From a virus (taxonomy: Duplodnaviria > Heunggongvirae > Uroviricota > Caudoviricetes), in IMG/VR virus record IMGVR_UViG_2687453300_000007: a stretch of 40,665 nt of DNA; one strand, given 5' to 3'. The notes under the pieces are model-generated. The model was not told the origin of the DNA. It ran no database searches and saw nothing but the letters and a program-made list of their open reading frames with translations. The translations under genes were made by a program, and so were the position numbers. The stretch's first letter is position 1. The number at the start of each line of letters is the position of its first letter. This document shows, piece after piece, positions 1 through 40,665 of the stretch.

Positions 1-993
1 CTAATCGATGGACAGTTTATGGACACTTTCAGCCAGCGGATTAAAGTTGATCGCGTCCAGTAAAAAGTCCGGCGAAAAATGAGCGTACGTCATTGTTTGC
101 TGAATCGTTGCGTGCCCCAGGATTCGTTGCAACGTAACAATATTTCCGCCATTCATCATAAAGTGTGTGGCAAATGTATGACGCATGACATGCGTAGCCT
201 GCCCCTTCGGCAAATCCGGTTTCACCTCCTGAAGAATCTCCCGGAACTTCAGATAATCAACCTGATACAATAACCCCGTTCGACGGGTTTTAATCAGAGG
301 CACGACCGAATCCGCCACAGGAACCGAACGGGATTTTCCGTTTTTGGTGTTAAAGAACGTCACCCGGTTGCCAACGATATGCTCTCCACGTAGTTCCGAT
401 GCTTCACTCCATCGGGCACCAGTAGAAAGACACAGAATGGCAACACGACGCACATCACCCTCCAGTCGCTCAAGAAGCCGTTCAATCTCATCATCAGAAA
501 GAAAGGCCATCTCTGTGTTCTGAACTTTCAGTTTTCGTATACCGCGTACAGGGTTCGCGTTGTGAAAGACCTCAGCTTCAATCAGCACCGTGAACATGGT
601 AGACAGTACGCATAAGTCACGATTAATACTGGACGGCATTAATCCGGCCTGTAATTTCTCTGACCGATATTCAAGCATAAATTTTCGCGTCATCTGACTG
701 GCGCGAGGATCTCCCATTTCACGAACAACCTTCCCTAGCCTAACCCTGTAGCTATCCCCGTAAGCCTGATTACGCCCATCAAGCATCCACCACGCATCAA
801 GCAGCTCTGATAATCGCCGCTGATCAGCTGGCTTAGCCTGCCATGGCTTGTCATGAAAGTTCTGTAACACATACTTCTCAAACTCCTGAGCCTTTGATTT
901 CAGGGCAAAGATTTTTCGAATCCGCTTTCCTTCCGCCCCCTGCGGTCTGACATCGACCTGATAACGTCCGTCTTTGAGTTGCTTAATCGACAT
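1..993 (-). CDS. int: Tyrosine integrase (P2 Int-like)
   Basis: 330-aa minus-strand ORF with the C-terminal R...HxxR...Y signature region of tyrosine recombinases (…VMRHTFATHF…LGHATIQQTMTYAHF…). Start placed at ATG 993, preceded by GGAGGGG SD; stop TAG at 1..3. Confidence 0.9.
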   Translation of the reverse strand: MSIKQLKDGRYQVDVRPQGAEGKRIRKIFALKSKAQEFEKYVLQNFHDKPWQAKPADQRRLSELLDAWWMLDGRNQAYGDSYRVRLGKVVREMGDPRASQMTRKFMLEYRSEKLQAGLMPSSINRDLCVLSTMFTVLIEAEVFHNANPVRGIRKLKVQNTEMAFLSDDEIERLLERLEGDVRRVAILCLSTGARWSEASELRGEHIVGNRVTFFNTKNGKSRSVPVADSVVPLIKTRRTGLLYQVDYLKFREILQEVKPDLPKGQATHVMRHTFATHFMMNGGNIVTLQRILGHATIQQTMTYAHFSPDFLLDAINFNPLAESVHKLSID

Positions 994-1062
994 GATTAGC
1001 CCCTCCAACGGATAAATTAACTAAACACTCCTTGCGATATGTAATTCGCTCAATGTGTAGAG

Positions 1063-1404
1063 TCAGCCAACATTGCGGCCTGATCGGGGTGATTTTTGGG
1101 TAATACCGATTGAAACCTGATCGCCCTCCGACTGAATAGATCCATCAAGAGAGAGAGCCGGAGCAATCTGCCCGGCGACAGGTAGCGTCTTATCTTTTAT
1201 TAGCCACAGCATGTATTTTTCAAAGCGATCGACTTGCAGAACCGCCTCAACGATTTTTGCTCTAGCGTTCTTTTGCCCCGATTCGTAATTCCTTATGGTT
1301 GCCAAAGACAACCCAGTAATATCCGCAAACTGCTTTTGTGTTAACCCTTCCGCCTTACGTATCTGACGTAACTTTTTTGCGTAGTCTATTGACAAGATAA
1401 CCAT
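1063..1404 (-). CDS. Immunity repressor (P2 C-like, HTH)
   Basis: About 113 aa from ATG 1404. Helix-turn-helix LTQKQFADITGLSLATIRNYESG. Divergent from the downstream Cox-like gene, as in the P2 C/cox switch. Confidence 0.75.
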   Translation of the reverse strand: MVILSIDYAKKLRQIRKAEGLTQKQFADITGLSLATIRNYESGQKNARAKIVEAVLQVDRFEKYMLWLIKDKTLPVAGQIAPALSLDGSIQSEGDQVSIGITQKSPRSGRNVG

Positions 1405-1450
1405 TTGAGTATTAACCTCTCGCACAAAGATAACCTTTTGGTTATCTTTA
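1389..1450. promoter_or_regulatory. Putative early promoter and repressor operator sites
   Basis: TTGACA at 1389..1394 and TATTAA at 1410..1415 (spacer 15). Half-site AGATAACC at 1395..1402 and a perfect palindrome AAGATAACC-TTTT-GGTTATCTT at 1428..1449, lying between the divergent repressor and Cox-like starts. Confidence 0.4.
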
Positions 1451-1508
1451 CAAGCCAAAACAAACCATCACAAGGCGCGACAAGCGCACCAACGCAAGAG
1501 GATAACAA

Positions 1509-2030
1509 ATGCGGGACTTCATTGCCGATAAAGAGTTATCTGACCACCAACCACTTCAGGAAAGTGACGCACTCAGCGGATCCATTGATGCCGCCAACGA
1601 CGACGAGCACGAAGAAAACAAGAAAAAGCGTTCCTACAAAAAAGGAGCGACTTTGCGGCTGGATGGTCCGATCGCCGGGCTTTGCTCTCTGGAAAAAGGC
1701 GCGGCATATATTGGGCTAACAAAATCTGCACTGCGCGTAGCCATTCATCGCGGTCAAATGCCGGGACACAAGACGCGCACAAACCCGGAAGATGAAAACT
1801 CAGACGGAGTATGGTGGTTTAACGCCAAAGAGTGGGACAAGTTGGCTGATGAGCTACCAGAGCACGAGCCCCCAGAATGGCACAACTGGAAAAGTTACTG
1901 GACGTATGACCGCCAGAAAAGGAAGTTCTCTCCAGCTAATAAAGAAGACTGCCAGACCATTAACGGTAAGCGAGTTTATACAGGCAGAAGCTCAAAACTG
2001 GACCAACTCAGAAACAACAGAGGCAACTAA
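1509..2030 (+). CDS. Cox-like excisionase/regulator (putative)
   Basis: ATG 1509 preceded by AAGAGGA. Contains an AlpA/excisionase-type HTH (GAAYIGLTKSALRVAIHRGQMPG). At 173 aa it is longer than P2 Cox, so the assignment is tentative. Confidence 0.45.
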   Translation: MRDFIADKELSDHQPLQESDALSGSIDAANDDEHEENKKKRSYKKGATLRLDGPIAGLCSLEKGAAYIGLTKSALRVAIHRGQMPGHKTRTNPEDENSDGVWWFNAKEWDKLADELPEHEPPEWHNWKSYWTYDRQKRKFSPANKEDCQTINGKRVYTGRSSKLDQLRNNRGN

Positions 2031-2034
2031 TCGT

Positions 2035-2457
2035 ATGAAAACAAACACGTCAGATTTCACAATAACTATTTCAAAAAATGACCAAGCATTAATTGATAAC
2101 CTGAAATACCTTGCGGAAAAACATAATAACGGACGAATTGCAATTAATTTACGACACATCACAGGAGTAACAATTGTAACCAGTTACTGGCATCTATATC
2201 TAATCGCTAAATCAGTACTTGAAAACAAAGATTCTGTTGTCAATGGAAGAGATATAGATACTCTTCCTGCACAAATCAAACCGATAGCCTATCAATTGCG
2301 TAATCGTTTTAAAAATGAAGGTGGGATTATATTTGACTTTCCCGCAGCTGTAGCCGTGAGCTTCTCTCGGGGGGATATACTTCACTCATTTCGTTTTGCT
2401 CTATCAGGTGACGAGACATTATGGCAGCTAGAAGATGCCGGGAGCAGCCCGGCATAA
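2035..2457 (+). CDS. Hypothetical protein, AT-rich early-region cargo
   Basis: 140-aa ORF from ATG 2035 in the frame of the 1792..2457 track ORF. The coding sequence is markedly AT-rich compared with flanking prophage DNA. No family recognised. Confidence 0.4.
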   Translation: MKTNTSDFTITISKNDQALIDNLKYLAEKHNNGRIAINLRHITGVTIVTSYWHLYLIAKSVLENKDSVVNGRDIDTLPAQIKPIAYQLRNRFKNEGGIIFDFPAAVAVSFSRGDILHSFRFALSGDETLWQLEDAGSSPA

Positions 2458-2463
2458 ATCAAA

Positions 2464-2655
2464 TTAAAAATCAACCAGTTGTGTGACAGGTGGGTATTTA
2501 CGCTGAATTTTGTCAGTTACTAACGCCAGTAATATATGAATCTCTGTGTTTAATGCGTCTTTATCACCCGTCGTTTTTACCCTGGGAGGGTTAATGTTAT
2601 CCAGAGCAGCACTAAGTTCACTCAACAAATTAACAACTTTTTTATCTTCTGACAT
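2464..2655 (-). CDS. Hypothetical small protein (63 aa), convergent with 2035..2457
   Basis: Track ORF. The two convergent genes are separated by only 6 bp. Confidence 0.3.
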   Translation of the reverse strand: MSEDKKVVNLLSELSAALDNINPPRVKTTGDKDALNTEIHILLALVTDKIQRKYPPVTQLVDF

Positions 2656-2792
2656 GAAAACCTCTTAACAATTTAATTAAACATAAGCCAGGACCTGAAC
2701 CGGCCAGTCCAAGTCCTAGACACACAAAAAAAATACCACAAATCAATACAAGGTGACACGAGTACACCTTACCGAAGGTACAGAGTTTTAAT

Positions 2793-3143
2793 ATGAAACT
2801 ACAGCGCAATTCTTCACAGCAGCGCTTCCGCAACGGTGCGGAACGCCATGCTAACCGTTTCGCTACCAGTGCATCACGTAGCAACTCTCGCTACAGCCTG
2901 AGCGAAACACACGCAACGCCGGATGGCTACCCAGTAAAACAAATTGGTGAACACACTTGGCTGATTGAAAAAGCAGGAATCGTGGTTCACAGATGCCAGC
3001 GCAACCCATTTACCGGAAACCGCATTTTTGCACTGAGCAACGGCGACAATCAGTTCGGGCAGGATTTCACATTATACGAAGCACTTCGCACGGTTGATCG
3101 TCTGCTTCACGGGCAAAGTTTTATTAAACAGGCTGATTTATAA
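2793..3143 (+). CDS. Hypothetical early protein (116 aa)
   Basis: Track ORF in the early operon. No family recognised. Confidence 0.4.
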   Translation: MKLQRNSSQQRFRNGAERHANRFATSASRSNSRYSLSETHATPDGYPVKQIGEHTWLIEKAGIVVHRCQRNPFTGNRIFALSNGDNQFGQDFTLYEALRTVDRLLHGQSFIKQADL

Positions 3144-3153
3144 CAGGTGCTTT

Positions 3154-3432
3154 ATGACCAAAGAGCATGCACAAGGTGTATTTATCCGTTTTATTGATTT
3201 TCGCGGTGAACTGTTATTACGCGCATCAGCCATTGACGGAGTTGTTCCATCCGAAAAAAATGCAGCTACTTACGTTTATCTGAACGGCACGCGCCTGACC
3301 GTAGAACTTCCGTACCAGACTGTACACGAAATCATTAGCGAAGCGGAAAAAGCACGTAAGACTAATGGCGATGAACCCTATATCGAAATTATTTGTATGG
3401 ATTCAGAAGCAGAAATTCAGAAAGCAGATTAA
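3154..3432 (+). CDS. Hypothetical early protein (92 aa)
   Basis: ATG 3154 in the frame of the 3094..3432 track ORF, placed just after the preceding stop. Confidence 0.45.
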   Translation: MTKEHAQGVFIRFIDFRGELLLRASAIDGVVPSEKNAATYVYLNGTRLTVELPYQTVHEIISEAEKARKTNGDEPYIEIICMDSEAEIQKAD

Positions 3433-3443
3433 AGGGCGTTGCG

Positions 3444-3686
3444 ATGGGCAAAGAATATAAAACTCTCATTAACAAAGCACTTGAGCGTTTTTATTTTCGC
3501 TTAAGTGCATCAGGCGCTCATGCTGAACGTGCAGCCCGTGACTCATTGACCAGGGCAATCCGGAGTCTGTATGACGTGGCTTTTTACGCTGATGATCTGG
3601 ATGCACTTAACGAACTTTCCGAGCTGATCTGTGCCGCAGAATGCGGGGAACATATTGAACCGTATAAGCTGGGGAATATCGCATGA
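3444..3686 (+). CDS. Hypothetical early protein (80 aa)
   Basis: ATG 3444 in the frame of the 3393..3686 track ORF. Confidence 0.45.
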   Translation: MGKEYKTLINKALERFYFRLSASGAHAERAARDSLTRAIRSLYDVAFYADDLDALNELSELICAAECGEHIEPYKLGNIA

Positions 3687-3796
3687 GTATATTTATGTCA
3701 TGGATTGTTCTGATTATTTCAGTGGTCTGCGCAATTGGCATTGTGCGAATTATTCATTCAGTAAAAAAGATTGAACGTTTTTTCACTGGTGAATAA
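3683..3796 (+). CDS. Small hydrophobic peptide (37 aa), putative
   Basis: ATGA overlap with the previous gene. Translation MSIFMSWIVLIISVVCAIGIVRIIHSVKKIERFFTGE is a single TM helix with a basic tail. Below the ORF-track size cutoff. Confidence 0.3.
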   Translation: MSIFMSWIVLIISVVCAIGIVRIIHSVKKIERFFTGE

Positions 3797-3889
3797 CGAT
3801 ACAAATAAAACATCAAATTAAATAAGAAAACGTGAAAACCATCCGTATTAACGGAGGTATTCGCACACGCAAATAACGGAGATACAAAA

Positions 3890-4300
3890 ATGCACGCAAA
3901 AGAAGAAGGTATCATCAGAGCACTGAAAGAAATTTCAAAGACAGAAAACGAAGTAGCGAAAAAAGCCATAGCAAATAATCATATGGACGTCGCAACCCAC
4001 ACACTGATAGTCGCAAGAGTCACGGCAGAAGCAGCCGAAATTATCGCAAAACAGGATGCTGAACTGGCGGTTCTCAGAACACAACCAGTCACCGGACTGG
4101 ATTTGTCTAACACCGGACGCCTTATTTACACAATTGGCTCGGAGCTACAGCGATACACCATTATCGCCGGGTTACAGGATAAATACCTGATCACTCCTCA
4201 CCCCATAAGGGAATCAGAAATTCTGACAAATCTCCGCCTGATAGAGCGCTCTCAAGTCGCATTCATTGATGACGCACAGTGCACCGTATTTAACGCATAG
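3890..4300 (+). CDS. Hypothetical early protein (136 aa)
   Basis: Track ORF; ACGGAGA SD upstream of ATG 3890. Confidence 0.5.
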   Translation: MHAKEEGIIRALKEISKTENEVAKKAIANNHMDVATHTLIVARVTAEAAEIIAKQDAELAVLRTQPVTGLDLSNTGRLIYTIGSELQRYTIIAGLQDKYLITPHPIRESEILTNLRLIERSQVAFIDDAQCTVFNA

Positions 4301-4323
4301 AGTTACTGGACAAAGGGGGCGCA

Positions 4324-4527
4324 ATGGCAATTAAGCATTTTCCCGTCGTTCGCTTTACCTCCAGAGGGCGCGAATACGAGGTCGACGAACGCCTGATTAC
4401 CACTATCGACAAACATCGTTCGGAAAAGGATGCACACCACATCTACCTCACTGACGGCACTTACTTCTGCGCCACTAATGTGGCGCGGGTAAACCTTATC
4501 CGACAGGTACAGGAGCCACGCAGATGA
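4324..4527 (+). CDS. Hypothetical early protein (67 aa)
   Basis: Track ORF; 4-bp ATGA overlap with the next gene suggests translational coupling. Confidence 0.45.
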   Translation: MAIKHFPVVRFTSRGREYEVDERLITTIDKHRSEKDAHHIYLTDGTYFCATNVARVNLIRQVQEPRR

Positions 4528-4790
4528 CCATTCTGGACTACATCGCTACTCATCCGGGGTGTAGCGGCGGAGAGATCGCCGCAGCACTGAATACTCCAAC
4601 CACAGCCATTAATGCTGAGTTACGCCAACTTTGGCGCGGCGGCTTAGTCATCAGAACAAACCGCAGCACAGGTGGTCGCGCTCGCAAAACTGGAGGCCAG
4701 GCTTCTTACCACGTAAACCCGATGCCGTTCGGGTGTAGCAATCCACTTACTCACATGTTTAACCAGCTACTGAAGGAAGCCAGAACATGA
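4524..4790 (+). CDS. Hypothetical early protein (88 aa)
   Basis: Track ORF; 4-bp overlaps with both neighbours. Confidence 0.5.
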   Translation: MTILDYIATHPGCSGGEIAAALNTPTTAINAELRQLWRGGLVIRTNRSTGGRARKTGGQASYHVNPMPFGCSNPLTHMFNQLLKEART

Positions 4791-5086
4791 GCACCATCAA
4801 CCACCAGAAGCTACGCGAACTGGCATTTGCCCTGCAACGAATGGCAACACCTCAAAAATTACTGGCATTTCGCGCAATGCTCTCGCCGTCTGCTGCGCTG
4901 GCATTGCTGGATGAGCTGGAGCACGCCAGAACCACGGCTCCTGCCATTCGCCTGACGCTCCATCATGAAATCGCTGATTTCTGCGCGACATTGGAGGTGC
5001 CAGGCGAACCGGAAACGCCGGAAGCAATACAGCAAGAGCTGCTGCAACGTATTGACAAGGTTTTTGATTTTTTTCTGAACCAGTAA
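4787..5086 (+). CDS. Hypothetical early protein (99 aa)
   Basis: Track ORF, translationally coupled to the upstream gene. Confidence 0.5.
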   Translation: MSTINHQKLRELAFALQRMATPQKLLAFRAMLSPSAALALLDELEHARTTAPAIRLTLHHEIADFCATLEVPGEPETPEAIQQELLQRIDKVFDFFLNQ

Positions 5087-5408
5087 GAAACCAGAGCATG
5101 CACACACAAAAAAACCGCTTGCCATGCCGCAATCAGTCAGGTTACATTTCCGCTGCACCTCATAAAACGGGTGCCGGGTTTCGCAGCCTGCTGACTACAC
5201 AAGCGCACAACCGCGCCAGCGGTTTTTTTGTGCGTACTGTATTGCCACGTTTTTTTCGCGTCAGAATTATGGCGGGGCGTACGGGGCCGACTTCGGTCGG
5301 GCCGGGTTCTTGTGTAGCCGGTACTGCGAACCTCGTACGTCTCGCCACCCACAGTTTCGCAGCTCTGGATGGTGAGTTTTCACAACTTACTACACAAGGG
5401 GCCACACC

Positions 5409-5639
5409 ATGGCAAACCGCAAACAGCACCGCGCTATCGCGGAGCGTCGTCACATCCAGACTGAAATCAACCGCAGACTTTCCCGCGCATCACGCGTCGC
5501 GCAAATCATGCACATCAATATGCTGCATGAGCGCAGCCACGCACTATCAAACATTTATTCCGCCTCTGTTTTCAGCTATCTGGCGGATGATCTGCACGAG
5601 CTTCAACAGCTCATCCAGCAGCAAAACAAACTCCATTAA
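5409..5639 (+). CDS. Hypothetical early protein (76 aa)
   Basis: Track ORF immediately downstream of the structured non-coding stretch. Confidence 0.4.
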   Translation: MANRKQHRAIAERRHIQTEINRRLSRASRVAQIMHINMLHERSHALSNIYSASVFSYLADDLHELQQLIQQQNKLH

Positions 5640-5711
5640 TTCCTGTTCCGGGCCTTTCCTGCACCTTGCGGCGGGAGGCCTTCGCACATCTGTAACAAGA
5701 GGATTGCCGCA

Positions 5712-6077
5712 ATGATTCTCGCCAACGACTTTCTTGAATACCTGCTCAATACAGAACGTGATCTTGCCGCTCGCGTGCGTGATCGTTATGACATGTACCT
5801 GAAATCCCTGCCTGTACCGCAGCTCGCTGACGGAAAGATTGTTATTGATGGTCGCTACATGATTGACAGCCACGAGGGAAATTACAGGCTTTACCGCATT
5901 GAAGGTGGCACCCCGTCCGTTATTGGCATTTACCAGCGCCCATCCTCTGCAATCGTCGATGTGATTGCCGACAGCATCCGCATCACACATCGCCATGCCG
6001 ACACAGAAGACACCGTGCTGGAAATTCAGCGGCTGGCTACAGTCTGCCGCGACACCCTGAATGGCATGACGAAGTAA
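5712..6077 (+). CDS. Hypothetical early protein (121 aa)
   Basis: ATG 5712 preceded by AAGAGGA; directly upstream of gene A. Confidence 0.5.
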   Translation: MILANDFLEYLLNTERDLAARVRDRYDMYLKSLPVPQLADGKIVIDGRYMIDSHEGNYRLYRIEGGTPSVIGIYQRPSSAIVDVIADSIRITHRHADTEDTVLEIQRLATVCRDTLNGMTK

Positions 6078-6083
6078 ATCACT

Positions 6084-8906
6084 ATGACGGCAGAGTACCT
6101 CAGGGACTGGCAACAACCGCGCCACGCAGTGGGGCGTGAAGGAACGGGGATCCCCGCTCCTGAATCCGCGCTTTCCTCCTGGCTGGATGCCTACCGGGCA
6201 GAGAACGAGCGCCGCCAGGAAATGGCTGATGCGGCGTTCTCAGCCACGCCGCTGGGCAACCTGATTAATAAAAGCCTGGACGCACAGGAAAAACAGGACA
6301 AAACCATCACACTGGCAGGAGACGCCAGAAAACAGGCACGTGGCGCGGTGGATGAAGCCATGGCCTCGCTGCGCCTGCTGCCGTCCTATCTGCGCGATCC
6401 GCTTATTCGCCACCTCTCCTTCCTGCGCAAAAAACAGGAAGCCGATCGCCGGAAAGGCAAAAAGAGCTGGCAGGCGGAACGCTATGCACGCGGAACCCTG
6501 CGCAAAATATTCGAACGTCTGGATAGCACTGACGGACGCTGGCTGACACCGGGTTATCGCTCCCTTGCCGGACGCGAACGCCTGGACGATTTGCTTTACC
6601 TGCCGCAGCTCAACAAACACCAGATACAGACGCTGGCCACCATGACGGCGGCGATGTTCAGCAGCACCTTCGAAAAACTCTGCGATGGCTTTGGCGCGAC
6701 CGATGGCGAGCTGACCATGGATGTAACCCTGAAGGCGTATCAGATGCTGGCCCGCATGGCGTTACACCTGCACGCCATGCCTCCACATTATGACGCACTG
6801 ACAACAGACAAAGACCGGAGGAACGAACCGGACACGGAGCTGCTGCCGGGCGCAATCCTTCGCCTGACCTGTGCGGAATGGTGGAAACGCAAACTGTGGC
6901 TGTTACGTTGCGAGTGGAGAGAAGAACAACTCCGCGCCGCCTGTCTGGTTTCCAGAAAAACATCACCCTATCTGAGCCAGGACGCGTTAAGCGAGTTTCG
7001 CGCACAGCGCGAGAAAACACGCGATTTCCTGAAAAGTTTCATGCTGGAAAATGAAGACGGGTTCACGATTGATCTCGAGACAGTGTATTACGCGGGAGTA
7101 AGTAACCCGGTTCACCGTAAGGCAGAAATGATGGCCACCATGAAGGGACTGGAACTTCTGGCCGAAGCCCGTGGCGACAAAGCGGTGTTTCTGACTGTCA
7201 CCTGCCCGTCAAAATACCACGCCACAACGGAGAACGGTCATCCGAATCCCAAATGGAACGGGGCCACAATGCGCGACTCCAGCGATTACCTGGTTAACAC
7301 GTTTTTTGCGGCGGTCCGCAAAAAACTGAACCGCGACGGCCTGCGCTGGTATGGCATCCGCACGGTGGAGCCTCATCATGACGGCACCGTGCACTGGCAT
7401 ATGATGGTCTTTGCACATCCGGAAGAAATCGACACCATTGTGTCCCATACCCGCGATATTGCCATTCAGGAAGACCGCCACGAGCTGGGCAATGATATTA
7501 CTCCGCGCTTTAAGGTGGAGTATGTCGACGGCTCAAAAGGCACGCCAACCAGCTACATCGCCACCTACATCGGAAAGAACCTGGACAGCCGCGCCGTGGA
7601 TGGCATCGACCCGAAAACGGGCAAGCCACGCGTGGACCACGAAACCGGAAAATCAATGGCCGAGAGCGTGGAGCGCGCCATCGGCTGGGCGCGCCTTCAC
7701 CGGGTCCGTCAGTTCCAGTTCTTTGGCATCCCCTCCCGTCAGGTGTGGCGTGAACTGCGCCGCCTTGCCAGCCAGATGGCACGCAATCCGGAAGGCCCGC
7801 AACGGCTGAAAGATGATGCAATGGATGCGGTACTCGCTGCCGCCGATGCCGGGTGTTTTGCCACCTACATTGAAAAACAGGGTGGCGTGCTTGTTCCACG
7901 CAAGGACTACCTGATTCGCACCGCCTACGACCTCGCAGATGAGCTGAACGATTACGGCGAACAGAGCGTACAGATTTACGGGATCTGGTCACCACTCATC
8001 GGGGAATCCTCCCGTGTGTGCACGCATCCGGATAACTGGAAGCTGGTAAGACGTAAACCGGAAGCGGAAGACAGCGCCCGCGAAAATGGTTTTGACCTTC
8101 AGGGCGGCCCTGCCGCCCCTTGGACTCGTGGCAATAACTGTCCCCGTGTACAGGAAACGGACAACAACGGGACAGAACAGCCGGAAGAACGGCCAGCACC
8201 GTGGCCGCAGCTCCCTGACGGCGTTGAAGTGAACGAATGGATGCGCTCACTGAAACGACACGAACGCCGGGCGCTGATGCGTTCGCTTCGTGACAAACAG
8301 GCAAAAAACAGCAGCGATGAAATGCAGAGCTGGACACAGAGCCGCAAACAGCAGCGGCCTTTGCCTGATAACCACGAATTACTCGCTAAAGAATGGCGGG
8401 AGTCTGCTGAATCTCTCGGCCTGCATATCGGTGAACAACAGATGCAGCACCTGTTACGGGGCGGCAGTCTGTACGTTGACGGCAGCATCATTGCACCGCA
8501 GGGATTTGAAATTGTACGCAAACCGGATACCCGCCCGGACAGCCGAATCACGCAGCTCTGGCAGCGCCTGAGCCGTAATCATGGCGTAAGCAGCACGGAG
8601 ATCCGCCATAACCCGGTCGCCAGCTATCTGGCACAGCTGGGGGCATCAGACCCTGAAGCCGCCGCACGCCTGGCATCCACACTTCAGCAGGGCCAGAACA
8701 CCATGAAAACACCCGTTACCGTGCTTTCTGACATGCTGCGCGCCATCCGCGACGCAGAGCACGCACAGAGAATCAGTGAAACCACTGAACGCGCCAGCCG
8801 CAAAGCAGACCTGCTGCGGGGTGGCCTGACCAGTGGAAACAAAAAACAGACAGAAACGGGACTTACGAATCCCGTAAATGAGCAAAAAACGCGCAGCGAT
8901 ATATGA
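6084..8906 (+). CDS. A: Rolling-circle replication initiation endonuclease (P2 gpA-like)
   Basis: 940-aa ORF carrying the HUH-type motif region …TVEPHHDGTVHWHMMVF… and tyrosine-bearing segment …YIATYIGKN… typical of P2 A-family proteins. Confidence 0.9.
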   Translation: MTAEYLRDWQQPRHAVGREGTGIPAPESALSSWLDAYRAENERRQEMADAAFSATPLGNLINKSLDAQEKQDKTITLAGDARKQARGAVDEAMASLRLLPSYLRDPLIRHLSFLRKKQEADRRKGKKSWQAERYARGTLRKIFERLDSTDGRWLTPGYRSLAGRERLDDLLYLPQLNKHQIQTLATMTAAMFSSTFEKLCDGFGATDGELTMDVTLKAYQMLARMALHLHAMPPHYDALTTDKDRRNEPDTELLPGAILRLTCAEWWKRKLWLLRCEWREEQLRAACLVSRKTSPYLSQDALSEFRAQREKTRDFLKSFMLENEDGFTIDLETVYYAGVSNPVHRKAEMMATMKGLELLAEARGDKAVFLTVTCPSKYHATTENGHPNPKWNGATMRDSSDYLVNTFFAAVRKKLNRDGLRWYGIRTVEPHHDGTVHWHMMVFAHPEEIDTIVSHTRDIAIQEDRHELGNDITPRFKVEYVDGSKGTPTSYIATYIGKNLDSRAVDGIDPKTGKPRVDHETGKSMAESVERAIGWARLHRVRQFQFFGIPSRQVWRELRRLASQMARNPEGPQRLKDDAMDAVLAAADAGCFATYIEKQGGVLVPRKDYLIRTAYDLADELNDYGEQSVQIYGIWSPLIGESSRVCTHPDNWKLVRRKPEAEDSARENGFDLQGGPAAPWTRGNNCPRVQETDNNGTEQPEERPAPWPQLPDGVEVNEWMRSLKRHERRALMRSLRDKQAKNSSDEMQSWTQSRKQQRPLPDNHELLAKEWRESAESLGLHIGEQQMQHLLRGGSLYVDGSIIAPQGFEIVRKPDTRPDSRITQLWQRLSRNHGVSSTEIRHNPVASYLAQLGASDPEAAARLASTLQQGQNTMKTPVTVLSDMLRAIRDAEHAQRISETTERASRKADLLRGGLTSGNKKQTETGLTNPVNEQKTRSDI

Positions 8907-8951
8907 AGCGCGCACAAAACAGGCAAAAACGGGATTTCAGAATCCCGTAAA
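8854..8951. repeat. Two copies of a 25-bp palindrome-containing element flanking the A stop codon
   Basis: AAACGGGACTTACGAATCCCGTAAA at 8854..8878 and AAACGGGATTTCAGAATCCCGTAAA at 8927..8951 (22/25 identical), each with 6-bp arms ACGGGA/TCCCGT. The second copy sits about 30 bp upstream of the ParM-like start. Confidence 0.6.
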
Positions 8952-8982
8952 CGATTAATTAATCAACATAAGGAAAAGCGAC

Positions 8983-9942
8983 ATGAAAATTTGTATCGAC
9001 GACGGCTCCACCAACATCAAGCTGGCATGGACTGAGAATGGCGAACGCCGCAACGCCATCAGCCCGAACAGCTTCAAGTCGGAATGGTCTGCGCCGTTCG
9101 GTGGCATGCAGCCCGCGAACTACATGCTTGATGGCGTGCGCTATGGTTTTGATCCGGTTAGCGATCGCTTTGTCCAGACGACCGACACGCAATACCAGTA
9201 CAGCGATGTGAATGTAATCGCCATTCATCACGCGCTGGTCAAATCAGGCATCACGCCACAGGAGGTGGATGTGGTTGTCACCCTGCCACTGAGCGAGTAT
9301 TTCGACACAAACGCACAGCCGGACATGGCCAACATCAACCGCAAAAAAGCGAACGTTATGCGCCCGGTGGAATACCAGAACGGCGAAGCATTCACTATCC
9401 GTAACGTGCGGGTTATGCCTGAATCCATTCCGGCTGGCTTTAAAGCACTGGCTGACATGAGTCCGTTTGAATCCCTGCTGATTGTGGATTTAGGCGGAAC
9501 CACGCTGGATGTGGCAAAGGTTCAAGGGCAACTGGCAGGTATCAGCCAGGTGTTTTGCGATCCACACGTAGGCGTTTCCCTGATGGCCGATGCCGTACTG
9601 TCGGTGATGGCCACTAACGGTATGCGCACCAGTCACCACATCGCCAATACCATTATCGAACATCGCCATGATGAAGCCTGGCTGCGCCAGCACATCCACA
9701 ATGACGCGCATTACGCCAGCCTGATGGCGGTTATTCGTGAAAAGGAAGAAACACTGAAACAACGCGTGATCCGCGCGCTGGCGGTTTTTTCGGGTTACGG
9801 GCGGGTGATGGTTGTCGGTGGAGGGGCGGAGATTGTGGCACCCGCTATCCGCGAAGTCTGCGGAGTTAATGCGACTTTCATCGCGGACGGGGTGCCACAG
9901 TTTGCTCTGGTTAATGGGCTGTACGCAATGGACAAGGAGTAA
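8983..9942 (+). CDS. parM: ParM/StbA-like actin-type segregation ATPase
   Basis: N-terminus MKICIDDGSTNIKLAW…ISPNSFK…YSDVNVIAIHHAL closely parallels plasmid R1 ParM as I recall it (MLVFIDDGSTNIKLQW…ISPNSFK…YSDVNVVAVHHAL). Also has the DxGGxT phosphate motif (IVDLGGTTLD). Confidence 0.8.
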   Translation: MKICIDDGSTNIKLAWTENGERRNAISPNSFKSEWSAPFGGMQPANYMLDGVRYGFDPVSDRFVQTTDTQYQYSDVNVIAIHHALVKSGITPQEVDVVVTLPLSEYFDTNAQPDMANINRKKANVMRPVEYQNGEAFTIRNVRVMPESIPAGFKALADMSPFESLLIVDLGGTTLDVAKVQGQLAGISQVFCDPHVGVSLMADAVLSVMATNGMRTSHHIANTIIEHRHDEAWLRQHIHNDAHYASLMAVIREKEETLKQRVIRALAVFSGYGRVMVVGGGAEIVAPAIREVCGVNATFIADGVPQFALVNGLYAMDKE

Positions 9943-9946
9943 ACCA

Positions 9947-10261
9947 ATGACGACACCAACCAGACGGATAAGTTTCTATCTGAAGCCCGCCGCCGTCAAG
10001 AGTGAACAGGAGGCGTGCAATTACCTCGATAGCCTGCCAGCCTCCGAACGCAGCCGCGCGCAACGCGCGGCCTTTCTGGCTGGGCTAGCGCTCATAAAGC
10101 GCAACCCAGCATTTGCCTACTGGATGGCCGAATGGCCAGAGGACAACCTCCCCTTCAATACCGTTAGCATCAAGGAAACATACCAGGATAATCAGCCTAG
10201 CGGAGTTGAATGCAATTTTTATAAAATAAAAAAGAATATTCAGACCTTATTCCCAGAATAA
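9947..10261 (+). CDS. parR: ParR-like centromere-binding protein (putative)
   Basis: ATG 9947 with AAGGAG SD 7 nt upstream, 5 bp after the parM stop. Segment RRISFYLKP…YLDSLPASERSRAQRAAFLAGLAL resembles the RHH N-terminus of R1 ParR (…LDSIPQGERSRLNRAALTAGLAL…). Confidence 0.65.
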   Translation: MTTPTRRISFYLKPAAVKSEQEACNYLDSLPASERSRAQRAAFLAGLALIKRNPAFAYWMAEWPEDNLPFNTVSIKETYQDNQPSGVECNFYKIKKNIQTLFPE

Positions 10262-10344
10262 TCTGATAATTGTATGTGAACTAATAAAATACAGACCAAC
10301 ACATCATTCTGGCACCCTTGCTAACAGGGTGCCAATGTTTCAAA

Positions 10345-11187
10345 TCATGATGAAATTGCCGAAGTTTTTTTATCGTGCTGAAGTACCGCAAATGCCATTA
10401 AAACCTCAAGAGAATAGCGGCGATAATACTTAACAAAACCATAATAAAATACTCGGGATGCAGCAATACAAAACAAGAGAAGAAAACAAAAAGGTAACAG
10501 TCTGATATTTATATCTATTAAAAAGGATAGAAGGAGCAGGAACATAAGCAACCAGACTGAAGCGAGAAAAACAAATGTAATGTTTCTACAAAAACCATAC
10601 AAAGCAACATAGTTTTGCATTTTCACCTGATGATTTTTAGAATGTTCATACACATAATGATAAGCAAGGCGAAAAAGATCGCCCCTCAAGCCCTTACGTC
10701 GATATAGCGTAGATACAGAAAAAACATTTATATAACCATCTCGTATTTGCGGCCAAAAGACTTTAATAAGTATAGAATGCAGTGTGGTTTTATGATGTTC
10801 TGCTTTATCAAAAGCTGATACAGGAAATAAAAAAACTCCACGAATAAAATTAACTATACTGAACTTAGTATTATGTCGTTTTATTTTCAGGGAGCTTCTT
10901 TTAGAAAACAGATAAATTGAAGGATACCCAAGTTTACTGTTCATGTATTTTTCAATTAAACAGGATGATAGAATAGATATGAAGTGACCTGAAATATATG
11001 ATAGAACGATTAATACCACATATATAAATACACTTATTATTTCTTTATATTTCAGGATATGGTTAAGAATACCTTCTATATAAACAGGGTTAATTTCAAT
11101 AGAAAACAAAAAAAGGATAAACAGGAATAACCCACCTGGAATTAGATAGCCCAAAAAGTCATAAAATGAAAACGGATTCTGTGTCAC
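10345..11187 (-). CDS. Hypothetical polytopic membrane protein (280 aa, about 4 TM)
   Basis: GTG start at 11187 with strong SD (AGGGGGAAG). Two N-terminal and two C-terminal hydrophobic helices flank a soluble stretch of about 125 aa. AT-rich with atypical codon usage. No family recognised. Confidence 0.6.
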   Translation of the reverse strand: MTQNPFSFYDFLGYLIPGGLFLFILFLFSIEINPVYIEGILNHILKYKEIISVFIYVVLIVLSYISGHFISILSSCLIEKYMNSKLGYPSIYLFSKRSSLKIKRHNTKFSIVNFIRGVFLFPVSAFDKAEHHKTTLHSILIKVFWPQIRDGYINVFSVSTLYRRKGLRGDLFRLAYHYVYEHSKNHQVKMQNYVALYGFCRNITFVFLASVWLLMFLLLLSFLIDINIRLLPFCFLLLFCIAASRVFYYGFVKYYRRYSLEVLMAFAVLQHDKKTSAISS

Positions 11188-11226
11188 ACTTCCCCCTGTG
11201 TTACTTGTAAATTAAAGGGTAAAACA

Positions 11227-11724
11227 TTATTTGTTTTTCCGTAAAGGATTAGCTTTCCATCTTCTTACTAACCATTCGAATTCTTGATATGTAGTATCCG
11301 AATTAATGCTTTCTCTGATTGCTTTAATTAATGGCTCGGCAATATCATATGTCTCTACAACTGTTGTGTAAGATGTTCTTTTTATCATTTTTTCATCATA
11401 AATACCTTCACGAATACTTACAGCAACTCGCTCGTAAAAATTTAAAATATATTGAAATTTTCGACGCTCGGCCATTTCTTCATCTGTTATTATGCAACCA
11501 TCACAAGGAAAAACATAAGAACGAAATGATTTGCCTGAACGATGCACTTGTTTCAGGGTATGCAATGACTCTATATATTGCATATCTTGCCGACTCTCAA
11601 AAAGAAAGTTGGCCGTTTGAGTTTTTTTTGCGGTACGCACATTGTAGATAATGGTTCCAATGGCAACCAAAACGCCAAGCAGAACAATAGCATTGCTGAT
11701 GATTTGTAGTGTTATTGGGTTCAT
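11227..11724 (-). CDS. Hypothetical single-pass membrane protein (165 aa)
   Basis: N-terminal TM helix (ITLQIISNAIVLLGVLVAIGTIIY) followed by a soluble domain of about 135 aa. Lies 39 bp upstream of the 280-aa gene on the same strand. AT-rich. Confidence 0.6.
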   Translation of the reverse strand: MNPITLQIISNAIVLLGVLVAIGTIIYNVRTAKKTQTANFLFESRQDMQYIESLHTLKQVHRSGKSFRSYVFPCDGCIITDEEMAERRKFQYILNFYERVAVSIREGIYDEKMIKRTSYTTVVETYDIAEPLIKAIRESINSDTTYQEFEWLVRRWKANPLRKNK

Positions 11725-11738
11725 CCTATTTCATCCAT

Positions 11739-11765
11739 AAAAAAGGCGGGGAGCAAATCCCCGCC
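11739..11765 (-). terminator. Intrinsic terminator/attenuator immediately upstream of the 165-aa gene
   Basis: On the minus strand: 8-bp GC stem GGCGGGGA / TCCCCGCC with a 5-nt loop, followed by TTTTTTAT. It ends 14 nt before the ATG at 11724. Confidence 0.6.
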
Positions 11766-11785
11766 TCATTAGAGGTCAACGTAGC

Positions 11786-11821
11786 TTAGAAACCATCAAA
11801 TTCATCATACATTTTTTTCAT
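11786..11821 (-). CDS. Putative 11-codon leader peptide (MKKMYDEFDGF)
   Basis: Minus-strand ATG 11821 preceded by GAGGGGG SD at 5-nt spacing. Stop at 11786..11788, about 20 nt upstream of the terminator stem. Confidence 0.3.
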   Translation of the reverse strand: MKKMYDEFDGF

Positions 11822-11921
11822 ATCAACCCCCTCATAGAAATCATAACCACGTTTTGTGGTTTTTGTGACGTATAAACTACATCAAAGGCAAGCCACGGTC
11901 AAATATATAGGCATGCTTACC

Positions 11922-12020
11922 TGCACAAAAGTGCACAAATTTGCACAATTTTTTTGAACGACTTTTTACCCTTCCGGCCCGCATGGCGGCTGGATCCGTC
12001 AAGGATCCGTGCGTGCACAA
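11922..12020. repeat. Iterated TGCACAA heptamers at 10-bp phasing, plus GGATCCGT direct repeat
   Basis: TGCACAA at 11922, 11932 and 11942 (exact 10-bp period) and again at 12014. GGATCCGT at 11992 and 12003. Located in non-coding DNA between the cargo operon and the orphan gene. Confidence 0.55.
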
Positions 12021-12320
12021 AAAAACGCGCTTTTTCTGCGCGCAGGTGACGGGGGAACAGCCCGCGTTTCAGGGGGTAAATAGCATTCCCTGAACGATGT
12101 CGCAGAGACACAACAGAATGGCCATATTTCTCACGCTGAGCATGAAAAAGGCGTGAGGGCTTTTGATTTGATGGGGTGAAAGGTAAGGCCGTCAAAATCG
12201 CACTGAGGCAGCGAGAACATGCAGTCAACGCGGTGGAATTGCGTAAGAGTCTGACCGTCGATGGTGGCGATAAACTGGAAGGCGTCGTGAAATTATCTGA
12301 TTGATACAGGAGCTGGAGAG

Positions 12321-12347
12321 CCGGGGCATAAATTTTTTATGCCCCGG
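12321..12347. repeat. Near-perfect 27-bp palindrome
   Basis: CCGGGGCATAAATTTTTTATGCCCCGG, with no flanking U-tract on either strand. About 100 bp upstream of the 174-aa gene. Confidence 0.5.
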
Positions 12348-12447
12348 CGAAGCAGCAGACAAGCGAAGCGCGTCAGCGATACGGCACCTTGCCGACCATA
12401 CTTCATAAGTGCAAAATACGAGCAAAGAAATCAATGGAGGCTGTCTT

Positions 12448-12972
12448 ATGGTCATTAATTACAAGCAGTTAAGAGAAAAACGGGAGCAGGTAAAGGAGAG
12501 CTTTCGCCGCAATGAAGATCTGACCCCGCTTGTACGCCTTGCCCAGGGCATTGTTGATGCTTATGAAATCTCGCTGGAGCTGCCATCACAGACCTGGACA
12601 GATAGCGACGGTAATCGCCAGCATTACGTTTCATGCGGACTGGAAGCAGCCGAAGGATTTCGCAGAATGCCTTTATCCCAGATCCCTGCCGCTACCCCCA
12701 AAGCACGGGGCAGCAATGATGAGCGAAAACTGACTTTTAGTATTGAAACGGTGGTTGACGACACACCTGGCGAAGTCGCGTTCGTGCACACTCCTGTTTC
12801 GATCGCAATGTATAACGATGAAATACAGGTTCGCGTTAATAATAATATCGTGCCACTTAAAGAAGGTAATTCACCCTACACCACCGTTTGTGAAGCCATT
12901 CAATATTACGTTCTCTCTGAAATTGATAATCTCAAGCCTGACGGCACCCAGAAAATGGTTCAACTCTGGTAA
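12448..12972 (+). CDS. Hypothetical protein (174 aa) between the cos region and portal gene
   Basis: ATG 12448 with GGAGG SD 7 nt upstream (the track ORF starts at an upstream GTG). Convergent with Q. No family recognised. Confidence 0.5.
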   Translation: MVINYKQLREKREQVKESFRRNEDLTPLVRLAQGIVDAYEISLELPSQTWTDSDGNRQHYVSCGLEAAEGFRRMPLSQIPAATPKARGSNDERKLTFSIETVVDDTPGEVAFVHTPVSIAMYNDEIQVRVNNNIVPLKEGNSPYTTVCEAIQYYVLSEIDNLKPDGTQKMVQLW

Positions 12973-12977
12973 AAAGG

Positions 12978-13004
12978 ACAGCCCCATCACGGGGCTGTTT
13001 TTTC
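12978..13004. terminator. Bidirectional intrinsic terminator between the 174-aa gene and Q
   Basis: Stem ACAGCCCCATCACGGGGCTGT with TTTTTT on the plus strand and a T-rich run on the minus strand. Confidence 0.6.
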
Positions 13005-14033
13005 ATCAAGAAGAGCATAAGAGTTAAAACGGATCACCTCTTCGCCAAGCCAGTCATTGATGTGCTTCATAGCCTCCATAACGGGCATCAGCTCGTTAAT
13101 TGCGTAAACCCGCGCTGCCTTCTCCACATCGCCAAACGCACTTTTTTCGCCCGGCATCGCCCCCATCAGTTGCGGCGGAACGCGGTGCGCAGCCAGCACA
13201 TCATCACGGGATGCCGCCTTAACATTCATGAATTCATCTTTTGCGGTGATCTGCTGGAACGGCAAAATTTGCACCCCCTCTTTGCCCCCGTTGGGCGCAT
13301 GAATGAGCACGTTTTTAAACGCACCACCACCACGTGCCCCCTGTAGCGTTTCTTTCAGGGAGTCCATGCTTTCGCGGTTTACCTGCGCTGCACCGATGTA
13401 GATGATGCACCCGGCGTGGGATCCGTTGTCGTAGTACAGTTTTCTGAACATGTCCGCCGAATGAGAAAGGCTGGCCGAGAGTAATGCGCCAAGATATTCC
13501 GGCATGCCGTAGATTTCCTGGTTAATATCCGGATTCATCAGGTGGCACACTTTGCCAGGACGAAACTGAAACGCGTCCTTGCCATCCTGCACATACCACC
13601 ATGATTCAAGATCGCTTCCGCGTCGCATGTATTTCGCCAGGGCGTGCCGTAATTTAAGCGGTTCGCCGAGCATATTGCTTCGAAGCTCAAGGAATGCGTT
13701 ACCGAACACAAACCAGTCCAGCGCCAGCGCCGAGAAATCCTGCCGGGAAAGCAGCGGGTGCGGGATGTAGCAACCGAGTAATACATTGCGCTTAAAGTAA
13801 AGCGCAGACTGATGCCAGGACGTTTGCCGGGCTGCTCTTGCCAGACCGTACCAGTCCACCGGGGTTTCATACCACCGCCCGTTATCAGCACAGTACATAT
13901 TGTCCAGCAGGTCATGCCCGGTCAGGCGATAAGGACCATCAAATGTGAATGCACTGAGCGATGATTCTTTCCTGAGCGCATCAGCGAGATCAATGCGTGA
14001 ACTCATGCGCACTTTTTTATTTTTTCTGCTCAT
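12987..14033 (-). CDS. Q: Portal protein (P2 gpQ-like)
   Basis: 348-aa ORF, P2 Q-like in size and position (leftward, adjacent to P, near the cos side). Confidence 0.85.
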   Translation of the reverse strand: MSRKNKKVRMSSRIDLADALRKESSLSAFTFDGPYRLTGHDLLDNMYCADNGRWYETPVDWYGLARAARQTSWHQSALYFKRNVLLGCYIPHPLLSRQDFSALALDWFVFGNAFLELRSNMLGEPLKLRHALAKYMRRGSDLESWWYVQDGKDAFQFRPGKVCHLMNPDINQEIYGMPEYLGALLSASLSHSADMFRKLYYDNGSHAGCIIYIGAAQVNRESMDSLKETLQGARGGGAFKNVLIHAPNGGKEGVQILPFQQITAKDEFMNVKAASRDDVLAAHRVPPQLMGAMPGEKSAFGDVEKAARVYAINELMPVMEAMKHINDWLGEEVIRFNSYALLDEKTAP

Positions 14034-15784
14034 CAGAACTCCATAACCATGAAACGCTCGTTTTCTCCTTCGCCGCCAATTGGTTCGTTAATGACAGCAA
14101 GCATGGTTGCCCACGCAAGGTCGCCGTGGCTGATCCCCCTCGCGCGGTCCGTTTCGTAAGTGATAAAGCCGCCCGGTGTTTTCACCTTACGCACGGCGTT
14201 AAAGGCCGCGACCAGCTCGCGTTCGGCGCGATCGTATTCCCACCGCCCGGCACGCATTATTTGCAGCATTTTCAGTACCAGCGACCGTTTTGATGACAGC
14301 GTGAAGGTGTACGGAATAGCAGCAGGGAAAAACCGCTTCACTATCTGATAAACAGCCTCCCCGTTCCCGCCCGTCACATCAATGCCGATGTGTTCCACGT
14401 TGTAGCGACACGTGAACTCTTCAATGACTCTGGCCTGTTCTTCAAACTCCAGCCCCTGAACGCGTCGCGTCTCCACCGTTCGAAAACGGCCGCCAGGAAC
14501 AGCCGGAGGAACCACCACGGACACAGCGCCGCTGTCGCCGTTGCCACTACTGCCGTTTGCGTCATACCCAATCCATACCGGACGATTCCCCATCGGGCGG
14601 GGAGCAAAAGGTTTCCAGTCTTTCCAGTCGTCGTATCCGTCAACACCGCAGCCAATCAGGATATTCAGGTTAAATGCCGATTCCCCTTCGCGGACAAACT
14701 CACACATATAGAGATTGAGGAACTCGTCTTCGGTGTTTTCATCACGAATTTCGTCGATATCGGTGTGTTTCCAGCCGTGATTAACCACATCTTCCAGCGT
14801 GACAATTTGCCGCCACGTCCGGTCAGGGCAGATAAGCCCATTATGCAGCGTTTTCCAGTCCACAGAAAAACGCTGGCGTTTATGCGAGGCCTTTTTCTCG
14901 TTCCAGCGGTCGCCGTTCCAGTAGGCGTATGCCTCGTGCGTTTCGGTGGATGGCGTGGAGAAGTAGGTGCGCCGCAGTCCGCTGAGGGTTGCCATAGCGC
15001 CAGCCACCTTGCGCAGTTCAGCAAAGCGACTGACCCAGAAAAATTCATCAAAATAAAAATTGCCCGTATAGGACTGTGCCGACGCAGCAGAAGTGCCGAG
15101 AAAATGCAGCTCTGCGCCGTTGGAGAGGATGATTTTATCGCCCCCTTTCAGCTCCACATCAACTTCAGCCGCGGCCTTCTGAATAATGCTTTTAAACTGG
15201 AACGCCTGACGACGCGACGCAGACAAAAAAATCTGGTTACGCTGGTAAGGTTGCGCCACATCGTCACGCAGCGCCATCAGCAGTGCTTCCTGTGCAAAAT
15301 ACCAGGTCGCCCCAATCTGTCGGGATTTCAGGATCATCCTGTTACGTATCCCGGCTTCCCTGCAAAGGGTCAGGGAGTCAAACCAGCCCCGCTGATGCCA
15401 CTCCAGCCTGCTGATGATTTTTTCCCGCAGTGCGGCAATCTGTTCCGGCGTGAAATGATTTTTGAGTTTTTTCGCCCGGCCTTTCTTTCCTGCGGCCATC
15501 ACATCCGGCTGGCCATCATGCAGCTTTTTAAGCTGCCGGGTCAGCAGGTCTATTTCCTTAAAGTCACCGCCTGTTTTATTCTGTTTTTCAGTAAGCTGGA
15601 TGAGGCGCGCATCGATGGACTGCGTGACACGCTGCACGGGTGGCGTTTCATCCCACTGGTCACGTTTTTTCCACGCATAAATCGTGTTCGGGTTTATTCC
15701 CATCAGACGTGATATTTCTGCGGGCGGATAACCCTGCCAGTAAAGTTGCCGCGCACGCTGGCGCACAAAAGCGTCCTGAATCAT
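14033..15784 (-). CDS. P: Terminase large subunit, ATPase (P2 gpP-like)
   Basis: 583-aa ORF divergent from the O-N-M-L operon; size and position match P2 P. Confidence 0.85.
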   Translation of the reverse strand: MIQDAFVRQRARQLYWQGYPPAEISRLMGINPNTIYAWKKRDQWDETPPVQRVTQSIDARLIQLTEKQNKTGGDFKEIDLLTRQLKKLHDGQPDVMAAGKKGRAKKLKNHFTPEQIAALREKIISRLEWHQRGWFDSLTLCREAGIRNRMILKSRQIGATWYFAQEALLMALRDDVAQPYQRNQIFLSASRRQAFQFKSIIQKAAAEVDVELKGGDKIILSNGAELHFLGTSAASAQSYTGNFYFDEFFWVSRFAELRKVAGAMATLSGLRRTYFSTPSTETHEAYAYWNGDRWNEKKASHKRQRFSVDWKTLHNGLICPDRTWRQIVTLEDVVNHGWKHTDIDEIRDENTEDEFLNLYMCEFVREGESAFNLNILIGCGVDGYDDWKDWKPFAPRPMGNRPVWIGYDANGSSGNGDSGAVSVVVPPAVPGGRFRTVETRRVQGLEFEEQARVIEEFTCRYNVEHIGIDVTGGNGEAVYQIVKRFFPAAIPYTFTLSSKRSLVLKMLQIMRAGRWEYDRAERELVAAFNAVRKVKTPGGFITYETDRARGISHGDLAWATMLAVINEPIGGEGENERFMVMEF

Positions 15785-15938
15785 TGCTCCCCCTGAGTAA
15801 TTACAGGAAGATTACCCGCGCGCGAAACTGTTCTCCTTAACCCTCTGTTCTGACTGTTTTCTTACAACAAAAGCCCTTTGTATCAGCCTGTTACGCTTTG
15901 CCATCATGACTGAAGAACCAGTCAGAGGGGCAAAAACT

Positions 15939-16775
15939 ATGGCTAATGAAAAAAAGACATCCCGCAAAAAGTTTCGCGTGGCTGTCTCCGGATCAACTGT
16001 TGATGGCCGTGAAATCAGTCCGGTGCATCTGCGTGAAGCCGCCGAGAACTTCAACCCGGATGTTTACGCTGCCCGCGTGAACGTTGAGCACTATCTCTCG
16101 CCATGTCCGTCAAGCGAATTTTCCGCAATGGGCGATGTCACCGCACTGAGTACGGAAGACATTACGGAAGGTCCGCTGGCCGGACGTACTGCGCTGTATG
16201 CAGAAATCGAACCGACCGAGCGCATGAAGCAGCTTGTCGCTGACGGCAAGAAAATCTATTCCAGTATCGAACTGCACCCGCAGTTCTCCGTTAACGGGCG
16301 CGCCTATCTGGTCGGGCTGGCGATGACCGACACCCCGGCAAGCCTGGGCACTGAGCGCCTGAAATTCACGGCACAGCAACGTCAGGCGGTGATGACGTTC
16401 AACAGTATCCAGGGTGAAGCACCGCTTATCTCCGAAGCCATCGAGTCTGAAATCATCGAAATGGCAGAACAACGCCAGGAAGAAGGCACCCAGTGGTTTA
16501 ACCGCGTAATGGGGATTATTGGTCGTGGCCGCAAAGCGGATGACGCCAGTTTCTCCCGAATTCAGGAAGCGGTGGAAGGCGTTGCAACGTCACAGGCCGA
16601 CATTATCGACCGTTTTAATGTGCTGGAAACCCGCCATCAGCAGGACCGCCAGAAAATCACGTCACTGACCACAGAGCTGACAGCATTGAAGGAAAAACTG
16701 CGCACGCAGGACGGCGATCCGCAGAACCGCTTCACCGCAACGGGCGCAGCCTCCGACCAGCTGGCTGACTTCTGA
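15939..16775 (+). CDS. O: Capsid scaffolding protein (P2 gpO-like)
   Basis: Start set at ATG 15939 (MANEKKTSRKKFRVAVSGSTVDGREIS…). Resembles the P2 O N-terminus and the …YLVGLAMTDTPASLGTE… region. Confidence 0.85.
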   Translation: MANEKKTSRKKFRVAVSGSTVDGREISPVHLREAAENFNPDVYAARVNVEHYLSPCPSSEFSAMGDVTALSTEDITEGPLAGRTALYAEIEPTERMKQLVADGKKIYSSIELHPQFSVNGRAYLVGLAMTDTPASLGTERLKFTAQQRQAVMTFNSIQGEAPLISEAIESEIIEMAEQRQEEGTQWFNRVMGIIGRGRKADDASFSRIQEAVEGVATSQADIIDRFNVLETRHQQDRQKITSLTTELTALKEKLRTQDGDPQNRFTATGAASDQLADF

Positions 16776-16798
16776 TAAGACAAAGGAGCAAATTTTTT

Positions 16799-17851
16799 AT
16801 GAATCTGGTGATGTCAGATATTACCCGCAACAAGCTGGGTTGCTATATGGCGCAGCAGGCGTCGCTTAACAATATCCCGGTATCTGCACTGGTATCGCGA
16901 TTTACCGTGGAACCCGCGGTGCAGCAGCGTTTTGAAAACGCCTCAAAGGAAAGTACCGAATTTACGAAAAGAATTAACGTGATCGGCGTGACCGACCAGA
17001 AAGGCGAAAAAATCCTCCTGGACACCACCGGGCCAATTGCGCGCACGAATAGCAGTTATGACGGCATCAAACGCCGTAACCCGAATAACGTGATCGATAT
17101 GAAGTCTCGTCAGTACCAGTGCGAACAGGTGAACTACGATACCTTTATTTCGTACCCACAGCTTGATACCTGGGCGGCCCACAGCGATTTTCAGTCCCGT
17201 ATCAGTACACAGATCGCCCGGCAGGTAGCGCTTGATCGCATCATGATTGGCTTTAACGGCACATCCCACGCCTACGAGTCTGATTTTCACACCAACAAGC
17301 TGCTTCAGGACGTTAACGTGGGCTGGCTGGAGCACATCAGAACCGATGCCAGCGAGCGCGTAATGAATGACGTGACGCTGACCTCCCGCAACATGGACAA
17401 CACTGTGGCGCACGCGGGTAAGTATGCGAATGCCGATGCTCTGGTACAGGATGCGCGCTCATCCCTGCTGGATGAATGGCACAAGGAAGCTGACGACCTC
17501 GCGGTGATTATGGGGCGCAACCTGTTTAACTCGCTGCGTCTGCCCGTGCTGAACAGCATCAGCGGCCAGAATCCCAATGCGGAATTACTTGCCGGGCAGC
17601 TCATCCTGTCATCGCGCACCATTGGCGGGCTGGGCGTGTTCCTTGCGCCGTTCTTCCCGGATGCAACGATGCTTATCACCTCGTTCAACAACCTGTCGAT
17701 TTACTGGCAGAAAGGTTCAATGCGTCGCCTGATGAAAGACGAGCCGGAATACAACCGCATCGCCACCTACCAGTCCATCAATGACGCTTATGTCGTTGAA
17801 GACTATGGCAAGTGCGCGATGGTCACTGGCCTGAAGTTCGCCGACAGCTAA
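16799..17851 (+). CDS. N: Major capsid protein (P2 gpN-like)
   Basis: 350-aa ORF with AAGGAG SD. Segments …FTVEPAV…, …NYDTFISYPQLDTWA…, …IMIGFNG… parallel P2 N. Confidence 0.9.
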   Translation: MNLVMSDITRNKLGCYMAQQASLNNIPVSALVSRFTVEPAVQQRFENASKESTEFTKRINVIGVTDQKGEKILLDTTGPIARTNSSYDGIKRRNPNNVIDMKSRQYQCEQVNYDTFISYPQLDTWAAHSDFQSRISTQIARQVALDRIMIGFNGTSHAYESDFHTNKLLQDVNVGWLEHIRTDASERVMNDVTLTSRNMDNTVAHAGKYANADALVQDARSSLLDEWHKEADDLAVIMGRNLFNSLRLPVLNSISGQNPNAELLAGQLILSSRTIGGLGVFLAPFFPDATMLITSFNNLSIYWQKGSMRRLMKDEPEYNRIATYQSINDAYVVEDYGKCAMVTGLKFADS

Positions 17852-17896
17852 TCAACTCACGGCGGGCATCATGCCCGCCTGTAACGGAGAGAAAAA

Positions 17897-18697
17897 ATGA
17901 TTACTCCTGCACAACAACACTGGCAGAACGTGATGGCACAGCGCGCAGGCCGGGCGAATGAAGGTGTGGACCACGCCGCGTGTACCGCGCATGAAGAGGT
18001 GCTGTATCGTCTGCGTCTGGCACAGGCCAGGCTAAAGGCCATACAGGCCAGAAGCGCGAAAGCCGCCATCAAAAAAGAGTTGTTGCCGGACTTTTCCGGC
18101 TGGATTGAGGGAACGCTGGAGGCTGACGGCGGGCAACAGGACGAAGTAATTGCCACGCTGATGGTGTGGGCGATTGACTGCGGCGATCTTCCGCTGGCGC
18201 TGCGTATTGGTGCATATGTGGTCCGTCACAACCTCATCATGCCGGATAACTTTGGCCGTACTGCTGCCACGGTACTGACCGAAGAAATCTGCAACCCGGT
18301 ACTGACGCAGGCTGGGACGGATGCCGACGCGGATTTATCCGCCTTTATCGAACCACTGGACACACTTTGGGAAATTATCGCCAACCAGGACATGCCGGAC
18401 GAAGTGCGCGCCAAATTATGCAAGGCGTGTGCCTTTGCCCGTCGTGGCCTGACCGATGCAGACAACATGGCCTCATCACTGAAGCTGCTGCGCGAAGCGA
18501 TGCACCTGAACCCGAACGCAGGTGTGAAACGCGAGATTGCAACCCTTTCCCGCGCCCTGAAAAAAGCCGATTCCGCAGCCGAACCAGAAGACGCCAGCGC
18601 ACAGCAGGCGCAGGACGAAAGCAGCAAAAGTAAAAAGACAACGCGGAAGCCTGCAACACGAAAAACCACCGCGACGCAGAAGGCAAAGCGCGGTTAA
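17897..18697 (+). CDS. M: Terminase small/endonuclease subunit (P2 gpM-like)
   Basis: 266-aa ORF between N and L; basic C-terminal tail. Confidence 0.75.
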   Translation: MITPAQQHWQNVMAQRAGRANEGVDHAACTAHEEVLYRLRLAQARLKAIQARSAKAAIKKELLPDFSGWIEGTLEADGGQQDEVIATLMVWAIDCGDLPLALRIGAYVVRHNLIMPDNFGRTAATVLTEEICNPVLTQAGTDADADLSAFIEPLDTLWEIIANQDMPDEVRAKLCKACAFARRGLTDADNMASSLKLLREAMHLNPNAGVKREIATLSRALKKADSAAEPEDASAQQAQDESSKSKKTTRKPATRKTTATQKAKRG

Positions 18698-18710
18698 CGA
18701 CTGACCCCGT

Positions 18711-18786
18711 CAGCGGGCGGCGTGCGCGGTGTTCCGGTTTGACTCCGTGACCGTTTACACCGCGCACCCACCGCCCGATTTTTTCA
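18711..18786 (+). terminator. Long GC-rich stem-loop with U-tract between M and L
   Basis: GCGGGCGGCGTGCGCGGTGT pairs with ACACCGCGCACCCACCGCCCG across a loop of about 24 nt, followed by ATTTTTT. Sits inside the presumed O-N-M-L late operon. Confidence 0.35.
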
Positions 18787-18798
18787 GGAGTGAACCCC

Positions 18799-19293
18799 AT
18801 GAGTATGGTTGCCAGAACTAACCCCGGCCCCGCAGAGGACGACATCACCGACACCGATGATGGCGATACCCGTATTTCAGCGGGTGCATTCTGGCCGGAT
18901 ATTGTGCTGCGCGAGCTGCGTCTGGCGGTACGACTGCCGGGCCGCGTGACCACCTCCCGCCTGCTGCATACCGCCACCGGGGCCATAGCACACGTTACCC
19001 GCGAGCTGGAAGCATGGCAGCAGGAACAACAGGCGGCTGGCTATCAGACGCTGGCCGATGTTCCGGCCCCTGTAATTAACGGAGAAAGCGTCAATCTCTG
19101 GCACTGGCGCAATGCTGTTTATACCGCCACACGCGCCCTGATTCTGGAGCGTTACCGCGATGCGGACACAACGGACAAGGGCGACCGCCGGGCGGACGCA
19201 CTGGATATACAGACATCGGATTTGTGGCGCGATGTGAGCTGGGCCATCTCTGACATTCTGGGACGACCGCGAATGTTTGCGGAGCTGTGCTGA
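18799..19293 (+). CDS. L: Head completion/stabilisation protein (P2 gpL-like)
   Basis: ATG 18799 with AGGAG SD. C-terminal …DLWRDVSWAISDILGRPR… resembles P2 L. Confidence 0.8.
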   Translation: MSMVARTNPGPAEDDITDTDDGDTRISAGAFWPDIVLRELRLAVRLPGRVTTSRLLHTATGAIAHVTRELEAWQQEQQAAGYQTLADVPAPVINGESVNLWHWRNAVYTATRALILERYRDADTTDKGDRRADALDIQTSDLWRDVSWAISDILGRPRMFAELC

Positions 19294-19493
19294 TGAAAGT
19301 GAAGGCACTGGAAGGCGACACCGTGGATTCGCTCTGTTTCCGGTACTACGGCACGACACAGGGCGTCACCGAAAAGGTGCTGGATGCCAACCCCGGACTC
19401 TGTCAGCAGGTATTTCTGGACGCCGGGCAGGAAGTGGAGATGCCGGAGCCGGAGAAGAAGAAACGAGAAATGATTCAGTTGTGGGGGGAGTAG
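19293..19493 (+). CDS. X: Small tail protein (P2 gpX-like)
   Basis: ATG 19293 overlaps the L stop (TGATG). About 66 aa; position matches P2 X. Confidence 0.6.
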   Translation: MKVKALEGDTVDSLCFRYYGTTQGVTEKVLDANPGLCQQVFLDAGQEVEMPEPEKKKREMIQLWGE

Positions 19494-19495
19494 CA

Positions 19496-19819
19496 GTGAG
19501 CACCATTCAAACAGGGATCACAGAGCAGGTTATTGCGTGGCTCTTTGACCACCTGCCAACGGTGTATGCAGTAGGCGCGGCGGTCAGCATTTCCGCGCTG
19601 ATGAGTCTTTATGACGGACGAACACTGGTTCAGACCGTAACGGGATCGCTGGCGTGCGGCGTTCTTGCCATGGCCGTGGCCGGGTCGCTGCGCTTCTTCG
19701 GGATCCCTGAGGATGCAGTGACGTTTTTTGGTGCCTCAATCGGTTTTATGGGCGCAGAGAAAGCACGCGACAAGGTTATTGCAATATTTGATCGCAGGGT
19801 GAAGGAGAGGAACGAATGA
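19496..19819 (+). CDS. Putative holin
   Basis: GTG 19496 start. About 107 aa with two to three hydrophobic segments, immediately upstream of the endolysin. Confidence 0.5.
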   Translation: MSTIQTGITEQVIAWLFDHLPTVYAVGAAVSISALMSLYDGRTLVQTVTGSLACGVLAMAVAGSLRFFGIPEDAVTFFGASIGFMGAEKARDKVIAIFDRRVKERNE

Positions 19820-20208
19820 GCAACACATTTAAATTCAGCAGCCGGAGCGAAAAGAATTTGCAGGGTGTAAATCCTGATCTGGTGAAAGTGACCCGACGGG
19901 CGCTGGAAATCTCGGAAGTGGATTTTGGTATCACCGAAGGATTGCGCAGTCGTTATCGTCAGAAGCAGCTCGTGACCACAGGCAAGAGCCAGACCATGAA
20001 CAGTCGCCATCTCACAGGGCATGCCGTGGATGTTGTGGCTTATGTCGGCAACCAGGTGTCATGGGAATGGCCGCTGTACGAAAAAATCGCAGCAGCATTC
20101 AGACAGGCCAGCCAGGAACTGAATATTCCGGTGGAATGGGGCGGCGACTGGAAGACCCTGAAAGACGGACCGCATTTTCAGTTACCACACGGAGCCTATC
20201 CGGCATGA
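19816..20208 (+). CDS. Endolysin, peptidase M15-type (L-alanyl-D-glutamate endopeptidase-like)
   Basis: 130 aa with zinc-ligand region …SRHLTGHAVDVVAY… characteristic of M15 phage endopeptidases; not the P2 K lysozyme type. Confidence 0.75.
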   Translation: MSNTFKFSSRSEKNLQGVNPDLVKVTRRALEISEVDFGITEGLRSRYRQKQLVTTGKSQTMNSRHLTGHAVDVVAYVGNQVSWEWPLYEKIAAAFRQASQELNIPVEWGGDWKTLKDGPHFQLPHGAYPA

Positions 20209-20600
20209 AGCTCTGGCCCACGCTTGGCGTCGCTTTCCTTCTGATTACATCCATGCGTCTGTCGTGGTCGCTGGGCCGGGAGAACGCCAGAAACGAAGCG
20301 CAGGCCAGCACCCTGAAAAGTACCGTCGACACACTGAATATCATCAGCGCCGGGGTACAGGATATGCAGCAGGTGCTGGCTCAGCTCCGCGCGGAAAATC
20401 AGCAACGCAATCAGGACGGAGAGGTAAGACGTGAACAGCTACGCAACGATATTGCAAAAGATGAATGCGCCCACGCTTTGCCTGACGCTCGTTTTACTGA
20501 CAGGTTGCGCAGGCACGCAGAACGCGCCAGGGCCAGCGCCGTCAGTCCGGCTTATACCGCAGACGCTGACCATGCCGGTAACGCCTCCCCCCTTCCCTGA
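20205..20600 (+). CDS. i-spanin (Rz/LysB-like)
   Basis: ATG 20205 overlapping the endolysin stop. N-terminal TM (LWPTLGVAFLLITSM) followed by a coiled-coil-rich periplasmic domain. Confidence 0.6.
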   Translation: MKLWPTLGVAFLLITSMRLSWSLGRENARNEAQASTLKSTVDTLNIISAGVQDMQQVLAQLRAENQQRNQDGEVRREQLRNDIAKDECAHALPDARFTDRLRRHAERARASAVSPAYTADADHAGNASPLP

Positions 20601-20742
20601 CCCACCCACATGGGGAAACCTCGGAATATGGGGCGACCGCCTTCTGGATGCACTGGAAACCTGTAACGCGGATAAACGGGCCATTGCTGAACTGGATAAG
20701 AGAATAGCCGAACTGACACACCAGACGGGAGTAACACAATGA
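20431..20742 (+). CDS. o-spanin (Rz1/LysC-like lipoprotein)
   Basis: Alternate-frame ORF overlapping the i-spanin 3' end. Signal peptide with lipobox LLTGC, then a proline-rich segment. The start may instead be the internal ATG at 20461. Confidence 0.55.
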   Translation: MNSYATILQKMNAPTLCLTLVLLTGCAGTQNAPGPAPSVRLIPQTLTMPVTPPPFPDPPTWGNLGIWGDRLLDALETCNADKRAIAELDKRIAELTHQTGVTQ

Positions 20743-22616
20743 CCAGTAAGAACTTTGCACTGATTACAGCCATGACACAGGCTGAACTGACTCAAAAGGT
20801 GAATGAACATCTTGCGAAAGGGTGGCATCTTCAGGGGGAGACGCGGGTTGCCTACGAACCCGGCACCCCGTGGTATCTAATGCAGGCAATGGTGGCCGAT
20901 GGCACTACAGACATCTCACCTGATTCCCCCCAGCACGGCAGCGTGCCGGAGTGGTATTACGTGGTGGTACTTGCTGGTCAATCCAATGCCATGTCATATG
21001 GTGAGGGAATGCCGCTGCCGGATTCTTACGATGCGCCCCACCCACGCATTAAGCAACTGGCCCGTCGCAACACAGTGACTCCCGGTGGTAAAGCATGCGC
21101 ATTTAACGACATCATTCCGGCAGACCACTGCCTGCATGATGTTCAGGATATGAGCGCACTGAATCACCCGAATGCAGACCTGAGCAAAGGGCAGTATGGC
21201 TGTGTCGGACAGGGCTTGCATATTGCCAAACGCCTGTTGCCTTACATTCCACAGAATGCCGGGATTTTACTGGTTCCATGCTGTCGTGGTGGTTCGGCAT
21301 TCACCCAGGGCGCGGAGGGGACATTCAGCGAGTCCACAGGAGCCAGTCAGGATTCGGCTCGCTGGGGTGTGGGTAAACCTTTATATCAGGACCTGATTTT
21401 GCGCACGAAGGCCGCATTGCAGAAAAACCCAAAAAACATGCTGCTGGCCGTATGCTGGATGCAGGGCGAATTTGACATGAGCGCCGCTACGTACTCACAG
21501 CAACCTCCGCTGTTTACGGCCATGCTGAAACAGTTTCGTGCGGACATTACCGAGTTTAACACGCAGTGTCATGGAGGCAGAGCGGCAAGTGTGCCATGGA
21601 TTTGTGGTGACACGACGTATTACTGGAAAAACACCTACGGCACGCAGTACGACACCATTTACGGGGCGTACAAAAACAGGGAGAGCGACAACGTTTTCTT
21701 TGTGCCGTTCCTGACCGATGGTAGTGGCAACAATACCTCCACCAACGCACCAACGGAAGATCCGGATGCTGCAAGTGAGGGATATTACGGTTCGGCATCC
21801 CGAACGAACAAAAACTGGGTATCATCAAATCGCCAGACGCATTTCAGCTCATGGGCGCGTCGTGGCATTATTCCCGATCGTATGGCAACCGCTATTCTGA
21901 ACGTAGCCGGTCGCACCTTAGCCTTCATCAGTGGTAAGGCACCGGAAATCAAACCCTCGCCCGGCGGCGACACGCCATCGGGGCCGTCTGAAGATGCATC
22001 CGTACGCACAATCTCCCTGTTGCCGACAGCCGGAGATGCTGCTGCGCAGGGCTGGAGCATTAAGAATGGCGGAATTCAGTTGTCAGAGGGTGTATTTAAG
22101 ATCACCAAGCAGAGCAATAAAGCCTGGTCCCTGACGCGCCCGGTGGATGACGCAGTCTCCCTGCTGACACGGGGTGGCAGACTGAGCTGTAAGTTTCGAC
22201 TGTCAGGCGCACTGACCAACAATCAGTTCGGTCTGGGAATTTATCTGTATACCGATGTAGCGTTACCTGACGTCGTGGCGATGACCGGGACTGGTAACCC
22301 GTTCCTGATGTCGTTCTTCACCCAGACCACAGACGGCAAACTGAATCTGATGCATCACAAGAAAGCAGGAAACACAAAGTTGGGCGAGTTCGGGAATTAC
22401 AGTAACGACTGGCAGACGCTGGAGCTGGTGTTCACCGCCGGCAGTGCCACGGTTACTCCGAAACTGAATGGAGTGGCTGGCCCGGCATTCCAGGTCATAA
22501 AAGACAGTCTGACACTGGGGCTGAATGCGCTGACGTTAACTGATATCACTAAAAATGCCGCGTACGGCGTCGATATCGGCAGCCTGGTGCTGGAAATCAA
22601 TAATCCCGCAGCATAA
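20739..22616 (+). CDS. SGNH-family sialate O-acetylesterase-like protein (NanS-p-like) with N-terminal DUF1737-like region
   Basis: 625 aa. GQSNA motif (…VVVLAGQSNAMSYGEG…) typical of 9-O-acetylesterase/SASA-domain enzymes; N-terminus MTSKNFALITAMTQAELTQKVNEHLAKGWHLQGE… as in prophage NanS-p proteins. Inserted between the lysis genes and R. Confidence 0.75.
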   Translation: MTSKNFALITAMTQAELTQKVNEHLAKGWHLQGETRVAYEPGTPWYLMQAMVADGTTDISPDSPQHGSVPEWYYVVVLAGQSNAMSYGEGMPLPDSYDAPHPRIKQLARRNTVTPGGKACAFNDIIPADHCLHDVQDMSALNHPNADLSKGQYGCVGQGLHIAKRLLPYIPQNAGILLVPCCRGGSAFTQGAEGTFSESTGASQDSARWGVGKPLYQDLILRTKAALQKNPKNMLLAVCWMQGEFDMSAATYSQQPPLFTAMLKQFRADITEFNTQCHGGRAASVPWICGDTTYYWKNTYGTQYDTIYGAYKNRESDNVFFVPFLTDGSGNNTSTNAPTEDPDAASEGYYGSASRTNKNWVSSNRQTHFSSWARRGIIPDRMATAILNVAGRTLAFISGKAPEIKPSPGGDTPSGPSEDASVRTISLLPTAGDAAAQGWSIKNGGIQLSEGVFKITKQSNKAWSLTRPVDDAVSLLTRGGRLSCKFRLSGALTNNQFGLGIYLYTDVALPDVVAMTGTGNPFLMSFFTQTTDGKLNLMHHKKAGNTKLGEFGNYSNDWQTLELVFTAGSATVTPKLNGVAGPAFQVIKDSLTLGLNALTLTDITKNAAYGVDIGSLVLEINNPAA

Positions 22617-22639
22617 GGAAGAGCAGGAGAGCAAAACAG

Positions 22640-23107
22640 ATGCTTAAGACAAACAGTCTGCGAGAGTCCATGCTTCATGGGTGTCGGTGGTGCCAGGCTA
22701 ATCCCGAGAAATTCACCATTTTCGTGGAGAGCGGCAACATTGAAACGACCGGAGAAGCGCCCTCGTTTGTTTACCGCTATCAGATGGTGATGTTTGTCAT
22801 GGATTACGCCGGAGAGCTGGACGACCTCACGCTGCCGCTGCTGGCGTGGTTATCCGAAAATCAGCCACAGTTGTTGCTCAATCCGGAGCGTAATCAGGAC
22901 ATCAAATTTTCTGCCGTTATCAATGACGATGACAGCGCCGATCTCCTGTTTACGCTCCCCCTGCGGGAACGCGTTCGCATCACGCGCAACAGTCAGGGCA
23001 CACCGCAGGCAGAACACCTGCCGGAGCCAAAACCCCGTCTGCCTTCTTCCGAAGGCGACTGGTCGCATGTATTCCAGGATGTGACGTGGGGTGAAAGCGA
23101 TGGATAA
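22640..23107 (+). CDS. R: Tail completion protein (P2 gpR-like)
   Basis: 155 aa, the same length as P2 R; follows the lysis cassette. Confidence 0.7.
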   Translation: MLKTNSLRESMLHGCRWCQANPEKFTIFVESGNIETTGEAPSFVYRYQMVMFVMDYAGELDDLTLPLLAWLSENQPQLLLNPERNQDIKFSAVINDDDSADLLFTLPLRERVRITRNSQGTPQAEHLPEPKPRLPSSEGDWSHVFQDVTWGESDG

Positions 23108-23735
23108 GGCATTCACCCGCGTGGATGAAACCTTTGAGGCTATCCGCGACAGCCTGAATCAGCAGGCCATCAATAACATCGCCAGAAAGCTGGCACAGGA
23201 TTTACGTCGCGCCCAGCAGGCACGTATCCGGTCACAAAAAGCGCCGGACGGGACCGAATGGACACCACGCAGACGCCGCGTAACCCGGATACAGGAGCGC
23301 ATTCGCTTTATCTGGAATAACGAAGCACGCACGCTGAAAAACTGGCATCACGACACAGGGAAATACGGGCGAACCATTACCGGGTGGGATGAGGATAAAA
23401 ACAATATCCGCACGTTTTACCGGGATGACATCGACCGTTTTCTGGAAATACGCACCCGGCGCATCAACCAGGACAGCACAAAGCGCGTCCCCATGTTCGT
23501 AAAACTGCGCACCGCCCGCTACCTGAAAGCCCGTGCAGATGCCTCCGGTGTGACGGTGGGTTACAGCGGCGTGGCCGCACGTATTGCACGCGTTCATCAG
23601 TTCGGTGAGCGCGATCAGGTTGCGCCGGGCATTTTCACCGATTACCCGGTACGTGAGCTGTTGGGTATCAGCCAGGCAGATGAGCGCCTGATTTATAACA
23701 CGGTGCTGGGCCGGATTGCGGAGGCTGTACGGTGA
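23100..23735 (+). CDS. S: Tail completion / virion morphogenesis protein (P2 gpS-like)
   Basis: ATG 23100 overlapping the R stop. Position between R and V. Confidence 0.65.
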   Translation: MDKAFTRVDETFEAIRDSLNQQAINNIARKLAQDLRRAQQARIRSQKAPDGTEWTPRRRRVTRIQERIRFIWNNEARTLKNWHHDTGKYGRTITGWDEDKNNIRTFYRDDIDRFLEIRTRRINQDSTKRVPMFVKLRTARYLKARADASGVTVGYSGVAARIARVHQFGERDQVAPGIFTDYPVRELLGISQADERLIYNTVLGRIAEAVR

Positions 23736-24313
23736 GCGCAGAACTCATGCGACTGCTGAGCAACATCATCCGCACCGGGATCATCTCTGAAGTTGATGAG
23801 AAGTCCTGGCGCGTGCGCGTTCGCAGCGGCGAACTGGAAACAGGCTGGTTGCGCTGGAACACCACGCGCGCGGGAGCCTTCAATGTGTGGCTGCCGCCAT
23901 CACCAGGCGAACAGGTGGTAATTGCCTGCATTGGCGGCAACCCGGAAACCGCCATGATAATTGGCAGCCTGTGGAGTGATGCCAGTCCGGCCCCCGGCAA
24001 AAGCCTGAAAGAAATCGTGGTCAGCGCGCCGGATGGCGCGGTGTTCCGCTACGACGCAGACGCTGGCGCACTGAGCGCCAGCGGCATGAAAACAGCCACC
24101 CTGCAGGCATCCGTCAGCGTGACACTGGATACGCCCGTCGTGGAATGCACAAACCTTCTGAGAACGGCGACGCTTGACGTCACAAAAGAGGGAAAGATGA
24201 GCGGCAATATCACGCACAGCGGCGGCAATTTCACCTCAAACGGCATTACCGTGCATACGCATAAGCACGGTGGCGTTAAAGGTGGCAGCGATTCGACAGG
24301 AGGCCCGCAGTGA
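23732..24313 (+). CDS. V: Baseplate assembly/spike protein (P2 gpV-like)
   Basis: GTG 23732 start (GTGA overlap with S). …LSNIIRTGIISEVD… and …VHTHKHGGVKGGSDSTGGP resemble P2 V. Confidence 0.85.
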   Translation: MSAELMRLLSNIIRTGIISEVDEKSWRVRVRSGELETGWLRWNTTRAGAFNVWLPPSPGEQVVIACIGGNPETAMIIGSLWSDASPAPGKSLKEIVVSAPDGAVFRYDADAGALSASGMKTATLQASVSVTLDTPVVECTNLLRTATLDVTKEGKMSGNITHSGGNFTSNGITVHTHKHGGVKGGSDSTGGPQ

Positions 24314-24660
24314 CAACCCGCTACACAGGAATGAACCCGGACGGGACGGGAAACCTGAACGATATGGAGCACCTGAAACAGTCAGTCAGGGACATCCTGA
24401 TCACCCCGCTGGCAAGCCGGGTTATGCGACGGGAATATGGCAGCCTTGTGCCTGATTTGATTGACGAACCCATGAATAACACCACGCGTCTGCAATGCAT
24501 GAGTGCTGCCGTGATTGCGCTGACACGATGGGAACCCCGCATTGCCCTGGACGCCATCGACGTTGTCTGGAAGGCAGGAGGCCGCGCCGGGGTGACGCTG
24601 TCGGGCACTGTCATGCAGACCATGCAGAATGTTGAATTAACCATCACGCTGAGAGAGTAA
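24310..24660 (+). CDS. W: Baseplate wedge protein (P2 gpW-like)
   Basis: GTG start. MTTRYTGMN…RDILITPLASRVMRREYGSL… parallels P2 W (MTARYLGMN…). Confidence 0.85.
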   Translation: MTTRYTGMNPDGTGNLNDMEHLKQSVRDILITPLASRVMRREYGSLVPDLIDEPMNNTTRLQCMSAAVIALTRWEPRIALDAIDVVWKAGGRAGVTLSGTVMQTMQNVELTITLRE

Positions 24661-24663
24661 ATC

Positions 24664-25560
24664 ATGCCTGCTGTTGATCTTTCCCAGTTACCGGAACCCG
24701 CCATCATCGCGGAGCCTGATTTTGAGGCAATTCTGGCTGACACAAAGGCCATGATGATTGCGTCCTATCCTGCCGAACAGCGTGAAGCCGTCTCCGCCGC
24801 GCTGGAGCTGGAATCAGAACCCCTGAACGTTATCGCTCAAACCATGTCGTTTCGTGAAATGCTGTTACGCCAGCGGGTTAACGAGGGCGCACGCGCCTGC
24901 ATGTTAAGCCACGGTTCAGGGACAAACCTGGACAACCTCGCGGGCAATATGAACACAAAGCGCCTGGTTATCACTCCGGCAACGGATACCACCGACGCGG
25001 TGATGGAGAGCGACACCTCGCTGAGACTGCGGGCGCAGCGGGCGTATGACGGCCTGAGTGTTGCTGGCCCGTCAGGTGCATACGAGTATTTTGCACGCAG
25101 CGCCAGCGGTCTGGTGCGTGATGCGCGGGCCATCAGCCCGTCTCCGGCCTGTGTGACGGTTTCCATTCTGTCCACTGAAGGCGACGGCACAGCAACGGAG
25201 GCGTTGCTTAATACCGTTCGCGCCGTTCTGAATGCAGAGGATACCCGCCCGGTGGCCGACCGACTGACCGTACAGAGCGCCAGCATCGTGACATGGCGGC
25301 TGAATGCAAAACTGTACTTTTACCCCGGCCCGGAATCCGAACCTATTCTGGCTGCGGCTGAATCGTCGTTCAGGAAGTGGCTGGCTGAGCAGGGGCTTAT
25401 TGGTCAGGACGTGGCGTTGTCAGCCATTGCTGCCGCACTTCATGTGCACGGCGTGCAACGCGTGGAGATAATCGAACCCACACAGAATATGGCCATCAGC
25501 GACATACAGGCGGCGCGCTGTGAGTCATTCACCATCAGCGAAGGTGGGCGTAATGAGTAA
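24664..25560 (+). CDS. J: Baseplate protein (P2 gpJ-like)
   Basis: 298 aa; size and order match P2 J. Confidence 0.85.
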   Translation: MPAVDLSQLPEPAIIAEPDFEAILADTKAMMIASYPAEQREAVSAALELESEPLNVIAQTMSFREMLLRQRVNEGARACMLSHGSGTNLDNLAGNMNTKRLVITPATDTTDAVMESDTSLRLRAQRAYDGLSVAGPSGAYEYFARSASGLVRDARAISPSPACVTVSILSTEGDGTATEALLNTVRAVLNAEDTRPVADRLTVQSASIVTWRLNAKLYFYPGPESEPILAAAESSFRKWLAEQGLIGQDVALSAIAAALHVHGVQRVEIIEPTQNMAISDIQAARCESFTISEGGRNE

Positions 25561-26083
25561 TTCACTGTTACCGCCATCAGCCAGCAATTTCATGCGTTGC
25601 GCCGAAGCTGTCGGAGCGCGCATTACAGACATCCCGGTAGACCTCAACACGCTGTGGTCACCGGACACCTGCCCGGTGCATCTGCTGCCTTATCTCGCCT
25701 GGGCATTTTCCGTTGACCGCTGGGATCGCAACTGGCCGGAAGAGACAAAGCGACAGGTGATTCGTGATGCATGGCTGATACACCGACACAAAGGGACCAT
25801 CAGCGCACTGCGCCGGGCCATTGAGCCGCTGGGATACCTCATTCGCGTGTCTGAGTGGTGGGAGTTCGGCGGAGAACCGGGAACATTTACCGTTGAAGTC
25901 GGCACGCTGGACAGTGGCGTGACGGAGGAAATGTATCTGGAAATGGAGCGGTTGATTGCTGATGCCCGCCCGGTCAGCCGCCACATGACAGGGCTGAATA
26001 TCATTCAGGAGATTCAGGGAGATATTTTCGCGGCGGCAGCAACTTACGACGGCGAAGTCATTACCATTTATCCGGACGATTAA
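25553..26083 (+). CDS. I: Baseplate protein (P2 gpI-like)
   Basis: ATG 25553 overlapping the J stop; about 176 aa, as for P2 I. Confidence 0.8.
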   Translation: MSNSLLPPSASNFMRCAEAVGARITDIPVDLNTLWSPDTCPVHLLPYLAWAFSVDRWDRNWPEETKRQVIRDAWLIHRHKGTISALRRAIEPLGYLIRVSEWWEFGGEPGTFTVEVGTLDSGVTEEMYLEMERLIADARPVSRHMTGLNIIQEIQGDIFAAAATYDGEVITIYPDD

Positions 26084-26085
26084 GC

Positions 26086-28071
26086 ATGAGTACCACAACA
26101 CGTAAATTTAAAACCGTTATCACCGATACGGGTGCCAAAAAATTAGCTCAGGCAGCCGCGCCAGATGGTAAGCCTGTCCGCCTGACTCATATGGCCGTGG
26201 GCGACGGTGGCGGCACGTTGCCCACACCAGACAGTAAGCAGACCCGTCTGGTGCATGAGGTGTGGCGACATACTGTTAATCGCGTCATCCTGGACGCAAC
26301 ACATCAGAACCGCATTATTGCGGAGCTGGTTATTCCTCCTGAAACGGGCGGATTCTGGATCCGGGAAATTGGTGTATTTGATGAGCACGGCGATTTAATC
26401 GCGGTGGGCAATACTGCCGAAAGTTACAAGCCAGCCGTTGCCGAAGGGTCCGGTCGTGCACAAACATTTCGCACCATTCTGACCGTATCCAGCACTGCCA
26501 CCGTGGTGCTTACCGTGGATAACACCATGGTGATGGCCACAGTGGATTACGTGGATGACAAACTGAAAGAGCATGAACAGTCACGACGTCACCCGGACGC
26601 CTCGCTGACCGCAAAAGGCTTTGTTCAACTCAGTAGCGCCACTAACAGCGTGTCTGAAACGCAGGCTGCAACGCCGAAAGCAGTAAAGGCCGCGTATGAC
26701 CTTGCTAACGGTAAATATACTGCGCAGGATGCCAGCACGACGCGAAAAGGCCTTGTCCAGCTCAGTAGCGCCACCAACAGCACGTCTGAAACGCAGGCTG
26801 CAACGCCGAAAGCAGTAAAGGCCGCGTATGACCTTGCTAACGCAAAATATACCGCTCAGGACGCCACGACGGCACAAAAAGGGATAGTCCAGCTCAGTAG
26901 TGCCACCAACAGCACGTCTGAAACACTGGCCGCGACATCGAAAGCTGTTAAGGCGGTAATGGATGAAACGAACAAGAAAGCGCCCTTAAATAGTCCTGCA
27001 CTGACCGGAACGCCAACAACACCAACTGCGCGACAGGGAACGAATAATACCCAAATCGCAAGCACGGCTTTCGTTATGGCTGCGATTGCCGCCCTTGTAG
27101 ATTCGTCACCTGATGCACTGAACACGCTGAACGAGCTGGCTGCGGCGCTGGGCAACGACCCGAATTTTGCGACCACCATGACTAACGCGCTTGCGGGTAA
27201 GCAACCGAAAGATGCCACCCTGACGGCGCTGGCCGGACTTACTACTGCGGCAGGCAAGTTTCCGTATTTTACGGGGAATGATGTCGCCAGCCTGGCAACC
27301 CTGACAAAAGTCGGGCGGGATATTCTTGCGAAATCGACCGTTGCTGCCGTTATCGAATACCTCGGTTTACGAGAACTCGGCACAAGCGGGGAGAAAATAC
27401 CGTTACTCAGTACAGCGAATACCTGGACCAATCGACAAACATTCAGCGGTGGCCTTTCTGGGGAACTGTCCGGCAATGCCGCTACTGCAACAAAGCTGAA
27501 AACAGCACGAAAAATTGCTGGAGTTGGTTTTGATGGTTCTAGCGATATTTCAATTAGTGCCAAAAATGTCAATGCATTTGCACTCCGACAAACAGGTAAT
27601 ACTGTTAATGGTGATACATCCGTTGGATGGAATTGGGATAGTGGTGCATATAACGCCATGATTGGTGGTGCATCTGCATTAATTCTTCACTTTAATATAA
27701 ATGCTGGTAGCTGTCCTGCCGTACAATTCCGTGTGAATTATAAAAATGGTGGCATTTCCTACAGGTCGGCTCGTGATGGTTATGGGTTTGAATTAGGTTG
27801 GTCAGATTTCTATACCACGACACGAAAACCTTCAGCGGGAGATGTTGGTGCATATACGCGGACAGAATGTAACTCAAGGTTTATTACAGGTATTCGCCTT
27901 GGCGGTCTGTCATCTGTTCAGACATGGAATGGTCCCGGCTGGTCTGACAGGTCAGGTTATGTCGTTACGGGTTCAGTTAACGGAAACCGTGATGAATTAA
28001 TTGATACAACACAGGCAAGGCCAATTCAGTATTGCATTAATGGGACGTGGTATAACGCGGGGAGTATTTAA
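26086..28071 (+). CDS. H: Tail fibre protein (P2 gpH-like), current orientation of the invertible tip
   Basis: 661 aa. The constant N-terminal part ends at the hix-like site near 27362; the C-terminal tip ends …INGTWYNAGSI. Confidence 0.9.
   Translation: MSTTTRKFKTVITDTGAKKLAQAAAPDGKPVRLTHMAVGDGGGTLPTPDSKQTRLVHEVWRHTVNRVILDATHQNRIIAELVIPPETGGFWIREIGVFDEHGDLIAVGNTAESYKPAVAEGSGRAQTFRTILTVSSTATVVLTVDNTMVMATVDYVDDKLKEHEQSRRHPDASLTAKGFVQLSSATNSVSETQAATPKAVKAAYDLANGKYTAQDASTTRKGLVQLSSATNSTSETQAATPKAVKAAYDLANAKYTAQDATTAQKGIVQLSSATNSTSETLAATSKAVKAVMDETNKKAPLNSPALTGTPTTPTARQGTNNTQIASTAFVMAAIAALVDSSPDALNTLNELAAALGNDPNFATTMTNALAGKQPKDATLTALAGLTTAAGKFPYFTGNDVASLATLTKVGRDILAKSTVAAVIEYLGLRELGTSGEKIPLLSTANTWTNRQTFSGGLSGELSGNAATATKLKTARKIAGVGFDGSSDISISAKNVNAFALRQTGNTVNGDTSVGWNWDSGAYNAMIGGASALILHFNINAGSCPAVQFRVNYKNGGISYRSARDGYGFELGWSDFYTTTRKPSAGDVGAYTRTECNSRFITGIRLGGLSSVQTWNGPGWSDRSGYVVTGSVNGNRDELIDTTQARPIQYCINGTWYNAGSI
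26614..27009 (+). repeat. Three tandem 132-bp (44-aa) repeats inside tail fibre H
   Basis: Units begin at 26614, 26746 and 26878 (KG[FLI]VQLSSATNS.SET[QL]AAT[PS]KAVKA… repeats), with near-identical DNA between copies 1 and 2. Confidence 0.8.
27350..27375. promoter_or_regulatory. hix/gix-like inversion crossover site (left)
   Basis: TTATCGAATACC-TC-GGTTTACGAGAA: 12-bp half-sites around a 2-bp core, matching the Hin/Gin recombination-site architecture. 23/26 identical to the reverse complement of the site at 30875..30900. Confidence 0.75.
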
Positions 28072-28073
28072 CG

Positions 28074-28607
28074 ATGATGCACTTAAAAAACATTACTGCT
28101 GGCAACCCTAAAACAAAAGAGCAATACCAGCTAACAAAGCAATTTAACATCAAATGGCTTTATTCAGCTGATGGAAAAAACTGGTATGAGGAACAAAAGA
28201 ATTTCCAGCCAGACACTTTGAAAATGGTCTATGACCATAACGGCGTTATTATTTGTATTGAAAAGGATGTTTCAGCAATTAATCCGGAAGGCGCAAGCGT
28301 CGTTGAATTACCTGATATTACAGCAAATCGCCGGGCTGATATTTCGGGGAAATGGATGTTCAAAGATGGCGTAGTGGTAAAGCGAACTTATACCGAGGAA
28401 GAGCAGAGGCAACAAGCGGAAAATGAAAAGCAGAGCCTGTTGCAACTTGTCAGGGATAAAACTCAGCTATGGGACTCACAGCTACGGCTGGGCATCATTT
28501 CCGACGAGAATAAACAAAAATTAACCGAGTGGATGCTCTATGCGCAGAAAGTCGAATCCACAGACACCTCCAGCCTGCCAGTAACATTTCCCGAACAACC
28601 TGAATGA
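28074..28607 (+). CDS. G: Tail fibre assembly chaperone (P2 gpG-like)
   Basis: 177 aa; N-terminus MMHLKNITAGNPKTKEQYQLTK… shared with the inverted copy at 28636..29163. Confidence 0.85.
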   Translation: MMHLKNITAGNPKTKEQYQLTKQFNIKWLYSADGKNWYEEQKNFQPDTLKMVYDHNGVIICIEKDVSAINPEGASVVELPDITANRRADISGKWMFKDGVVVKRTYTEEEQRQQAENEKQSLLQLVRDKTQLWDSQLRLGIISDENKQKLTEWMLYAQKVESTDTSSLPVTFPEQPE

Positions 28608-28611
28608 GACA

Positions 28612-28640
28612 AGGCCCGATAACGGGCCTTAATTTTTATT
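28612..28640 (+). terminator. Intrinsic terminator between G and G'
   Basis: Stem AAGGCCCG-ATAA-CGGGCCTT followed by AATTTTTATT. Confidence 0.55.
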
Positions 28641-29163
28641 CAGGCTTTTGTGGCCATTCAGGATTTGCCGTATCCACACGGTTGACCAGAACACTGTAGC
28701 GTTCCCATGCTTCCAGTCGTGTGCGTTCCTCGTCTGTTGCCATATTCAGCCTGACAGCGCGTTCCAGCGGCTGGATGACTGATTCAGCTTCGGAAAGCAA
28801 TGCGGCCTTTTGTGATTCGGCCTGTTGTTGCTGTTCGTCAGCCGTATAAATCCGTTTAACCACAGCTCCGTCCTTAAACATCCACTTACCGGAATCATCG
28901 GTCCGACGATTGGCCGTTATATCGGGAACCTCGACGACGCTAAAACCTTCGGGATTAAGCGTGGAGGCATCTCTGGTGATGGCGACAATAATATTATTTT
29001 CATCGTAAACAATCTTTATGGTGTCTGGCTGAAAGTTTTTCACTTCCTCATACCAGTTTTTTCCGTCCTCAGAGTAAAGCCAGATAACTCCGTGTTTCTT
29101 TGTTAACTCATACTGTTCCAGTGTTTTAGCATTACCCGCTTTTATGTTCTTTAAGTGCATCAT
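28636..29163 (-). CDS. Alternative tail fibre assembly chaperone (G')
   Basis: 175 aa on the minus strand with the same conserved N-terminus ([22 protein letters not shown]…) and a divergent C-terminus. Confidence 0.8.
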
Positions 29164-29697
29164 ATTAAACGCTCGCTACATTATACCAGGTGCCATTTAT
29201 ATACTTTTGAACGGGTCTGTAATAAACACCCGCTATATTATCGGCAGAGTTAGACCCTGTATCCTGAACATTAATACCAGACAATACATGACCTGAAGGG
29301 CACTGGAAATTCCATGTTCGCCAGTTGTTCACTCCATAATATTGCTGTGAACCAAGTCGAACATCTTTCACATAACGGGAATCAAAGTTACCGTAATCCG
29401 AGGGATTAACACGCCCCGTAATATTTATGGTCTTATTACTTTGAATGCTTCCGGGAACAAAGCGCATAACATGGACGTAATTAGCATAAACATCCAGATT
29501 ACCATCGCCATTTTGTTTAAAGCCCGTGTCATTATCACCCAATACAATCGAATTACCGCCAAGAGCACTGGATGTTCCGATACCCAGTGCACCATTCAGT
29601 TGACCACCAGATAACGGCAGTGCACCAACATCTCCTGCTGAAGGTTTTCTGGTGGTGGTGTAAAATTCGGACCAGTCGGCTTCAAAACCATAACCAT

Positions 29698-29706
29698 CAC
29701 GGGCTG
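29698..29706. repeat. IS1 target-site duplication (CACGGGCTG); partner copy at 30475..30483
   Basis: Identical 9-bp direct repeats immediately flank the 768-bp element. Confidence 0.9.
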
Positions 29707-29721
29707 GGTAATGACTCCAAC

Positions 29722-30225
29722 TTATTGATAGTGTTTTATGTTCAGATAATGCCCGATGACTTTGTCATGCAGCTCCACCGATTTTGAGAACGACAGCGAC
29801 TTCCGTCCCAGCCGTGCCAGGTGCTGCCTCAGATTCAGGTTATGCCGCTCAATTCGCTGCGTATATCGCTTGCTGATTACGTGCAGCTTTCCCTTCAGGC
29901 GGGATTCATACAGCGGCCAGCCATCCGTCATCCATATCACCACGTCAAAGGGTGACAGCAGGCTCATAAGACGCCCCAGCGTCGCCATAGTGCGTTCACC
30001 GAATACGTGCGCAACAACCGTCTTCCGGAGCCTGTCATACGCGTAAAACAGCCAGCGCTGGCGCGATTTAGCCCCGACATAGCCCCACTGTTCGTCCATT
30101 TCCGCGCAGACGATGACGTCACTGCCCGGCTGTATGCGCGAGGTTACCGACTGCGGCCTGAGTTTTTTAAGTGACGTAAAATCGTGTTGAGGCCAACGCC
30201 CATAATGCGGGCTGTTGCCCGGCAT
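29722..30225 (-). CDS. insB: IS1 transposase InsB
   Basis: 167-aa ORF matching IS1 InsB (…[38 protein letters not shown]…). Confidence 0.9.
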
Positions 30226-30419
30226 CCAACGCCATTCATGGCCATATCAATGATTTTCTGGTGCGTACCGGGTTGAGAAGCGGTGTAAGTGAACTGCAGT
30301 TGCCATGTTTTACGACAGTGAGAGCAGAGATAGCGCTGATGTCCGGCGGTGCTTTTGCCGTTACGCACCACCCCGTCAGTAGCTGAACAGGAGGGACAGC
30401 TGATAGAAACAGAAGCCAC
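30144..30419 (-). CDS. insA: IS1 InsA
   Basis: 91-aa [46 protein letters not shown]…, the zinc-finger/HTH InsA. Confidence 0.9.
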
Positions 30420-30874
30420 TGGAGCACCTCAAAAACACCATCATACACTAAATCAGTAAGTTGGCAGCATCACCCACGGGCTGAACGATAAAAAATACCG
30501 CCATTTTTATAATTAATCCGAAACTGAGCTGCAGGACAACTTCCGTCTCCCATATAAAAATGAATAATTAACGTTGATGCACCACCAATATTTGCGTTAT
30601 AGGCTCCGCTACTCCAGTTCCATCCAACTGCTTTATCATTCGCAACGGTGCTTCCTGTTTTCCCTAAGGCAAACGCACCAACATGACTTGCTTTTAATGT
30701 GATATCGGAGGAACCATCAAAAGCCACATTGCTTATTTTCCTGGCAGTTTTTAATTTTGCAGCTGTAGAAGCATTGCCGGATAGTTCACCAGAAAGGCCA
30801 CCGCTGAATGTTTGTCGATTAGTCCAGGTATTCGCTGTACTGAGTAACGGTATTTTCTCCCCGCTTGTGCCGAG

Positions 30875-30900
30875 TTCTCGTAAACCGAGGTTTTAAATAA
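30875..30900. promoter_or_regulatory. hix/gix-like inversion crossover site (right)
   Basis: TTCTCGTAAACC-GA-GGTTTTAAATAA, in inverted orientation relative to 27350..27375 with a complementary core dinucleotide. About 55 bp upstream of the invertase start. Confidence 0.75.
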
Positions 30901-30954
30901 TGGCCGTTTCTGGCCTGCATGGCATGATTTGCGCTTTTGGACGGGAGATTCAGT

Positions 30955-31554
30955 GTGCTGATTGGCTATGTAAGGGTATCAACAAATGACCAGAATACAG
31001 ACCTGCAACGAAACGCTCTTGTTTGTGCAGGATGTGAACAAATATTTGAAGATAAATTAAGCGGGACAAAGACAGACCGACCGGGATTAAAACGCGCTTT
31101 AAAGCGCCTTCAAAAAGGTGACACGCTGGTTGTCTGGAAACTGGATCGCCTCGGGCGAAGCATGAAACATCTGATTTCTCTCGTCGGGGAACTACGGGAG
31201 CGAGGGATTAATTTTCGCAGTCTGACCGACAGCATAGACACATCTTCTCCAATGGGGCGTTTTTTCTTCCACGTGATGGGTGCCCTGGCTGAAATGGAAC
31301 GTGAATTAATTGTTGAACGTACACTGGCCGGGCTGGCGGCAGCGCGCGCAAGGGGGCGCACAGGCGGACGTCGACCGAAGCTGACAAAAGAACAGCATGA
31401 GCAAATAGCAAGGCTAATCAAAAACGGGCACGACAGAAAACAACTGGCAATAATTTACGGCATTGGCACATCGACGATTTATCGTTATCACCCTGTAGGC
31501 GATATACAGACTGAAGAAACAACCGGGCAGACTCAGGAAAATGAAAACCGCTAA
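30955..31554 (+). CDS. Serine DNA invertase (Gin/Hin/Pin family)
   Basis: GTG 30955 start with GGGAG SD. (M)LIGYVRVSTNDQNTDLQRNAL…LVVWKLDRLGRSM…GINFRSLTDSIDTSSPMGRFFFHVMGALAEMERELIVERT… closely resembles the e14 Pin / Mu Gin family, with a C-terminal HTH. Confidence 0.9.
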   Translation: MLIGYVRVSTNDQNTDLQRNALVCAGCEQIFEDKLSGTKTDRPGLKRALKRLQKGDTLVVWKLDRLGRSMKHLISLVGELRERGINFRSLTDSIDTSSPMGRFFFHVMGALAEMERELIVERTLAGLAAARARGRTGGRRPKLTKEQHEQIARLIKNGHDRKQLAIIYGIGTSTIYRYHPVGDIQTEETTGQTQENENR

Positions 31555-31576
31555 TCTGACCATTAGCGGTTTTTGT
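31544..31576. terminator. Bidirectional intrinsic terminator between the invertase and U
   Basis: Stem ACCGCTAAT-CTGACC-ATTAGCGGT flanked by A-run and T-run. Confidence 0.6.
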
Positions 31577-31582
31577 GTTAAA

Positions 31583-32077
31583 TCAGAACAGCCCTTTAAC
31601 TGAACTGGCCGCGCTGTTAAGAGATGATGTCACCTTATCTTTGAAGCCGGACAGCATATCACTGAACGATGAGGATTGCAGGCGCTCCCGCAAATCCTCA
31701 TCACAGCGTTCAAGAGTCAGTGAAAATTCTATCTTTTTCGCCTTACCGTAGCGATCAAACTCGGAGCGGGTCGTATTCGTTTCAGTCAGGACATACATGC
31801 CGTAAATCTGCCCGACGCCATCAATCAAAGGCCAGGGTCGTCCTGTATACGCCTGCGTGGTCAGCAGCGACAGCGACACTTCGCCACCTGTAATTTCAGG
31901 ATAAAGCACACCAGAAAGAACGATGCGATCATCACCTGCACCGATATACTGCCAGCTTGCTGAACGGTTAACGCGTTCATTTTTCACATGCCGCCAGCTT
32001 TTGTTTTGCTGTAACTGCTGATGCGGCAGCGTGCGCAGCTCAAAAACAAACATGCCGTAGATCATCATCATGGCCAT
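31583..32077 (-). CDS. U: Tail protein (P2 gpU-like)
   Basis: 164-aa ORF following the tape measure gene on the minus strand. Confidence 0.75.
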   Translation of the reverse strand: MAMMMIYGMFVFELRTLPHQQLQQNKSWRHVKNERVNRSASWQYIGAGDDRIVLSGVLYPEITGGEVSLSLLTTQAYTGRPWPLIDGVGQIYGMYVLTETNTTRSEFDRYGKAKKIEFSLTLERCDEDLRERLQSSSFSDMLSGFKDKVTSSLNSAASSVKGLF

Positions 32078-32083
32078 GACTCC

Positions 32084-34899
32084 TCAATCTTTATCGTAAA
32101 AACTGCCACGCCCGGCACGGGCGCGCCGTTCCATTTCTGCCCTGACCATTTCACCGACCAGTTTCGCCAGTTCGCGGGGATTCTGCGTAACAACGTTATG
32201 CAGATGAACATGAATTTCACCACCAAATCCGGAGGCAACAGGCTCCCGGTTACGGGAAGTTACAGGAACTGATGCCACTGGAGATCGTATAGCCTCCGCC
32301 ACCGGGCGGGAGCTGGCCGCAACAACAGGGACCAGCGCCGGAGGCAGCGGAGCCGGGACCACGGGTGTGATATTAATTGCGGGGGCAGGCTTACTGACCT
32401 GCGCAATCTTCCGCTCCTGCCACTCCCCACGAACAGCAAGTGCTCGGGGCAGGTTTTTAAAGACAATATCGCCGGGGCCAATGCGTTTTTTCGTCTCCTC
32501 AACCAGCTTACCTGTGTTATCAGCAATTTTGCTGAGTCTGCGCAGCGTACCGGTATTGCTGTCTGTGAGCGGTTTATTGTCTTTGGGGTTATCACCTCCG
32601 GTGCCATTGCCATTTTCCACAGGCTTCGGCGGATTGATTTTCGCCAGGTCCCCCTGAAGCAAGGCAACCTTGTCCTGAAGAATGGCCGCACGCTGTGCGT
32701 CTTCGATTTTCTTGCGCGCCCTTTCCGCTTCATCCGGAAGCACACCAAGCTTTTCAAGTATCCACGCCAGCGTATCCAGCAACATTTTTGCAGGTGTCAG
32801 AACAAGTTGTAACGCACCGCCAAGAACGTTACCGAATATCTCGCCAGCACTGGTACATTTATCCAGAGTTTCCTTGCTGGACTCCATCGGAGACAGCAGC
32901 GATTTAAACCAGTTAAACACCTGGCTGATCCCACTCCCGATTGCGTCAAAAACAGGACCAAACCGTTCAAAGGTTTCGCGCAACGGGGTCAGCCTTTCCA
33001 TAATCCCGCTGAACACCCCGGCAAAAAATGCCCTGATGGGATCCCAGTATTTCCAGATGAGAACGGCAGCTCCGGCAAGCGCAGCCACGATAAGGCCGAC
33101 CGGACTGAACAACGCCCCGATAGCGCCCCCAGTAACGAAACGGAACCCGTCACCATTCCCCATAGTGCTGGCAGGAGTCTGACAGCATTCATTGAACCGG
33201 TCAGGAGGGAAAAGCCAAGACGCAGTTTTGCCAGCGGGCCAGCAAGCACACCAATAGCCAGCGACAACGAGCCAACCGTTGCAGTCATTGCCAGCAACGC
33301 ACCGCCTGCTATCAGTAGCTGGCGCGTCAGTACCGGATGGGCCTGCGCCAGCGAGGTGATTTTTTCAAGCACCCGCGTGAGCCACTGCGTGACAGAACGC
33401 AGCGGACCGTCAACCAGATCACTGATGCGAATACGAAGACCTTCCCATGCGCTGTCGAGATTTTTCAGGTCCCCATCAAGATTATCGGCCATTACTTTTG
33501 CAACGCGATCGGCCTCTCCCCTTGCCCCCTGCAATTCTCTGGTCAGTTTTTGCAGCTCTCCTGAACCAGCCGCCGCAACAAGCGTCTGCAAACCAACGAA
33601 CGCCTCTTCTCCGGCGATGTCCTTGAAGAAGGAAACCTGGTCCACCTGTCCGTATTTTTGTGTCGCCTTATAGAGATCAAGCAGCACATCCTCCATCGGG
33701 CGCATTTTGCCTCTGGCGTCAGCAACTGACACCCCCAGCTCTTTCAGCGCATCAGCCGCAGCTTTTGGCGGTGATGCAAGGCGGGACAGACTTGCGCGCA
33801 TGGCCGTACCAGCATCGCTTCCACGAAGACCATTATTGGCAAGCATCCCGGCCATGGCTGCCGCTTCTTCAAGACTGATACCAAGTTTTGCGGCAACCGG
33901 ACCGGTATACTTCATGGTTTCGCCCAGCGCGCGTAAATCAGTATTGGTCCGGGTGAATGCCGCTGTCAGCGTATCGCCAACCCGGTCCATTTGATCGGCT
34001 GTCAGGTTGAACTGTGTGAGGATATTGGAGCCTATATCAGCCGTCTCGCCGAGTTCGACGCCACCTGCCAGCGCCATATTAAGAACACCGGGCAATGCGG
34101 CCTGAATGGCCTGCGGAGTAAAACCAGCCATTGCCAGAAAGCTCTGCCCACTGGCGGCATCACTCGCAGTAAACTGTGTTTCAGAGCCAAGTTTTAACGC
34201 CTGCTCACGCAGCGCCTTAAACTGCGGGCTGTTTTTGTCGATTCGCGTCAGCGCCTGAACGCGGGACATCTCTTTGCCGAACCCGATCGCGGGCTGCAAA
34301 AAACGCCCGGCAGCATAGCCGCCCGCCGCTGCCGCACCAATTGCCAGCGCACCACCTGTTTTCAGTTTTCCCGCGGTTTCCTGCGCGCGCGAATACCGCT
34401 CACGAGCCTGCGTTACACGCGCAAGCGCCTGCCGTTCGCGTTCAAGCTGGTTGTTGTATTGTTCGGTGCGTCTGATGGCCTGCTGGATGGTGTTATCGCT
34501 GCCTGTCAGGGAAATGCCGTGGCGTTTCAGTTCTCCGCCAAGCTCCCGCATTTTCTGAATTTCCCGTGTGCGCGATTCATTCAGGCGTTCAAGCCGGGTG
34601 CTTAACTGCTGCATCAGCTTTTGTTGTTTTTCGCTGAGCACTGTACCCGTGCGTTGTAACTGATTAAGGGCGTTAAGCTGGCGTCGTGCTTTCACGATAC
34701 CCGCATCCGCTTTACTGACAGCGTCGCGGGCGCGCTCAAATGAACGCGCCTGACGCTCGAGATTTTTGATCGCCCCCTGCGTTCGCTGAATGGAGTCACC
34801 AAACTGCCCCATCAGGCGGCGGGCGTTTTCGGCAGGCCGGGTCAGCCTGTCAACGGCGCTGAAAGCGACCCGGATGTCAAGAGTCTTCATTATCTGCAT
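32084..34899 (-). pseudogene. T: Tail tape measure protein (P2 gpT-like), apparently frameshifted
   Basis: Two overlapping minus-strand ORFs (32989..34926 and 32084..33163) both look like genuine tape-measure sequence and overlap by about 175 bp in frames offset by one nucleotide. A C5/G5 homopolymer lies at 33126..33130. Could be a real inactivating frameshift or a sequencing error. Confidence 0.55.
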
Positions 34900-35113
34900 T
34901 CCCGCTGCGAAGTGCCGCCCGCTCACGCCAGCTAACCACTTCGCCGGGCGTCATCATGAAGATTTCGGCGGGCGACCAGTTGAAAATGGCGGCAATATCC
35001 GCCACCAGATCTTCGATGTGCTCAAAGCACACCAGGGTGATTACGCTGCCGTCTCCTGCACGCTCTTCGCGCCAGAGTCTGGCTCGCTCATAAAATTTAC
35101 AGCCACAGCGCAC
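34877..35113 (-). CDS. E' extension reached by -1 frameshift (E+E' chaperone)
   Basis: ORF in the -1 frame relative to E, overlapping the E 3' end, with a run of seven A (plus-strand T at 35139..35145) in the overlap. Confidence 0.45.
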   Translation of the reverse strand: MRCGCKFYERARLWREERAGDGSVITLVCFEHIEDLVADIAAIFNWSPAEIFMMTPGEVVSWRERAALRSGNADNEDS

Positions 35114-35415
35114 AACTGAATAAAATCGCGTGACGACATTTTTTTAATCATCACTTCATCCAGTCGTGGCGAGGTCACGCGAGGCAACAGCGTGAACATG
35201 GTATCCGCTTTCAGATTCAGCACATCAGACAGCGACAGACCACGCAGGGATCCCGCCTGCTCAATAGCCCCGGTGATCTCCACATATGTGATTTTTTCGG
35301 CACCACGCTCAATTGGCCGGGAAAGTTTTACACCACGTTCGACAGCCATATCCTCACCTGACGTCACATCATCCGCTACGGTGTTATTCCGGGTTTCAGT
35401 ATCGATATCTTTCAT
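35041..35415 (-). CDS. E: Tail assembly chaperone (P2 gpE-like)
   Basis: ORF upstream of the tape measure gene on the same strand; the true start may be an internal ATG. Confidence 0.6.
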   Translation of the reverse strand: MKDIDTETRNNTVADDVTSGEDMAVERGVKLSRPIERGAEKITYVEITGAIEQAGSLRGLSLSDVLNLKADTMFTLLPRVTSPRLDEVMIKKMSSRDFIQLCAVAVNFMSEPDSGAKSVQETAA

Positions 35416-35470
35416 CAGTTGTCTCCTTTTCAGTCAGAGGCGACGCACTGCGCCGCCTGCATATTACTTA

Positions 35471-35983
35471 TCAGCCAAGCCCAAGCGCGGAACGAATGCG
35501 GTCAGGCACAATGTCCTTGCCGTCCTTCCGGTAGATGTGGTTCAACAGGTCGATTTCCCACAGCGGGCGATCGTTAACGCTCAGCTTGTAGTAGGTGTTT
35601 TTGACAGCGTAAGTGTGTGATGTGGCTTCGCCCTGTTTGGCCTCCCCCATATCAATTTCCGTCACACGCCCGCGCATCTCGATTTCATACAGATCGCTTT
35701 CTGCATCGGTGTAATATTCACCCGCAAAACGCAGCAGCGTGCCGTCAATCGTGCCGCCATACTTAAGGAACAGTGCACGAACAGCTCCCCCCATGACAAA
35801 GCTCGCATCAAGCGCGGAGTCGTCCAGACCGAGATCAATACTTACTGCTCCCATCATGCCACCACCACGATAGCTGTCGGTTTTGCGCGTCAGTTTGGGC
35901 GGCGTGACGGATGTCACTTTACCCACTTCGTTTTCACCATCCACAAACAACGTAAAAAAGCGAAGATGTTTTGGTACAGCCAT
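35471..35983 (-). CDS. FII: Tail tube protein (P2 gpFII-like)
   Basis: 170 aa, directly downstream of the sheath gene. Confidence 0.85.
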   Translation of the reverse strand: MAVPKHLRFFTLFVDGENEVGKVTSVTPPKLTRKTDSYRGGGMMGAVSIDLGLDDSALDASFVMGGAVRALFLKYGGTIDGTLLRFAGEYYTDAESDLYEIEMRGRVTEIDMGEAKQGEATSHTYAVKNTYYKLSVNDRPLWEIDLLNHIYRKDGKDIVPDRIRSALGLG

Positions 35984-37167
35984 CAGGCACCTCCCAGCAC
36001 CGCAAATGCGGGACCAAAGAATTCATCAGTAAACGTCTGGTAAAGCTCCATGTCTTCCAGCGGGGGAACGGGCGTATATTTGTAGCGAATACGCACACGC
36101 CCCTGACGTAAATCCGTGGTGCCGTTATCCACCACGTCATACCAGCACTCCGCGCCAATCAGTTTCCCGGCAGTAACCAGCGAATCCAATTTTGCCCTGA
36201 TGGCACTGATAACATCCTTCACGTTCGCAGGCGTCAGTGGACTGTCGATGGTTTCAAACTGCGCTTCCGCAATTGAATCAGCCAGCACCTGTGCGGTTCG
36301 GGTATACACCTCAAAGATGTAGGCGTTCGTTTCCGGTGTGCGGTTGCCCCAGAAGCGGAACCCGTTACGACGAATAATGGTCGTGATTTCTTTGTTGTTG
36401 AGGCTGTTGGCATCACTGTCTTCGGCCTGTAACGACCAGAACACATGCCTCGACATCCCCAGCACATTTTTAACCGGAACGTTGGACAGCGATTTGTGCC
36501 AGCCCTGCTCATGGTCAATGTACGCACGAAGGCCGCACGCATAAGCAGGCGCGGGGAACGTTTCGTTTTTGCCACTTTTCGGGTTGTAGGCGATGAAGTC
36601 AGGCCATAAGAGCATCACCTCACGTTCGTTGAATTTCTGGCGGTAGGTAATCGCCTCAGCCATCGTGTTACAACCATGACATGTGGCATACACAAACGCG
36701 CGCAGTTTACCCGCAATCACGCACAGGGATTTTGTCACCGCCTCCGTGTCCAGCTCCGGCGCGGCCAGAATACGCGGACGGTATCCGATGCTTTCATCCT
36801 GCTCTGCAACAAGCAGCGCATACATCCCCGTATAGCTGCCGTCAGATTCAGAACCACCGATAACCAGTTGATCCTGCGTCCTACCGCCTTCTTCTTTGTG
36901 TTCAGCCACGCGAACGACGATCACTTTTGTGCTCACCTGGTCTGCGATAGCCTTAAGCGCACGATAAAGCGTCCCCGTAGTCCCGCATTTTCCCAGCACG
37001 TCATTGACGCGGGTCAGCAGTGTGGGCTTGTTCAGCGGGAACAGCTCCGCATCCGCATCATCCGCCGTTGCCACGATACCGATAACGCTGGAATCAACAT
37101 CATTAATCGCTGTTACCAGGTCGGTACTTTCCGTGACACGGGCACCATGAAAACGAGTTTCACTCAT
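35983..37167 (-). CDS. FI: Tail sheath protein (P2 gpFI-like)
   Basis: 394 aa. Motifs …DADAELFPLNKP…, …FRFWGNRT…, …YKYTPVPPLE… parallel P2 FI. Confidence 0.9.
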   Translation of the reverse strand: MSETRFHGARVTESTDLVTAINDVDSSVIGIVATADDADAELFPLNKPTLLTRVNDVLGKCGTTGTLYRALKAIADQVSTKVIVVRVAEHKEEGGRTQDQLVIGGSESDGSYTGMYALLVAEQDESIGYRPRILAAPELDTEAVTKSLCVIAGKLRAFVYATCHGCNTMAEAITYRQKFNEREVMLLWPDFIAYNPKSGKNETFPAPAYACGLRAYIDHEQGWHKSLSNVPVKNVLGMSRHVFWSLQAEDSDANSLNNKEITTIIRRNGFRFWGNRTPETNAYIFEVYTRTAQVLADSIAEAQFETIDSPLTPANVKDVISAIRAKLDSLVTAGKLIGAECWYDVVDNGTTDLRQGRVRIRYKYTPVPPLEDMELYQTFTDEFFGPAFAVLGGA

Positions 37168-37324
37168 AGCTTCAGCCCCTTGTATCCGTTAAATGATTCG
37201 GCAACAATCATCACCCACCACGCGCGTAATCTCACCCCTGCGCCGTTCTCCCGCCACGGCGACAACAAAAAGCAGTAACCCCCTCCGCACGCACATGCGA
37301 CCATGCCGCACAGGGAGGGAGCAG

Positions 37325-38434
37325 ATGACCGACACCACCATGCAATTGCTCAGTCAGGGCACAGACCCCGTGAAAATGCCGGATTTTGATATTCTCGCGG
37401 AGGGTAAAACGCTGTCAGGCGTGGCAGAGCGCCTGATGAGCCTGTCACTGACCGACAACCGGGGATTTGAGGCGGACCAGCTCACCATCACGCTGGATGA
37501 TGCGGATGGTCAGTTGCAGCTACCGCCACGGGGCGCGCGCCTGACGGTTCTCATTGGCTGGAAAGGAGAACCGCTGACAGAAAAAGGCACTTACATTGTT
37601 GATGAAATCGCTCACGAAGGACCGCCGGACAGGCTGACTGTTTCAGCCAGAAGCGCAGATTTTCGGGATGAATTTAACGTTAAACGTGAGGTGTCCTGGC
37701 ATGATGTGACCGTTGAGCGTGTGGTATCCGCCATCGCTCATCGGTATGGTCTGAAACCGCAAATCAGCGAAATGCTGATGGATATCGAAATCGACCACGC
37801 CGACCAGACCGAAGAAAGCGACATGTCCTTCCTTACGCGCATGGCGGAAATGCTGGGCGCAATCACCACGGTAAAAAGCGGTAATCTGTTATTCATCATG
37901 CCCGGCGGTGGCGTGAACGCACAGGGCCAGCCGTTGCCATCGTTTGCCATCACACGCAGCAGCGGCGATCGCCATCAGTTCCGCATTGCTGACCGCGAAG
38001 CGTATACGGGGGTACGCGCTTACTGGCTTGATCTTAATTACGGGAAAAAGAAAAAAGTCAGCGTGAAACGCCGTAAACCGCCAAAACCCAAAAAGGAGAA
38101 AAGCAGCAGCCGCGAAGGTGATTATATGGAAGGCGCGGAAGGCAATGTGTTTGTGTTACGCAAGACTTATCAGAACGAGCAGGCAGCAAGACGCGCAGCG
38201 GCGGCAAAGTGGCAGCAACTACAACGCGGAGCCGCATCATTCTCCATCACGCTGGCGCGTGGACGTGCAGAACTCTACCCCGAAATGCATGGCACGGTAA
38301 CAGGATTTAAAAGCGAGATTGATAATCAGGACTGGATCATTGCAAAAGCCGAGCACACCATTGATAACAGCGGTTTTACCACGCAGCTTGAGCTTGAGGC
38401 AAAAATCCCGGAATGGATAGCGGAAACAGAGTGA
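37325..38434 (+). CDS. D: Tail protein / late control protein D (P2 gpD-like)
   Basis: Start set at ATG 37325 after GGGAGGGAG SD (the track ORF starts further upstream). About 370 aa. Confidence 0.8.
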   Translation: MTDTTMQLLSQGTDPVKMPDFDILAEGKTLSGVAERLMSLSLTDNRGFEADQLTITLDDADGQLQLPPRGARLTVLIGWKGEPLTEKGTYIVDEIAHEGPPDRLTVSARSADFRDEFNVKREVSWHDVTVERVVSAIAHRYGLKPQISEMLMDIEIDHADQTEESDMSFLTRMAEMLGAITTVKSGNLLFIMPGGGVNAQGQPLPSFAITRSSGDRHQFRIADREAYTGVRAYWLDLNYGKKKKVSVKRRKPPKPKKEKSSSREGDYMEGAEGNVFVLRKTYQNEQAARRAAAAKWQQLQRGAASFSITLARGRAELYPEMHGTVTGFKSEIDNQDWIIAKAEHTIDNSGFTTQLELEAKIPEWIAETE

Positions 38435-38474
38435 GCAACTTAGAATAGGCAGCACCACGTTAAGGGAGGTCGCT

Positions 38475-38735
38475 ATGTTCCGTTGTCCGCTTTGTGGCGC
38501 ATCTGCCCGTATCCGCACCAGTCGTCCGGAAAATGATTCAAACACCGTGCGGCAAAAGTATTACCAGTGTAACAATCTGGAATGCGGCGTATGCTTCTCA
38601 ACACTGGAAGCTTTCCATAAATTCACATCAAAACACGCCTCCGGCGTTCACTCTTCAGAAGGTATCCCGTGGCATGATCTGCCAGCTTCACACAGGGGAA
38701 ACAATCAGATGAGTTTGCCTTTATCTCAGAATTAA
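38475..38735 (+). CDS. ogr: Late gene activator, Ogr/Delta zinc-finger family
   Basis: MFRCPLCGASARIRTSR…YYQCNNLECGVCF gives C-x2-C-x22-C-x4-C, as in P2 Ogr (MFHCPLC…). Confidence 0.85.
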   Translation: MFRCPLCGASARIRTSRPENDSNTVRQKYYQCNNLECGVCFSTLEAFHKFTSKHASGVHSSEGIPWHDLPASHRGNNQMSLPLSQN

Positions 38736-38823
38736 CAGGCAGAATTGCCGGAGTAACAAAAAAGCGATAGATTACGTGCGGGTGCCTTTCGGCTGATGGT
38801 CGGAGGGAATACCCGAAGGCCAG

Positions 38824-39009
38824 ATGTGGAAAGGCCCCGAGTCAACTTTAACGTTAACCCGAGGCCCTAACCATCTACCCTCAGCAAGTGATAGGTTAGC
38901 GCCTCCCCGAAAAAGGAGCAAGCGCTATGTCGCAAAAATCGCTTACGGCCATCACATTCTGCGTGACGGCAATCCTCATCATCTGGATGCTGCACGGTTC
39001 GCTGTGTGA
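38824..39009 (+). CDS. Possible mok-like overlapping reading frame
   Basis: 61-aa ORF starting upstream of and overlapping the hok-like ORF in another frame, as in hok/mok/sok loci. Composition is weakly protein-like. Confidence 0.25.
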   Translation: MWKGPESTLTLTRGPNHLPSASDRLAPPRKRSKRYVAKIAYGHHILRDGNPHHLDAARFAV

Positions 39010-39067
39010 AATACGGATGAGTTTCTGGGGAGCGGAGTTTGCGGCGTTCTTACAGTGTAAGCAGTAA
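38927..39067 (+). CDS. Hok/Gef-family type I toxin (46 aa), putative
   Basis: ATG 38927 with AAGGAG SD 8 nt upstream. MSQKSLTAITFCVTAILIIWMLHGSLCEIRMSFWGAEFAAFLQCKQ: N-terminal TM helix followed by the SLCE(I/L) … AAF(L) pattern seen in Hok/Gef toxins. Below the ORF-track size cutoff. Confidence 0.55.
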   Translation: MSQKSLTAITFCVTAILIIWMLHGSLCEIRMSFWGAEFAAFLQCKQ

Positions 39068-39165
39068 GGAAACCGCGACGGGGAAGGCAACTTCCCCGTC
39101 AATCGGTTGCCAGGGTAAAGGTCGAAAAGGCACCCTATTTCCAGTTGACGTGAACAACAAGCCCG

Positions 39166-39198
39166 CAGCGTAAAAACTGCGGGTTTTCTTTTTGGTTC
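39166..39198 (+). terminator. Intrinsic terminator downstream of the hok-like ORF
   Basis: Stem CCCGCAGCG-TAAAAA-CTGCGGG followed by TTTTCTTTTT. Confidence 0.6.
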
Positions 39199-39223
39199 CC
39201 TCACTCATGAGGACACCAAAAAA

Positions 39224-39255
39224 CAAAGCCCACAGCATAGAAGCTGTGGGCTTTT
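39224..39255. terminator. Bidirectional intrinsic terminator
   Basis: Stem AAAGCCCACAGC-ATAGAA-GCTGTGGGCTTT with T-runs on both strands (minus strand TTGTTTTTTGG). Probable serS terminator. Confidence 0.55.
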
Positions 39256-39372
39256 TGCATTCAAAGATGGACGTTATATGGACACTTAAAAATAAAATCC
39301 ATTTATTTTCAAATGATTAAACCTCTACTTAAAGCGCCCGCAGGCGCTTTTTAGATTCAGAAAAATTGGGTA

Positions 39373-40665
<1,293 letters not shown>

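Follow-up and report, generated by a model that had tools for sequence, protein, structure and literature searches.

The window, meaning the whole stretch of 40,665 nucleotides analysed here, is a P88-like prophage (Xuanwuvirus, Peduoviridae, P2-like). Between positions 1400 and 3200 it is 100% identical to Escherichia phages vB_EcoM-569R5 and vB_EcoM-705R2, as well as to a prophage of an O25b:H4-ST131 strain, and chromosomal copies of the prophage adjoin dmsA. Its left end (Table 1) runs from the integrase and repressor genes through cox to a DUF4761 gene, after which small early genes continue. Between cox and the DUF4761 gene lie two converging genes, ORF140 and ORF63, referred to below with their homologues as the ‘big’ and ‘small’ genes. 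A sequence-only reading had proposed such a convergent pair after a Cox-like gene, and its coordinates prove exact, the two genes being separated by 6 bp (2458-2463). The ORF140 frame is mechanically open back to position 1792; the annotations in ON470599, PV468777 and RefSeq all start the gene at 2035.

Table 1. Features at the left end of the prophage and alternative cargo in related loci (positions refer to the window unless a locus is named)
Feature	Position	Strand	Remarks
Integrase gene	1-1008	−	
C-type HTH repressor gene	1063-1404	−	
Cox-like regulator gene, 173 aa	1509-2030 (TAA 2028-2030)	+	Pfam Phage_Cox 1.9e-07; phrog_23196 1.3e-116; upstream border of the cassette
Indel, 688 bp	2028-2715		Alignment with E. 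coli PRO_A-1504 (L007); junctions share 1 nt only (C)
ORF140 (‘big’ gene), 140 aa	2035-2457	+	ATG 2035 to TAA 2457; homologues, dN/dS
Short GC hairpin GCCGGGAGCAGCCCGGC	2435-2451		Terminal part of ORF140; on the − strand, 12 nt past the ORF63 stop; sequence reading
ORF63 (‘small’ gene), 63 aa	2464-2655	−	ATG 2655 to stop 2464; homologues, dN/dS
Shine-Dalgarno AAGAGG	2661-2666	−	5 nt before the ORF63 ATG; sequence reading
Hairpin in predicted ORF63 5′ leader, 14-bp stem	2688-2719	−	MFE −21.8 kcal/mol, z −2.67; 0/200 shuffles fold as well
Extended −10-like element TGGTATTTT (TGnTAnnnT)	2730-2738	−	Predicted start near 2723
DUF4761 early gene	2793-3143	+	Pfam DUF4761 2.2e-68; downstream border of the cassette, conserved backbone anchor of the slot
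78-aa orphan gene (MTQKSVPVYTPSELECL...)	L077 2602-2838; L141 2578-2814; L082 3164-3400	leftward	dN/dS 0.06; weak sub-threshold BssS similarity
~155-aa orphan gene	L054 2608-3075	leftward	phrog_5286, function unknown

Several other features of the prophage can be recorded here. In the intergenic switch between C and cox (1389-1448), TTGACA is read at 1389-1394, and AGATAACC is present in two direct copies (1395-1402 and 1429-1436), together with an inverted copy, GGTTATCT, at 1441-1448; these repeats look like C-repressor operators around Pe. Further along the early region, GenBank PV468777 annotates an ash-family remnant and an adjacent gene for a 76-aa ‘derepression protein’ (P4 epsilon-like by name), at window positions 5098-5358 and 5409-5639. 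The gpA-portal hotspot of the prophage occupies 8983-12986, between gpA (6084-8906) and the portal gene (12987-14033, − strand), and carries a ParM/StbA-like actin (8983-9942) and a Plasmid_stab_B protein (9812-10261). GC content falls to its minimum for the window (29.5%) inside this hotspot, in a stretch with two leftward genes encoding a 279-aa protein without a Pfam match (10345-11187) and a DUF4760 protein (11227-11724).

The break in composition claimed for the convergent pair is confirmed. GC content is 38.5% in ORF140 and 37.0% in ORF63, against 50.0% in cox, 49.3% in the DUF4761 gene and 52.0% in the window, and third-position GC is 0.29 and 0.31 in the two genes against 0.54 in cox. 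The proposal that the pair had been inserted after the Cox-like gene is borne out by comparison with P88 and with E. coli PRO_A-1504. In P88 the cassette is absent, cox and the DUF4761 gene are 37 nt apart, and homology to the window resumes at 2786. PRO_A-1504 shares its integrase and C repressor proteins with the window, and its cox gene is 99.6% identical along the 519 nt that precede the junction; the genome lacks precisely the indel block, so that both genes are missing together. This block, with 38.1% GC, falls in the lowest 3.3% of all 688-bp windows. The TAA stop codon of cox is itself supplied by the cassette; without it, as in PRO_A-1504, cox gains 12 codons and encodes 185 aa. Since PRO_A-1504 retains the promoter-like element to the right of the gap, and since only 2 of 272 matching genomes lack the block, its state is more likely to have arisen by deletion than to be an ancestral empty site.

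The cassette is found in 270 of 5,426 complete E. coli genomes (∼5%), including UTI89 and many ST131 strains, and the E. coli carriers hold a single chromosomal copy. Of 272 E. coli genomes matching the query, 270 have both genes. Beyond these genomes, a word-indexed search of 5.8 billion proteins returned only copies at ≥96% identity, tblastn against INPHARED three identical phage records only, a plasmid collection two identical copies only, and a metagenome scan only copies of the E. coli type; two scans of GTDB representative genomes gave no further relatives. Among 13 E. coli haplotypes no frameshift is seen, and synonymous and non-synonymous changes stand at 3:5 in ORF140 and 2:3 in ORF63; these numbers show no sign of constraint and are too small to judge selection.

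Distant relatives of the pair were reached by an exhaustive HMMER search of 1.84 billion representatives, which detected a 138-aa Salmonella homologue of ORF140 (library-wide E 2.7e-7; 126 residues aligned by BLASTP at 33% identity). Its locus (L008) is a P2-like prophage with integrase, repressor and Cox genes, in which the ‘big’ homologue comes after cox, separated from it by two short hydrophobic ORFs; next to it, in convergent orientation, lies a 62-aa ORF with 39% identity to ORF63. A Logan contig (L010), the IMG/VR prophages L022 and L034 and a second P88-like clade (L069, L132-L135) also carry the pair. It thus occupies the position after cox in five further P2-like prophage lineages (L008, L010, L022, L034 and the L069 group). 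Identity to the window is 16-31% for the ORF140 homologues in alignment A8 (up to 33% by BLASTP) and 24-39% for those of ORF63, which converge on a ‘big’ homologue in every case. The stop codons of the pair overlap by 4 nt in L135 and in three lineages of Salmonella type (L008, L022, L034), the genes abut in L069 and L132-L134, and L010 has a mutated stop and a longer gene overlap. Both reading frames are preserved across lineages at 39-58% nucleotide identity, with dN/dS values of 0.25-0.45 for ORF140 and 0.2-0.4 for ORF63, estimated at saturated synonymous sites. ORF140 and ORF63 are real genes.

The surroundings of the pair vary: it is found behind no fewer than five types of cox, and the gene downstream of it differs as well. 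Horizontal acquisition, as suggested by the sequence-only reading, is supported by this diversity of cox types, by the absence of the cassette from P88 and many relatives, by its deviant GC content and by direct repeats in two lineages. In the latter, the cassette is bracketed by a 31-36-nt direct repeat (L008, 5986-6021 and 6751-6786; L022, 3744-3774 and 4451-4481). One copy spans the ribosome-binding site and opening seven codons (MK[IL]T[TI]ED) of ‘big’, and the other lies where the next rightward gene starts. The copies are 707-765 bp apart, a distance similar to the 758 bp that separate the two start codons in the window, and the window version has no 31-36-nt repeat of this kind. In L034 (5685-6080) and L010 (229-633), the ‘big’ gene is separated from cox by a gene for a 131-134-aa protein, which at its N-terminus has weak similarity to the P2 GpO scaffold/protease (phrog_73, E 2.5e-05), a sequence that is odd at this site.

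The interval between cox and the DUF4761 gene was surveyed in 80 related IMG/VR loci with DUF4761 as anchor. It behaves as a variable slot, either empty as in P88 or filled by a 68-aa membrane protein, by an ORF140/ORF63-type pair or by other cargo, and in many of the 80 loci it is empty or carries other cargo. The commonest alternative is a rightward gene for a 68-aa predicted membrane protein (MTSNITSAILAIMFIEIGVIAIYLFRKL...), directly 3′ of cox (L067, L071, L092 and many others). In a further arrangement, a ‘big’ homologue with a longer tail is combined with an unrelated convergent gene of 78 aa (L077, L137, L141) or ∼155 aa (L054, L140), and in L082 the 78-aa gene is present without any ‘big’ gene. 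Since unrelated genes can fill the leftward place in relatives, the partner is exchangeable and an obligate toxin-antitoxin pairing is not established. Beside the 78-aa gene, the core of ‘big’ is under purifying selection (dN/dS 0.19), and its swapped C-terminal tail is unconstrained (dN/dS 2.2), so that the swap junction simply lies inside the 3′ end of the ‘big’ gene. A polymorphic-toxin scheme, with the ‘big’ tail matched to its partner, was discarded on the same values, as core and partner are constrained and the tail is not.

Cargo slots are well documented in P2-like phages. A preprint (10.1101/2024.10.15.618418) describes P2 hotspots at gpA-portal (old/tin), at Z/fun in the tail region and at tail-CI; a cox-proximal site is not among them, and the present cassette differs from these in lying between cox and DUF4761, inside the early operon. 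The cox-DUF4761 slot is a previously undescribed cargo slot of P2-like prophages.

The orientation of the two genes suggests separate routes of expression. ORF140 begins 4 nt past the cox stop, and the terminator scan gave no + strand terminator-like site in 1300-3100; on these grounds ORF140 is probably part of the early Pe operon transcript. ORF63 is preceded by a Shine-Dalgarno sequence whose purine-rich character is retained in the population variants at 2663 and 2666, and further upstream by an extended −10-like element. The motif TGnTAnnnT is found exactly once in the 130-nt upstream region of each of 11 out of 11 leftward genes, at 75-83 nt from the ATG in 10 of them and at 41 nt in L082. 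Its base rate in the window is 35 per 81,330 positions, which makes its occurrence at equal distance in four unrelated sequence groups very unlikely by chance, for a motif that was defined post hoc. The predicted promoter and leader are common to three unrelated kinds of leftward gene, namely the ORF63 type, the 78-aa gene and the ∼155-aa gene.

Between this element and the ribosome-binding site, a hairpin is present in every lineage folded or read (all but L082), formed each time by unrelated sequence. As the lineages do not consistently keep a T-run behind the hairpin, a general role as terminator or attenuator was rejected, and a stem-loop at the 5′ end of the mRNA appears the better reading. 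The short hairpin at the end of ORF140 was likewise set aside as a canonical terminator: it has no T-run on either strand and is absent from the terminator scan. Nor did the scan give any − strand terminator-like site downstream of ORF63, including the interval between ORF63 and the C gene, so that the leftward transcript probably continues antisense into ORF140 and cox. Rfam gave no match in 1300-3300.

The proteins themselves offer few clues to function. Both are soluble (GRAVY −0.17 to −0.63), ORF140 near-neutral and ORF63 mildly acidic. The ORF63 family shares a conserved M-x-x-D-x-K...L...L...KYP pattern and, with helices read by eye from the sequence rather than computed, seems to consist of two helices with an INPP-type loop between them and the conserved KYP motif at the end. 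In ORF140, residues ∼30-66 and ∼91-127 form a candidate duplicated strand-strand-helix unit (hhalign 75%, E 2.4e-5; also a second BLASTP HSP), which tentatively points to an internal duplication in the ‘big’ family. No significant match was obtained in Pfam, PHROGs, NCBIfam or PADLOC for ORF140, ORF63, 10 ‘big’ homologues or seven ‘small’ homologues; in PADLOC-DB v2 the two window proteins have no match even at E ≤ 1. A similarity of the ‘big’ family to DUF1408 was dismissed, being sub-threshold (E 0.022) and confined to one of 10 members. No DNA-binding domain was detected in either protein, no HTH family matched any of the 10 ‘big’ homologues, and neither protein is hydrophobic. Profile searches of the PDB with alignments A5, A6 and A8 gave no match. 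AlphaFold2 reached a pLDDT of 42 from the single sequence and 50 with a five-sequence alignment, and Foldseek with these low-confidence models as queries gave no match at E < 0.4 in the PDB or BFVD. The WP accessions of the two proteins are cited in no paper found. ORF140 and ORF63 thus define two undescribed protein families, absent from Pfam, PHROGs, NCBIfam, PADLOC and the PDB. Conserved core early genes of known function, which would have contradicted the idea of acquired cargo, are therefore not what the pair represents, as the cassette is accessory and its families are undescribed.

Comparison with known systems places the cassette within the well-known moron and hotspot theme, its genes and slot being undescribed. 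Like the P2 morons old, tin and Z/fun, it is optional cargo of deviant composition, absent from close relatives and lodged in a recurrent slot of P2-like phages. Its leftward gene has a predicted promoter, which would allow expression from the repressed prophage, and is probably active in the lysogen. The cassette differs from the P2 morons in that no terminator of its own was detected on the − strand downstream of ORF63, in that one gene, ORF140, would be on the lytic transcript, and in that its genes are unrelated in sequence to old, tin and fun and have no PADLOC match. P22 sieB/esc and the prophage-mediated defence and counter-defence systems of mycobacteriophages are exclusion systems with a self-protecting partner. 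The cassette would resemble the sieB/esc type in combining a lysogen-made product with a linked early-lytic product; there is no homology, and the likeness is an analogy in logic only.

With type II toxin-antitoxin systems the cassette shares two small adjacent genes that are inherited or lost together on a mobile element. Type II genes form an operon in the same orientation, whereas ORF140 lies on the + strand and ORF63 on the − strand, and the genes converge in all lineages; no toxin or antitoxin family is matched, no DNA-binding antitoxin domain is found, and the partner is exchangeable. Type I systems, with a hydrophobic membrane toxin and an antisense RNA, do not fit either, as both products are soluble and both are conserved as proteins. 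In phage 186, cII follows a cox/apl-type gene, and 186 CII is a helix-turn-helix DNA-binding establishment regulator. The apl-cII-pE arrangement of 186 and the cII/OOP arrangement of lambda resemble the cassette, where a gene after a cox/apl-type regulator is faced by a leftward, here predicted, promoter antisense to the early operon. However, ORF140 lacks a detectable HTH and does not resemble CII, a conserved protein is encoded on the predicted leftward transcript, and many relatives dispense with the cassette.

Several explanations of the pair have to be weighed. That one or both ORFs might be chance reading frames in an AT-rich spacer is rejected: the lack of family-library matches and the low-confidence AlphaFold models would agree with it, but frames, lengths and motifs are kept across lineages, dN is lower than dS, and a strong Shine-Dalgarno sequence precedes ORF63. 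It is also rather unlikely that the two genes are neighbours only, with ORF63 as an interchangeable lysogen-expressed moron and ORF140 as an unrelated optional early gene. On this account they would travel jointly because they abut, with stops that overlap or lie 6 nt apart, leaving no room for recombination between them. The partner swaps and the 78-aa gene standing alone in L082 mean that adjacency could indeed be mere linkage, and the account gains further from the single promoter and leader type that serves three unrelated leftward genes and from the constrained core and free tail of ‘big’ beside the 78-aa gene, as for a recombination junction in the 3′ end. What speaks for coupling instead is that ‘big’ and ORF63-type genes stay together in six lineages, down to 22-40% protein identity, despite reshuffled flanking genes. 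In addition, among some 10 lineages, a small sample, no ORF63-type gene was seen without ‘big’ and no ‘big’ gene without a leftward partner, and the joint loss in L007 points the same way.

A toxin-antidote function, either TA-like or of the abortive-infection kind, is improbable. ORF140 would then be a host-directed toxin and ORF63 a constitutive antidote against leaky Pe, or the roles would be reversed. The small two-gene module, its tight co-inheritance and joint loss in L007, and the leftward partner beside every ‘big’ gene would suit this function, as would L136, in which ‘big’ is frameshifted and the small gene intact, the usual order of decay of toxin and antitoxin; that frameshift, however, falls in an A-run and may be a sequencing error. 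Moreover, the genes are convergent and not co-transcribed, unrelated genes can replace the partner, and the proteins show neither hydrophobicity nor a detected DNA-binding domain. The earlier suggestion of a TA-like or anti-defence module is conjectural: Pfam, PHROGs, PADLOC and NCBIfam gave no match to a TA, defence or anti-defence family. A strict cognate pair is disfavoured by the purifying selection that maintains ‘big’ beside unrelated leftward genes. Control of the lysis-lysogeny decision is highly improbable as the function of the cassette. A leftward antisense RNA through ORF140, cox and possibly C and int would damp the early operon and favour lysogeny, with ORF140 as modulator. Like 186 cII, ORF140 comes right after a cox/apl-type gene; a promoter-like element points leftward, no − strand terminator was detected between ORF63 and C, and C, int and ORF63 are all on the same strand. 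Yet the ORF63 protein sequence is conserved, so the transcript is not solely an antisense RNA; no helix-turn-helix was detected in ORF140; and many related phages do without the cassette.

The preferred reading, which stands at about an even chance, is that ORF140 and ORF63 form a mobile cassette encoding a coupled, oppositely regulated pair. The genes are accessory, mobile and co-inherited, with conservation of the promoter-like motif, of the leader hairpin and of the ribosome-binding site; what is deduced, from gene arrangement and sequence signals, is when each gene is expressed and that their products interact. The region 2031-2792 is a mobile accessory cassette of ∼760 bp in the variable slot between cox and the DUF4761 gene, in which gene orientation would impose opposite control on ORF140 and ORF63. 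In the lysogen, the C repressor would shut Pe and leave ORF140 silent, and upon infection or induction ORF140 would be made. ORF63 would be read leftward from its own predicted extended −10 promoter through a hairpin-capped leader, and would probably be made in the lysogen in the manner of a moron, until early transcription running head-on through the gene turned it down. Under such control, ORF63 could serve in the lysogen as an effector or protective factor, with ORF140 as its partner or antagonist in the early phase, an interaction that we infer. A more ambitious version seems doubtful: that the two genes are a new lysogeny-coupled two-protein system outside the known TA, defence and anti-defence families, resident in an undescribed cox-proximal hotspot, in which ORF63 acts in the lysogen as an exclusion factor, defence factor or host modulator, opposed by an early-lytic antagonist, each silencing the other by head-on transcription.

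Both products are annotated only as ‘hypothetical’, even though they are carried by pandemic ST131 strains and by the model uropathogen UTI89. Were the genes unrelated morons, the cassette would be a case of ordinary phage mosaicism. If they are an effector/antidote or defence/counter-defence couple switched by convergent transcription, they would represent a compact new type of module, and the cox-proximal slot would be a new place to seek prophage-borne functions.

What the first reader, a model, noticed from the sequence alone, without database searches (positions are those of the whole stretch)
5090..5408. About 300-bp non-coding, GC-rich structured stretch in the early operon, bracketed by imperfect direct repeats
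Between the 99-aa and 76-aa early ORFs no frame is convincingly coding. The stretch contains a 15-bp inverted repeat pair (CACAAAAAAACCGCT at 5103..5117 and AGCGGTTTTTTTGTG at 5220..5234), a small terminator-like hairpin with a U-run (about 5212..5232), and a GC stem capped by a UUCG-type loop (GGCCGAC-TTCG-GTCGGGCC, about 5285..5303). It is bracketed by direct repeats GTTTCGCAGC … ACTACACAAG, with the 10-mer ACTACACAAG exact at 5195..5204 and 5389..5398. This could be a structured sRNA, a replication or packaging-associated site, or the footprint of a small inserted element.
Basis: seen in the sequence. Interest (0 to 1): 0.4.

Follow-up and report, generated by a model that had tools for sequence, protein, structure and literature searches.

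The report
Phage antisense-RNA immunity switch (IsrK–C4)
The "structured non-coding stretch" is a well-known kind of phage RNA switch: a small antisense RNA (C4), a decoy-like leader RNA (IsrK) and two matching target sites, which most likely keep an anti-repressor gene of this P2-like prophage switched off. It is an ordinary, though unannotated, member of a known family.

Summary
The sequence features are real; three coordinates are off by 1-2 nt. Rfam finds two families at full length and above threshold: isrK (5155-5229, 65 bits) and C4 antisense RNA (5265-5352, 83 bits). The "direct repeats" are the a1/b1 and a2/b2 target sites of C4. TTCGCAG and CTACACAAG are exactly complementary to the C4 3' junction (CTGCGAA) and hairpin loop (CTTGTGTAG). 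b2 overlaps the Shine-Dalgarno of the 76-aa ORF, a homologue of the P4 epsilon anti-repressor.

Across 16 phages (P1, P4, lambdoid/Stx, P2-like) with 13 specificity types, loop, junction and both target pairs co-vary (0 of 100,000 permutations reach the cognate score). The site caller reproduces the annotated P1 sites. The region is non-coding: the 205-aa ORF, called "Ash family" in some records, shows no codon-position signal.

So this is a P1 immI / P4 CI-type antisense RNA module inside the early operon of a P2-like (Xuanwuvirus) prophage. It occurs in about 24% of complete E. coli genomes.

The one unexplained part is the 15-bp inverted repeat. It is found only in the P2-like lineage, is invariant there, and is predicted to mask the isrK terminator only in transcripts that start upstream. 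It may be a promoter-dependent antiterminator.

Verdict: known kind, new member, low interest.

The parts
5105..5119 (+). 5' arm of the 15-bp exact inverted repeat (CACAAAAAAACCGCT). It lies just upstream of the -35 of the module promoter. It is a candidate antiterminator strand, and its A-tract is a possible UP element.
   Evidence: Searches give the exact match; exceeds all 500 shuffles; present at 14-15 of 15 positions at the same place in all six P2-like modules and absent from lambdoid and P4 modules; 0 of 15 columns vary in 10 relatives; predicted to pair with the terminator 3' half.
5119..5148 (+). Sigma-70 promoter-like site (TTGCCA, 18-nt spacer, TACATT) placed to start transcription at about 5155. 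It is the positional equivalent of P1 P51b (P1c4).
   Evidence: 9 of 12 consensus match. In alignment A1 the start of the isrK model lines up just downstream of the annotated -10 of P1 promoter P1c4. Promoter activity was not tested.
5155..5229 (+). IsrK-like leader RNA (equivalent to the P4 seqA region and P1 c4-a1b1). It has hairpin 1 (5155-5174), hairpin 2 with a1 in its loop (5175-5190), a single-stranded b1, and an intrinsic terminator.
   Evidence: Rfam RF01394, 65.2 bits (gathering 50), full length 1-77; predicted fold; helices supported in 16 sequences.
5180..5186 (+). a1 target site, TTCGCAG, complementary to a' of C4.
   Evidence: (I11).
5195..5203 (+). b1 target site, CTACACAAG, complementary to b' of C4.
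   Evidence: (I14).
5209..5232 (+). Intrinsic terminator of the IsrK-like RNA (stem 5209-5214 / 5219-5224, U7 at 5223-5229). Positions 5218-5232 are the 3' arm of the inverted repeat.
   Evidence: 0 of 21 columns (5209-5229) vary in 10 relatives.
5271..5349 (+). Predicted mature C4-type antisense RNA (79 nt). It has a 17-bp closing stem, hairpin 1 with a UUCG loop (5287-5300) and hairpin 2 (5301-5322). The Rfam hit spans 5265-5352.
   Evidence: RF01695, 83.2 bits (gathering 45), full length. MFE -47.6 kcal/mol, z = -3.95; 99.1% of cells paired and 14 of 27 pairs with compensatory changes. The ends are inferred from the annotated P1 C4 misc_RNA.
5309..5317 (+). b' determinant, CTTGTGTAG, in the loop of hairpin 2. 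It pairs with b1 and b2.
   Evidence: (I14, I16).
5324..5330 (+). a' determinant, CTGCGAA, in the single-stranded 3' junction of C4. It pairs with a1 and a2.
   Evidence: (I11, I17).
5356..5362 (+). a2 target site, TTCGCAG, a few nt after the C4 3' end.
   Evidence: Same relative position as the annotated a2 of P1.
5390..5401 (+). b2 target site, CTACACAAG (5390-5398), overlapping the Shine-Dalgarno AAGGGG (5396-5401) of the 76-aa ORF. b2 ends 10 nt before the ATG.
   Evidence: the 10-nt spacing between the b2 match and the ATG is constant in 15 of the 16 phages, including P1 and P4. The exception, Stx2_131990, has only a partial 6-nt b2 match.
5409..5639 (+). 76-aa ORF, a homologue of the P4 epsilon helper-derepression (anti-repressor) protein. 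It is the presumed regulated gene.
   Evidence: Pfam PF25738 Derepression, 32.7 bits (cut-off 27); 29% identity to P4 epsilon, E = 4e-9; coding signature (third-position variation 37 against 19 and 18).
5712..8906 (+). Downstream genes of the same operon: orf121 (5712-6077) and replication gene A (6084-8906). They could be subject to polarity if translation of the 76-aa ORF is blocked.
   Evidence: PF05840 Phage_GPA, 437 bits. Polarity is an inference from P1 and P4, not tested here.

Best explanation
The stretch is an IsrK-C4 antisense-RNA immunity module of the P1/P7 immI and P4 CI type. It sits inside the early operon of a P2-like (Xuanwuvirus/P88-like) prophage.

Shown here:
- A ~79-nt, tRNA-acceptor-like C4 RNA gene (about 5271-5349) carries two exposed specificity determinants: hairpin loop b' (CUUGUGUAG) and 3' junction a' (CUGCGAA).
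- Exact complements of both occur twice on the same strand. The upstream pair (a1, b1) lies in a 75-nt IsrK-like leader that has a promoter-like site just upstream and an intrinsic terminator. The downstream pair (a2, b2) lies in the leader of the next gene.
- b2 overlaps the ribosome-binding site of a 76-aa homologue of the P4 epsilon anti-repressor.

Inferred from P1/P7, P4 and Gifsy-1:
- C4 is cut out of the primary transcript (by RNase P at its 5' end) and accumulates in the lysogen.
- It pairs with a2/b2 of the same kind of transcript and blocks translation of the epsilon-like gene. This also promotes premature termination before orf121 and replication gene A.
- The short terminated IsrK-like RNA, which carries a1/b1, competes for the same C4 determinants. 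It can therefore tune or relieve repression.
- The determinants differ completely between otherwise near-identical relatives, so each variant is a separate immunity specificity.
For: 1. Rfam hits at full length, well above gathering scores: C4 83.2 against 45, isrK 65.2 against 50. These are the only two hits in the 40.7-kb window.
2. C4 fold: z = -3.95. On 13 homologues the Rfam structure gives 99.1% paired cells and 14 of 27 pairs with compensatory changes, with both controls failing.
3. Exact complementarity of a' and b' to both repeat pairs.
4. The same site-finding procedure returns exactly the a1, b1, a2 and b2 coordinates annotated in the P1 GenBank record.
5. Covariation of all sites across 16 phages and 13 specificity types. 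The cognate complementarity sum is 395, reached by 0 of 100,000 permutations. The a1/b1-to-a'/b' pairs scored on alignment A1 give a covariation score of 0.777 against 0.203 in shuffles (0 of 500) and at most 0.19 when slid.
6. Among ten P2-like modules, 50-70% of columns vary in the six determinant sites, against 14% in the 5' strand of the C4 stem and 0% in the terminator.
7. b2 ends 10 nt before the ATG in 15 of the 16 phages and overlaps the SD.
8. The downstream ORF is epsilon-like. The prophage repressor is a P2 C homologue at 35% identity, and P2 C is the known target class of P4 epsilon (PMC2669165).
9. The same isrK-then-C4 order is found in all 15 comparison loci. P4 hits both families; P1 has the related c4-a1b1 family (RF03163) in place of isrK.
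10. Literature: the IsrK/C4 = seqA/CI equivalence and its spread in P4, P1, P7, N15 and lambdoid phages (PMC3632133); the IsrK mechanism in Gifsy-1 (PMC4825925); C4 as an RNase P substrate (PMC2190699).
Against: - There are no expression data for this locus. Promoter use, processing and the direction of regulation are inferred by homology.
- The two experimental paradigms differ. In P1 and P4 the C4/CI RNA represses. In Gifsy-1 the emphasis is on IsrK activating translation through an ORF (orf45) that overlaps the C4-like region.
- The window has an ATG at the C4 5' edge (5269) in an open frame, so some translation through C4 cannot be excluded.
- The downstream gene is not icd/ant as in P1, and no kil/eta ORF intervenes as in P4.
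- That the epsilon-like protein binds this phage's own repressor is untested.
Confidence: 0.85

Rival explanations
1. Gifsy-1-type activator circuit as the main function. The short IsrK-like RNA (5155-5229) acts in trans on the read-through isrK-C4-epsilon mRNA. It pairs through a1/b1 with the C4 portion, opens an inactive fold, and so activates translation of the anti-repressor. The C4 portion would be mainly an autoinhibitory mRNA structure rather than a free repressor RNA.
For: - Shown experimentally for the homologous Salmonella Gifsy-1 locus (PMC4825925).
- The a1/b1-to-a'/b' complementarity co-varies strongly.
- The isrK model matches at full length, terminator included.
- An ATG sits at the C4 5' edge, as for orf45.
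- An alternative helix between the C4 3' strand and a segment between a2 and b2 is conserved, with compensatory changes.
Against: - a2/b2 co-vary with C4 just as tightly, and b2 covers the SD. That is the repressor geometry established for P1/P7 and P4.
- The orf45-like frame here is 148 aa, overlaps epsilon out of frame, shows no coding signature and is frameshifted in E. albertii. Translational coupling as in Gifsy-1 is therefore unlikely.
- The two readings are compatible rather than exclusive.
Confidence: 0.3
2. The stretch encodes a protein: the 205-aa ORF at 5098-5715, annotated in some genomes as 'Ash family protein'.
For: - The ORF is open across the region.
- It hits Pfam PF10554 Phage_ASH at exactly the gathering score, 26.0 bits, and several PHROGs at E of about 1e-15.
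- PGAP annotates it as a CDS in some E. coli genomes.
- The frame is open in 5 of 6 close relatives, and its stop overlaps the next start codon.
Against: - Variable columns are spread evenly over codon positions, 30/31/32.
- In the part that overlaps epsilon, only 9% of codon differences are synonymous, against 46% in the epsilon frame.
- Variation clusters in RNA pairing determinants and is compensatory at the RNA level.
- E. albertii carries a frameshift.
- The family traces to the old P4 'cI ORF', which lies over the CI RNA gene.
Confidence: 0.03
3. Footprint of a small inserted element, or a replication or packaging site, with the direct repeats as target-site duplications or protein-binding iterons.
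For: - The repeats flank a compact structured segment.
- Homology with P88 begins abruptly at 5105, so the module behaves as a cassette.
- In every phage type examined the module lies upstream of replication genes.
Against: - The repeats co-vary with the loop and junction of the RNA between them in 13 specificity types. Target-site duplications or iterons would not.
- Both halves of the region match curated RNA families.
- No recombinase or transposase is associated with it.
- P2-type ori lies inside gene A, and cos lies elsewhere.
Confidence: 0.02

Closest known systems
Bacteriophage P4 immunity region (P_LE - seqA - CI RNA/seqB - seqC - kil/eta - epsilon - orf151 - alpha)
   Same: - The P4 CI RNA matches the same Rfam C4 model (74.9 bits), and its upstream seqA region matches isrK (60.8 bits).
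- The determinants have the same layout (GTGAGAA / TTCACAGG), with b2 over the SD.
- An epsilon homologue lies downstream in the same operon, followed by the replication gene.
- An RNA cut out of the transcript regulates the rest of that transcript.
   Different: - Here epsilon follows b2 directly, with no kil/eta ORF in between.
- IsrK and C4 are 35 nt apart instead of about 108 nt.
- The host element is a complete P2-type helper phage (C/Cox switch, gpA replicase), not a satellite.
- The P2-like lineage adds the 15-bp arm complementary to the terminator, which P4 lacks.
Bacteriophage P1/P7 immI operon (P51 - a1 b1 - c4 - a2 b2 - icd - ant1/ant2)
   Same: - C4 RNA family (P1 scores 68.8 bits).
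- a1/b1 and a2/b2 are in the same order and at the same relative positions. The site caller used here reproduces the P1 annotation exactly.
- b2 lies at the RBS of a small first ORF (73 aa in P1, 76 aa here).
- The regulated product is an anti-repressor.
- Specificity varies between close relatives, as between P1 and P7.
   Different: - The 76-aa ORF has no similarity to Icd, and there is no Ant1/2 homologue.
- The upstream element here matches isrK (with a terminator) rather than c4-a1b1, RF03163.
- No operator-like sequence shared with the prophage switch region was found, whereas P1 has the C1 operator Op51.
Salmonella Gifsy-1 isrK-orf45(STnc1160)-anrP locus and the equivalent modules of lambdoid/Stx phages
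   Same: - The same two Rfam families in the same order.
- An embedded position in the early operon, upstream of replication genes.
- Experimental evidence that IsrK terminates or reads through, and that a ~80-nt RNA is processed from the read-through transcript (PMC4825925).
   Different: - The regulated gene there is a large Ant/Rha-type anti-repressor, reached through a short translated orf45.
- Here it is a small epsilon-type protein whose own SD is the b2 target.
- The P2-like module has the extra upstream arm.

Membership tests
C4 antisense RNA (Rfam RF01695; P1/P7 C4, P4 CI) | Covariance-model score at or above the gathering threshold over the full model | tested here: met
   83.2 bits against 45, model positions 1-87 of 87, E = 4.7e-15.
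C4 antisense RNA (Rfam RF01695; P1/P7 C4, P4 CI) | Long closing stem enclosing two hairpins, supported by compensatory changes | tested here: met
   99.1% of cells paired; 14 of 27 pairs changed on both sides; 0 of 500 shuffles reach the score; slid controls at most 0.083. Fold z = -3.95.
C4 antisense RNA (Rfam RF01695; P1/P7 C4, P4 CI) | Loop and junction determinants complementary to sites both upstream and downstream on the same strand, with the downstream site at the RBS of the next gene | tested here: met
   Exact 7-nt and 9-nt complements at 5180-5186, 5195-5203, 5356-5362 and 5390-5398. b2 overlaps the SD. Cognate specificity: 0 of 100,000 permutations.
C4 antisense RNA (Rfam RF01695; P1/P7 C4, P4 CI) | Processed from a longer transcript (RNase P at the 5' end) and represses translation and transcription of downstream genes | not testable with these tools
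   Requires Northern blot, RNA-seq and reporter assays. The acceptor-like stem and 3' CCACC are present.
isrK Hfq-binding RNA (Rfam RF01394) / P4 seqA region | Covariance-model score at or above gathering; two 5' hairpins plus an intrinsic terminator | tested here: met
   65.2 bits against 50, full length. Terminator at 5209-5224 plus U7. Helices hold in 16 sequences.
isrK Hfq-binding RNA (Rfam RF01394) / P4 seqA region | Own promoter immediately upstream, giving a primary transcript | tested here: inconclusive
   Consensus-type site TTGCCA-18-TACATT at 5119-5148, correctly spaced for a start at 5155. No transcript data.
isrK Hfq-binding RNA (Rfam RF01394) / P4 seqA region | Binds Hfq | not testable with these tools
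   Would need co-immunoprecipitation.
P1/P7 immI operon | icd and ant1/ant2 genes downstream of c4 | tested here: not met
   No alignment between the 76-aa ORF and P1 Icd. The ORF is PF25738 (epsilon-like), and the next ORFs are orf121 and gpA.
P4-type immunity/derepression operon | Epsilon (derepression protein) encoded downstream of the CI-type RNA in the same operon | tested here: met
   PF25738 at 32.7 bits against 27. 29% identity to P4 epsilon, E = 4e-9.
P4-type immunity/derepression operon | kil/eta ORF starting at seqC, between the CI RNA and epsilon; satellite gene set (alpha primase, sid, delta, psu) | tested here: not met
   The epsilon ATG follows b2 directly. The replicase is P2 gpA-type (PF05840). 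The repressor is P2 C-like.
Ash protein family (Pfam PF10554) | A translated protein under purifying selection | tested here: not met
   The HMM score only equals the cut-off (26.0). Codon-position spread is 30/31/32. Synonymous fraction is 9%. Frameshift in L019.
tRNA / tmRNA | Cloverleaf detected by ARAGORN | tested here: not met
   No gene found in the window.

The most novel reading that the evidence does not exclude
The 15-bp inverted repeat may be a lineage-specific, promoter-dependent antiterminator.

- Transcripts that start at the upstream early promoter Pe contain the 5' arm (5105-5119). This arm is predicted to sequester the 3' half and U-tract of the isrK terminator, so they read on into C4, epsilon and replication gene A.
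- Transcripts that start at the module's own promoter (about 5155) lack the arm and terminate as short IsrK RNA.

This would explain how a P4-type, terminator-containing RNA immunity cassette can sit inside the essential early/replication operon of a P2-type phage, which has no N/Q-type antitermination. A variant of the same idea is that the 21-bp helix is an RNase III processing site.

Support: found only in the P2-like lineage, at 14-15 of 15 positions in all six P2-like loci scanned; the arm itself is present and invariant in all 10 aligned modules, while neighbouring segments vary by 23-30%; equilibrium P(terminator) is 0.82-0.85 without the arm and 0.00-0.08 with it.
Probability: 0.3. Interest if true: 0.45.

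Novelty: new member of a known kind. Interest (0 to 1): 0.22.

Why it matters
Practically, this assigns a function to a gap left unannotated in the RefSeq record examined, or mis-annotated elsewhere as an "Ash family protein". The module is present in roughly a quarter of complete E. coli genomes (1282 of 5426).

It also gives a concrete, testable control circuit for the epsilon-like anti-repressor of P2-like prophages. That gene has been suggested as the reason why the P2-like prophage Sp13 of O157 Sakai is unexpectedly inducible by mitomycin C (PMC2669165).

The many interchangeable a/b determinants among near-identical prophages are a neat natural example of RNA-encoded immunity specificities.

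None of this changes the known picture of IsrK/C4 systems. Only the terminator-masking arm would add a new mechanistic detail, if it proves real.

Tried and rejected
- tRNA/tmRNA scan: nothing found, despite the acceptor-like stem.
- Protein-coding reading of the 205-aa ORF / Ash family: rejected on substitution patterns and a frameshift in a relative.
- P1 Icd homology of the 76-aa ORF: none.
- orf121 against P4 orf151 and P2 Orf83: no significant similarity. There is only a sub-threshold DUF5405 hint.
- Operator-like words shared between the C/Cox switch region (1400-1515) and the module promoter: none of 7 nt or longer. There is therefore no evidence that the prophage repressor controls the module.
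- Minus-strand terminator reading of the 5' arm: inspection of the sequence by eye shows only a 4-bp stem, so it was rejected.
- The genome-contig search with the 76-aa protein gave only 3 loci, too few and too similar to test covariation of the inverted repeat. Four further E. coli variants also had invariant arms.
- Full alignment A1 could not be used for a formal a2/b2 column count, because spacer lengths shift these sites between lineages. A position-free permutation test was used instead.
- Sabbattini et al. 1995 (PMC176756) could not be retrieved. P4 mechanism statements rest on PMC4825925, PMC3632133 and general knowledge.

Full report
**Observation.**
- The exact 15-bp inverted repeat lies at 5105-5119 / 5218-5232. 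It extends to 21 nt at 90% complementarity.
- The terminator-like hairpin is 5209-5224, followed by T7.
- The UUCG-capped stem is 5285-5303.
- GTTTCGCAGC occurs at 5178-5187 and 5354-5363.
- ACTACACAAG occurs at 5194-5203 and 5389-5398.
- The inverted repeat exceeds anything seen in 500 dinucleotide shuffles (maximum 12 nt). A single 10-mer direct repeat does not: 24% of shuffles reach 10 nt or more.
- GC content is only slightly raised overall (55.5% against 52%), but it is 70% in the C4 core.

**Identity.** An Rfam scan of the whole 40.7-kb window returns exactly two hits, and both lie inside the finding.
- isrK (RF01394): 5155-5229, 65.2 bits against a gathering score of 50.
- C4 antisense RNA (RF01695): 5265-5352, 83.2 bits against 45.
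- Both hits are full length and on the + strand.
- The terminator hairpin is the 3' end of the IsrK-like RNA. The UUCG stem is the first internal hairpin of C4.
- ARAGORN finds no tRNA.
- C4 folds into the Rfam structure with z = -3.95.
- On 13 homologues that structure has 99.1% paired cells and 14 of 27 pairs with changes on both sides. Shuffled and slid controls fall far below.

**The direct repeats are RNA target sites.**
- The C4 hairpin-2 loop contains CTTGTGTAG (5309-5317). The single-stranded 3' junction contains CTGCGAA (5324-5330).
- These are the exact complements of CTACACAAG and TTCGCAG, the cores of the two repeat pairs (I11, I14, I16, I17).
- I fetched 15 other loci: P88 and Shae_phiSM (P2-like), eleven lambdoid/Stx phages, P1 and P4.
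- Every locus has C4 preceded by isrK, or by c4-a1b1 in P1.
- The same procedure that finds the sites in the window returns, for P1, exactly the a1, b1, a2 and b2 coordinates annotated in its GenBank record.
- The 16 modules contain 13 different determinant combinations.
- Cognate C4/target complementarity sums to 395, which no permutation out of 100,000 reaches.
- Scored as long-range pairs on an ordinary MAFFT alignment, a1/b1 with a'/b' give 14 of 18 pairs with double-sided changes. The covariation score is 0.777 against 0.203 in shuffles (0 of 500) and at most 0.19 when slid.
- The b2 match ends 10 nt before the start codon in 15 of the 16 phages and overlaps the Shine-Dalgarno. The exception, Stx2_131990, has only a partial 6-nt match.
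- In the window, b2 is 5390-5398, the SD (AAGGGG) is 5396-5401, and the ATG is at 5409.

**Regulated gene and context.**
- The 76-aa ORF (5409-5639) belongs to Pfam PF25738, "Derepression".
- It aligns to the P4 epsilon helper-derepression protein at 29% identity, E = 4e-9. It has no similarity to P1 Icd.
- It is the true coding frame. Third-position variation is 37 columns against 19 and 18. Synonymous codon differences are 46%, against 9-13% in the other two frames.
- The element is a P2-type prophage: integrase, a C repressor 35% identical to P2 C, Cox, early genes, then gpA.
- The region is 100% identical to Escherichia phages vB_EcoM-569R5 and 705R2, and about 97% identical to Xuanwuvirus P884B11. 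It is 93% identical to P88 over the part they share.
- P2 itself lacks the module.
- The module plus epsilon occurs in 1282 of 5426 complete E. coli genomes. In the RefSeq record I examined the RNA genes are not annotated.
- Asadulghani et al. noted a P4 epsilon-like gene in the P2-like prophage Sp13 of O157 Sakai. They suggested it might explain that prophage's unexpected mitomycin C inducibility (PMC2669165).
- Barquist et al. had already equated IsrK/C4 with the P4 seqA/CI RNA. They also noted the system in P1, P7, N15 and lambdoid prophages (PMC3632133).

**Non-coding status.**
- A 205-aa ORF (5098-5715) spans the stretch.
- It hits Pfam Phage_ASH at exactly the cut-off (26.0 bits) and several PHROGs. 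PGAP sometimes annotates it as "ash family protein".
- In ten P2-like modules, substitutions fall evenly on codon positions, 30/31/32.
- They cluster in the six pairing determinants (50-70% of columns), against 14% in the 5' strand of the C4 stem.
- E. albertii has a frameshift in this ORF.
- The Ash family appears to be the translation of an RNA gene. It descends from the old P4 "cI ORF", which overlies the CI RNA.

**Mechanism.** The anatomy and the covariation are shown here. The following steps are inferred from P1/P7, P4 and Gifsy-1.
- Transcription starts either at the module's own promoter-like site (TTGCCA-18-TACATT, 5119-5148) or upstream at Pe.
- The transcript either stops at the isrK terminator, giving a short RNA that carries a1/b1, or it reads through.
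- C4 is excised from read-through RNA. C4 is a documented RNase P substrate (PMC2190699).
- C4 pairs with a2/b2, occludes the epsilon RBS and, by loss of translation, promotes termination before orf121 and gene A.
- The IsrK-like RNA competes for the same determinants. In Gifsy-1, IsrK supplied in trans activates anti-repressor translation (PMC4825925).
- Each determinant combination is a separate immunity specificity. Relatives whose module is 86-89% identical to the window's (P88 87%, Shae_phiSM 86.5%, E. coli variants 86-89%), and whose other module positions are largely shared, have entirely different a and b sequences.

**The inverted repeat.** This is the only part that the known model does not explain.
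- Its 3' arm is the 3' half plus U-tract of the isrK terminator. Its 5' arm lies just upstream of the -35, so it is transcribed only from upstream promoters.
- The 5' arm marks the left edge of homology with P88.
- It is present at 14-15 of 15 positions, at the same place, in all six P2-like modules scanned. In lambdoid and P4 modules the best match is at background level, 8-10 of 15.
- The arm sequence is present in all ten aligned modules. Both arms are invariant there, while the adjacent promoter and spacer vary by 23-30%.
- Equilibrium folding gives P(terminator stem) of 0.82-0.85 for transcripts starting at 5155.
- It gives 0.00-0.08 for transcripts starting at least 50 nt upstream, even when the RNA is cut at 5224. 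The 5098-5240 fold has z = -4.6.
- This fits a promoter-dependent antiterminator that lets Pe transcripts reach gene A.
- However, there is no covariation to test it, kinetics may favour the local hairpin, and the A-tract could simply be an UP element. I rate the idea at about 0.3.

**Verdict.** This is a known kind of system (IsrK-C4 / P4 CI / P1 immI antisense immunity), detected by standard Rfam models. The window holds a previously undescribed but common member, linked to an epsilon-type anti-repressor in P2-like prophages. Interest is low. The terminator-masking arm is a modest lead.

Noticed in passing
window 5098-5715; L001 4312-4572; L021 414-1031: Several protein annotations sit on the translation of the isrK-C4 RNA genes: Pfam PF10554 (Phage_ASH), PHROGs 995/6928/821 ('transcriptional regulator/repressor') and PGAP 'ash family protein'. 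In this lineage that frame has no coding signature. In L021 the 'ash' CDS even replaces the real epsilon-like gene. These protein families probably derive from an RNA gene (the old P4 'cI ORF').
   Followed up: partly
L009 1146-2297; L008 1141-2286; L010 1141-2292; L011 1147-2304; L004 1458-2120: Lambdoid/Stx phage records annotate long 'antirepressor', 'peptidase' or 'Rha' CDSs that run straight through isrK and C4. The ATG 10 nt after b2/SD, used in L013 and L014, is the likely true start. The N-terminal ~200 aa of these proteins are probably artefacts.
   Followed up: partly
window 5341-5347 with 5370-5376: The 3' strand of the C4 closing stem (CTCGCCA) is complementary to a conserved segment between a2 and b2 (TGGTGAG). 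The pairing is kept by compensatory changes in PhiR12_3 (CCACCGC/GCGGTGG) and P4 (GCTATCGCC/GGCGATAGC). This alternative helix of the unprocessed mRNA excludes the C4 fold and would place a2 in a hairpin loop.
   Followed up: partly
window 5713-5715 / 5712-5714: The stop codon of the non-coding-looking 205-aa frame overlaps the ATG of orf121 (ATGA). The arrangement is kept in 5 of 6 close relatives. It may be coincidence, or a hint of translational coupling.
   Followed up: no
window 5242-5270: A second sigma-70-like site (TTGCCA-17-AATTAT) lies between the isrK terminator and C4. Its -35 is TCGCCA in P88 and Shae_phiSM, so it is probably weak or fortuitous. The P2-like lineage has a spacer about 10 nt longer here than lambdoid modules.
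   Followed up: no
L020 (NZ_JBQPOM010000071.1, labelled Vagococcus sp.): A contig assigned to a Gram-positive Vagococcus genome carries an enterobacterial P2-like isrK-C4-epsilon module. The epsilon protein is 89% identical to the window's. This is likely contamination or a mislabelled assembly.
   Followed up: no
window 6084-8906 and comparison loci L004-L016: In every phage type examined the IsrK-C4 module lies upstream of the replication gene(s) in the same transcription direction: gpA here, O-type genes in lambdoid phages, kilA-repL in P1, alpha in P4. This suggests that control of replication-gene read-through is a shared function.
   Followed up: no
window 8983 onward (L001 8197-8934): In the identical phage record, a ParM-like plasmid segregation gene follows replication gene A. 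This is unusual cargo for a P2-like prophage.
   Followed up: no

Follow-up and report, generated by a model that had tools for sequence, protein, structure and literature searches.

An R1-family ParM/ParR pair in the backbone of P88-like prophages and its possible role in positioning phage DNA

The window studied here, the whole 40,665-nucleotide stretch of IMG/VR record IMGVR_UViG_2687453300_000007, is a P88-like (Xuanwuvirus) prophage of Escherichia coli ST131, integrated in the chromosome beside dmsA, and it carries directly after replication gene A a ParM/ParR pair that is a conserved backbone module of P88-like phages, not cargo. We give about an even chance to the proposal that the two genes work as a type II module of the R1 ParM/ParR family that positions DNA and is part of the backbone of P88-like and related P2-like temperate phages. 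Its most likely function, by analogy with AlpAC in prophage CGP3 and SrpMRC in the SXT/R391 ICEs, would be the positioning or segregation of circular extrachromosomal phage genomes. The family identity, ATPase motifs, tail motif, purifying selection, backbone status, five-genus synteny and paired upstream sites are directly supported; ParR binding at the palindromes, filament formation, the time of expression and the benefit of parMR to the phage are what we infer.

A preliminary description of this DNA, made from its letters alone, had placed a ParM-like and a ParR-like ORF on an integrated P2-like prophage with an integrase, and the prophage, both gene identities and the ORF layout (parM after gene A, parR 5 bp on) are all borne out. 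The window matches, with 100% identity, the EC958 prophage adjoining dmsA; besides an integrase and a Cox-family protein, this prophage has P2-type genes for portal, terminase, capsid and tail. The ORF at 8983-9942 is an R1-family ParM, with homology far beyond chance (Pfam StbA_N, 2.7e-82; ParM C-domain, 1.1e-68). The homology search against plasmid ParM that had been suggested as a check returned structures of R1 ParM (1mwk and others), covering residues 2-316 with an E of 1e-92, and full-length alignment to R1 ParM gave 47% identity. Comparison with PDB 1mwk showed that the motifs IDDGSTNIK, DLGGTTLD and GGGAE are kept, all nucleotide-binding motifs being conserved, and the protein is assigned to PHROG 691, "partition protein."

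The ORF at 9947-10261 is a ParR/StbB adaptor with a ribbon-helix-helix (RHH)-type N-domain, a hypervariable linker and a conserved C-terminal tail (Plasmid_stab_B, 7.7e-29). The RHH N-terminus noted previously is likewise predicted here, and the best PDB match of this domain by sequence, profile and fold is pB171 ParR (2jd3), although the similarity is weak (E 0.012, E 0.005 and Foldseek E 0.64, respectively, the Foldseek comparison having used a monomer model with a mean pLDDT of 63). A predicted β-strand, TRRISFYLKP, is followed by AF2 helices at residues 20-29, 32-52 and 54-61; among 34 alleles, R6, R7, I8, F10, Y11, L12 and K13 are invariant, and T5, S9 and P14 are conserved in at least 90%. 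The same 34 alleles yielded no consensus residue at the alignment columns for residues 66-93, pLDDT falls below 50 at residues 72-87, and the linker has a dN of 0.8-0.9 with saturated dS. In the tail, N97, I98, F102 and P103 are again conserved in at least 90% of the alleles, and the segment can be aligned to the C-terminal ends of ParRs from plasmids, among them that of R1 ParR (...TKKNAMKLIN). The R1 tail binds ParM (PDB 4a62), and the C-terminal helix YKIKKNIQTLFPE is thus a candidate ParM-binding tail.

Features of the parMR locus (positions in the window; a dot marks features given without a strand)
Feature	Positions	Strand	Details
Gene A	6084-8906	+	940 aa; Pfam Phage_GPA, 4.9e-131; stop 76 bp before parM start
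42-nt repeat, copy 1	8840-8881	.	Palindrome ACGGGACTTACGAATCCCGT at 8856-8875; inside last codons of gene A
42-nt repeat, copy 2	8913-8954	.	Palindrome ACGGGATTTCAGAATCCCGT at 8929-8948, 35-54 bp upstream of parM start
AT-rich palindrome	8953-8964	.	GATTAATTAATC; -30 to -19 of parM; aligned upstream regions read directly
parM Shine-Dalgarno	8970-8974		AAGGA
parM	8983-9942	+	319 aa, ATG start; actin-fold ATPase, R1 ParM family; Pfam and PDB matches
parR Shine-Dalgarno	9934-9939		AAGGAG
parR	9947-10261	+	104 aa; ATG 5 bp past last base of parM stop codon
parR codons 1-65	9947-10141	+	RHH-type DNA-binding domain (predicted); Plasmid_stab_B, 2jd3 match, AF2
parR codons 66-89	10142-10213	+	Hypervariable linker, predicted disordered; alignment, pLDDT, dN
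parR codons 90-104 and stop codon	10214-10261	+	Amphipathic helix YKIKKNIQTLFPE; AF2 helix 90-101
GC-rich hairpin, 9-bp stem	10310-10334	.	Inverted repeat I25; between convergent parR and 280-aa cargo gene

The distribution of the pair sets it apart from cargo. Both genes occur in 14/14 P88-like phage records, and parM was found in none of the 368 other gene-A-bearing phage records. Among complete E. coli genomes, 1274 carry the pair and 1321 this gene A type (~96%), and the prophage type with the pair is present in about a quarter of all such genomes. The slot also holds a ParM/ParR pair in P2-like prophages from Plesiomonas, Hafnia, Serratia and Enterobacter (ParM 54-62% identical), where the genes again run from gene A through parM, parR and cargo to (ogr), portal and terminase. 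The assignment of the pair to a variable cargo slot therefore does not hold. RefSeq, PHROGs and the phage P88 record already label the genes as ParM and partition protein, and experiments on AlpAC of CGP3 (PMC4446434) and SrpMRC of SXT/R391 (PMC4489591) provide precedents for integrating elements with an actin-type partition module, so the unexpectedness of such a pair on an integrating phage had been overstated. Our search of the literature found no functional study of this module.

The suggestion that the pair is a remnant of exchange with a plasmid also fails. A non-functional relic of past recombination with a plasmid would fit the finding that outside phages the closest relatives are ParMs of plasmids and ICEs (46-57% identity), but it is effectively refuted by the conservation data. 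The 319-codon parM ORF is intact in 80/80 IMG/VR loci (viral contigs) and parR is full length in 77/78, dN/dS of parM is 0.01-0.14, and the same slot is occupied in five genera. In a neighbor-joining tree (unsupported), the phage ParMs formed two adjacent clades separate from the R1-type plasmid ParMs. Shortened ParMs of 188-261 aa do occur in some database clusters, with several hundred members, and may come from decayed prophages or contig ends.

The variable cargo slot itself starts within the 3' part of parR, or after it. GC content drops at ~10150-10200, within the 3' part of the gene, where an AT-rich cargo island begins, and parR falls into two deep allele types, A (that of the window) and B (that of P88), between which dS is saturated across codons 19-65, compared with 0.05-0.2 in the adjacent parM. 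Such a pattern is common for specificity and conflict determinants, and one could picture parMR as active in the lysogen in conflict or regulation instead of DNA movement, with ParR acting as a repressor or exclusion factor against superinfecting relatives, or with the two genes forming a host "fitness" pair. The position of the pair at the border of the cargo/defense hotspot between gene A and the portal gene, and a published reannotation that counts the homologue in Citrobacter rodentium phage phiSM among "fitness" cargo genes (PMC6456863), point the same way. We nevertheless consider this quite improbable, because the predicted DNA-contact residues and the palindromes are identical for both ParR types, PADLOC returned no match, and a complete ParM ATPase kept under strong purifying selection favors a filament function. 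Moreover, the linker type co-varies with the type of cargo downstream, and given this tight linkage of the 3' types to cargo, parR diversity is accounted for by recombination that swaps the cargo and has its breakpoints in the conserved 5' end of the gene.

A search for a parC-like centromere among the nearby repeats had been suggested. Two candidate palindromes lie just upstream of parM, but the classic ten-iteron parC is absent. The palindromes belong to two 42-nt direct repeats (family D1) spaced 73 bp apart; the start coordinate of 8854 given for the module in the preliminary description coincides with the first of these. The 20-bp palindrome occurs only at these two places in the 40.6-kb window, where 0.06 would be expected by chance, and its core CGGGA...TCCCG is kept in 78 viral contigs. 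In copy 2 the arms are conserved and the central 4 nt read TCAG or TAAA among relatives. As judged from their sequence and placement, we regard the palindromes as candidate ParR-binding, parC-like sites, and copy 2, as a candidate operator/centromere site, would overlap with any promoter present there. The AT-rich palindrome GATTAATTAATC, whose ATTAATCAA core recurs at the matching position in the single Plesiomonas and single Hafnia locus examined, is a possible -10 region or extra operator, a weak assignment because the consensus promoter scan gave no sigma-70 site there, nor was any detected upstream of parM.

The R1-type and Mangrovibacter plasmid-type loci examined have a canonical parC, in which the promoter is flanked by two sets of five 11-bp iterons, and a similar iteron array is apparent, by eye only, in a Dickeya ICE locus. 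At the equivalent position the Plesiomonas locus has a 26-nt repeat pair with 72-bp spacing, the Serratia and Enterobacter loci have a long inverted repeat, and the Hafnia locus has degenerate paired elements, spotted by eye only. The class of site tracks the ParR β-strand, which reads TRRISFYL, NRKISFYL or RRKI(M/N)FYL, and RRTIAFKL in R1.

These palindromes could instead be RNA or single-stranded DNA hairpins or minus-strand terminators, with the centromere elsewhere or absent. This reading concerns the cis element alone and is compatible with the other explanations; the hairpins might act in mRNA processing or stability, as minus-strand terminators, or as lagging-strand signals in rolling-circle replication. 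Both palindromes fold at -9 to -10.7 kcal/mol (z ~ -3), each is followed by a T-rich run on the minus strand and was called terminator-like, and the two variants often found in palindrome 2 (A1 to G, C18 to T) retain G-U pairing on the + strand. However, palindrome 1 frequently has a T7 to C change with no compensating change, and the Plesiomonas and Hafnia equivalents have 3-4-bp stems with 10-nt loops, most folding no better than shuffles, and still retain GGGA...TCCC cores at ~72-73-bp spacing. Rfam gave no match, and no minus-strand gene in this region calls for a terminator, since the convergent cargo genes stop at the hairpin at 10310-10334, which folds at -16.4 and -18.3 kcal/mol on the two strands (z ~ -3.5) and is likely a bidirectional terminator closing the parMR transcript. 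We therefore think the hairpin reading unlikely.

Returning to DNA positioning, a mechanism can be proposed. Since parMR directly follows the early replication gene A in the same orientation, and no + strand terminator was found between gene A and parM, it would be expressed with the early lytic operon, at a stage when infection or excision has left the phage genome as an extrachromosomal circle; the timing is a guess because no sigma-70 promoter was detected. Through their N-terminal RHH domain, ParR dimers would bind both palindromes (35-127 bp upstream of parM), probably also autoregulating any local promoter, and the conserved ParR tail would capture the ends of ATP-ParM filaments, whose growth would push ParR-bound circular genomes apart. 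P2-type rolling-circle replication gives monomeric circles, and thus the module would spread or position replicating and packaging-competent genomes, as AlpAC does for CGP3. Against this, segregation is not obviously needed if the lytic cycle is shorter than one cell division, and two palindromes may be too few for an R1-like ParR ring.

The prototype type II system, ParMRC of R1/R100 (parA/stb), shares with the prophage module the full-length ParM similarity, parR directly after parM, cis repeats upstream of parM, and a Plasmid_stab_B-family ParR that has an RHH-type N-terminus and whose tail motif K-K-N-I/A-x-x-L-F/I aligns. The prophage module differs in sitting on a chromosomally integrating P2-like phage behind gene A, in having two palindromes in place of ten direct iterons, and in a ParR of 104 rather than 116 aa that is without the segment matching R1 residues ~66-82. 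AlpAC/alpS of Corynebacterium glutamicum prophage CGP3 (PMC4446434, PMC5539076) likewise combines an actin-like ATPase with a co-transcribed DNA-binding adaptor on an integrated prophage; it is induced early, its adaptor binds repeats upstream of the operon, and it is needed for efficient replication of excised circular CGP3 (PMC4446434). It is the best functional analogy, although it comes from an actinobacterial host and another phage type, its adaptor gene stands first and alpS consists of 24 short TTAAnnG repeats; the prophage ParM and ParR are close R1-family members. SrpMRC (PMC4489591) is a type II module on a mostly chromosomal element with circular, HUH-endonuclease rolling-circle replication, and srpC functions with just four 13-bp repeats, comparable to the four half-sites upstream of the prophage parM. 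It differs in belonging to an ICE and not a phage, in a SrpM distant from R1 ParM, and in a SrpR without homology to ParR.

The role of SrpMRC, stabilizing the excised form in dividing cells, raises the prospect that parMR similarly stabilizes an unintegrated phage circle so that daughter cells keep the phage genome, whether in the interval from infection to integration, in pseudolysogeny or a carrier state, or after reversible excision, these phages being partly "facultative plasmids." ParMRC was originally a segregation device for low-copy circles, SrpMRC serves this end for an integrating, rolling-circle element (PMC4489591), and PLSDB holds one circular record of 34,461 bp that is a complete P88-like genome with an integrase. 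This lone record may, however, be induced phage DNA assembled as a circle, and 1442/1444 places in complete E. coli genomes are chromosomal. In addition, parMR would be off once the repressor is established if the early lytic promoter is its sole driver, and in P2 biology gene A rolling-circle replication is not known to sustain a stable plasmid state. We accordingly hold such inheritance to be rather unlikely, with an appreciable chance all the same. The only other ParM of the R1 family among 50,697 phage records is the StbA-type protein of the P1-like phage-plasmid D6 (48% identity), whose 91-kb record we take to be an extrachromosomal plasmid-prophage, where a partition system is expected; the P88-like phage, by contrast, integrates.

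The preliminary description had identified the two ORFs that follow gene A, the phage replication gene, as a ParM/ParR pair (parMR), and this identity was confirmed by matches to Pfam families, to the ParM of plasmid R1 and to the ParR of pB171. ParM exceeded by far the gathering scores of both the Pfam StbA_N (2.7e-82) and ParM C-domain (1.1e-68) models, and structures of R1 ParM (1mwk), to which it is 47% identical, matched its residues 2-316 with an E-value of 1e-92. The residue-by-residue alignment with 1mwk kept the phosphate-1 motif DDGSTNIK (IDDGSTNIK), the phosphate-2 motif DLGGTTLD and the adenosine motif GGGAE, and these nucleotide-binding motifs were invariant in the eight phage-type ParMs compared. 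Membership of the ParM/StbA family of actin-fold ATPases, together with intact nucleotide-binding motifs, places ParM in the type II (R1-type) class. Pairwise dN/dS values for parM were 0.01-0.14, at dS of 0.05-0.2, and the gene was an intact ORF of 319 codons in 80 of 80 IMG/VR contigs. Truncated ParM forms of 188-261 amino acids account for several hundred database members (clusters P0006, P0009 and P0017), some of them from megabase contigs, so part of the prophage population may carry a decayed parM.

ParR matched the Pfam family Plasmid_stab_B (StbB/ParR) at 7.7e-29. Its sole relative in the PDB was the ribbon-helix-helix ParR of pB171 (2jd3), with an E-value of 0.012 for the single sequence and 0.005 with a profile of 34 sequences, and Foldseek also ranked pB171 ParR first for the ParR model, albeit weakly (E 0.64). 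The AF2 monomer (mean pLDDT 63) places helices at 20-29, 32-52 and 54-61 and, beyond a linker of low confidence, a C-terminal helix at 90-101; the helices fit a β-α-α topology, but the monomer model lacks the strand and its fold match is weak. The best match of the first ORF was thus ParM rather than another actin-fold protein, and the second ORF is a small downstream gene for a ribbon-helix-helix adaptor (ParR/StbB) rather than one devoid of that fold. Over 34 alleles, R6, R7, I8 and F10-K13 of the N-terminal strand TRRISFYLKP were invariant and T5, S9 and P14 at least 90% conserved, as were N97, I98, F102 and P103 of the tail; residues 66-93 were without consensus. The C-terminal helix can be aligned with the C-terminal ends of ParRs from plasmids, that of R1 ParR (...TKKNAMKLIN) among them; this segment of R1 ParR is known from the literature on PDB 4a62 to bind ParM.

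The window is a P2-like prophage, and the segment of it that carries parMR (8854-10261) is 100% identical to a prophage found in ST131 strains of E. coli, EC958 among them. This prophage adjoins dmsA there, and its annotation in EC958 lists gene A, as a "replication endonuclease", along with an integrase, a Cox-family protein and genes for portal, terminase, capsid, lysis and tail of the P2 type. In phage collections the segment belongs to P88 and its relatives, in the genus Xuanwuvirus of the family Peduoviridae. Alignment with the gene A proteins of other Peduoviridae is confined to residues 9-796, and the part beyond forms a C-terminal extension, the last codons of which hold the first of two palindromes. 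This extension was considered as a conserved third part of the module and rejected, as the Plesiomonas, Hafnia, Serratia and Enterobacter loci hold no homologue of it. Farther downstream, a 625-aa ORF looks like a second cargo position of the prophage.

Features of the prophage around parMR (positions in the window)
Feature	Position	Strand	Details
Gene A	6084-8906		940 aa; Pfam Phage_GPA 4.9e-131
Gene A C-terminal extension	8472-8906		codons 797-940
Palindrome 1	8856-8875		20 bp; inside the end of gene A
Palindrome 2	8929-8948		20 bp; between gene A and parM
parM	8983-9942	+	319 aa; 76 bp after gene A
parR	9947-10261	+	104 aa; directly after parM
AT-rich island	10150-11900		GC 0.26-0.40, against ~0.57 around it; begins within the last ~100 nt of parR
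Hairpin	10310-10334	both	GC-rich, -16 to -18 kcal/mol; between the convergent parR and 280-aa gene; likely a bidirectional terminator
280-aa cargo protein	10345-11187	minus	PHROG 12528; weak PADLOC Csx27-like match (1e-5); membrane-spanning look by eye
DUF4760 cargo protein	11227-11724	minus	PHROG 2284
625-aa ORF	20739-22616		between lysis and tail genes; DUF6645 protein in the EC958 annotation

The pair had initially been assigned to the variable cargo slot, an assignment that we now withdraw in favor of the phage backbone, as parMR is present in 14 of 14 P88-like records. Across 50,697 phage records, this type of ParM occurred in those 14 and otherwise only in phage D6 (48% identity), which we take to be a P1-like plasmid-prophage. 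A gene A with more than 85% identity to that of the window is found in exactly these 14 P88-like records, and a further 368 phage records that have a gene A homologue lack this ParM. The segment was present in 1304 of 5426 complete E. coli genomes, at 1442 chromosomal and 2 plasmid places, and at least 80% of it was covered in 1274 genomes, as against 1321 with gene A. About 10% of the E. coli genomes that carry it have it in two or three copies. Full-length parR was found in 77 of 78 IMG/VR contigs. One PLSDB entry, NZ_CP148288.1, recorded as a 34,461-bp circular "plasmid" of a cat E. coli isolate, amounts to a complete P88-like genome that includes integrase, parM and parR; either the assembly captured a phage circle after excision or induction, or the entry hints at episomal carriage.

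It is the AT-rich island that forms the true variable cargo in the slot bounded by gene A and the portal gene; there the GC content falls from ~0.57 to ~0.35 at 10150-10200 and stays low until about 11900. Its two genes may be a defence or exclusion pair, and the same slot in related phages holds HicAB, a KAP NTPase, an M78 peptidase/HTH pair and other genes. ParM and ParR themselves matched no family of the PADLOC defence models at E <= 0.01. Among ~70 loci, the first 400 nt past parR sorted into 19 clusters unrelated to one another; within a cluster the ParR type was uniform and the linker type nearly so. The match of most relatives to the window ends at 10001, in codon 18 of parR, and beyond this point lie deep allele types, that of the window (type A) being 56% identical to that of P88 (type B). 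In codons 19-65 of parR dS is saturated, with the adjacent parM 98-100% conserved. These data are most simply read as cargo exchange by recombination inside the conserved 5' end of parR, in which the 3' part of the gene travels with the cargo and the ribbon-helix-helix strand and the candidate ParM-binding tail are retained every time. An altered DNA specificity was also considered as the source of ParR diversity and rejected: ParR type showed no association with palindrome variants, both N-domain types (A and B) carrying the same ones, and linkage to swapped cargo explains the diversity better.

These palindromes lie one each in two 42-nt direct repeats, 73 bp apart, upstream of parM, and their pattern is absent elsewhere in the window (0.06 matches expected by chance). 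Their CGGGA/TCCCG cores were conserved and their central bases variable in 78 population samples. A canonical parC would be an array upstream of parM in which some ten direct 11-bp iterons flank the promoter; none is present here, and two palindromes (four half-sites) are found instead. The equivalent position holds a pair of 26-nt repeats with GGGA...CCC, spaced by 72 bp, in Plesiomonas; in Hafnia the corresponding elements are degenerate and were recognised only by eye, and in Serratia and Enterobacter a single long inverted repeat takes their place. A repeat tool found classical 11-bp iteron arrays in R1-type and Mangrovibacter plasmid-type loci, and a similar array is apparent, by eye only, at the locus of a Dickeya ICE. 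Across these loci the class of site tracks the sequence of the ParR β-strand, and we therefore take the palindromes as likely ParR sites, which would amount to a reduced parC. A different, smaller centromere of this kind would be possible by analogy with srpC, the cis site of the SXT/R391 partition module SrpMRC, in which four 13-bp repeats are bound as pairs (PMC4489591). Alternatively, the palindromes could act as hairpins, since those of E. coli have folding energies of about -10 kcal/mol and, on the minus strand, resemble terminators; we consider this unlikely, as most of the Plesiomonas and Hafnia equivalents fold no better than shuffles. An Rfam scan of 8000-12500 at a permissive threshold returned nothing relevant.

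ParM homologues of 54-62% identity were found in Plesiomonas shigelloides, Hafnia, Serratia and Enterobacter, all of them in P2-like prophages and in the shared order gene A, (0-2 small ORFs), parM, parR, cargo, (ogr), portal and terminase. Judged from sequence comparison, the linkage of parMR to this prophage slot is old. Relatives of ~50% identity occur in the Dickeya ICE and in a plasmid-like region of Mangrovibacter. A neighbour-joining tree, computed without support values, places the phage ParMs in two adjacent clades apart from R1-type plasmid ParMs, a separation that is only suggestive. The distant relatives were reached through a protein database and contig look-ups; a scan of GTDB species genomes with the single ParM returned three near-identical loci only.

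What the pair does for the phage can be approached from its position. It is co-oriented with the early operon, the gap between gene A and parM lacks a + strand terminator, and a promoter scan of this gap found no sigma-70 consensus promoter, so that expression together with the early lytic genes is to be expected, at the stage when the phage genome would be a free circle. Replication of the P2 type is a rolling circle initiated by gene A, and it yields monomeric circles that are also the packaging substrate. On such circles the ParR/ParM machine could act exactly as it does on plasmids. The closest experimental analogue, likened by function from the literature, is AlpAC, the actin-like system of prophage CGP3, which is induced early, has an adaptor that binds upstream repeats and is required for efficient replication (PMC4446434). 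An integrated prophage, an early-gene orientation and upstream repeats are common to both, with early expression and adaptor binding predicted for parMR. We advance, as a tentative and still doubtful proposal, that a lineage of P2-like temperate phages, found in five or more genera of enterobacteria and in ~24% of the complete genomes of E. coli, depends on its own actin-like cytoskeleton, with a minimal two-palindrome centromere, for organising rolling-circle replication or packaging, or for inheritance of the circular genome. The main alternative, drawn by analogy with SrpMRC, is that parMR would prevent the loss, when cells divide, of copies that are unintegrated or excised, a role that seems to us rather unlikely. 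Should the proposed dependence on a phage cytoskeleton be true, integrating tailed phages of Gram-negative bacteria would have their first demonstrated example of such a system, and partition "incompatibility" groups of co-resident prophages might be set by the deep allele types of ParR.

The module is widespread and well conserved, its context is unusual yet has precedent, and its cis site is non-canonical. RefSeq/PGAP names the genes "plasmid segregation protein ParM" and "plasmid partitioning/stability family protein", PHROGs calls both "partition protein", and a study of C. rodentium prophages listed the phiSM homologue as a cargo "fitness" gene (PMC6456863). Our literature searches on ParM/ParR in P2-like, P88 and Xuanwuvirus phages found mentions at the level of annotation and no analysis or functional study. 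If the system is active, about one in four sequenced E. coli strains, including those of the pandemic ST131, would possess a phage-owned actin filament system. The principle of AlpAC and SrpMRC, in which integrating elements use plasmid-type partition while extrachromosomal, would then extend to the classical P2 family. Since P88 is inducible and plaque-forming (PMC6456863), an active parMR would also offer a genetically tractable E. coli model, with a naturally minimal centromere in which to ask how few ParR sites engage ParM. ParM and ParR genes are, moreover, unsafe as plasmid markers in the binning of E. coli genomes or metagenomes. Finally, a contig with a Gram-positive label (NZ_JBQPOM010000071.1, "Vagococcus sp. 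WN89Y") includes a P88-like parM locus of the E. coli type (97% identity), most likely through contamination or a mislabelled assembly.

Follow-up and report, generated by a model that had tools for sequence, protein, structure and literature searches.

Paired GGG-N10-CCC dyads upstream of parM-parR in P88-like prophages, a putative parC-like site for ParR

Two short dyad elements, E1 and E2, lie at the junction between the replication gene A and parM in a P88-like (Xuanwuvirus) P2-type prophage. Their occurrence is not random, they are linked to the parMR genes, and other lineages share both the GGG-N10-CCC cores and the distance between them. We consider it probable that they form the conserved core of a parC-like centromere or operator of the prophage parM-parR system (type II, actin-type) and serve as putative binding sites for the adaptor ParR. 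The window, by which we mean the whole stretch of 40,665 bp that was analyzed, represents a prophage type present in 1372 of 5426 complete E. coli genomes (about a quarter), O157:H7 and ST131 strains among them.

Results

Two dyad-bearing repeat units between A and parM

The gene order in the window is A, parM, parR, all on the plus strand. Gene A (6084-8906, with its stop codon TGA at 8904-8906) encodes the rolling-circle replication endonuclease (Pfam Phage_GPA, 4.9e-131), and the last part of the gene, from about 8842, extends into the parMR cassette. The parM gene (8983-9942) encodes an actin-like segregation ATPase (StbA_N, 2.7e-82; ParM_N, 1.1e-68) that is about 51% identical to plasmid ParMs. 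It is followed by parR (9947-10261), which encodes a ribbon-helix-helix centromere-binding adaptor (Plasmid_stab_B, 7.7e-29), the proposed ligand of E1 and E2. The preliminary description of this DNA had reported two 25-nt elements, 22/25 identical, 73 bp apart and each with a 6-bp dyad, and a recount on the sequence confirmed this: E1 (AAACGGGACTTACGAATCCCGTAAA, 8854-8878) and E2 (AAACGGGATTTCAGAATCCCGTAAA, 8927-8951) differ at three positions, their starts are separated by 73 bp, and both contain the ACGGGA/TCCCGT dyad. Their reported places were likewise correct, E1 lying within the last codons of A and E2 about 30 bp before the parM start (31 nt from the end of E2 to the ATG at 8983). E1 reads ACGGGA(CT)-TACG-(AA)TCCCGT with AAA on both sides; its dyad has 6+6 bp, or 8 if one C.A mismatch on the plus strand, equivalent to a G.U pair on the minus strand, is admitted. 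E2 is a perfect 8+8-bp dyad with a 4-nt centre, ACGGGATT-TCAG-AATCCCGT.

The 25-bp repeat is real, but the true repeated unit is longer, comprising 42 nt with 83% identity between the copies and consisting of an A-rich tract followed by the dyad. Repeat unit 1 (8840-8881) starts with the A-rich CAAAAAACAGACAGAA, continues into E1 and has its left end at a cassette boundary, and repeat unit 2 (8913-8954) is made up of CACAAAACAGGCAAAA and E2. The 31 nt after each unit are unrelated, and hence the pair is not a simple recent tandem duplication. The spacer between the dyads (8879-8926, plus strand) holds the stop codon of A and further A-tracts in phase with the helical repeat. From -160 to -15 of parM, AAA recurs with a period of 10.5 bp, a periodicity reached by 4 of 1000 mononucleotide shuffles, and inspection by eye showed short AAAAC(A/G)G tracts recurring at 10-bp steps within each 42-nt unit. 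The E1/E2 region contains no tandem iteron array like that of plasmid R1, its repeats being the two direct 42-nt copies 73 bp apart, each with a dyad.

Searches of the 40,665 bp with the degenerate 25-mer (up to 3 mismatches) and with ACGGGA-N4-12-TCCCGT each returned E1 and E2 only, and neither pattern had a match in 100 dinucleotide-preserving shuffles. We rejected the possibility of a dispersed, REP- or MITE-like repeat: the window has two copies, the E. coli genomes carrying the region have it at a median of one place per genome, and this place is always the A/parM junction.

The elements are inherited with parMR

Comparison of relatives with different gene content indicates that it is the parMR cassette, and not gene A, with which E1 and E2 are inherited. 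In E. coli SA31-1, gene A is 97% identical up to 8794 and then has a different end, and this prophage has neither parMR nor the dyads. In another relative (L196), the C terminus of A is non-homologous and homology to the window resumes at 8842, just inside the start of repeat unit 1. The Hafnia dyads are preceded not by A but by an unrelated open reading frame of 167 amino acids. The dyads are therefore retained with parMR across lineages and lost where parMR is absent. A P2-type replication origin, with a nick site for the A protein inside A, was also considered and rejected because the near-identical A gene of SA31-1 exists without both elements.

The repeat units coincide with sites of rearrangement. 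In one relative (L148), units 1 and 2 have been joined by the loss of exactly 73 bp, the only collapse to a single copy among 82 sampled relatives, and three independent rearrangement end-points are located in or at the units, namely, at 8842 (L196), at unit 1/unit 2 (L148) and at 8948 (L006).

Conservation in other lineages

The preliminary description had proposed comparing the element in related prophages. We did so and found that paired GGG-N10-CCC dyads recur upstream of parM in prophages of Hafnia (L211) and Plesiomonas (L214). Compared with the window, these have ParMs of only 62% and ParRs of 40-43% identity. Relative to the parM ATG, the dyads are at positions -125 and -52 in the window, -128 and -55 in Hafnia, and -131 and -59 in Plesiomonas, giving spacings of 73, 73 and 72 bp. 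The motif is otherwise rare, with only 2, 3 and 1 occurrences elsewhere in the 40.7, 8.0 and 8.0 kb of the three sequences. When the three sequences are aligned, the positions without variation are grouped at GGGA...CCC, CGGG...CCC and ATTAAT, with little else conserved upstream of parM.

Closer relatives show the same distribution of change on a smaller scale. Among 47 distinct, correctly aligned E. coli-type sequences (the deletion variant L148 was left out), the GG/CC core of E1 and E2 is invariant and the centres of the dyads are the most variable parts (0.066 and 0.106, versus 0.007-0.078 for the arms). An invariant core around a variable centre is the usual pattern of a site for a dimeric protein. 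The arms are little more conserved than the flanks in these sequences because their overall divergence is low.

The two-dyad layout was seen in these three independent lineages only, and the next clade is laid out differently. In this clade of Serratia and Enterobacter prophages, a related half-site (AAAACGGGAAC ... GTTCCC) flanks the region upstream of parM. An IMG/VR scan for AACGGGA-N8-ATCCCGT gave at least 120 single matches on unrelated environmental contigs, which is uninformative because it is the chance level for 14 specified bases. A ParM-based locus search of species-representative genomes returned only three near-identical loci, one of them in a 'Vagococcus' assembly and probably a contamination. 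Searching IMG/VR with the Hafnia and Plesiomonas ParMs added only one locus (L218), which has the Serratia/Enterobacter-type architecture. A further ParM (P0018), 81% identical to that of the window, is encoded at a contig end and has no upstream DNA.

ParR and the neighboring DNA

ParR is the sole DNA-binding protein encoded in the cassette. It aligns with R1-type ParR, including the N-terminal RRISFYL strand, and the only solved relative matched was PDB entry 2jd3 (named 'STBB PROTEIN', E = 0.012), which we take to be the ParR of pB171. Judged by these alignments, the window ParR is a genuine ribbon-helix-helix adaptor of the R1/pB171 type, as expected for the partner of a type II parC. The adjacent genes parM and parR, on the same strand and with E2 immediately before them, place the dyads where a parC would be.

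A consensus scan of the plus strand from 8500 to 9000 found no sigma-70-type promoter, including at or between the dyads. Two weak candidates can be drawn, ATGAGC-N16-TATATG between the dyads and TTTCAG/TTTAAA-N17-ATTAAT overlapping E2, the latter with a poor -35 in the centre of E2. On manual inspection of the parM promoter region in three lineages, neither was convincingly conserved. The motif ATTAATCAA (8958-8966, plus strand) is conserved in the three dyad-bearing lineages and lies just upstream of the Shine-Dalgarno sequence AAGGAA (8970-8975); with the form ATTAAT(CAA), it may be a weak -10-like element.

Downstream of parR, the window has cargo genes on the minus strand (10345-11724). 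This cargo region varies among relatives, and P88 has plus-strand genes there. Using the 150-nt region as a query, a plasmid database yielded integrated or circular copies of the same phage only and no plasmid parC with the E1/E2 sequence. A literature search retrieved no paper dealing with parMR of the P88 type or with the associated cis site.

Discussion

How would two dyads function as a centromere? We hypothesize that ribbon-helix-helix dimers of ParR recognize (C)GGGA and TCCC(G) as the half-sites within each dyad. Both dyads would be on the same face of the DNA, since 73 bp is about seven helical turns, and the region between them, with its phased A-tracts, is probably bent. Both sites, when occupied, could jointly nucleate one ParR-DNA complex that captures the ends of ParM filaments and moves or positions the circular genomes of the phage while they replicate or exist in a plasmid-like form. 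With E2 only 31 nt from the start of parM, ParR bound there would probably also dampen the expression of parMR. The idea in the preliminary description of operator or centromere-like sites for ParR is partly supported by comparison, given that the dyads travel with parMR, recur as pairs in Hafnia and Plesiomonas and are accompanied by a genuine ParR; its operator part found no convincing promoter to act on. We infer ParR binding, centromere function and autoregulation of parMR from sequence comparison. ParR might in fact contact the phased AAAAC-type tracts and not the dyads, because there are only two widely spaced, dyad-symmetric copies here and direct iterons elsewhere.

Characterized parC sites are located upstream of parM, and all characterized ParRs bind directly repeated iterons, of 11 bp in R1, 10 bp in pB171 and 20 bp in pSK41 (PMC9426499). 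According to the account of Dam and Gerdes (1994) cited in PMC9426499, R1 parC consists of ten direct iterons of 11 bp in tandem, five on each side of the promoter. The prophage region resembles R1 parC in its position directly upstream of parM in a parM-parR operon, in repeats that are a whole number of helical turns apart and in its A-rich DNA, which in the R1 parC control has A-tracts phased at 10.5 bp, the same period as in the window. The two ParRs are homologous ribbon-helix-helix proteins with 31% identity and a shared ...D.LP..ERSR..RAA..AGLAL core. However, R1 has AAAAC-type tandem iterons and a clear embedded par promoter, whereas the window has two 42-nt units with GC-core dyads and no recognizable promoter; moreover, R1 is a plasmid, while the window is an integrating P2-like prophage with one of the units inside the upstream replication gene. 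The par1 locus of pB171 and the locus of pSK41 are similar in having few repeats upstream of parM, but these are adjacent direct repeats of 10 bp and 20 bp and not dyads 73 bp apart. At both loci the DNA is wrapped into a segrosome by ParR, a ribbon-helix-helix protein acting as dimers or dimers of dimers (PMC9426499; PMC2099191). The closest plasmid relatives (IncL/M, IncF) have iteron blocks before parM, and these recur with offsets of 73 and 83 bp. The two-dyad form is a plausible variant of parC that differs in layout from the tandem direct iterons of R1, pB171 and pSK41, its dyads being seven helical turns apart and partly within A.

Several other explanations have to be weighed against a parC-like site for ParR. 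The dyads could function at the RNA level, forming stem-loops in the early-operon mRNA of the plus strand that affect processing or stability at the A/parM junction or tune the translation of parM. As no plus-strand terminator was found between A and parM, this region is probably transcribed through, and the plus-strand hairpins are stable (-9.0 and -10.7 kcal/mol, z-scores of about -3). Moreover, the frequent substitutions in E2 preserve plus-strand G.U pairs, leaving 99% of cells paired. The single-base changes in the two elements do not identify a strand, though, because those of E1 and those of E2 allow G.U pairing on opposite strands; E1 has plus-strand C.A mismatches in about one-third of the distinct sequences. 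None of the pairs is changed on both sides among 48 distinct E. coli sequences (covariation of 0.057 versus a shuffled mean of 0.058), stem complementarity is lost beyond GGG/CCC in Hafnia and Plesiomonas, and no Rfam family reaches threshold at gathering or permissive settings, the best scoring 16 bits against a gathering score of 79. A role as structured RNA is accordingly very improbable. We assign an equally low probability to minus-strand intrinsic terminators, a tandem pair or one with a back-up, that would keep leftward or antisense transcription through parMR out of A. The preliminary description had noted that neither element has a terminator-grade U-tract, which is true of the plus strand but not of the minus strand. 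There, each hairpin has 8 pairs (one of them G.U in E1) followed by a T-rich run (ACGGGATTCTGAAATCCCGT-TTTTTGCCTGTTTTG and ACGGGATTCGTAAGTCCCGT-TTCTGTCTGTTTTTTG), so that the 42-nt unit is exactly a hairpin plus T-tail. A simple consensus scan reports both elements as minus-strand terminators, and their free energies of -10 to -13 kcal/mol are below those of shuffles. The minus-strand cargo genes downstream could supply such transcription, but the nearest one ends 1.4 kb away (10345), with the whole parMR operon in between and in a variable region. Cross-lineage comparison makes terminators unlikely: the T-run is eroded in many E. coli variants, which read ...TCCCGC-TTTCGCC on the minus strand with three T only, and Hafnia and Plesiomonas retain the GGG/CCC cores and the distance between them but have a stem of only 3-4 bp and no T-run on either strand. 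In addition, the common substitutions in E2, G.T on the plus strand, produce A.C mismatches on the minus strand (30/376 cells), and no compensatory changes were found for the terminator hairpins in 48 distinct E. coli variants. Hairpin and T-run are thus not preserved together in relatives, as they would be in a terminator closing a transcription unit.

The duplication might also lack any function of its own and be the scar of a recombination event, left over either from another 3' end of A or from a module junction in cassette exchange between P2-like phages. In the frame of E1, unit 2 reads ...TKQAKTGFQNPVND*, with the TAA of GATTAATTAA as the stop, and the natural 73-bp deletion in L148 uses just this frame, its A protein ending ...KTGFKNPVTD*. 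The three rearrangement end-points at the units are in line with such an origin. Against it, the two copies have been kept at 72-73 bp where nearly everything else upstream of parM has diverged and, in Hafnia, next to a gene other than A; the collapse to one copy is the exception among the sampled relatives, and the lack of similarity after the units offers no trace of a fresh duplication. We regard a functionless scar as improbable. The same low probability applies to recognition of the dyads by a protein other than ParR, be it a nucleoid or regulatory protein of the host or a different regulator of the phage acting at the A/parM junction. Symmetric sites with a variable centre are common to dimeric DNA-binding proteins in general, and the characterized ParRs favor direct repeats (PMC9426499). 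On the other hand, the dyads co-occur with parMR and are missing where parMR has been replaced, and ParR alone among the cassette proteins belongs to a DNA-binding family. The Ogr-type late-promoter dyad of P2 regulators is TGT-N12-ACA. E1 and E2 do not fit it and are not known to match any other motif of the P2 regulators.

If ParR does read the dyads, the known type II centromere architectures would widen, with ParR adaptors reading inverted as well as direct repeats; if it does not, E1 and E2 would merely be a conserved junction sequence of a mobile cassette. A parC-like site would further provide a handle on the possible movement of DNA by actin filaments in an integrating P2-like phage, as in CGP3, on the possible persistence of this phage as a plasmid and on possible partition incompatibility between the prophage and plasmids. 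A more far-reaching proposal, which we put forward only tentatively, is that a widespread family of integrating P2-like prophages (P88/Xuanwuvirus and their relatives in Hafnia, Plesiomonas, Serratia and Enterobacter) has a working actin-type segregation machine with a centromere of a hitherto undescribed dyad type, consisting of two GGG-N10-CCC sites seven turns apart, one of them in the coding end of the replication gene. Such a machine might serve to position or partition the circular phage genomes while they replicate, or might make a stable carrier state resembling a plasmid possible.

There is a precedent for prophage-encoded actin systems. In the Corynebacterium prophage CGP3, the actin/adaptor system AlpA/AlpC/alpS is used to move or replicate phage DNA after induction (PMC5539076). 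Like the window, CGP3 is an integrated prophage that encodes a filament-forming actin-like protein and a DNA adaptor, with repeated adaptor sites upstream of the operon. It differs in its unrelated adaptor, in its short repeats of unrelated sequence (TTAAnnG), in its actinobacterial host and in the type of phage. A complete E. coli assembly contains a 34,461-bp circular 'plasmid' record (NZ_CP148288.1) with the same A-parM-parR junction. Together with CGP3, this record makes the biological context of the proposed function plausible.

The Serratia and Enterobacter P2-like prophages (L215, L216, L218 and L223) show a different arrangement at the same position, after A and before parM-parR. They share the left arm GCAAAAACGGGAAC and an inverted GTTCCC arm with the window, but these belong to one large inverted repeat, GGGAAC-GATATAGAAAAAT-N27-ATTTTTCTGTTTC-GTTCCC, and not to two compact dyads. 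The inner iterons of this repeat resemble those in the parC of IncL/M and IncF plasmids.

Dyad elements at the A/parM junction

Comparison with related prophages suggests that 8840-8955 is probably a parC-like site of the parMR cassette, with two dyad elements, E1 (8854-8878, AAACGGGACTTACGAATCCCGTAAA) and E2 (8927-8951, AAACGGGATTTCAGAATCCCGTAAA), as its core. The region belongs to a P88-like prophage of E. coli (Xuanwuvirus, Peduoviridae; P2-type); 8400-9400 is 100% identical to phages vB_EcoM-569R5 and 705R2 and 98.9% identical to P88, and the same junction occurs in 1372 of 5426 complete E. coli genomes. Gene A (6084-8906), encoding a rolling-circle replication endonuclease (Phage_GPA, 4.9e-131), is followed by parM (8983-9942; StbA_N and ParM_N matches) and parR (9947-10261; Plasmid_stab_B, 7.7e-29). 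The ParM is ~51% identical to its nearest plasmid homologues. The ribbon-helix-helix core of ParR aligns with R1-type ParR, and its sole solved relative is PDB 2jd3 (E=0.012), presumably pB171 ParR. A consensus scan found no convincing parM promoter, and hence parMR is probably transcribed by read-through from the early operon.

As the preliminary description stated, E1 and E2 are identical at 22 of 25 positions and start 73 bp apart. The 25-bp match is real, but the repeat extends over 42 nt (8840-8881 and 8913-8954; 83% identity), each unit consisting of an A-rich tract and then the dyad. Similarly, the 6-bp dyad described for both holds for E1 (6+6 on the plus strand), whereas E2 is a perfect 8+8 palindrome with a 4-nt centre. 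The degenerate 25-mer (≤3 mismatches) and the pattern ACGGGA-N4-12-TCCCGT each occur at two places in the 40.7-kb window, E1 and E2, and neither had a match in 100 dinucleotide-preserving shuffles. A dispersed repeat is ruled out by the distribution of the 150-nt region: E. coli genomes that carry it have it at one place in the median, always at the A/parM junction. Between E2 and the Shine-Dalgarno sequence lies an AT palindrome (8955-8966, TTAATTAATCAA); E. coli, Hafnia and Plesiomonas have conserved its ATTAATCAA core, whereas the Serratia/Enterobacter clade has not.

Conservation with parMR

By sequence comparison, E1 and E2 are part of the parMR cassette and not of gene A. In E. coli SA31-1, gene A matches the window at 97% identity as far as 8794 but then has another end (...DKGNSEKKK*); genes for an AAA ATPase and an S8 peptidase stand in place of parMR, and there are no dyads. 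In an IMG/VR contig (L196), a non-homologous A segment replaces 8320-8842, and homology restarts within the first bases of repeat unit 1, at 8842. ParM relatives with 54-62% identity are all in P2-like prophages, directly after gene A; the Hafnia prophage has an ORF of 167 aa, not A, upstream of the dyad site. We also considered the hairpins as an origin acted on by A, and rejected this because SA31-1 has a near-identical A without dyads.

The preliminary description proposed looking for the element in related prophages, and paired GGG-N10-CCC dyads are indeed kept in Hafnia (L211) and Plesiomonas (L214). The ParMs of both are 62% identical to that of the window and their ParRs 43% and 40%, respectively, and almost no similarity is left in the 150 nt preceding parM. 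Relative to the parM ATG, the dyads are at -125/-52 in the window and -128/-55 in Hafnia (spacing 73 bp in both) and at -131/-59 in Plesiomonas (72 bp). Elsewhere, GGG-N10-CCC occurs three times in 8.0 kb of L211, once in 8.0 kb of L214 and twice in the 40.7 kb of the window; a rough estimate from such motif rates puts the chance that two dyads match in both homologous position and spacing at ~1e-5 or less per lineage. Invariant columns of the three-way alignment concentrate on GGGA...AA.CCC, CGGG...A.CCC and an ATTAAT(CAA) motif that precedes the Shine-Dalgarno sequence.

The next clade, Serratia/Enterobacter (ParR N-terminus NRKISFYL versus TRR[IV]SFYL), has another layout: half-sites GCAAAAACGGGAAC and GTTCCC are ~60 bp apart, and between them are inner iterons GATATAGAAAAAT with an inverted copy, which are similar to those of parC on IncL/M and IncF plasmids.

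Variation and rearrangement of the elements

Alignment of 82 relatives gave 48 distinct sequences, 47 of which entered the per-column statistics (the misaligned deletion variant L148 was left out). The inner GG/CC of both dyads is invariant among the 47, and variability is highest in the dyad centres (E1, CACA/TACG/CACG; E2, TCAG/TAAA/TGAA). Stems depart from the consensus by single substitutions only, nearly all transitions; no pair had changes at both positions, with a covariation score of 0.057 against a shuffled mean of 0.058. E1 has 24 cells with a plus-strand C.A, equivalent to a minus-strand G.U, and E2 has 30 cells with a plus-strand G.T. Single changes thus favour opposite strands in the two elements and, with double-sided changes absent, provide no evidence of hairpin selection on either strand, a result that at this low divergence is not decisive alone.

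It is improbable that E1 and E2 act as stem-loops in the plus-strand mRNA: covariation is absent, the C.A mismatch is frequent in E1, the region has no near-threshold Rfam match, and the stems are gone in deep relatives, where complementarity past GGG/CCC is lost (e.g., Plesiomonas GCGGGACAACAAAAACCCGA). Minus-strand terminators would fit the window sequence. The earlier statement that a terminator-grade U-tract is missing applies only to the plus strand; in minus-strand orientation, both hairpins run into T-rich stretches and are classed as terminator-like by a consensus scan. However, neither T-run nor hairpin is conserved, no T-run follows the dyads on either strand in Hafnia or Plesiomonas, and no converging gene is close by, and we give this function an equally small chance.

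L148 (IMGVR_UViG_2657245439_000011) carries an exact 73-bp deletion, corresponding to 8878-8950, that joins unit 1 to unit 2. One hybrid dyad is left and gene A ends in ...KTGFKNPVTD* at the TAA of GATTAATTAA; this variant would offer a natural mutant with one site. The end-points of independent rearrangements are clustered in or close to the units: 8842 (L196), 8794 (L002, with the parMR cassette replaced from there on) and 8948 (L006). In L006, 5.8 kb are deleted from 3154 into the right arm of E2; parMR remains, but the dyads and gene A are lost. The clustering could reflect selection or hairpin- or repeat-promoted recombination. Together with the reading frame of unit 2, the L148 deletion and three rearrangement end-points in the units (8842 in L196, unit 1/unit 2 in L148 and 8948 in L006) support a duplication that is a recombination scar or a vestigial 3' end of A; yet two copies at fixed spacing are retained in deeply diverged lineages, and we regard this origin as unlikely.

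A putative parC-like site

ParMRC systems, with parC as the centromere, are textbook knowledge. The short invariant GC core, the dyad symmetry and the free centre fit a protein-binding centromere or operator, as do the fixed spacing of ~7 helical turns, the place directly upstream of parM and the co-inheritance with a ribbon-helix-helix adaptor gene. AAA tracts in the surrounding DNA have a period of 10.5 bp (reached by 4 of 1000 shuffles), equal to that of the R1 parC control. In the plasmids whose ParMs are nearest to that of the window, IncL/M and IncF (L207-L210), GTATTTTTCT-type iteron blocks recur upstream of parM, offset from one another by 73 and 83 bp. Together with the dyad pattern, the period and these offsets lead us to read 8840-8955 as parC-like, although the recurrence of 73 bp may be meaningful or a coincidence; R1-type parC has repeats at 95-116 bp. 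One of the plasmids (L210) has a promoter-like core, TTTACA-N16-TAATAA, between its iteron blocks.

We propose that ParR, the adaptor, would bind E1 and E2 as the core of this site; it is the sole DNA-binding protein encoded in the cassette. That they serve another protein seems to us a minor possibility. Of the operator or centromere-like sites for ParR suggested earlier, the comparison favours a putative parC-like core, and an operator role for E2 is possible. Characterised ParRs all bind adjacent direct repeats (R1, 11 bp; pB171, 10 bp; pSK41, 20 bp; PMC9426499). The site in the window differs from every characterised parC in having dyads instead, and in lying partly within the coding end of an upstream replication gene. 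AlpA/AlpC/alpS of CGP3 is a functional precedent for an actin machine in a prophage with adaptor sites upstream (PMC5539076). Our literature search found no description of the cis site of this prophage-borne parMR; the cassette genes were previously annotated, and the two-dyad architecture would be new. We regard the parC-like reading as a well-supported hypothesis, not a surprise.

Other observations

The same A-parM-parR junction occurs in NZ_CP148288.1, a 34,461-bp circular, non-mobilizable "plasmid" record of phage-genome size in a complete E. coli assembly; either this is an episome or induced phage DNA has been assembled. A 226-kb contig of "Vagococcus sp. WN89Y" (NZ_JBQPOM010000071.1) encodes a ParM 97% identical to that of the window; in this Firmicute assembly it is probably enterobacterial contamination, or the assembly is mislabelled.

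Upstream of gene A, the early/immunity region has two gathering-level Rfam matches on the plus strand (5155-5352), the isrK Hfq-binding RNA (5155-5229, 65 bits) and C4 antisense RNA (5265-5352, 83 bits), adjoining a gene annotated "derepression protein" in P88. Here, a P2-like prophage carries an antisense-RNA immunity module of the P1/P7/P4 style. Downstream of parR, a low-GC island (10300-11800; 30-34% versus ~55% in the flanks) carries two minus-strand ORFs, a 280-aa protein that looks membrane-like by sequence, with no Pfam match and a weak PADLOC match to Csx27 (1.1e-5), and a 165-aa DUF4760 protein (1.8e-34). P88 has other genes at this position, on the plus strand, which makes this a variable cargo slot after parR.

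Follow-up and report, generated by a model that had tools for sequence, protein, structure and literature searches.

The two-gene interval between the replication and portal genes of a P2-like prophage is best explained as two unrelated, separately inherited cassettes stacked at the cos-proximal hotspot, the first with a proposed toxin-antitoxin (TA)-like role and the second with a proposed role as a membrane 'moron', and we place the probability of this reading at about 0.5. The interval is not an obligate two-gene system, and the gene pair is restricted to the phage's own lineage. Cassette 1 (approximately 11869-11227) would comprise a strong Shine-Dalgarno (SD) sequence, a micro-ORF encoding MKKMYDEFDGF, a stop-codon hairpin, an intrinsic terminator and a DUF4760 gene, while cassette 2 (11187-10345) would be a gene for a four-transmembrane (four-TM) protein of the Csx27 superfamily, added downstream and probably co-transcribed here, since it adjoins DUF4760. 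The following features were located in the window, which is the whole 40,665 nt stretch of DNA analysed:

12045..12063, plus strand: cos-like sequence GGTGACGGGGGAACAGCCC, 13/19 matches to the P2 cohesive end; context, outside both cassettes
11840..11869, minus strand: promoter-like site (GTCACA, 18 nt, TATGAT) upstream of the micro-ORF, from a consensus scan only
11827..11833, minus strand: strong Shine-Dalgarno sequence GAGGGGG of the micro-ORF, read from the sequence
11786..11821, minus strand: unannotated micro-ORF MKKMYDEFDGF, 11 codons plus TAA, conserved upstream of DUF4760
11782..11795, minus strand: 5-bp hairpin enclosing the micro-ORF stop codon, predicted with RNAalifold
11771..11779, minus strand: conserved box UUGACCUCU, complementary to the micro-ORF SD region and kept in closer relatives
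11743..11767, minus strand: intrinsic terminator with a 10-bp G+C-rich stem, 5-nt loop and T6, from a terminator scan
11227..11724, minus strand: DUF4760 gene, 165 aa, ATG start; N-terminal TM helix and a cytoplasmic helical domain of about 135 aa (predicted)
10345..11187, minus strand: gene for the 280-aa four-TM protein, Csx27 superfamily, GTG start
10311..10333, minus strand: hairpin (GGCACCC, 8-nt loop, GGGTGCC) after the four-TM stop codon, read from the sequence

The prophage, of which an identical copy occurs in E. coli ST131, shows the gene order gpA-type replication endonuclease (6084..8906), ParM, ParR, two-gene module, 187-aa ORF, portal (12987..14033) and terminase. The interval thus has the features of P2 gpA-Q hotspot cargo: it lies between A and Q, adjoins cos, and varies in content among sister phages. 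The P2 cohesive end itself is not matched at three or fewer mismatches, and the weaker cos-like site GGTGACGGGGGAACAGCCC is present instead, which is also conserved in related P2-like loci, some 340 nt upstream of DUF4760. In composition the interval is foreign, with a GC content of 27-39 % over positions 10200-11850 against 50-63 % in the flanks (300-nt windows), and of 31.7 % and 34.9 % for the two module genes against 50.5-57.7 % for gpA, ParM, ParR, portal and terminase. H-NS often silences AT-rich DNA in E. coli, so both genes may be unexpressed in lysogens. The A-to-Q placement and the sharp AT-richness relative to the backbone, both asserted in a first-pass annotation made from the sequence alone, are upheld, the former by the gene order, the cos-like site and Table S5A of Rousset et al. 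2022. That table already lists the exact arrangement with the same protein accessions, so that the locus, which the first-pass annotation put forward as a candidate undescribed module, has been catalogued before; both accessions and the name DUF4760 are absent from the tested-systems table of the same study (Table S2).

Judging from profile matches, hundreds of homologues and purifying selection, both are real genes and not chance ORFs. The first-pass annotation correctly described two co-directional minus-strand genes for proteins of 165 and 280 aa, the latter starting at GTG behind a strong SD, and its TM layout (one N-terminal helix in the former, two at each end of the latter) agrees with hydropathy and the AlphaFold helices. 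Its statement that neither protein could be assigned to a family is superseded by the matches to Pfam DUF4760 and the Csx27 superfamily, while the lack of a named defence family holds in the PADLOC, NCBIfam and Pfam searches. NCBIfam matched neither protein, and PADLOC-DB v2.0.0, which covers known and candidate systems, returned no component with its partner genes and only Csx27 for the four-TM protein. The two PHROG families (2284, E 7.7e-74, for DUF4760; 12528, E 1.1e-71, for the 280-aa protein) are both annotated as 'unknown function', and PDB sequence-profile searches gave no match for either protein family.

The 165-aa protein belongs to DUF4760 (PF15956; E 1.8e-34; 119.3 bits against a gathering cut-off of 25), with profile positions 2-141 of 141 aligned to residues 12-156, and the profile was matched by all 23 aligned relatives. 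Hydropathy gives a single N-terminal TM segment, with which the AlphaFold helices concur, and the protein is predicted to be a single-pass inner-membrane protein with a soluble, helical domain on the cytoplasmic side. The domain is under very strong purifying selection (dN 0.07, dS saturated), amino acid identity being 88 % despite saturated synonymous sites. Distant P2-like phages have DUF4760 proteins of high identity, and this saturation also led to recent transfer being discarded as the cause. PADLOC yielded only a noise-level match to PDC-S35 (E 0.014; 3/23 members), and literature searches covering the family, the two proteins and the peptide motif found no functional study.

The 280-aa protein has hydrophobic segments at residues ~8-38, 43-78, 198-222 and 228-252, two on either side of a polar core of roughly 120 aa, and its AlphaFold helices coincide with the four segments. 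Its gene has GGGGG 4 nt upstream of the GTG, and this start is supported by the alignment, in which 18/18 homologues share it (M-x-QNPFS). Residues 6-244 match the PADLOC Csx27 profile (E 1.1e-5), as do 35 of 56 diverse four-TM relatives (best E 1.3e-8), and ten members also match the VI-B-associated 'tm_4' profile; Pfam assigned no family to the 56. On these profile matches the protein is a Csx27 superfamily member, at the level of the superfamily and not of orthology. The family includes 1103 cluster representatives, and a dN/dS of 0.28 points to purifying selection. The hairpin beyond its stop codon (10311..10333) is convergent with the end of ParR, has no adjoining T-run and is kept in locus L034. 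Csx27, an accessory of type VI-B1 CRISPR systems, resembles the 280-aa protein in size and in its four predicted TM helices, and is said to belong to a wider family of four-TM proteins. Unlike Csx27 genes, the 280-aa gene has no cas13b, CRISPR array, competence, ubiquitin-like or WYL genes nearby; its neighbours, within a prophage, are ParR and DUF4760, and those of its relatives are xis/int, YfdR-like or TA genes, which sets it apart from Csx27 proper. Csx27 itself, the function of which is only partly known, is reported to down-modulate Cas13b (abstract of bioRxiv 10.1101/092577).

A co-occurrence survey of about 160 related loci found the two genes together only in the near-identical module of the phage's own lineage, in which the DUF4760 proteins are at least 99 % identical and the four-TM proteins 86-100 %. 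DUF4760 occurs in none of the 67 loci with four-TM relatives at 33-47 % identity, and the four-TM gene in none of the approximately 70 loci with DUF4760 at 33-90 % identity. A sister phage (L130, L131) with gpA, ParM and portal proteins 98-99 % identical encodes a DUF4760 protein of 78 % identity and no four-TM protein. Furthermore, divergence is unequal in L034, at 99 % identity for DUF4760 and 86 % for the four-TM protein. Many P2-like phages have DUF4760 next to cos without the 280-aa gene, and it likewise occurs in other (non-P2) prophages and as a solitary chromosomal cassette, also between housekeeping genes; cassettes occur, for example, in the Enterobacter genomes L014, L017 and L025. 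The four-TM relatives are also solitary. They lie at the integrase-proximal end of lambdoid prophages, and others occupy variable islets of the chromosome, some of them TA-rich; among 59 relatives, 30 follow YfdQ/YfdR-like genes and 13 lie directly before xis-int. The two-gene membrane module of the first-pass annotation is supported as to hotspot, foreign composition and membrane proteins, and is not supported as to forming one functional two-gene system.

The micro-ORF (11821..11786) and terminator (11767..11743) directly upstream of DUF4760 were overlooked in the earlier annotation. The micro-ORF precedes DUF4760 in 57/60 distinct loci, down to 33 % DUF4760 identity, its amino acids being kept through synonymous codon changes, and AAGGGGG or AAGGAGG is kept at its SD position. 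Gene callers miss it. Conservation of the peptide reaches deeper than that of its partner protein, and the peptide is met again in both temperate and virulent phages. The stop-codon hairpin shows CG<->UA covariation at two pairs (8/24 and 7/24 sequences). In the minimum-free-energy (MFE) fold, the box UUGACCUCU is paired with the SD region, and in the alignment 74 % of the cells of this helix are paired, with little covariation. The terminator ends 18 nt before the DUF4760 start codon, and a hairpin with T-run, including compensatory stem changes, is found in 56/60 distinct DUF4760 loci; four lineages have the micro-ORF and lack the terminator. The 5' arm of the terminator, GAGGCGGGGA, equals 10 nt of P2 cos, and the hairpin was considered as cos and rejected, since it also occurs in non-P2 and chromosomal cassettes. 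The promoter call at 11840..11869 is weak, as such sites are no more numerous in the region than in shuffled sequence. An Rfam search of positions 10000-12600 gave nothing near the gathering score, the SorX and isrP matches over the leader falling far below threshold. Identical FDEFDGF-stop micro-ORFs are found without DUF4760 in P2-like phages, between the Q and holin genes of lambdoid phages, and ahead of gp47 in T4-like phages of Enterobacter, with 21 codons in the PG7 group. Conversely, DUF4760 hardly ever occurs without the micro-ORF. In some cases the motif is tandem-duplicated (MFDEFDGFDEFDGF, MLDEFEGFDEFDGF), and the intact micro-ORFs of L181 and L205 have no co-directional gene downstream.

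Cassette 1 shares the layout of type III TA systems, with an upstream element, a terminator, a downstream gene and a self-contained mobile cassette, and may act as a TA or abortive-infection module. Small self-contained cassettes such as this are typical of TA-like modules. The terminator could hold the dose of the membrane protein low relative to an abundant acidic micro-peptide or short transcript, a layout which suggests a DUF4760 product that is harmful in excess. Loss or displacement of the upstream product during infection would then free DUF4760 and lead to membrane damage or gating, and the stand-alone peptide copies in other phages would be decoys. ToxIN-type systems similarly combine a small upstream element, a Rho-independent terminator and a larger gene, and are small mobile cassettes of phages, prophages and chromosomes. 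In ToxIN, however, the upstream element consists of RNA repeats and the downstream protein is an RNase, where the DUF4760 cassette has a translated micro-ORF and a membrane protein that is only a candidate toxin. Several observations run against this reading, among them the conservation of DUF4760, which is unlike that of fast-evolving defence sensors, the absence of the terminator from the four lineages mentioned, the weak promoter call and the possible H-NS silencing of the genes in lysogens.

Cassette 2 would be an independent prophage-end membrane moron, which may exclude or abort superinfecting phages at the inner membrane. T4 Imm, P22 SieA, HK97 gp15 and lactococcal Sie2009 are small prophage inner-membrane proteins at moron positions, as are both module proteins, and DUF4760 shares its N-terminal-anchor layout with Sie2009-type proteins. 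No sequence relationship to these superinfection-exclusion proteins was found in the PHROG matches, and a cytoplasmic location is predicted for the DUF4760 domain. Defence or exclusion is a plausible role for either protein, although neither is linked to phage defence by homology and PADLOC gave no system-level match. P2-like hotspots have a proven record of harbouring anti-phage systems. The old and tin genes of P2 and the AC1 Rst_2TM_1TM_TIR system, which also uses small TM proteins, occupy the same cos-adjacent hotspot (Rousset et al. 2022). The interval has no TIR or other enzyme gene, its proteins show no homology to old, tin or Rst components in PADLOC, and neither a TIR domain nor an Rst profile match was found in the interval or its flanks, which sets it apart from Rst_2TM_1TM_TIR. 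The units worth separating are the micro-ORF, terminator and DUF4760 on the one hand and the Csx27-like gene on the other, each alone. The analysis also provides an initial functional handle on DUF4760 and on the prophage members of the Csx27 superfamily.

It is possible, if on balance unlikely, that the micro-ORF is a purely cis-acting leader peptide, in which translation of, or arrest on, FDEFDGF-stop tunes terminator read-through. Perturbed translation alone would then induce DUF4760, which would act in superinfection exclusion or as a stress protein, and peptide and protein would not interact. As the micro-ORF and terminator also precede lysis genes and gp47, a portable cis-acting leader fits equally well. 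The short ORF with strong SD, covarying stop-codon hairpin, terminator and gene form a classical attenuator layout, and the very short ORF, SD, downstream terminator and conserved C-terminal peptide are shared with attenuators and arrest peptides (TnaC, Erm, Cat and pheL leaders). The C-terminal residues of arrest peptides (TnaC, SecM, Erm leaders) are typically invariant, as they are here. The DUF4760 leader differs, however, in that no antiterminator was detected in the MFE or consensus folds, the MFE fold keeping the terminator, and in that no Rfam family is matched at threshold. Moreover, its peptide, unlike leader peptides, also occurs stand-alone and in tandem duplications, which look more like a binding motif. 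The micro-ORFs of L181 and L205 and the lineages without terminator also speak against a purely cis-acting leader.

The predicted model of DUF4760 is similar, by fold alone, to the EP domain found in plant EDS1-family proteins, the aligned region being identified as the EP domain from its all-helical nature and not from coordinates. In EDS1, PAD4 and SAG101, this domain is the receptor for TIR-made ribosylated nucleotides. There is no sequence similarity between these proteins and DUF4760, the EDS1_EP profile matched none of 23 DUF4760 members at E <= 1, no TIR gene lies near DUF4760 here, and the N-terminal TM anchor takes the place of the lipase-like domain of the EDS1 family. It is doubtful, though conceivable, that the cassette is an undescribed immune module, a membrane-anchored EP relative restrained by, or sensing, an acidic peptide of 8-14 residues ending in FDEFDGF, with the stand-alone phage copies, including those of virulent T4-like phages, as decoys. 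If so, a phage and bacterial family would be tied to the plant EP fold and a translated micro-ORF would be a new kind of antitoxin or ligand. If the likeness reflected common descent or shared ligand sensing, plant and bacterial immune hardware would be connected.

It is similarly doubtful that both are lysogenic-conversion or host-physiology genes (membrane homeostasis, DNA uptake, colonisation fitness) riding in variable prophage regions. Non-defence cargo is known at P2 hotspots, which also carry partition systems and cytolethal distending toxin (Rousset et al. 2022), and Csx27-family proteins were tied to DNA uptake and modification by Makarova et al. 2019, as cited in PMC7642515. The high conservation of DUF4760, its cassettes between housekeeping genes and the lack of a defence-family match would agree with such a role, but both families are strongly tied to prophages and variable or TA-rich islets and the low-dose layout hints at a product harmful in excess.

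A single two-component membrane system for defence or exclusion, such as a sensor and a pore expressed from one operon, is quite improbable. The two genes run in the same direction, separated by 39 nt that contain no terminator, L034 retains the juxtaposition with its diverged four-TM protein, and among 5426 complete E. coli genomes 289 (~5 %), mostly of the pandemic ST131, carry the pair with intact ORFs. However, the 289 copies are nearly all 100 % identical and therefore reflect clonal spread, not independent conservation, and outside the lineage the survey found each gene alone, even in the sister phage.

That the genes are decaying foreign DNA, silenced by H-NS and at present without function, is extremely unlikely, as the extreme AT-richness and the IS421 insertions in the leader of several genomes, at the terminator in some ST131 genomes, are set against the intact ORFs of the 289 genomes, the low dN/dS and dN values of the two genes and motifs that are kept across more than 1000 cluster representatives.

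The window represents a P2-family (Peduoviridae) prophage, of which the region 10200-11950 shares 100% identity with Escherichia coli ST131 strains, including EC958 and JJ1886, and with phage vB_EcoM-705R2. Its cos-adjacent interval and flanks comprise the following features:

6084..8906: gpA-type replication endonuclease
10345..11187, minus strand: 280-aa ORF with a GTG start, GGGGG ahead of the start
11227..11724, minus strand: 165-aa ORF with an ATG start
12045-12063, plus strand: cos-like sequence GGTGACGGGGGAACAGCCC, 13/19 matches to the P2 cohesive end
12409-12972, plus strand: 187-aa ORF of unknown function (PHROG 5091), between the cos-like site and portal Q

The genes are ordered as gpA-type endonuclease, ParM, ParR, the two membrane genes, the 187-aa ORF, portal Q and terminase P, an order that agrees with the placement of the membrane genes in the P2 defence hotspot by the first-pass annotation. 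The description of both as AT-rich, co-directional minus-strand membrane genes likewise holds, with the GC content of 10200-11850 at 27-39%, compared to 50-63% in the flanks, and per-gene values of 31.7% and 34.9%, compared to 50.5-57.7% for gpA, ParM, ParR, portal and terminase. Hydropathy and AlphaFold predictions concordantly place a single N-terminal transmembrane (TM) helix in the 165-aa protein, and two hydrophobic helices at either end of a polar core of ~120 aa in the 280-aa protein. Family matches (Pfam DUF4760, E 1.8e-34, for the 165-aa protein; PHROG 2284 and 12528, E about 1e-72, for the two genes), numerous homologues and purifying selection on both indicate that these are real genes, here termed the DUF4760 and 4-TM genes. 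No canonical P2 cos was found in the window within 3 mismatches; related P2-like loci retain the GGTGACGGGGGAACAGCCC site, at ~340 nt ahead of the DUF4760 gene. Near-identical phages differ in whether they carry the 187-aa ORF (it is missing from L044-L046, for example), which makes it a third variable piece of cargo in this hotspot. Within 6084-10261, the gpA-type protein comprises 940 aa, apparently longer than P2 gpA, and is followed inside the hotspot by a ParM/ParR (StbA/StbB) partition pair, which suggests that the phage is able to persist as a plasmid.

The DUF4760 and 4-TM genes are two independent cassettes. Approximately 160 related loci, derived from species-representative genomes, IMG/VR viral contigs and assemblies, were each scored with the window proteins, and the two genes occurred together only as the near-identical module of this ParMR-bearing E. 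coli phage, with identities of 99% or more for DUF4760 and 86-100% for 4-TM. The first-pass annotation mis-parsed them as a two-gene system. Where 4-TM relatives occur at 33-47% identity (67 loci), neither DUF4760 nor P2 marker genes were found in any, and all ~70 loci carrying DUF4760 at 33-90% identity lacked the 4-TM gene. The sister phages L130 and L131 share gpA, ParM and portal proteins at 98-99% identity, with a 78% identical DUF4760 abutting ParR and no 4-TM gene. In L034 the 4-TM protein is only 86% identical, compared to 99% for DUF4760. The full module is found in 289/5426 complete E. coli genomes, and as the copies are almost all 100% identical this reflects clonal spread. In the window the two genes are separated by 39 nt, in which a terminator scan was negative, and they may therefore well be co-transcribed; the arrangement looks like an operon by juxtaposition.

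Searches of Pfam and NCBIfam with the 4-TM protein yielded no family, but it belongs to a large one (a search at E <= 1e-3 recovers 1103 representatives of clusters drawn at 50% identity), ranging over Enterobacterales, Pseudomonas, Thioalkalivibrio, Flavobacteriaceae and others. Sharply conserved motifs include an N-terminal QNPFSxYDFLGYxxPG, a GH motif, YPS, HxxKxQNYVALYGFxR and KFYRRxxLE. Against the PADLOC Csx27 profile the window protein scores E 1.1e-5, and 35/56 diverse relatives also match it (best E 1.3e-8); ten relatives match the VI-B-associated 'tm_4' profile as well. These matches place the protein in the Csx27 superfamily of four-TM proteins, although cas13b is not nearby and it is thus not Csx27 proper. 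With this assignment and that of DUF4760, the first-pass view that neither protein could be assigned to a family proves too pessimistic. Makarova and colleagues are said to have proposed the Csx27 four-TM family as membrane channels. As relayed in PMC7642515, the family has been tied to DNA uptake or modification (Makarova et al. 2019). The 4-TM relatives are solitary genes. Of 59 viral loci, 30 are in E. coli and Salmonella lambdoid prophages, where the gene follows YfdQ/YfdR-like genes close to the end of the prophage, and 13 are in Enterobacter-type prophages, where it directly precedes xis-int; in distant bacteria, relatives occur in variable islets, one rich in HipBA, HicAB and MazE modules. 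Given its constant prophage-end position, membrane location and solitary inheritance, the 4-TM protein may act independently in the membrane, in superinfection exclusion or abortive infection. In the Pseudomonas loci L220 and L221, a distant relative is followed, 38 nt downstream, by a gene for a 156-aa product that weakly matches the membrane-protein profile '8xMP', which could be a lineage-specific partner.

The DUF4760 gene is preceded by an unannotated leader:

upstream of the 165-aa gene: strong Shine-Dalgarno (SD) sequence GAGGGGG of the micro-ORF
11821..11786, minus strand: 11-codon micro-ORF, MKKMYDEFDGF, unannotated
11767..11743, minus strand: strong intrinsic terminator

Just 18 nt, including GGATGA, separate the terminator from the DUF4760 ATG. 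Among 60 distinct regions upstream of DUF4760 genes (protein identity 100% down to 33%), the micro-ORF was present in 57, a hairpin with T-run in 56 and both in 53. Four lineages (L026, L028, L030 and L159) carry the micro-ORF 21-52 nt from the DUF4760 start and have no recognisable terminator; the micro-ORF, rather than the terminator, is thus the constant partner. The final seven residues of the peptide are FDEFDGF or YDEFDGF in 35/57, drifting to DEYEGF, DEFEWV and DVIDGL in distant lineages. Since the amino acids remain constant through free synonymous variation (GAT 41/GAC 13, GAA 26/GAG 26, TTT 32/TTC 13, GAT 19/GAC 28 and GGT 17/GGC 31), the peptide or its translation is under selection. 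Compensatory changes occur in the terminator stem, and a 5-bp hairpin looping out the micro-ORF stop codon is supported by two covarying pairs (CG<->UA). The micro-ORF SD pairs with a conserved UUGACCUCU box in the minimum-free-energy fold, with little covariation. No Rfam family matched the leader.

The cassette adjoins a cos-like site in ~30 P2-like phages of many genera, and also occurs in Klebsiella podovirus-like prophages and as a lone ~0.75 kb insertion flanked by housekeeping genes in Enterobacter soli, Rahnella and Entomohabitans. Constraint on DUF4760 is unusually strong: compared to the L035 allele, the protein is 88.5% identical and the DNA only 74%, with saturation at synonymous sites and a dN of 0.07. 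The high identity among distant phages therefore reflects selection rather than recent transfer.

The micro-ORF also occurs alone. Scanning IMG/VR for DNA encoding FDEFDGF and a stop codon, with ~0.5 matches expected by chance by our own estimate, identified 48 stretches, sixteen without DUF4760 downstream. Lambdoid phages (L171, L172 and L184) encode the stand-alone peptides MLDEFEGFDEFDGF, MFDEFDGF and MFDEFDGFDEFDGF; the micro-ORF lies between the Q antiterminator and holin genes in L184 (PHROG check), and downstream of a Q-like gene in L172 and L171. The motif is tandemly duplicated in two of these three loci. The PG7-group T4-like Enterobacter phages L173, L176, L177 and L186 have a 21-codon ORF ending in FFDEFDGF, with a hairpin after it, immediately ahead of gp47. 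The P2-like L181, L205 and L198 carry an intact micro-ORF without a co-directional downstream gene, or decayed DUF4760 remnants, and P2-like L191 has the micro-ORF without the DUF4760 gene. The micro-ORF can thus stand alone, and DUF4760 essentially always has the micro-ORF.

Type III toxin-antitoxin/Abi loci, ToxIN among them, place a terminator such that the downstream product stays scarce relative to the upstream product, a layout which the DUF4760 cassette resembles, and its terminator would similarly keep the DUF4760 dose low. Taken with the cassettes that occur singly and self-contained, and with the peptide genes that other phages carry on their own, this layout makes a toxin-antitoxin-like abortive or exclusion module our best guess, with a probability of roughly one in three. 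An attenuator in which the leader peptide acts purely in cis is almost equally probable. No antiterminator was found in the leader folds. The asymmetry between micro-ORF and DUF4760 would be expected if the peptide were an antitoxin or ligand whose partner is dangerous, and equally if the micro-ORF were a portable leader on which DUF4760 depends. The cassettes may also have a non-defence role.

Foldseek comparison of the DUF4760 model gave EDS1 chains as the sole matches with a query TM-score above 0.5 (0.51-0.58; probability 0.69-0.97, with poor E-values). As the query is all-helical, the matched part is presumably the helical EP domain, this being judged from the fold and not from aligned coordinates. 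Profile and sequence searches provided no sequence-level support for an EDS1 relationship, and the modelled likeness is one of fold resemblance, not membership.

The gpA-Q, cos-adjacent hotspot was defined by Rousset et al. (2022), who found a partition system in it in about a quarter of E. coli P2-like phages. Their Table S5A already has this arrangement, under the same protein accessions; neither accession nor DUF4760 appears in any other supplementary file searched, among them the tested-systems Table S2. A 2026 P2/P4 hotspot survey describes many unknown hotspot genes as predicted, and often validated, antivirals, and does not mention DUF4760 in its main text; the literature search recovered no paper giving a function for DUF4760 or the peptide motif. 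The locus is already catalogued and in itself ordinary for the field. What the analysis adds is the division into two cassettes, the Csx27-superfamily assignment, and the deeply conserved micro-ORF together with the EP-like fold of DUF4760. The coupling between micro-peptide and DUF4760 was not expected and lends itself to direct testing.

IS421 has inserted into the terminator hairpin (window 11749-11761) in several E. coli genomes, of ST131 and of other lineages (compare L217, NZ_OX637964), with a 13-bp target duplication, uncoupling the DUF4760 gene from its leader. The terminator 5' arm, GAGGCGGGGA (11758-11767, minus strand), matches 10 nt of the P2 cohesive end exactly, probably by coincidence, as non-P2 and chromosomal cassettes carry the same hairpin. 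A predicted metagenome protein, P0229 (ENA, 287 aa), combines DUF4760 with PF06541, perhaps through natural gene fusion or perhaps as an artefact of gene calling. Finally, the viral contigs L198 and L203 contain decayed cassettes in which the micro-ORF region and a degenerate terminator are left and the gene is gone, with ATTACTCTGAAT at the remnant of the DUF4760 start where ATGACTCTGGAT is expected.

Follow-up and report, generated by a model that had tools for sequence, protein, structure and literature searches.

A micropeptide gene and a predicted intrinsic terminator lie upstream of the DUF4760 gene in the defence hotspot of a P2-like prophage

The stretch of DNA analysed here, referred to as the window, is 40,665 nucleotides long (IMG/VR record IMGVR_UViG_2687453300_000007, Caudoviricetes). 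The locus described below occupies its minus strand in the cos-proximal gpA-gpQ defence hotspot of a P2-like prophage (PMC9122126), a short distance downstream of both cos and the late P-Q operon. That operon is closed at 12043-12025 by a conserved terminator of its own, which belongs to the phage backbone; the mini-ORF and hairpin that follow are variable cargo. This exact cargo is present in approximately 290 complete E. coli genomes, the pandemic ST131 lineage included. In the direction of transcription, the locus consists of the following elements:

11902-11897 and 11879-11874, minus strand: promoter of the module, -35 TTGACC and -10 TAGTTT with a 17-nt spacer (from sequence)
11845..11861, minus strand: 5'-UTR stem-loop AACCACAAAACGTGGTT (sequence and fold)
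11833-11827, minus strand: SD GAGGGGG of the micropeptide ORF, 5 nt 5' of the ATG (11821)
11821-11786, minus strand: micropeptide gene MKKMYDEFDGF, 11 codons plus TAA (ORF and homologues)
11780-11771, minus strand: anti-SD box GTTGACCTCT, lineage-specific (MFE structures)
11767-11739, minus strand: predicted intrinsic terminator, stem 11767-11758 / 11752-11743, loop TTTGC, T6 tract (scan and fold)
11736-11731, minus strand: candidate DUF4760 SD GGATGA, directly 3' of the T-tract (sequence and 6-nt spacing)
11724-11227, minus strand: DUF4760 gene, 165 aa (ORF and Pfam)
11187-10345, minus strand: 280-aa multi-TM gene, co-directional with DUF4760 (ORF)

An earlier reading, made from the letters of the window alone (the sequence-only reading), had described a leader-peptide ORF and a strong terminator directly upstream of the 165-aa gene. 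The SD and the 11-codon ORF are present where it placed them. The 8-bp GC core that it gave for the stem is also correct; the stem lies 18 nt after the ORF stop, and a scan lengthens it to 10 pairs, of which 7 are G-C, and the whole stem-loop (11767-11743) reads GAGGCGGGGA-TTTGC-TCCCCGCCTT. The distance from the end of the T-tract (11739) to the ATG of the 165-aa gene (11724) is 14 nt, as claimed, and the further claim that this leaves no space for a promoter agrees with the scan, in which the minus strand showed no sigma-70-like site from 11840 to 11372. In the window, DUF4760 thus appears to be transcribed solely by read-through from the promoter 5' of the mini-ORF. The promoter, the 5'-UTR stem-loop, the anti-SD box and the DUF4760 SD are elements beyond those of the earlier list.

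The promoter pattern TTGAC[TCA]-17 nt-TA[AG]TTT was found again in most related loci, where the -10 element ends 52-73 nt 5' of the mini-ORF ATG; in the window, the predicted transcription start is at about 11867. A stem-loop of dG <= -5 occupies the equivalent 5'-UTR site in 46% of 48 loci, compared with 0% of shuffles, and the sequences differ from one locus to another. It may possibly act as a stabiliser of the mRNA 5' end. The mini-ORF itself carries no RefSeq annotation, and an SD-like motif precedes 94 of the 95 non-redundant mini-ORFs. At the other end of the leader, GGATGA is part of a conserved (A/G)TGGATGAA box, in a conserved block 3' of the T-tract, and is the probable SD of the DUF4760 gene. 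A search with TRF found no tandem repeats between promoter and terminator; the sole tandem array, of TTGTGCA type, lies upstream of the promoter at 11922-11948. In a search of the region against Rfam, the one match was SorX, over the hairpin; its 19.3 bits (E = 0.24) fall short of the gathering score, which is 46.6.

The genes downstream of the mini-ORF in the window match only DUF4760 and an uncharacterised membrane protein. The DUF4760 protein has a transmembrane helix at its N-terminus; the helical domain that comes after it, soluble and spanning about residues 35-165, is probably cytoplasmic. K34, R45, R68 and R137 are invariant. It is a small, all-helical bundle for which the only Pfam match is DUF4760, with no recognisable enzymatic or transporter domain and no match among the PADLOC defence models. 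Members of the family, which comprises about 2,700 clusters at 50% identity, consist of a single domain and are 150-200 aa long. DUF4760, the peptide strings and the protein accessions were also looked for in the literature; no main text had a relevant mention, and the sole mention is a catalogue line in the supplement of Rousset et al. 2022. A look for published transcript maps of ST131 likewise yielded none that could be used. The 280-aa gene (phrog_12528) was found, among all loci, only in the E. coli ST131-type variant, and the conserved module usually contains no further genes. The 280-aa gene was therefore rejected as an obligate partner and is regarded as a lineage-specific accessory. 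Its product has a weak PADLOC match to Csx27 (E = 1.1e-5), probably driven by TM composition.

The association of the mini-ORF with DUF4760 was surveyed in 153 full-length DUF4760 loci, picked by protein homology alone and covering 26-100% identity. A mini-ORF of 7-22 codons bearing the motif lies directly 5' of DUF4760 in 148 of these loci and in none of the 153 reverse-strand controls; four of the five loci that lack it have an explanation. It was also found in all eight very distant DUF4760 representatives examined. More than 150 independent loci share the whole arrangement, and the two genes are linked in Gamma-, Beta- and Alphaproteobacteria alike. The expected number of matches to the back-translated peptide pattern in shuffles of the window is 0.

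Substitutions in the mini-ORF point to coding selection. The pN/pS ratio is 0.07, and within the core codons variation is seen at six of six third positions, two of six first positions and one of six second positions. The survey yielded 77 distinct peptides of 7-22 aa (median 11 codons), which share an acidic-aromatic-acidic-Gly-Phe C-terminus. Conservation is focused on the last 6-7 residues beside the stop, and the N-terminus varies in both length and sequence. No regulatory codon runs and no signal sequence are present. The acidic and aromatic C-terminus with its free Phe is, we presume, similar to the C-terminal tails of single-stranded-DNA-binding proteins. To judge from the pattern of substitutions, the mini-ORF is a real, translated-looking gene whose peptide is under strong purifying selection.

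Since short ORFs are common by chance and the module lies just downstream of the P-Q operon and cos, it might be argued that the ORF is fortuitous and that the hairpin serves to shield the cargo from late transcription of the phage, or is the former end of an upstream gene that has vanished. This is effectively refuted by the comparative data: the P-Q operon already has its own backbone terminator, the ORF and hairpin both belong to the variable cargo, the controls gave 0/153 for the ORF and 0-6% for the hairpin, and the substitution pattern is of the coding type.

The spacing of the two genes varies. In about one third of modules, the stop codon of the mini-ORF and the start codon of DUF4760 overlap (TAATG, ATGACTGA), and the mini-ORF is retained in lineages that have this overlap and no intergenic terminator. 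The motif is kept both where the genes are translationally coupled and where they are 45-110 nt apart, and TAA, TAG and TGA are all in use as stop codons. Natural fusions of the peptide to DUF4760, of the Rosetta-stone kind, were looked for and none was found. Longer DUF4760 proteins were considered as candidates and dismissed: their ORFs are over-called and run through the overlapping mini-ORF in another frame.

The peptide gene also occurs by itself. Orphan copies, each with an SD and most of them with a terminator as well, were found in elements that lack DUF4760: plasmids of about 47 kb, temperate phages (among them P88-like ones) and the virulent, T4-like Karamvirus phages, in which the ORF bears the annotation PG7 gp053. 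At least six orphan lineages were counted, compared with about one expected by chance; taken alone, the T4-like lineage could be a chance match. The promoter-ORF-terminator unit is autonomous in plasmids and other phages. A small hydrophobic ORF follows the plasmid orphan copy, and its substitutions look non-coding.

The description of the hairpin as a strong intrinsic terminator agrees with its predicted stability. The isolated hairpin has a dG of -18.9 kcal/mol and is the strongest of nine terminator-like sites in the region (2.9 +/- 2.1 in shuffles). Of 95 modules, 84% have a U-tailed hairpin after the mini-ORF, compared with 0-6% in three kinds of control. Across lineages the stems belong to at least ten unrelated types; the position of the terminator is therefore conserved and its sequence is not. 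In modules where the ORFs overlap, the hairpin sits within the DUF4760 coding region; the codons of its arms do not vary at their synonymous sites, and two amino acids are altered by a double compensatory change. In the clade of the window, the stem is nearly invariant, with compensated changes in just two of eight pairs; the phage Shae_phiSM shows a compensatory G-C to A-U change. Covariation in the GGCGGG-type stems was considered and downgraded. Because the invariant core makes covariation weak, support for the terminator was taken from the replacement of stems by non-homologous ones, from positional enrichment and from the codon analysis of intragenic hairpins. By these lines of evidence, the hairpin is predicted to be a genuine and positionally conserved terminator. 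Its 5' arm, GAGGCGGGGA, resembles what we take to be part of the P2 cohesive-end sequence; the identical hairpin also occurs in non-P2 contexts.

The sequence-only reading had proposed that read-through is conditional, either through mutually exclusive terminator and antiterminator folds or through ribosome-dependent attenuation. Folding did not bear this out. In 22 homologous leaders there is no conserved alternative pairing, and loss of the terminator costs 9.6-16.3 kcal/mol in 19 of them. In an equilibrium thermodynamic model, outside which co-transcriptional kinetics, NusA/NusG and RNAP-ribosome coupling lie, the pairing probability of the window's terminator is 0.97 both in free RNA and when a ribosome occupies the start codon, 0.96 when a ribosome occupies the stop codon, and about 0.96-1.0 overall. 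The distance from stop to stem is conserved at 16-19 nt, beyond the footprint of a terminating ribosome. A classical attenuator was rejected, as no competing fold exists.

One further helix was considered. In the MFE fold of the short RNA, the anti-SD box pairs with the SD and start region of the mini-ORF. Between the window and Shae_phiSM, paired G-to-A changes turn wobble pairs into Watson-Crick pairs, and the probability that the SD is paired is 0.5-0.7 in the close clade versus about 0.3 in shuffled sequence. The helix is missing from distant clades, and it was rejected as a universal component.

As in the trp, his, pheA and pyrBI attenuators and in tnaC, the promoter is separated from the terminator by a short translated ORF, no other promoter follows the terminator, and the residues at the C-terminus of the peptide are conserved, as in tnaC. 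Unlike the trp, his and pyrBI attenuators, the module has no antiterminator/anti-antiterminator pairing and no regulatory codon runs, and the position of the ribosome has no effect on the fold in the equilibrium model, the stop being 16-19 nt before the stem. In further contrast to attenuators, the peptide is conserved across bacterial orders and classes and is also present without the downstream gene. The attenuator-like leader of the sequence-only reading therefore survives in part. The short ORF, the genuine terminator and the read-through stand; the switch fold does not, and the ORF is more than a leader because it is under purifying selection, is linked to DUF4760 throughout the family and has stand-alone copies.

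A cis-acting role does not depend on alternative folds. The mini-ORF might be a uORF or arrest peptide, such that a stall at or near the stop, triggered by some signal (a metabolite, translation stress or infection, for example), alters read-through of the hairpin or re-initiation at DUF4760; this comes near to the sequence-only reading. TnaC-type arrest peptides have conserved C-terminal residues, and here too the last 6-7 residues by the stop are conserved and the N-terminus is variable. The conserved stop-to-stem spacing fits this explanation. So does the overlap seen in about a third of the modules: a hairpin lying in translated sequence would there be suppressed by the next ribosome. In one locus (L034), where the stop is only 7 nt from the stem, a modelled ribosome lowers the terminator probability to 0.60. 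The 16-19-nt spacing, together with the hairpins in translated sequence elsewhere, suggests that translation could modulate termination. However, a pure cis role leaves unexplained the intact SD-ORF-terminator orphans in at least six lineages without DUF4760; the module shares conserved C-terminal residues with arrest leaders (TnaC, SecM, Erm), and the same orphans argue against a purely cis function of that kind. In addition, folding revealed, in the class to which the window belongs, no structure that a stalled ribosome could unmask, the motif is kept alike in coupled genes and in genes 45-110 nt apart, and there is no release-factor specificity, since all three stop codons are used. We consider a cis-acting role unlikely.

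It could also be that two independent transcription units lie side by side: a small gene, or an sRNA, that has an efficient terminator of its own, and a DUF4760 gene served by an unrecognised promoter or by other read-through, their adjacency reflecting co-inheritance and not a common transcript. The autonomy of the promoter-ORF-terminator unit in plasmids and other phages is in keeping with this, as are the apparent strength of the terminator and, in some distant lineages (Acinetobacter), a terminator-DUF4760 gap of 45-90 nt that could hold a promoter. In the window, however, the 14-nt gap between T-tract and ATG, with a GC-rich stem just 5' of it, cannot accommodate a promoter, and in one third of modules the ORFs physically overlap. 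Near-universal adjacency in a fixed order and orientation (148/153) argues for one functional unit, and independent units are very improbable.

The explanation that accounts best for these observations, held with confidence only a little better than even, is a compact and conserved two-gene module, made up of promoter, micropeptide gene, intrinsic terminator and DUF4760 gene, in which the terminator sets the ratio of the products and the peptide acts in trans on DUF4760. Transcription would begin at the TTGACC/TAGTTT promoter, and the 11-codon ORF would be translated into MKKMYDEFDGF. The majority of polymerases would halt once they had transcribed the hairpin and T-tract; the resulting RNA, abundant and about 130 nt long, would contain the peptide gene only and be capped by stem-loops at its 5' and 3' ends. 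A minority would read through and give the message for DUF4760 (and the 280-aa protein). The terminator would thus be a largely constitutive ratio-setter rather than a switch between folds, termination being, as we infer, partial and constitutive. It would probably keep the peptide message abundant and the DUF4760 message scarce, with the peptide in large excess over the membrane protein. The peptide would most likely act in trans, its target being the cytoplasmic helical domain of DUF4760 and its part that of a ligand or an antidote. If so, the module would work like an antitoxin-first toxin-antitoxin or abortive-infection cassette, which would imply a role in defence or as a toxin.

The same order of elements is known from two other systems. 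In type III toxin-antitoxin loci (ToxIN, CptIN, TenpIN), a promoter is followed by the antidote, a Rho-independent terminator and the toxin, and the terminator sets the excess of antidote. These loci are found on mobile elements and act in phage defence, and phages can carry mimics of the antidote. The likeness to the present module is one of architecture alone, with the antidote mimics paralleling the orphan peptide genes. The antidote in those loci is a tandem-repeat RNA, whereas here there are no repeats and selection is on the encoded peptide. Furthermore, by Pfam, PADLOC and fold, DUF4760 is not an endoribonuclease of the ToxN/AbiQ type.

The second system is the microcin C operon, in which the mccA heptapeptide gene is followed by an intergenic intrinsic terminator and mccB-E, and a short transcript is abundant (Zukher et al. 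2014, PMC4231749). Both have a single promoter, a tiny ORF (7 codons in mccA and 7-22 in the module), a terminator in a 3' UTR of about 50 nt, and downstream genes that are reached by read-through only; in the module, the short transcript, of about 105-130 nt, is expected to be abundant and the long one minor. There are also several differences. Firstly, the module has no MccB-type (ThiF/E1-like) adenylating enzyme and no other biosynthetic, export or immunity genes, the partner being a small helical membrane protein. Secondly, the mccA peptide ends in Asn and that of the window in Phe. Thirdly, the microcin C terminator is weakened by the RNA upstream of it as long as no ribosome is bound, while here the terminator is predicted to form regardless.

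One may extend this likeness to function and to regard the micropeptide as a RiPP-like substrate or an exported signal that DUF4760 modifies, exports or senses, the terminator providing surplus substrate mRNA. The layout is the same as that of mccA-terminator-mccB, where the short abundant transcript is essential (PMC4231749), a length of 7-22 aa with strict C-terminal conservation is reminiscent of tiny RiPP precursors, and DUF4760 is anchored in the membrane. However, DUF4760 is small and all-helical with no recognisable enzymatic or transporter domain, the module usually holds no other gene, the peptide lacks a signal sequence, and orphan substrates would be useless without a partner. A substrate or signal is thus distinctly improbable.

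Within the two-gene module, a more specific role can be imagined. The DUF4760 fold matches the EP domain of the plant proteins EDS1, PAD4 and SAG101 (Pfam PF18117). The relationship is one of structure: there is no detectable sequence relationship, the PF18117 profile giving no match to 10 diverse DUF4760 members even at E <= 10, and, unlike the EP proteins of the EDS1 family, DUF4760 lacks the lipase-like N-terminal domain and has an N-terminal TM helix. EP domains have been described as having no structural homologues outside the EDS1 family (PMC6377607). The module might be a phage-borne immunity or addiction system, in which the over-produced peptide plugs DUF4760 as an EP-fold sensor or effector and the orphan peptides of rival elements are decoys; we regard this as possible and rather doubtful. 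Loss or displacement of the peptide at the time of infection would activate DUF4760, and the carriers of decoys would be phage-plasmids, temperate phages and the virulent T4-like Karamvirus (PG7 gp053).

The mini-ORFs constitute a new family of very small, unannotated protein genes that are obligately linked to DUF4760. The catalogue of the P2 defence hotspot listed this cargo and the small gene was overlooked; tests of DUF4760 in which the annotated gene alone is cloned therefore omit both its peptide partner and its promoter. The promoter-peptide-terminator-protein layout offers a concrete and testable model for how one locus may yield very unequal levels of its products, and a relationship of defence and counter-defence is suggested by the orphan copies that competing plasmids and phages carry. 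Finally, the structural match of DUF4760 to the EP domain, which has so far been considered to be restricted to seed plants, may link bacterial and phage immunity with that of plants.

The 11-codon open reading frame (mini-ORF) upstream of a 165-aa gene on the minus strand of the window is, judged by comparison of homologous loci, a conserved gene and more than a one-off. Every element listed in the sequence-only reading (SD, ORF, hairpin, T-tract and 165-aa gene) was found, and its claim that no promoter follows the terminator was borne out: a sigma-70-like site is absent between the hairpin and the 165-aa gene. Rfam has no family for the leader region. The features of the locus and its upstream flank are as follows.

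15784-14033, minus strand: terminase gene, 5' of the cargo
14033-12987, minus strand: portal gene, after the terminase gene
12043-12025, minus strand: backbone terminator, between the portal gene and the TTGTGCA repeats
11948-11922, minus strand: three TTGTGCA repeats (heptamers, 10-nt phasing), just 5' of the cargo promoter
11902-11874, minus strand: promoter TTGACC-17 nt-TAGTTT, 5' of the mini-ORF
11861-11845, minus strand: 5'-UTR stem-loop, 5' of the mini-ORF
11833-11827, minus strand: SD GAGGGGG (sequence)
11821-11786, minus strand: mini-ORF MKKMYDEFDGF, stop TAA (sequence)
ORF stop to hairpin, minus strand: 18-nt spacer (sequence)
11767-11743, minus strand: hairpin of 10 pairs (7 G-C), loop TTTGC, dG -18.9 (scan and folding)
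ending at 11739, minus strand: T6 tract (sequence)
11724, minus strand: ATG of the 165-aa gene, 14 nt past the T6 tract (sequence)

The 165-aa protein is a DUF4760 protein (Pfam E = 1.8e-34). A second tiny ORF, ATGGATGAAATAGGATGA (MDEIG*; 11721-11738, minus strand), begins where the T-tract ends and has a stop that overlaps the start of DUF4760 (ATGA). The equivalent ATG/GTG-GAT-GAA reads in frame with DUF4760 in some relatives, so the true DUF4760 start codon is uncertain.

The window, a P88-like (Xuanwuvirus, P2-like) prophage, is identical to E. coli ST131 prophages (e.g., EC958, JJ1886) across this region. In minus-strand order, a variable cargo island comes after the TTGTGCA repeats. BLAST places the end of the backbone common to related phages at ~11922; therefore, all elements of the sequence-only reading are cargo. 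The site is the cos-proximal gpA-gpQ hotspot, which houses anti-phage systems (Rousset et al. 2022, PMC9122126). The supplementary table of that study lists this exact cargo (DUF4760, StbA, Plasmid_stab_B and two hypotheticals, WP_001068329) at least 164 times, with no mention of the small ORF. The TTGTGCA heptamers are kept in the P88-like backbone and occur near the start of one related phage record; they may mark a cos region and could be binding sites for a regulator or terminase. Between the replication gene and the cargo lie the plasmid-partition genes ParM (StbA) and StbB (8983-10261, plus strand), whose conservation among P88-like phages points tentatively to plasmid-like maintenance, or to a past as a phage-plasmid. 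A 187-aa ORF (phrog_5091; 12409-12972, plus strand), between the portal gene and the cos-proximal region and convergent with the former, has no Pfam or PADLOC match.

Citrobacter phage Shae_phiSM, with a DUF4760 78% identical to that of the window (BLAST), retains the mini-ORF as MKKVFDEFDGF and the hairpin via a compensatory G-C to A-U change. Among loci fetched from species-representative genomes with an alignment of diverse DUF4760 proteins, an ORF of 9-15 codons lies directly 5' of nearly all full-length homologues. It ends in DEFDGF, DEYDWF, DEYDGL or DEFEGF in Enterobacterales, NEGWDGF in Pasteurellaceae and NEGWGG in Rhodovulum, and is present even at very distant homologues (24-28% identity), as in Acinetobacter (...MNEGWDF*), Neisseria (...SDGWDGND*) and Pasteurella multocida (MMKQFNEGWEV*). 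The DUF4760 family comprises 2,715 clusters at 50% identity (E <= 1e-3), and all eight distant representatives examined have the mini-ORF.

The survey covered 153 full-length loci (genomic, metagenomic and from viral contigs) selected solely by protein homology: 148 have a motif-bearing mini-ORF, compared with 0/153 when the reverse strand of these regions is scanned. Of the five exceptions, two no longer have the stop codon, which yields MKKAFDEFDGFYIMK; IS421 interrupts the hairpin of a third; the fourth is a mini-ORF overlooked by the script (MKRTLNDGWEDY*); and the last has no assigned cause. Across the 95 non-redundant modules (mini-ORF with DUF4760), 77 different peptides are encoded, 7-22 aa long with a median of 11, and an SD precedes 94 of the mini-ORFs. 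The 'long' public DUF4760 proteins P0184, P0197 and P0228 come from gene calls that begin too far 5'; the RWMGRLL-type stretch at their N-termini is an overlapping mini-ORF (D-G-W-E-D-Y*) read out of frame.

The substitution pattern indicates that selection acts on the mini-ORF as a peptide. Across six core codons in 18 loci ascertained by DUF4760 only, pN/pS was 0.07; third positions varied in 6/6 codons, first in 2/6 and second in 1/6, and all three stop codons were used. In the E-G-W-D type, Trp is invariant while the Gly codon occurs in all four synonymous forms. The consensus is acidic, x, aromatic, acidic, Gly, Phe, stop, with a variable N-terminus.

A terminator was scored as one hairpin with dG <= -12, at least 5 T in the following 8 nt and a start no more than 70 nt past the mini-ORF stop. 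This was found in 84% of the 95 modules, against 0% at 250 nt deeper in DUF4760, 6% in the same window reverse complemented and 5% at 400 nt upstream. The stem types (GGCGGGG, GCGGGGC, CGGGGCC, GGTGAGTC, ACCACTCTA, CGATGGAGGC, ACGGAGG, ATCGGAGGC, GCTACCCGCC, GGCGC) are unrelated across lineages; thus, selection is for the presence of a terminator there. In the window's own clade, compensated changes affect 2/8 stem pairs, a modest count given the near-invariance of the stem core. In some ST131 and related strains, IS421 (~1.34 kb, target duplication GGGATTTGCTCCC) sits exactly in the hairpin and splits promoter and mini-ORF from DUF4760 (homologous loci L006, 3104-4500, and L155; E. coli matches H19-H21).

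The mini-ORF stop runs into or directly adjoins the DUF4760 start (TAATG, ATGACTGA) in about a third of modules, and these have their hairpin within the first ~20-25 DUF4760 codons. In 13 of 16 sequences, with protein identities of just 40-86%, the synonymous sites of its arms (GGC TTC TGG ... ACA GGA GCC) are fixed, while the loop codon is free to vary. A double compensatory change (TAC/GTA) in one sequence alters two amino acids, and two others have lost the pairing and have larger alternative hairpins instead. This is evidence, at sequence level, that the intragenic hairpin is selected as RNA. At the DUF4760 5' end of L045, L046, L059-L069 and L110-L114, the G-F-W-I-Q-T-G-A codons contain a strong hairpin, followed by a U-rich tail, that looks like a terminator or pause element within translated sequence.

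The sequence-only reading had proposed an attenuator-like leader peptide with conditional read-through of the terminator. Twenty-two leader versions were folded in equilibrium calculations, which leave kinetic effects possible: barring the terminator 3' arm from pairing cost 9.6-16.3 kcal/mol in 19, 6.2 in one and 1.2 in two, and no conserved alternative pairing of either arm was found. With a ribosome footprint on the start or stop codon, the terminator pairing probability was 0.87-1.0, except in L034, where a lengthened ORF stops 7 nt short of the stem and the probability drops to 0.60. Most of the clade has 16-19 nt between stop and stem, just past the footprint of a terminating ribosome. 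An attenuator-type switch is thus ruled out within this model by the cost of losing the terminator and the lack of a conserved competing fold; the modelled ribosome leaves the terminator formed. In the minimum free energy fold, the mini-ORF SD pairs with an anti-SD box (11780-11771), a helix backed by paired G-to-A changes in Shae_phiSM. It is limited to the close clade and is therefore not a core component.

The main rival, kept in play by the C-terminal conservation of the mini-ORF and its translationally coupled arrangements with DUF4760, is a cis-acting arrest peptide. A purely cis-acting leader is hard to reconcile with mini-genes that stand alone; these orphans fit a trans-acting product. 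Plasmids of ~47 kb from E. coli, E. fergusonii and Klebsiella aerogenes bear a unit 80% identical in nucleotide sequence, from promoter and 5' hairpin through SD and ORF (MKKRYDEFDGF, with some synonymous codon changes) to terminator; it adjoins a convergent parA operon, and the plasmids have DUF4760 nowhere. These plasmids (copies at L004 3000-3170 and L007 3000-3125) carry Rha, XRE and ParA genes and are probably phage-plasmids. A scan of viral contigs by peptide core alone gave 46 matches, 14 of them with no DUF4760 following or elsewhere in the locus. They form at least six independent lineages, each with an SD, against a chance expectation of ~1 spurious lineage if the collection holds ~1e11 nt, as assumed. 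At L223 and L228, mini-ORF, terminator and DUF4760 have all decayed together.

In virulent T4-like Karamvirus phages, the orphan is a 21-codon ORF (MFSLRKFD..FDEFDGF*) that has a terminator of its own and sits between a-gt.2 and gene 47, just 5' of the latter. Present in 38 phage records, it carries the annotation PG7 gp053 (L235 504-569, Enterobacter phage PG7, CG98_gp053; also L203, L204). It could serve as a decoy or mimic for the peptide that accompanies DUF4760, or the match could be due to chance. On another T4-like contig (L222, ~8100-8260), small overlapping ORFs right after the lysozyme gene encode tandem EE[ND]WG[FLV] repeats (MFEENWGFISEEDWGLDEENWGV) similar to the peptide motif of the EGW type.

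A K/R-rich stretch after the TM helix of DUF4760 suggests that its helical domain is cytoplasmic, a location in which it could meet a peptide without a signal sequence. No sequence relationship to the plant domain EDS1_EP (Pfam PF18117) is detectable, and EP domains are stated to lack structural homologues outside the EDS1 family (PMC6377607). The 280-aa multi-TM gene (10345-11187, minus strand; phrog_12528) lies beside DUF4760 solely in ST131-type cargo; PADLOC matches its product weakly to Csx27, a membrane protein associated with Cas13b (E = 1.1e-5).

The reading with the best support is that micropeptide and DUF4760 form a two-gene module in which a terminator follows the peptide gene. For modules of the window's class, this terminator is predicted to make most transcripts ~130-nt RNAs carrying the peptide gene alone, with a minority reading through, which would leave the peptide in excess over the DUF4760 protein. 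The closest architectural precedents are mccA-terminator-mccB (PMC4231749) and type III toxin-antitoxin loci, but the module belongs to neither, having no MccB, no RNA repeats and no ToxN fold. The hotspot location and the orphans in competing elements suggest a putative antidote/effector or ligand/sensor pair in phage conflict.
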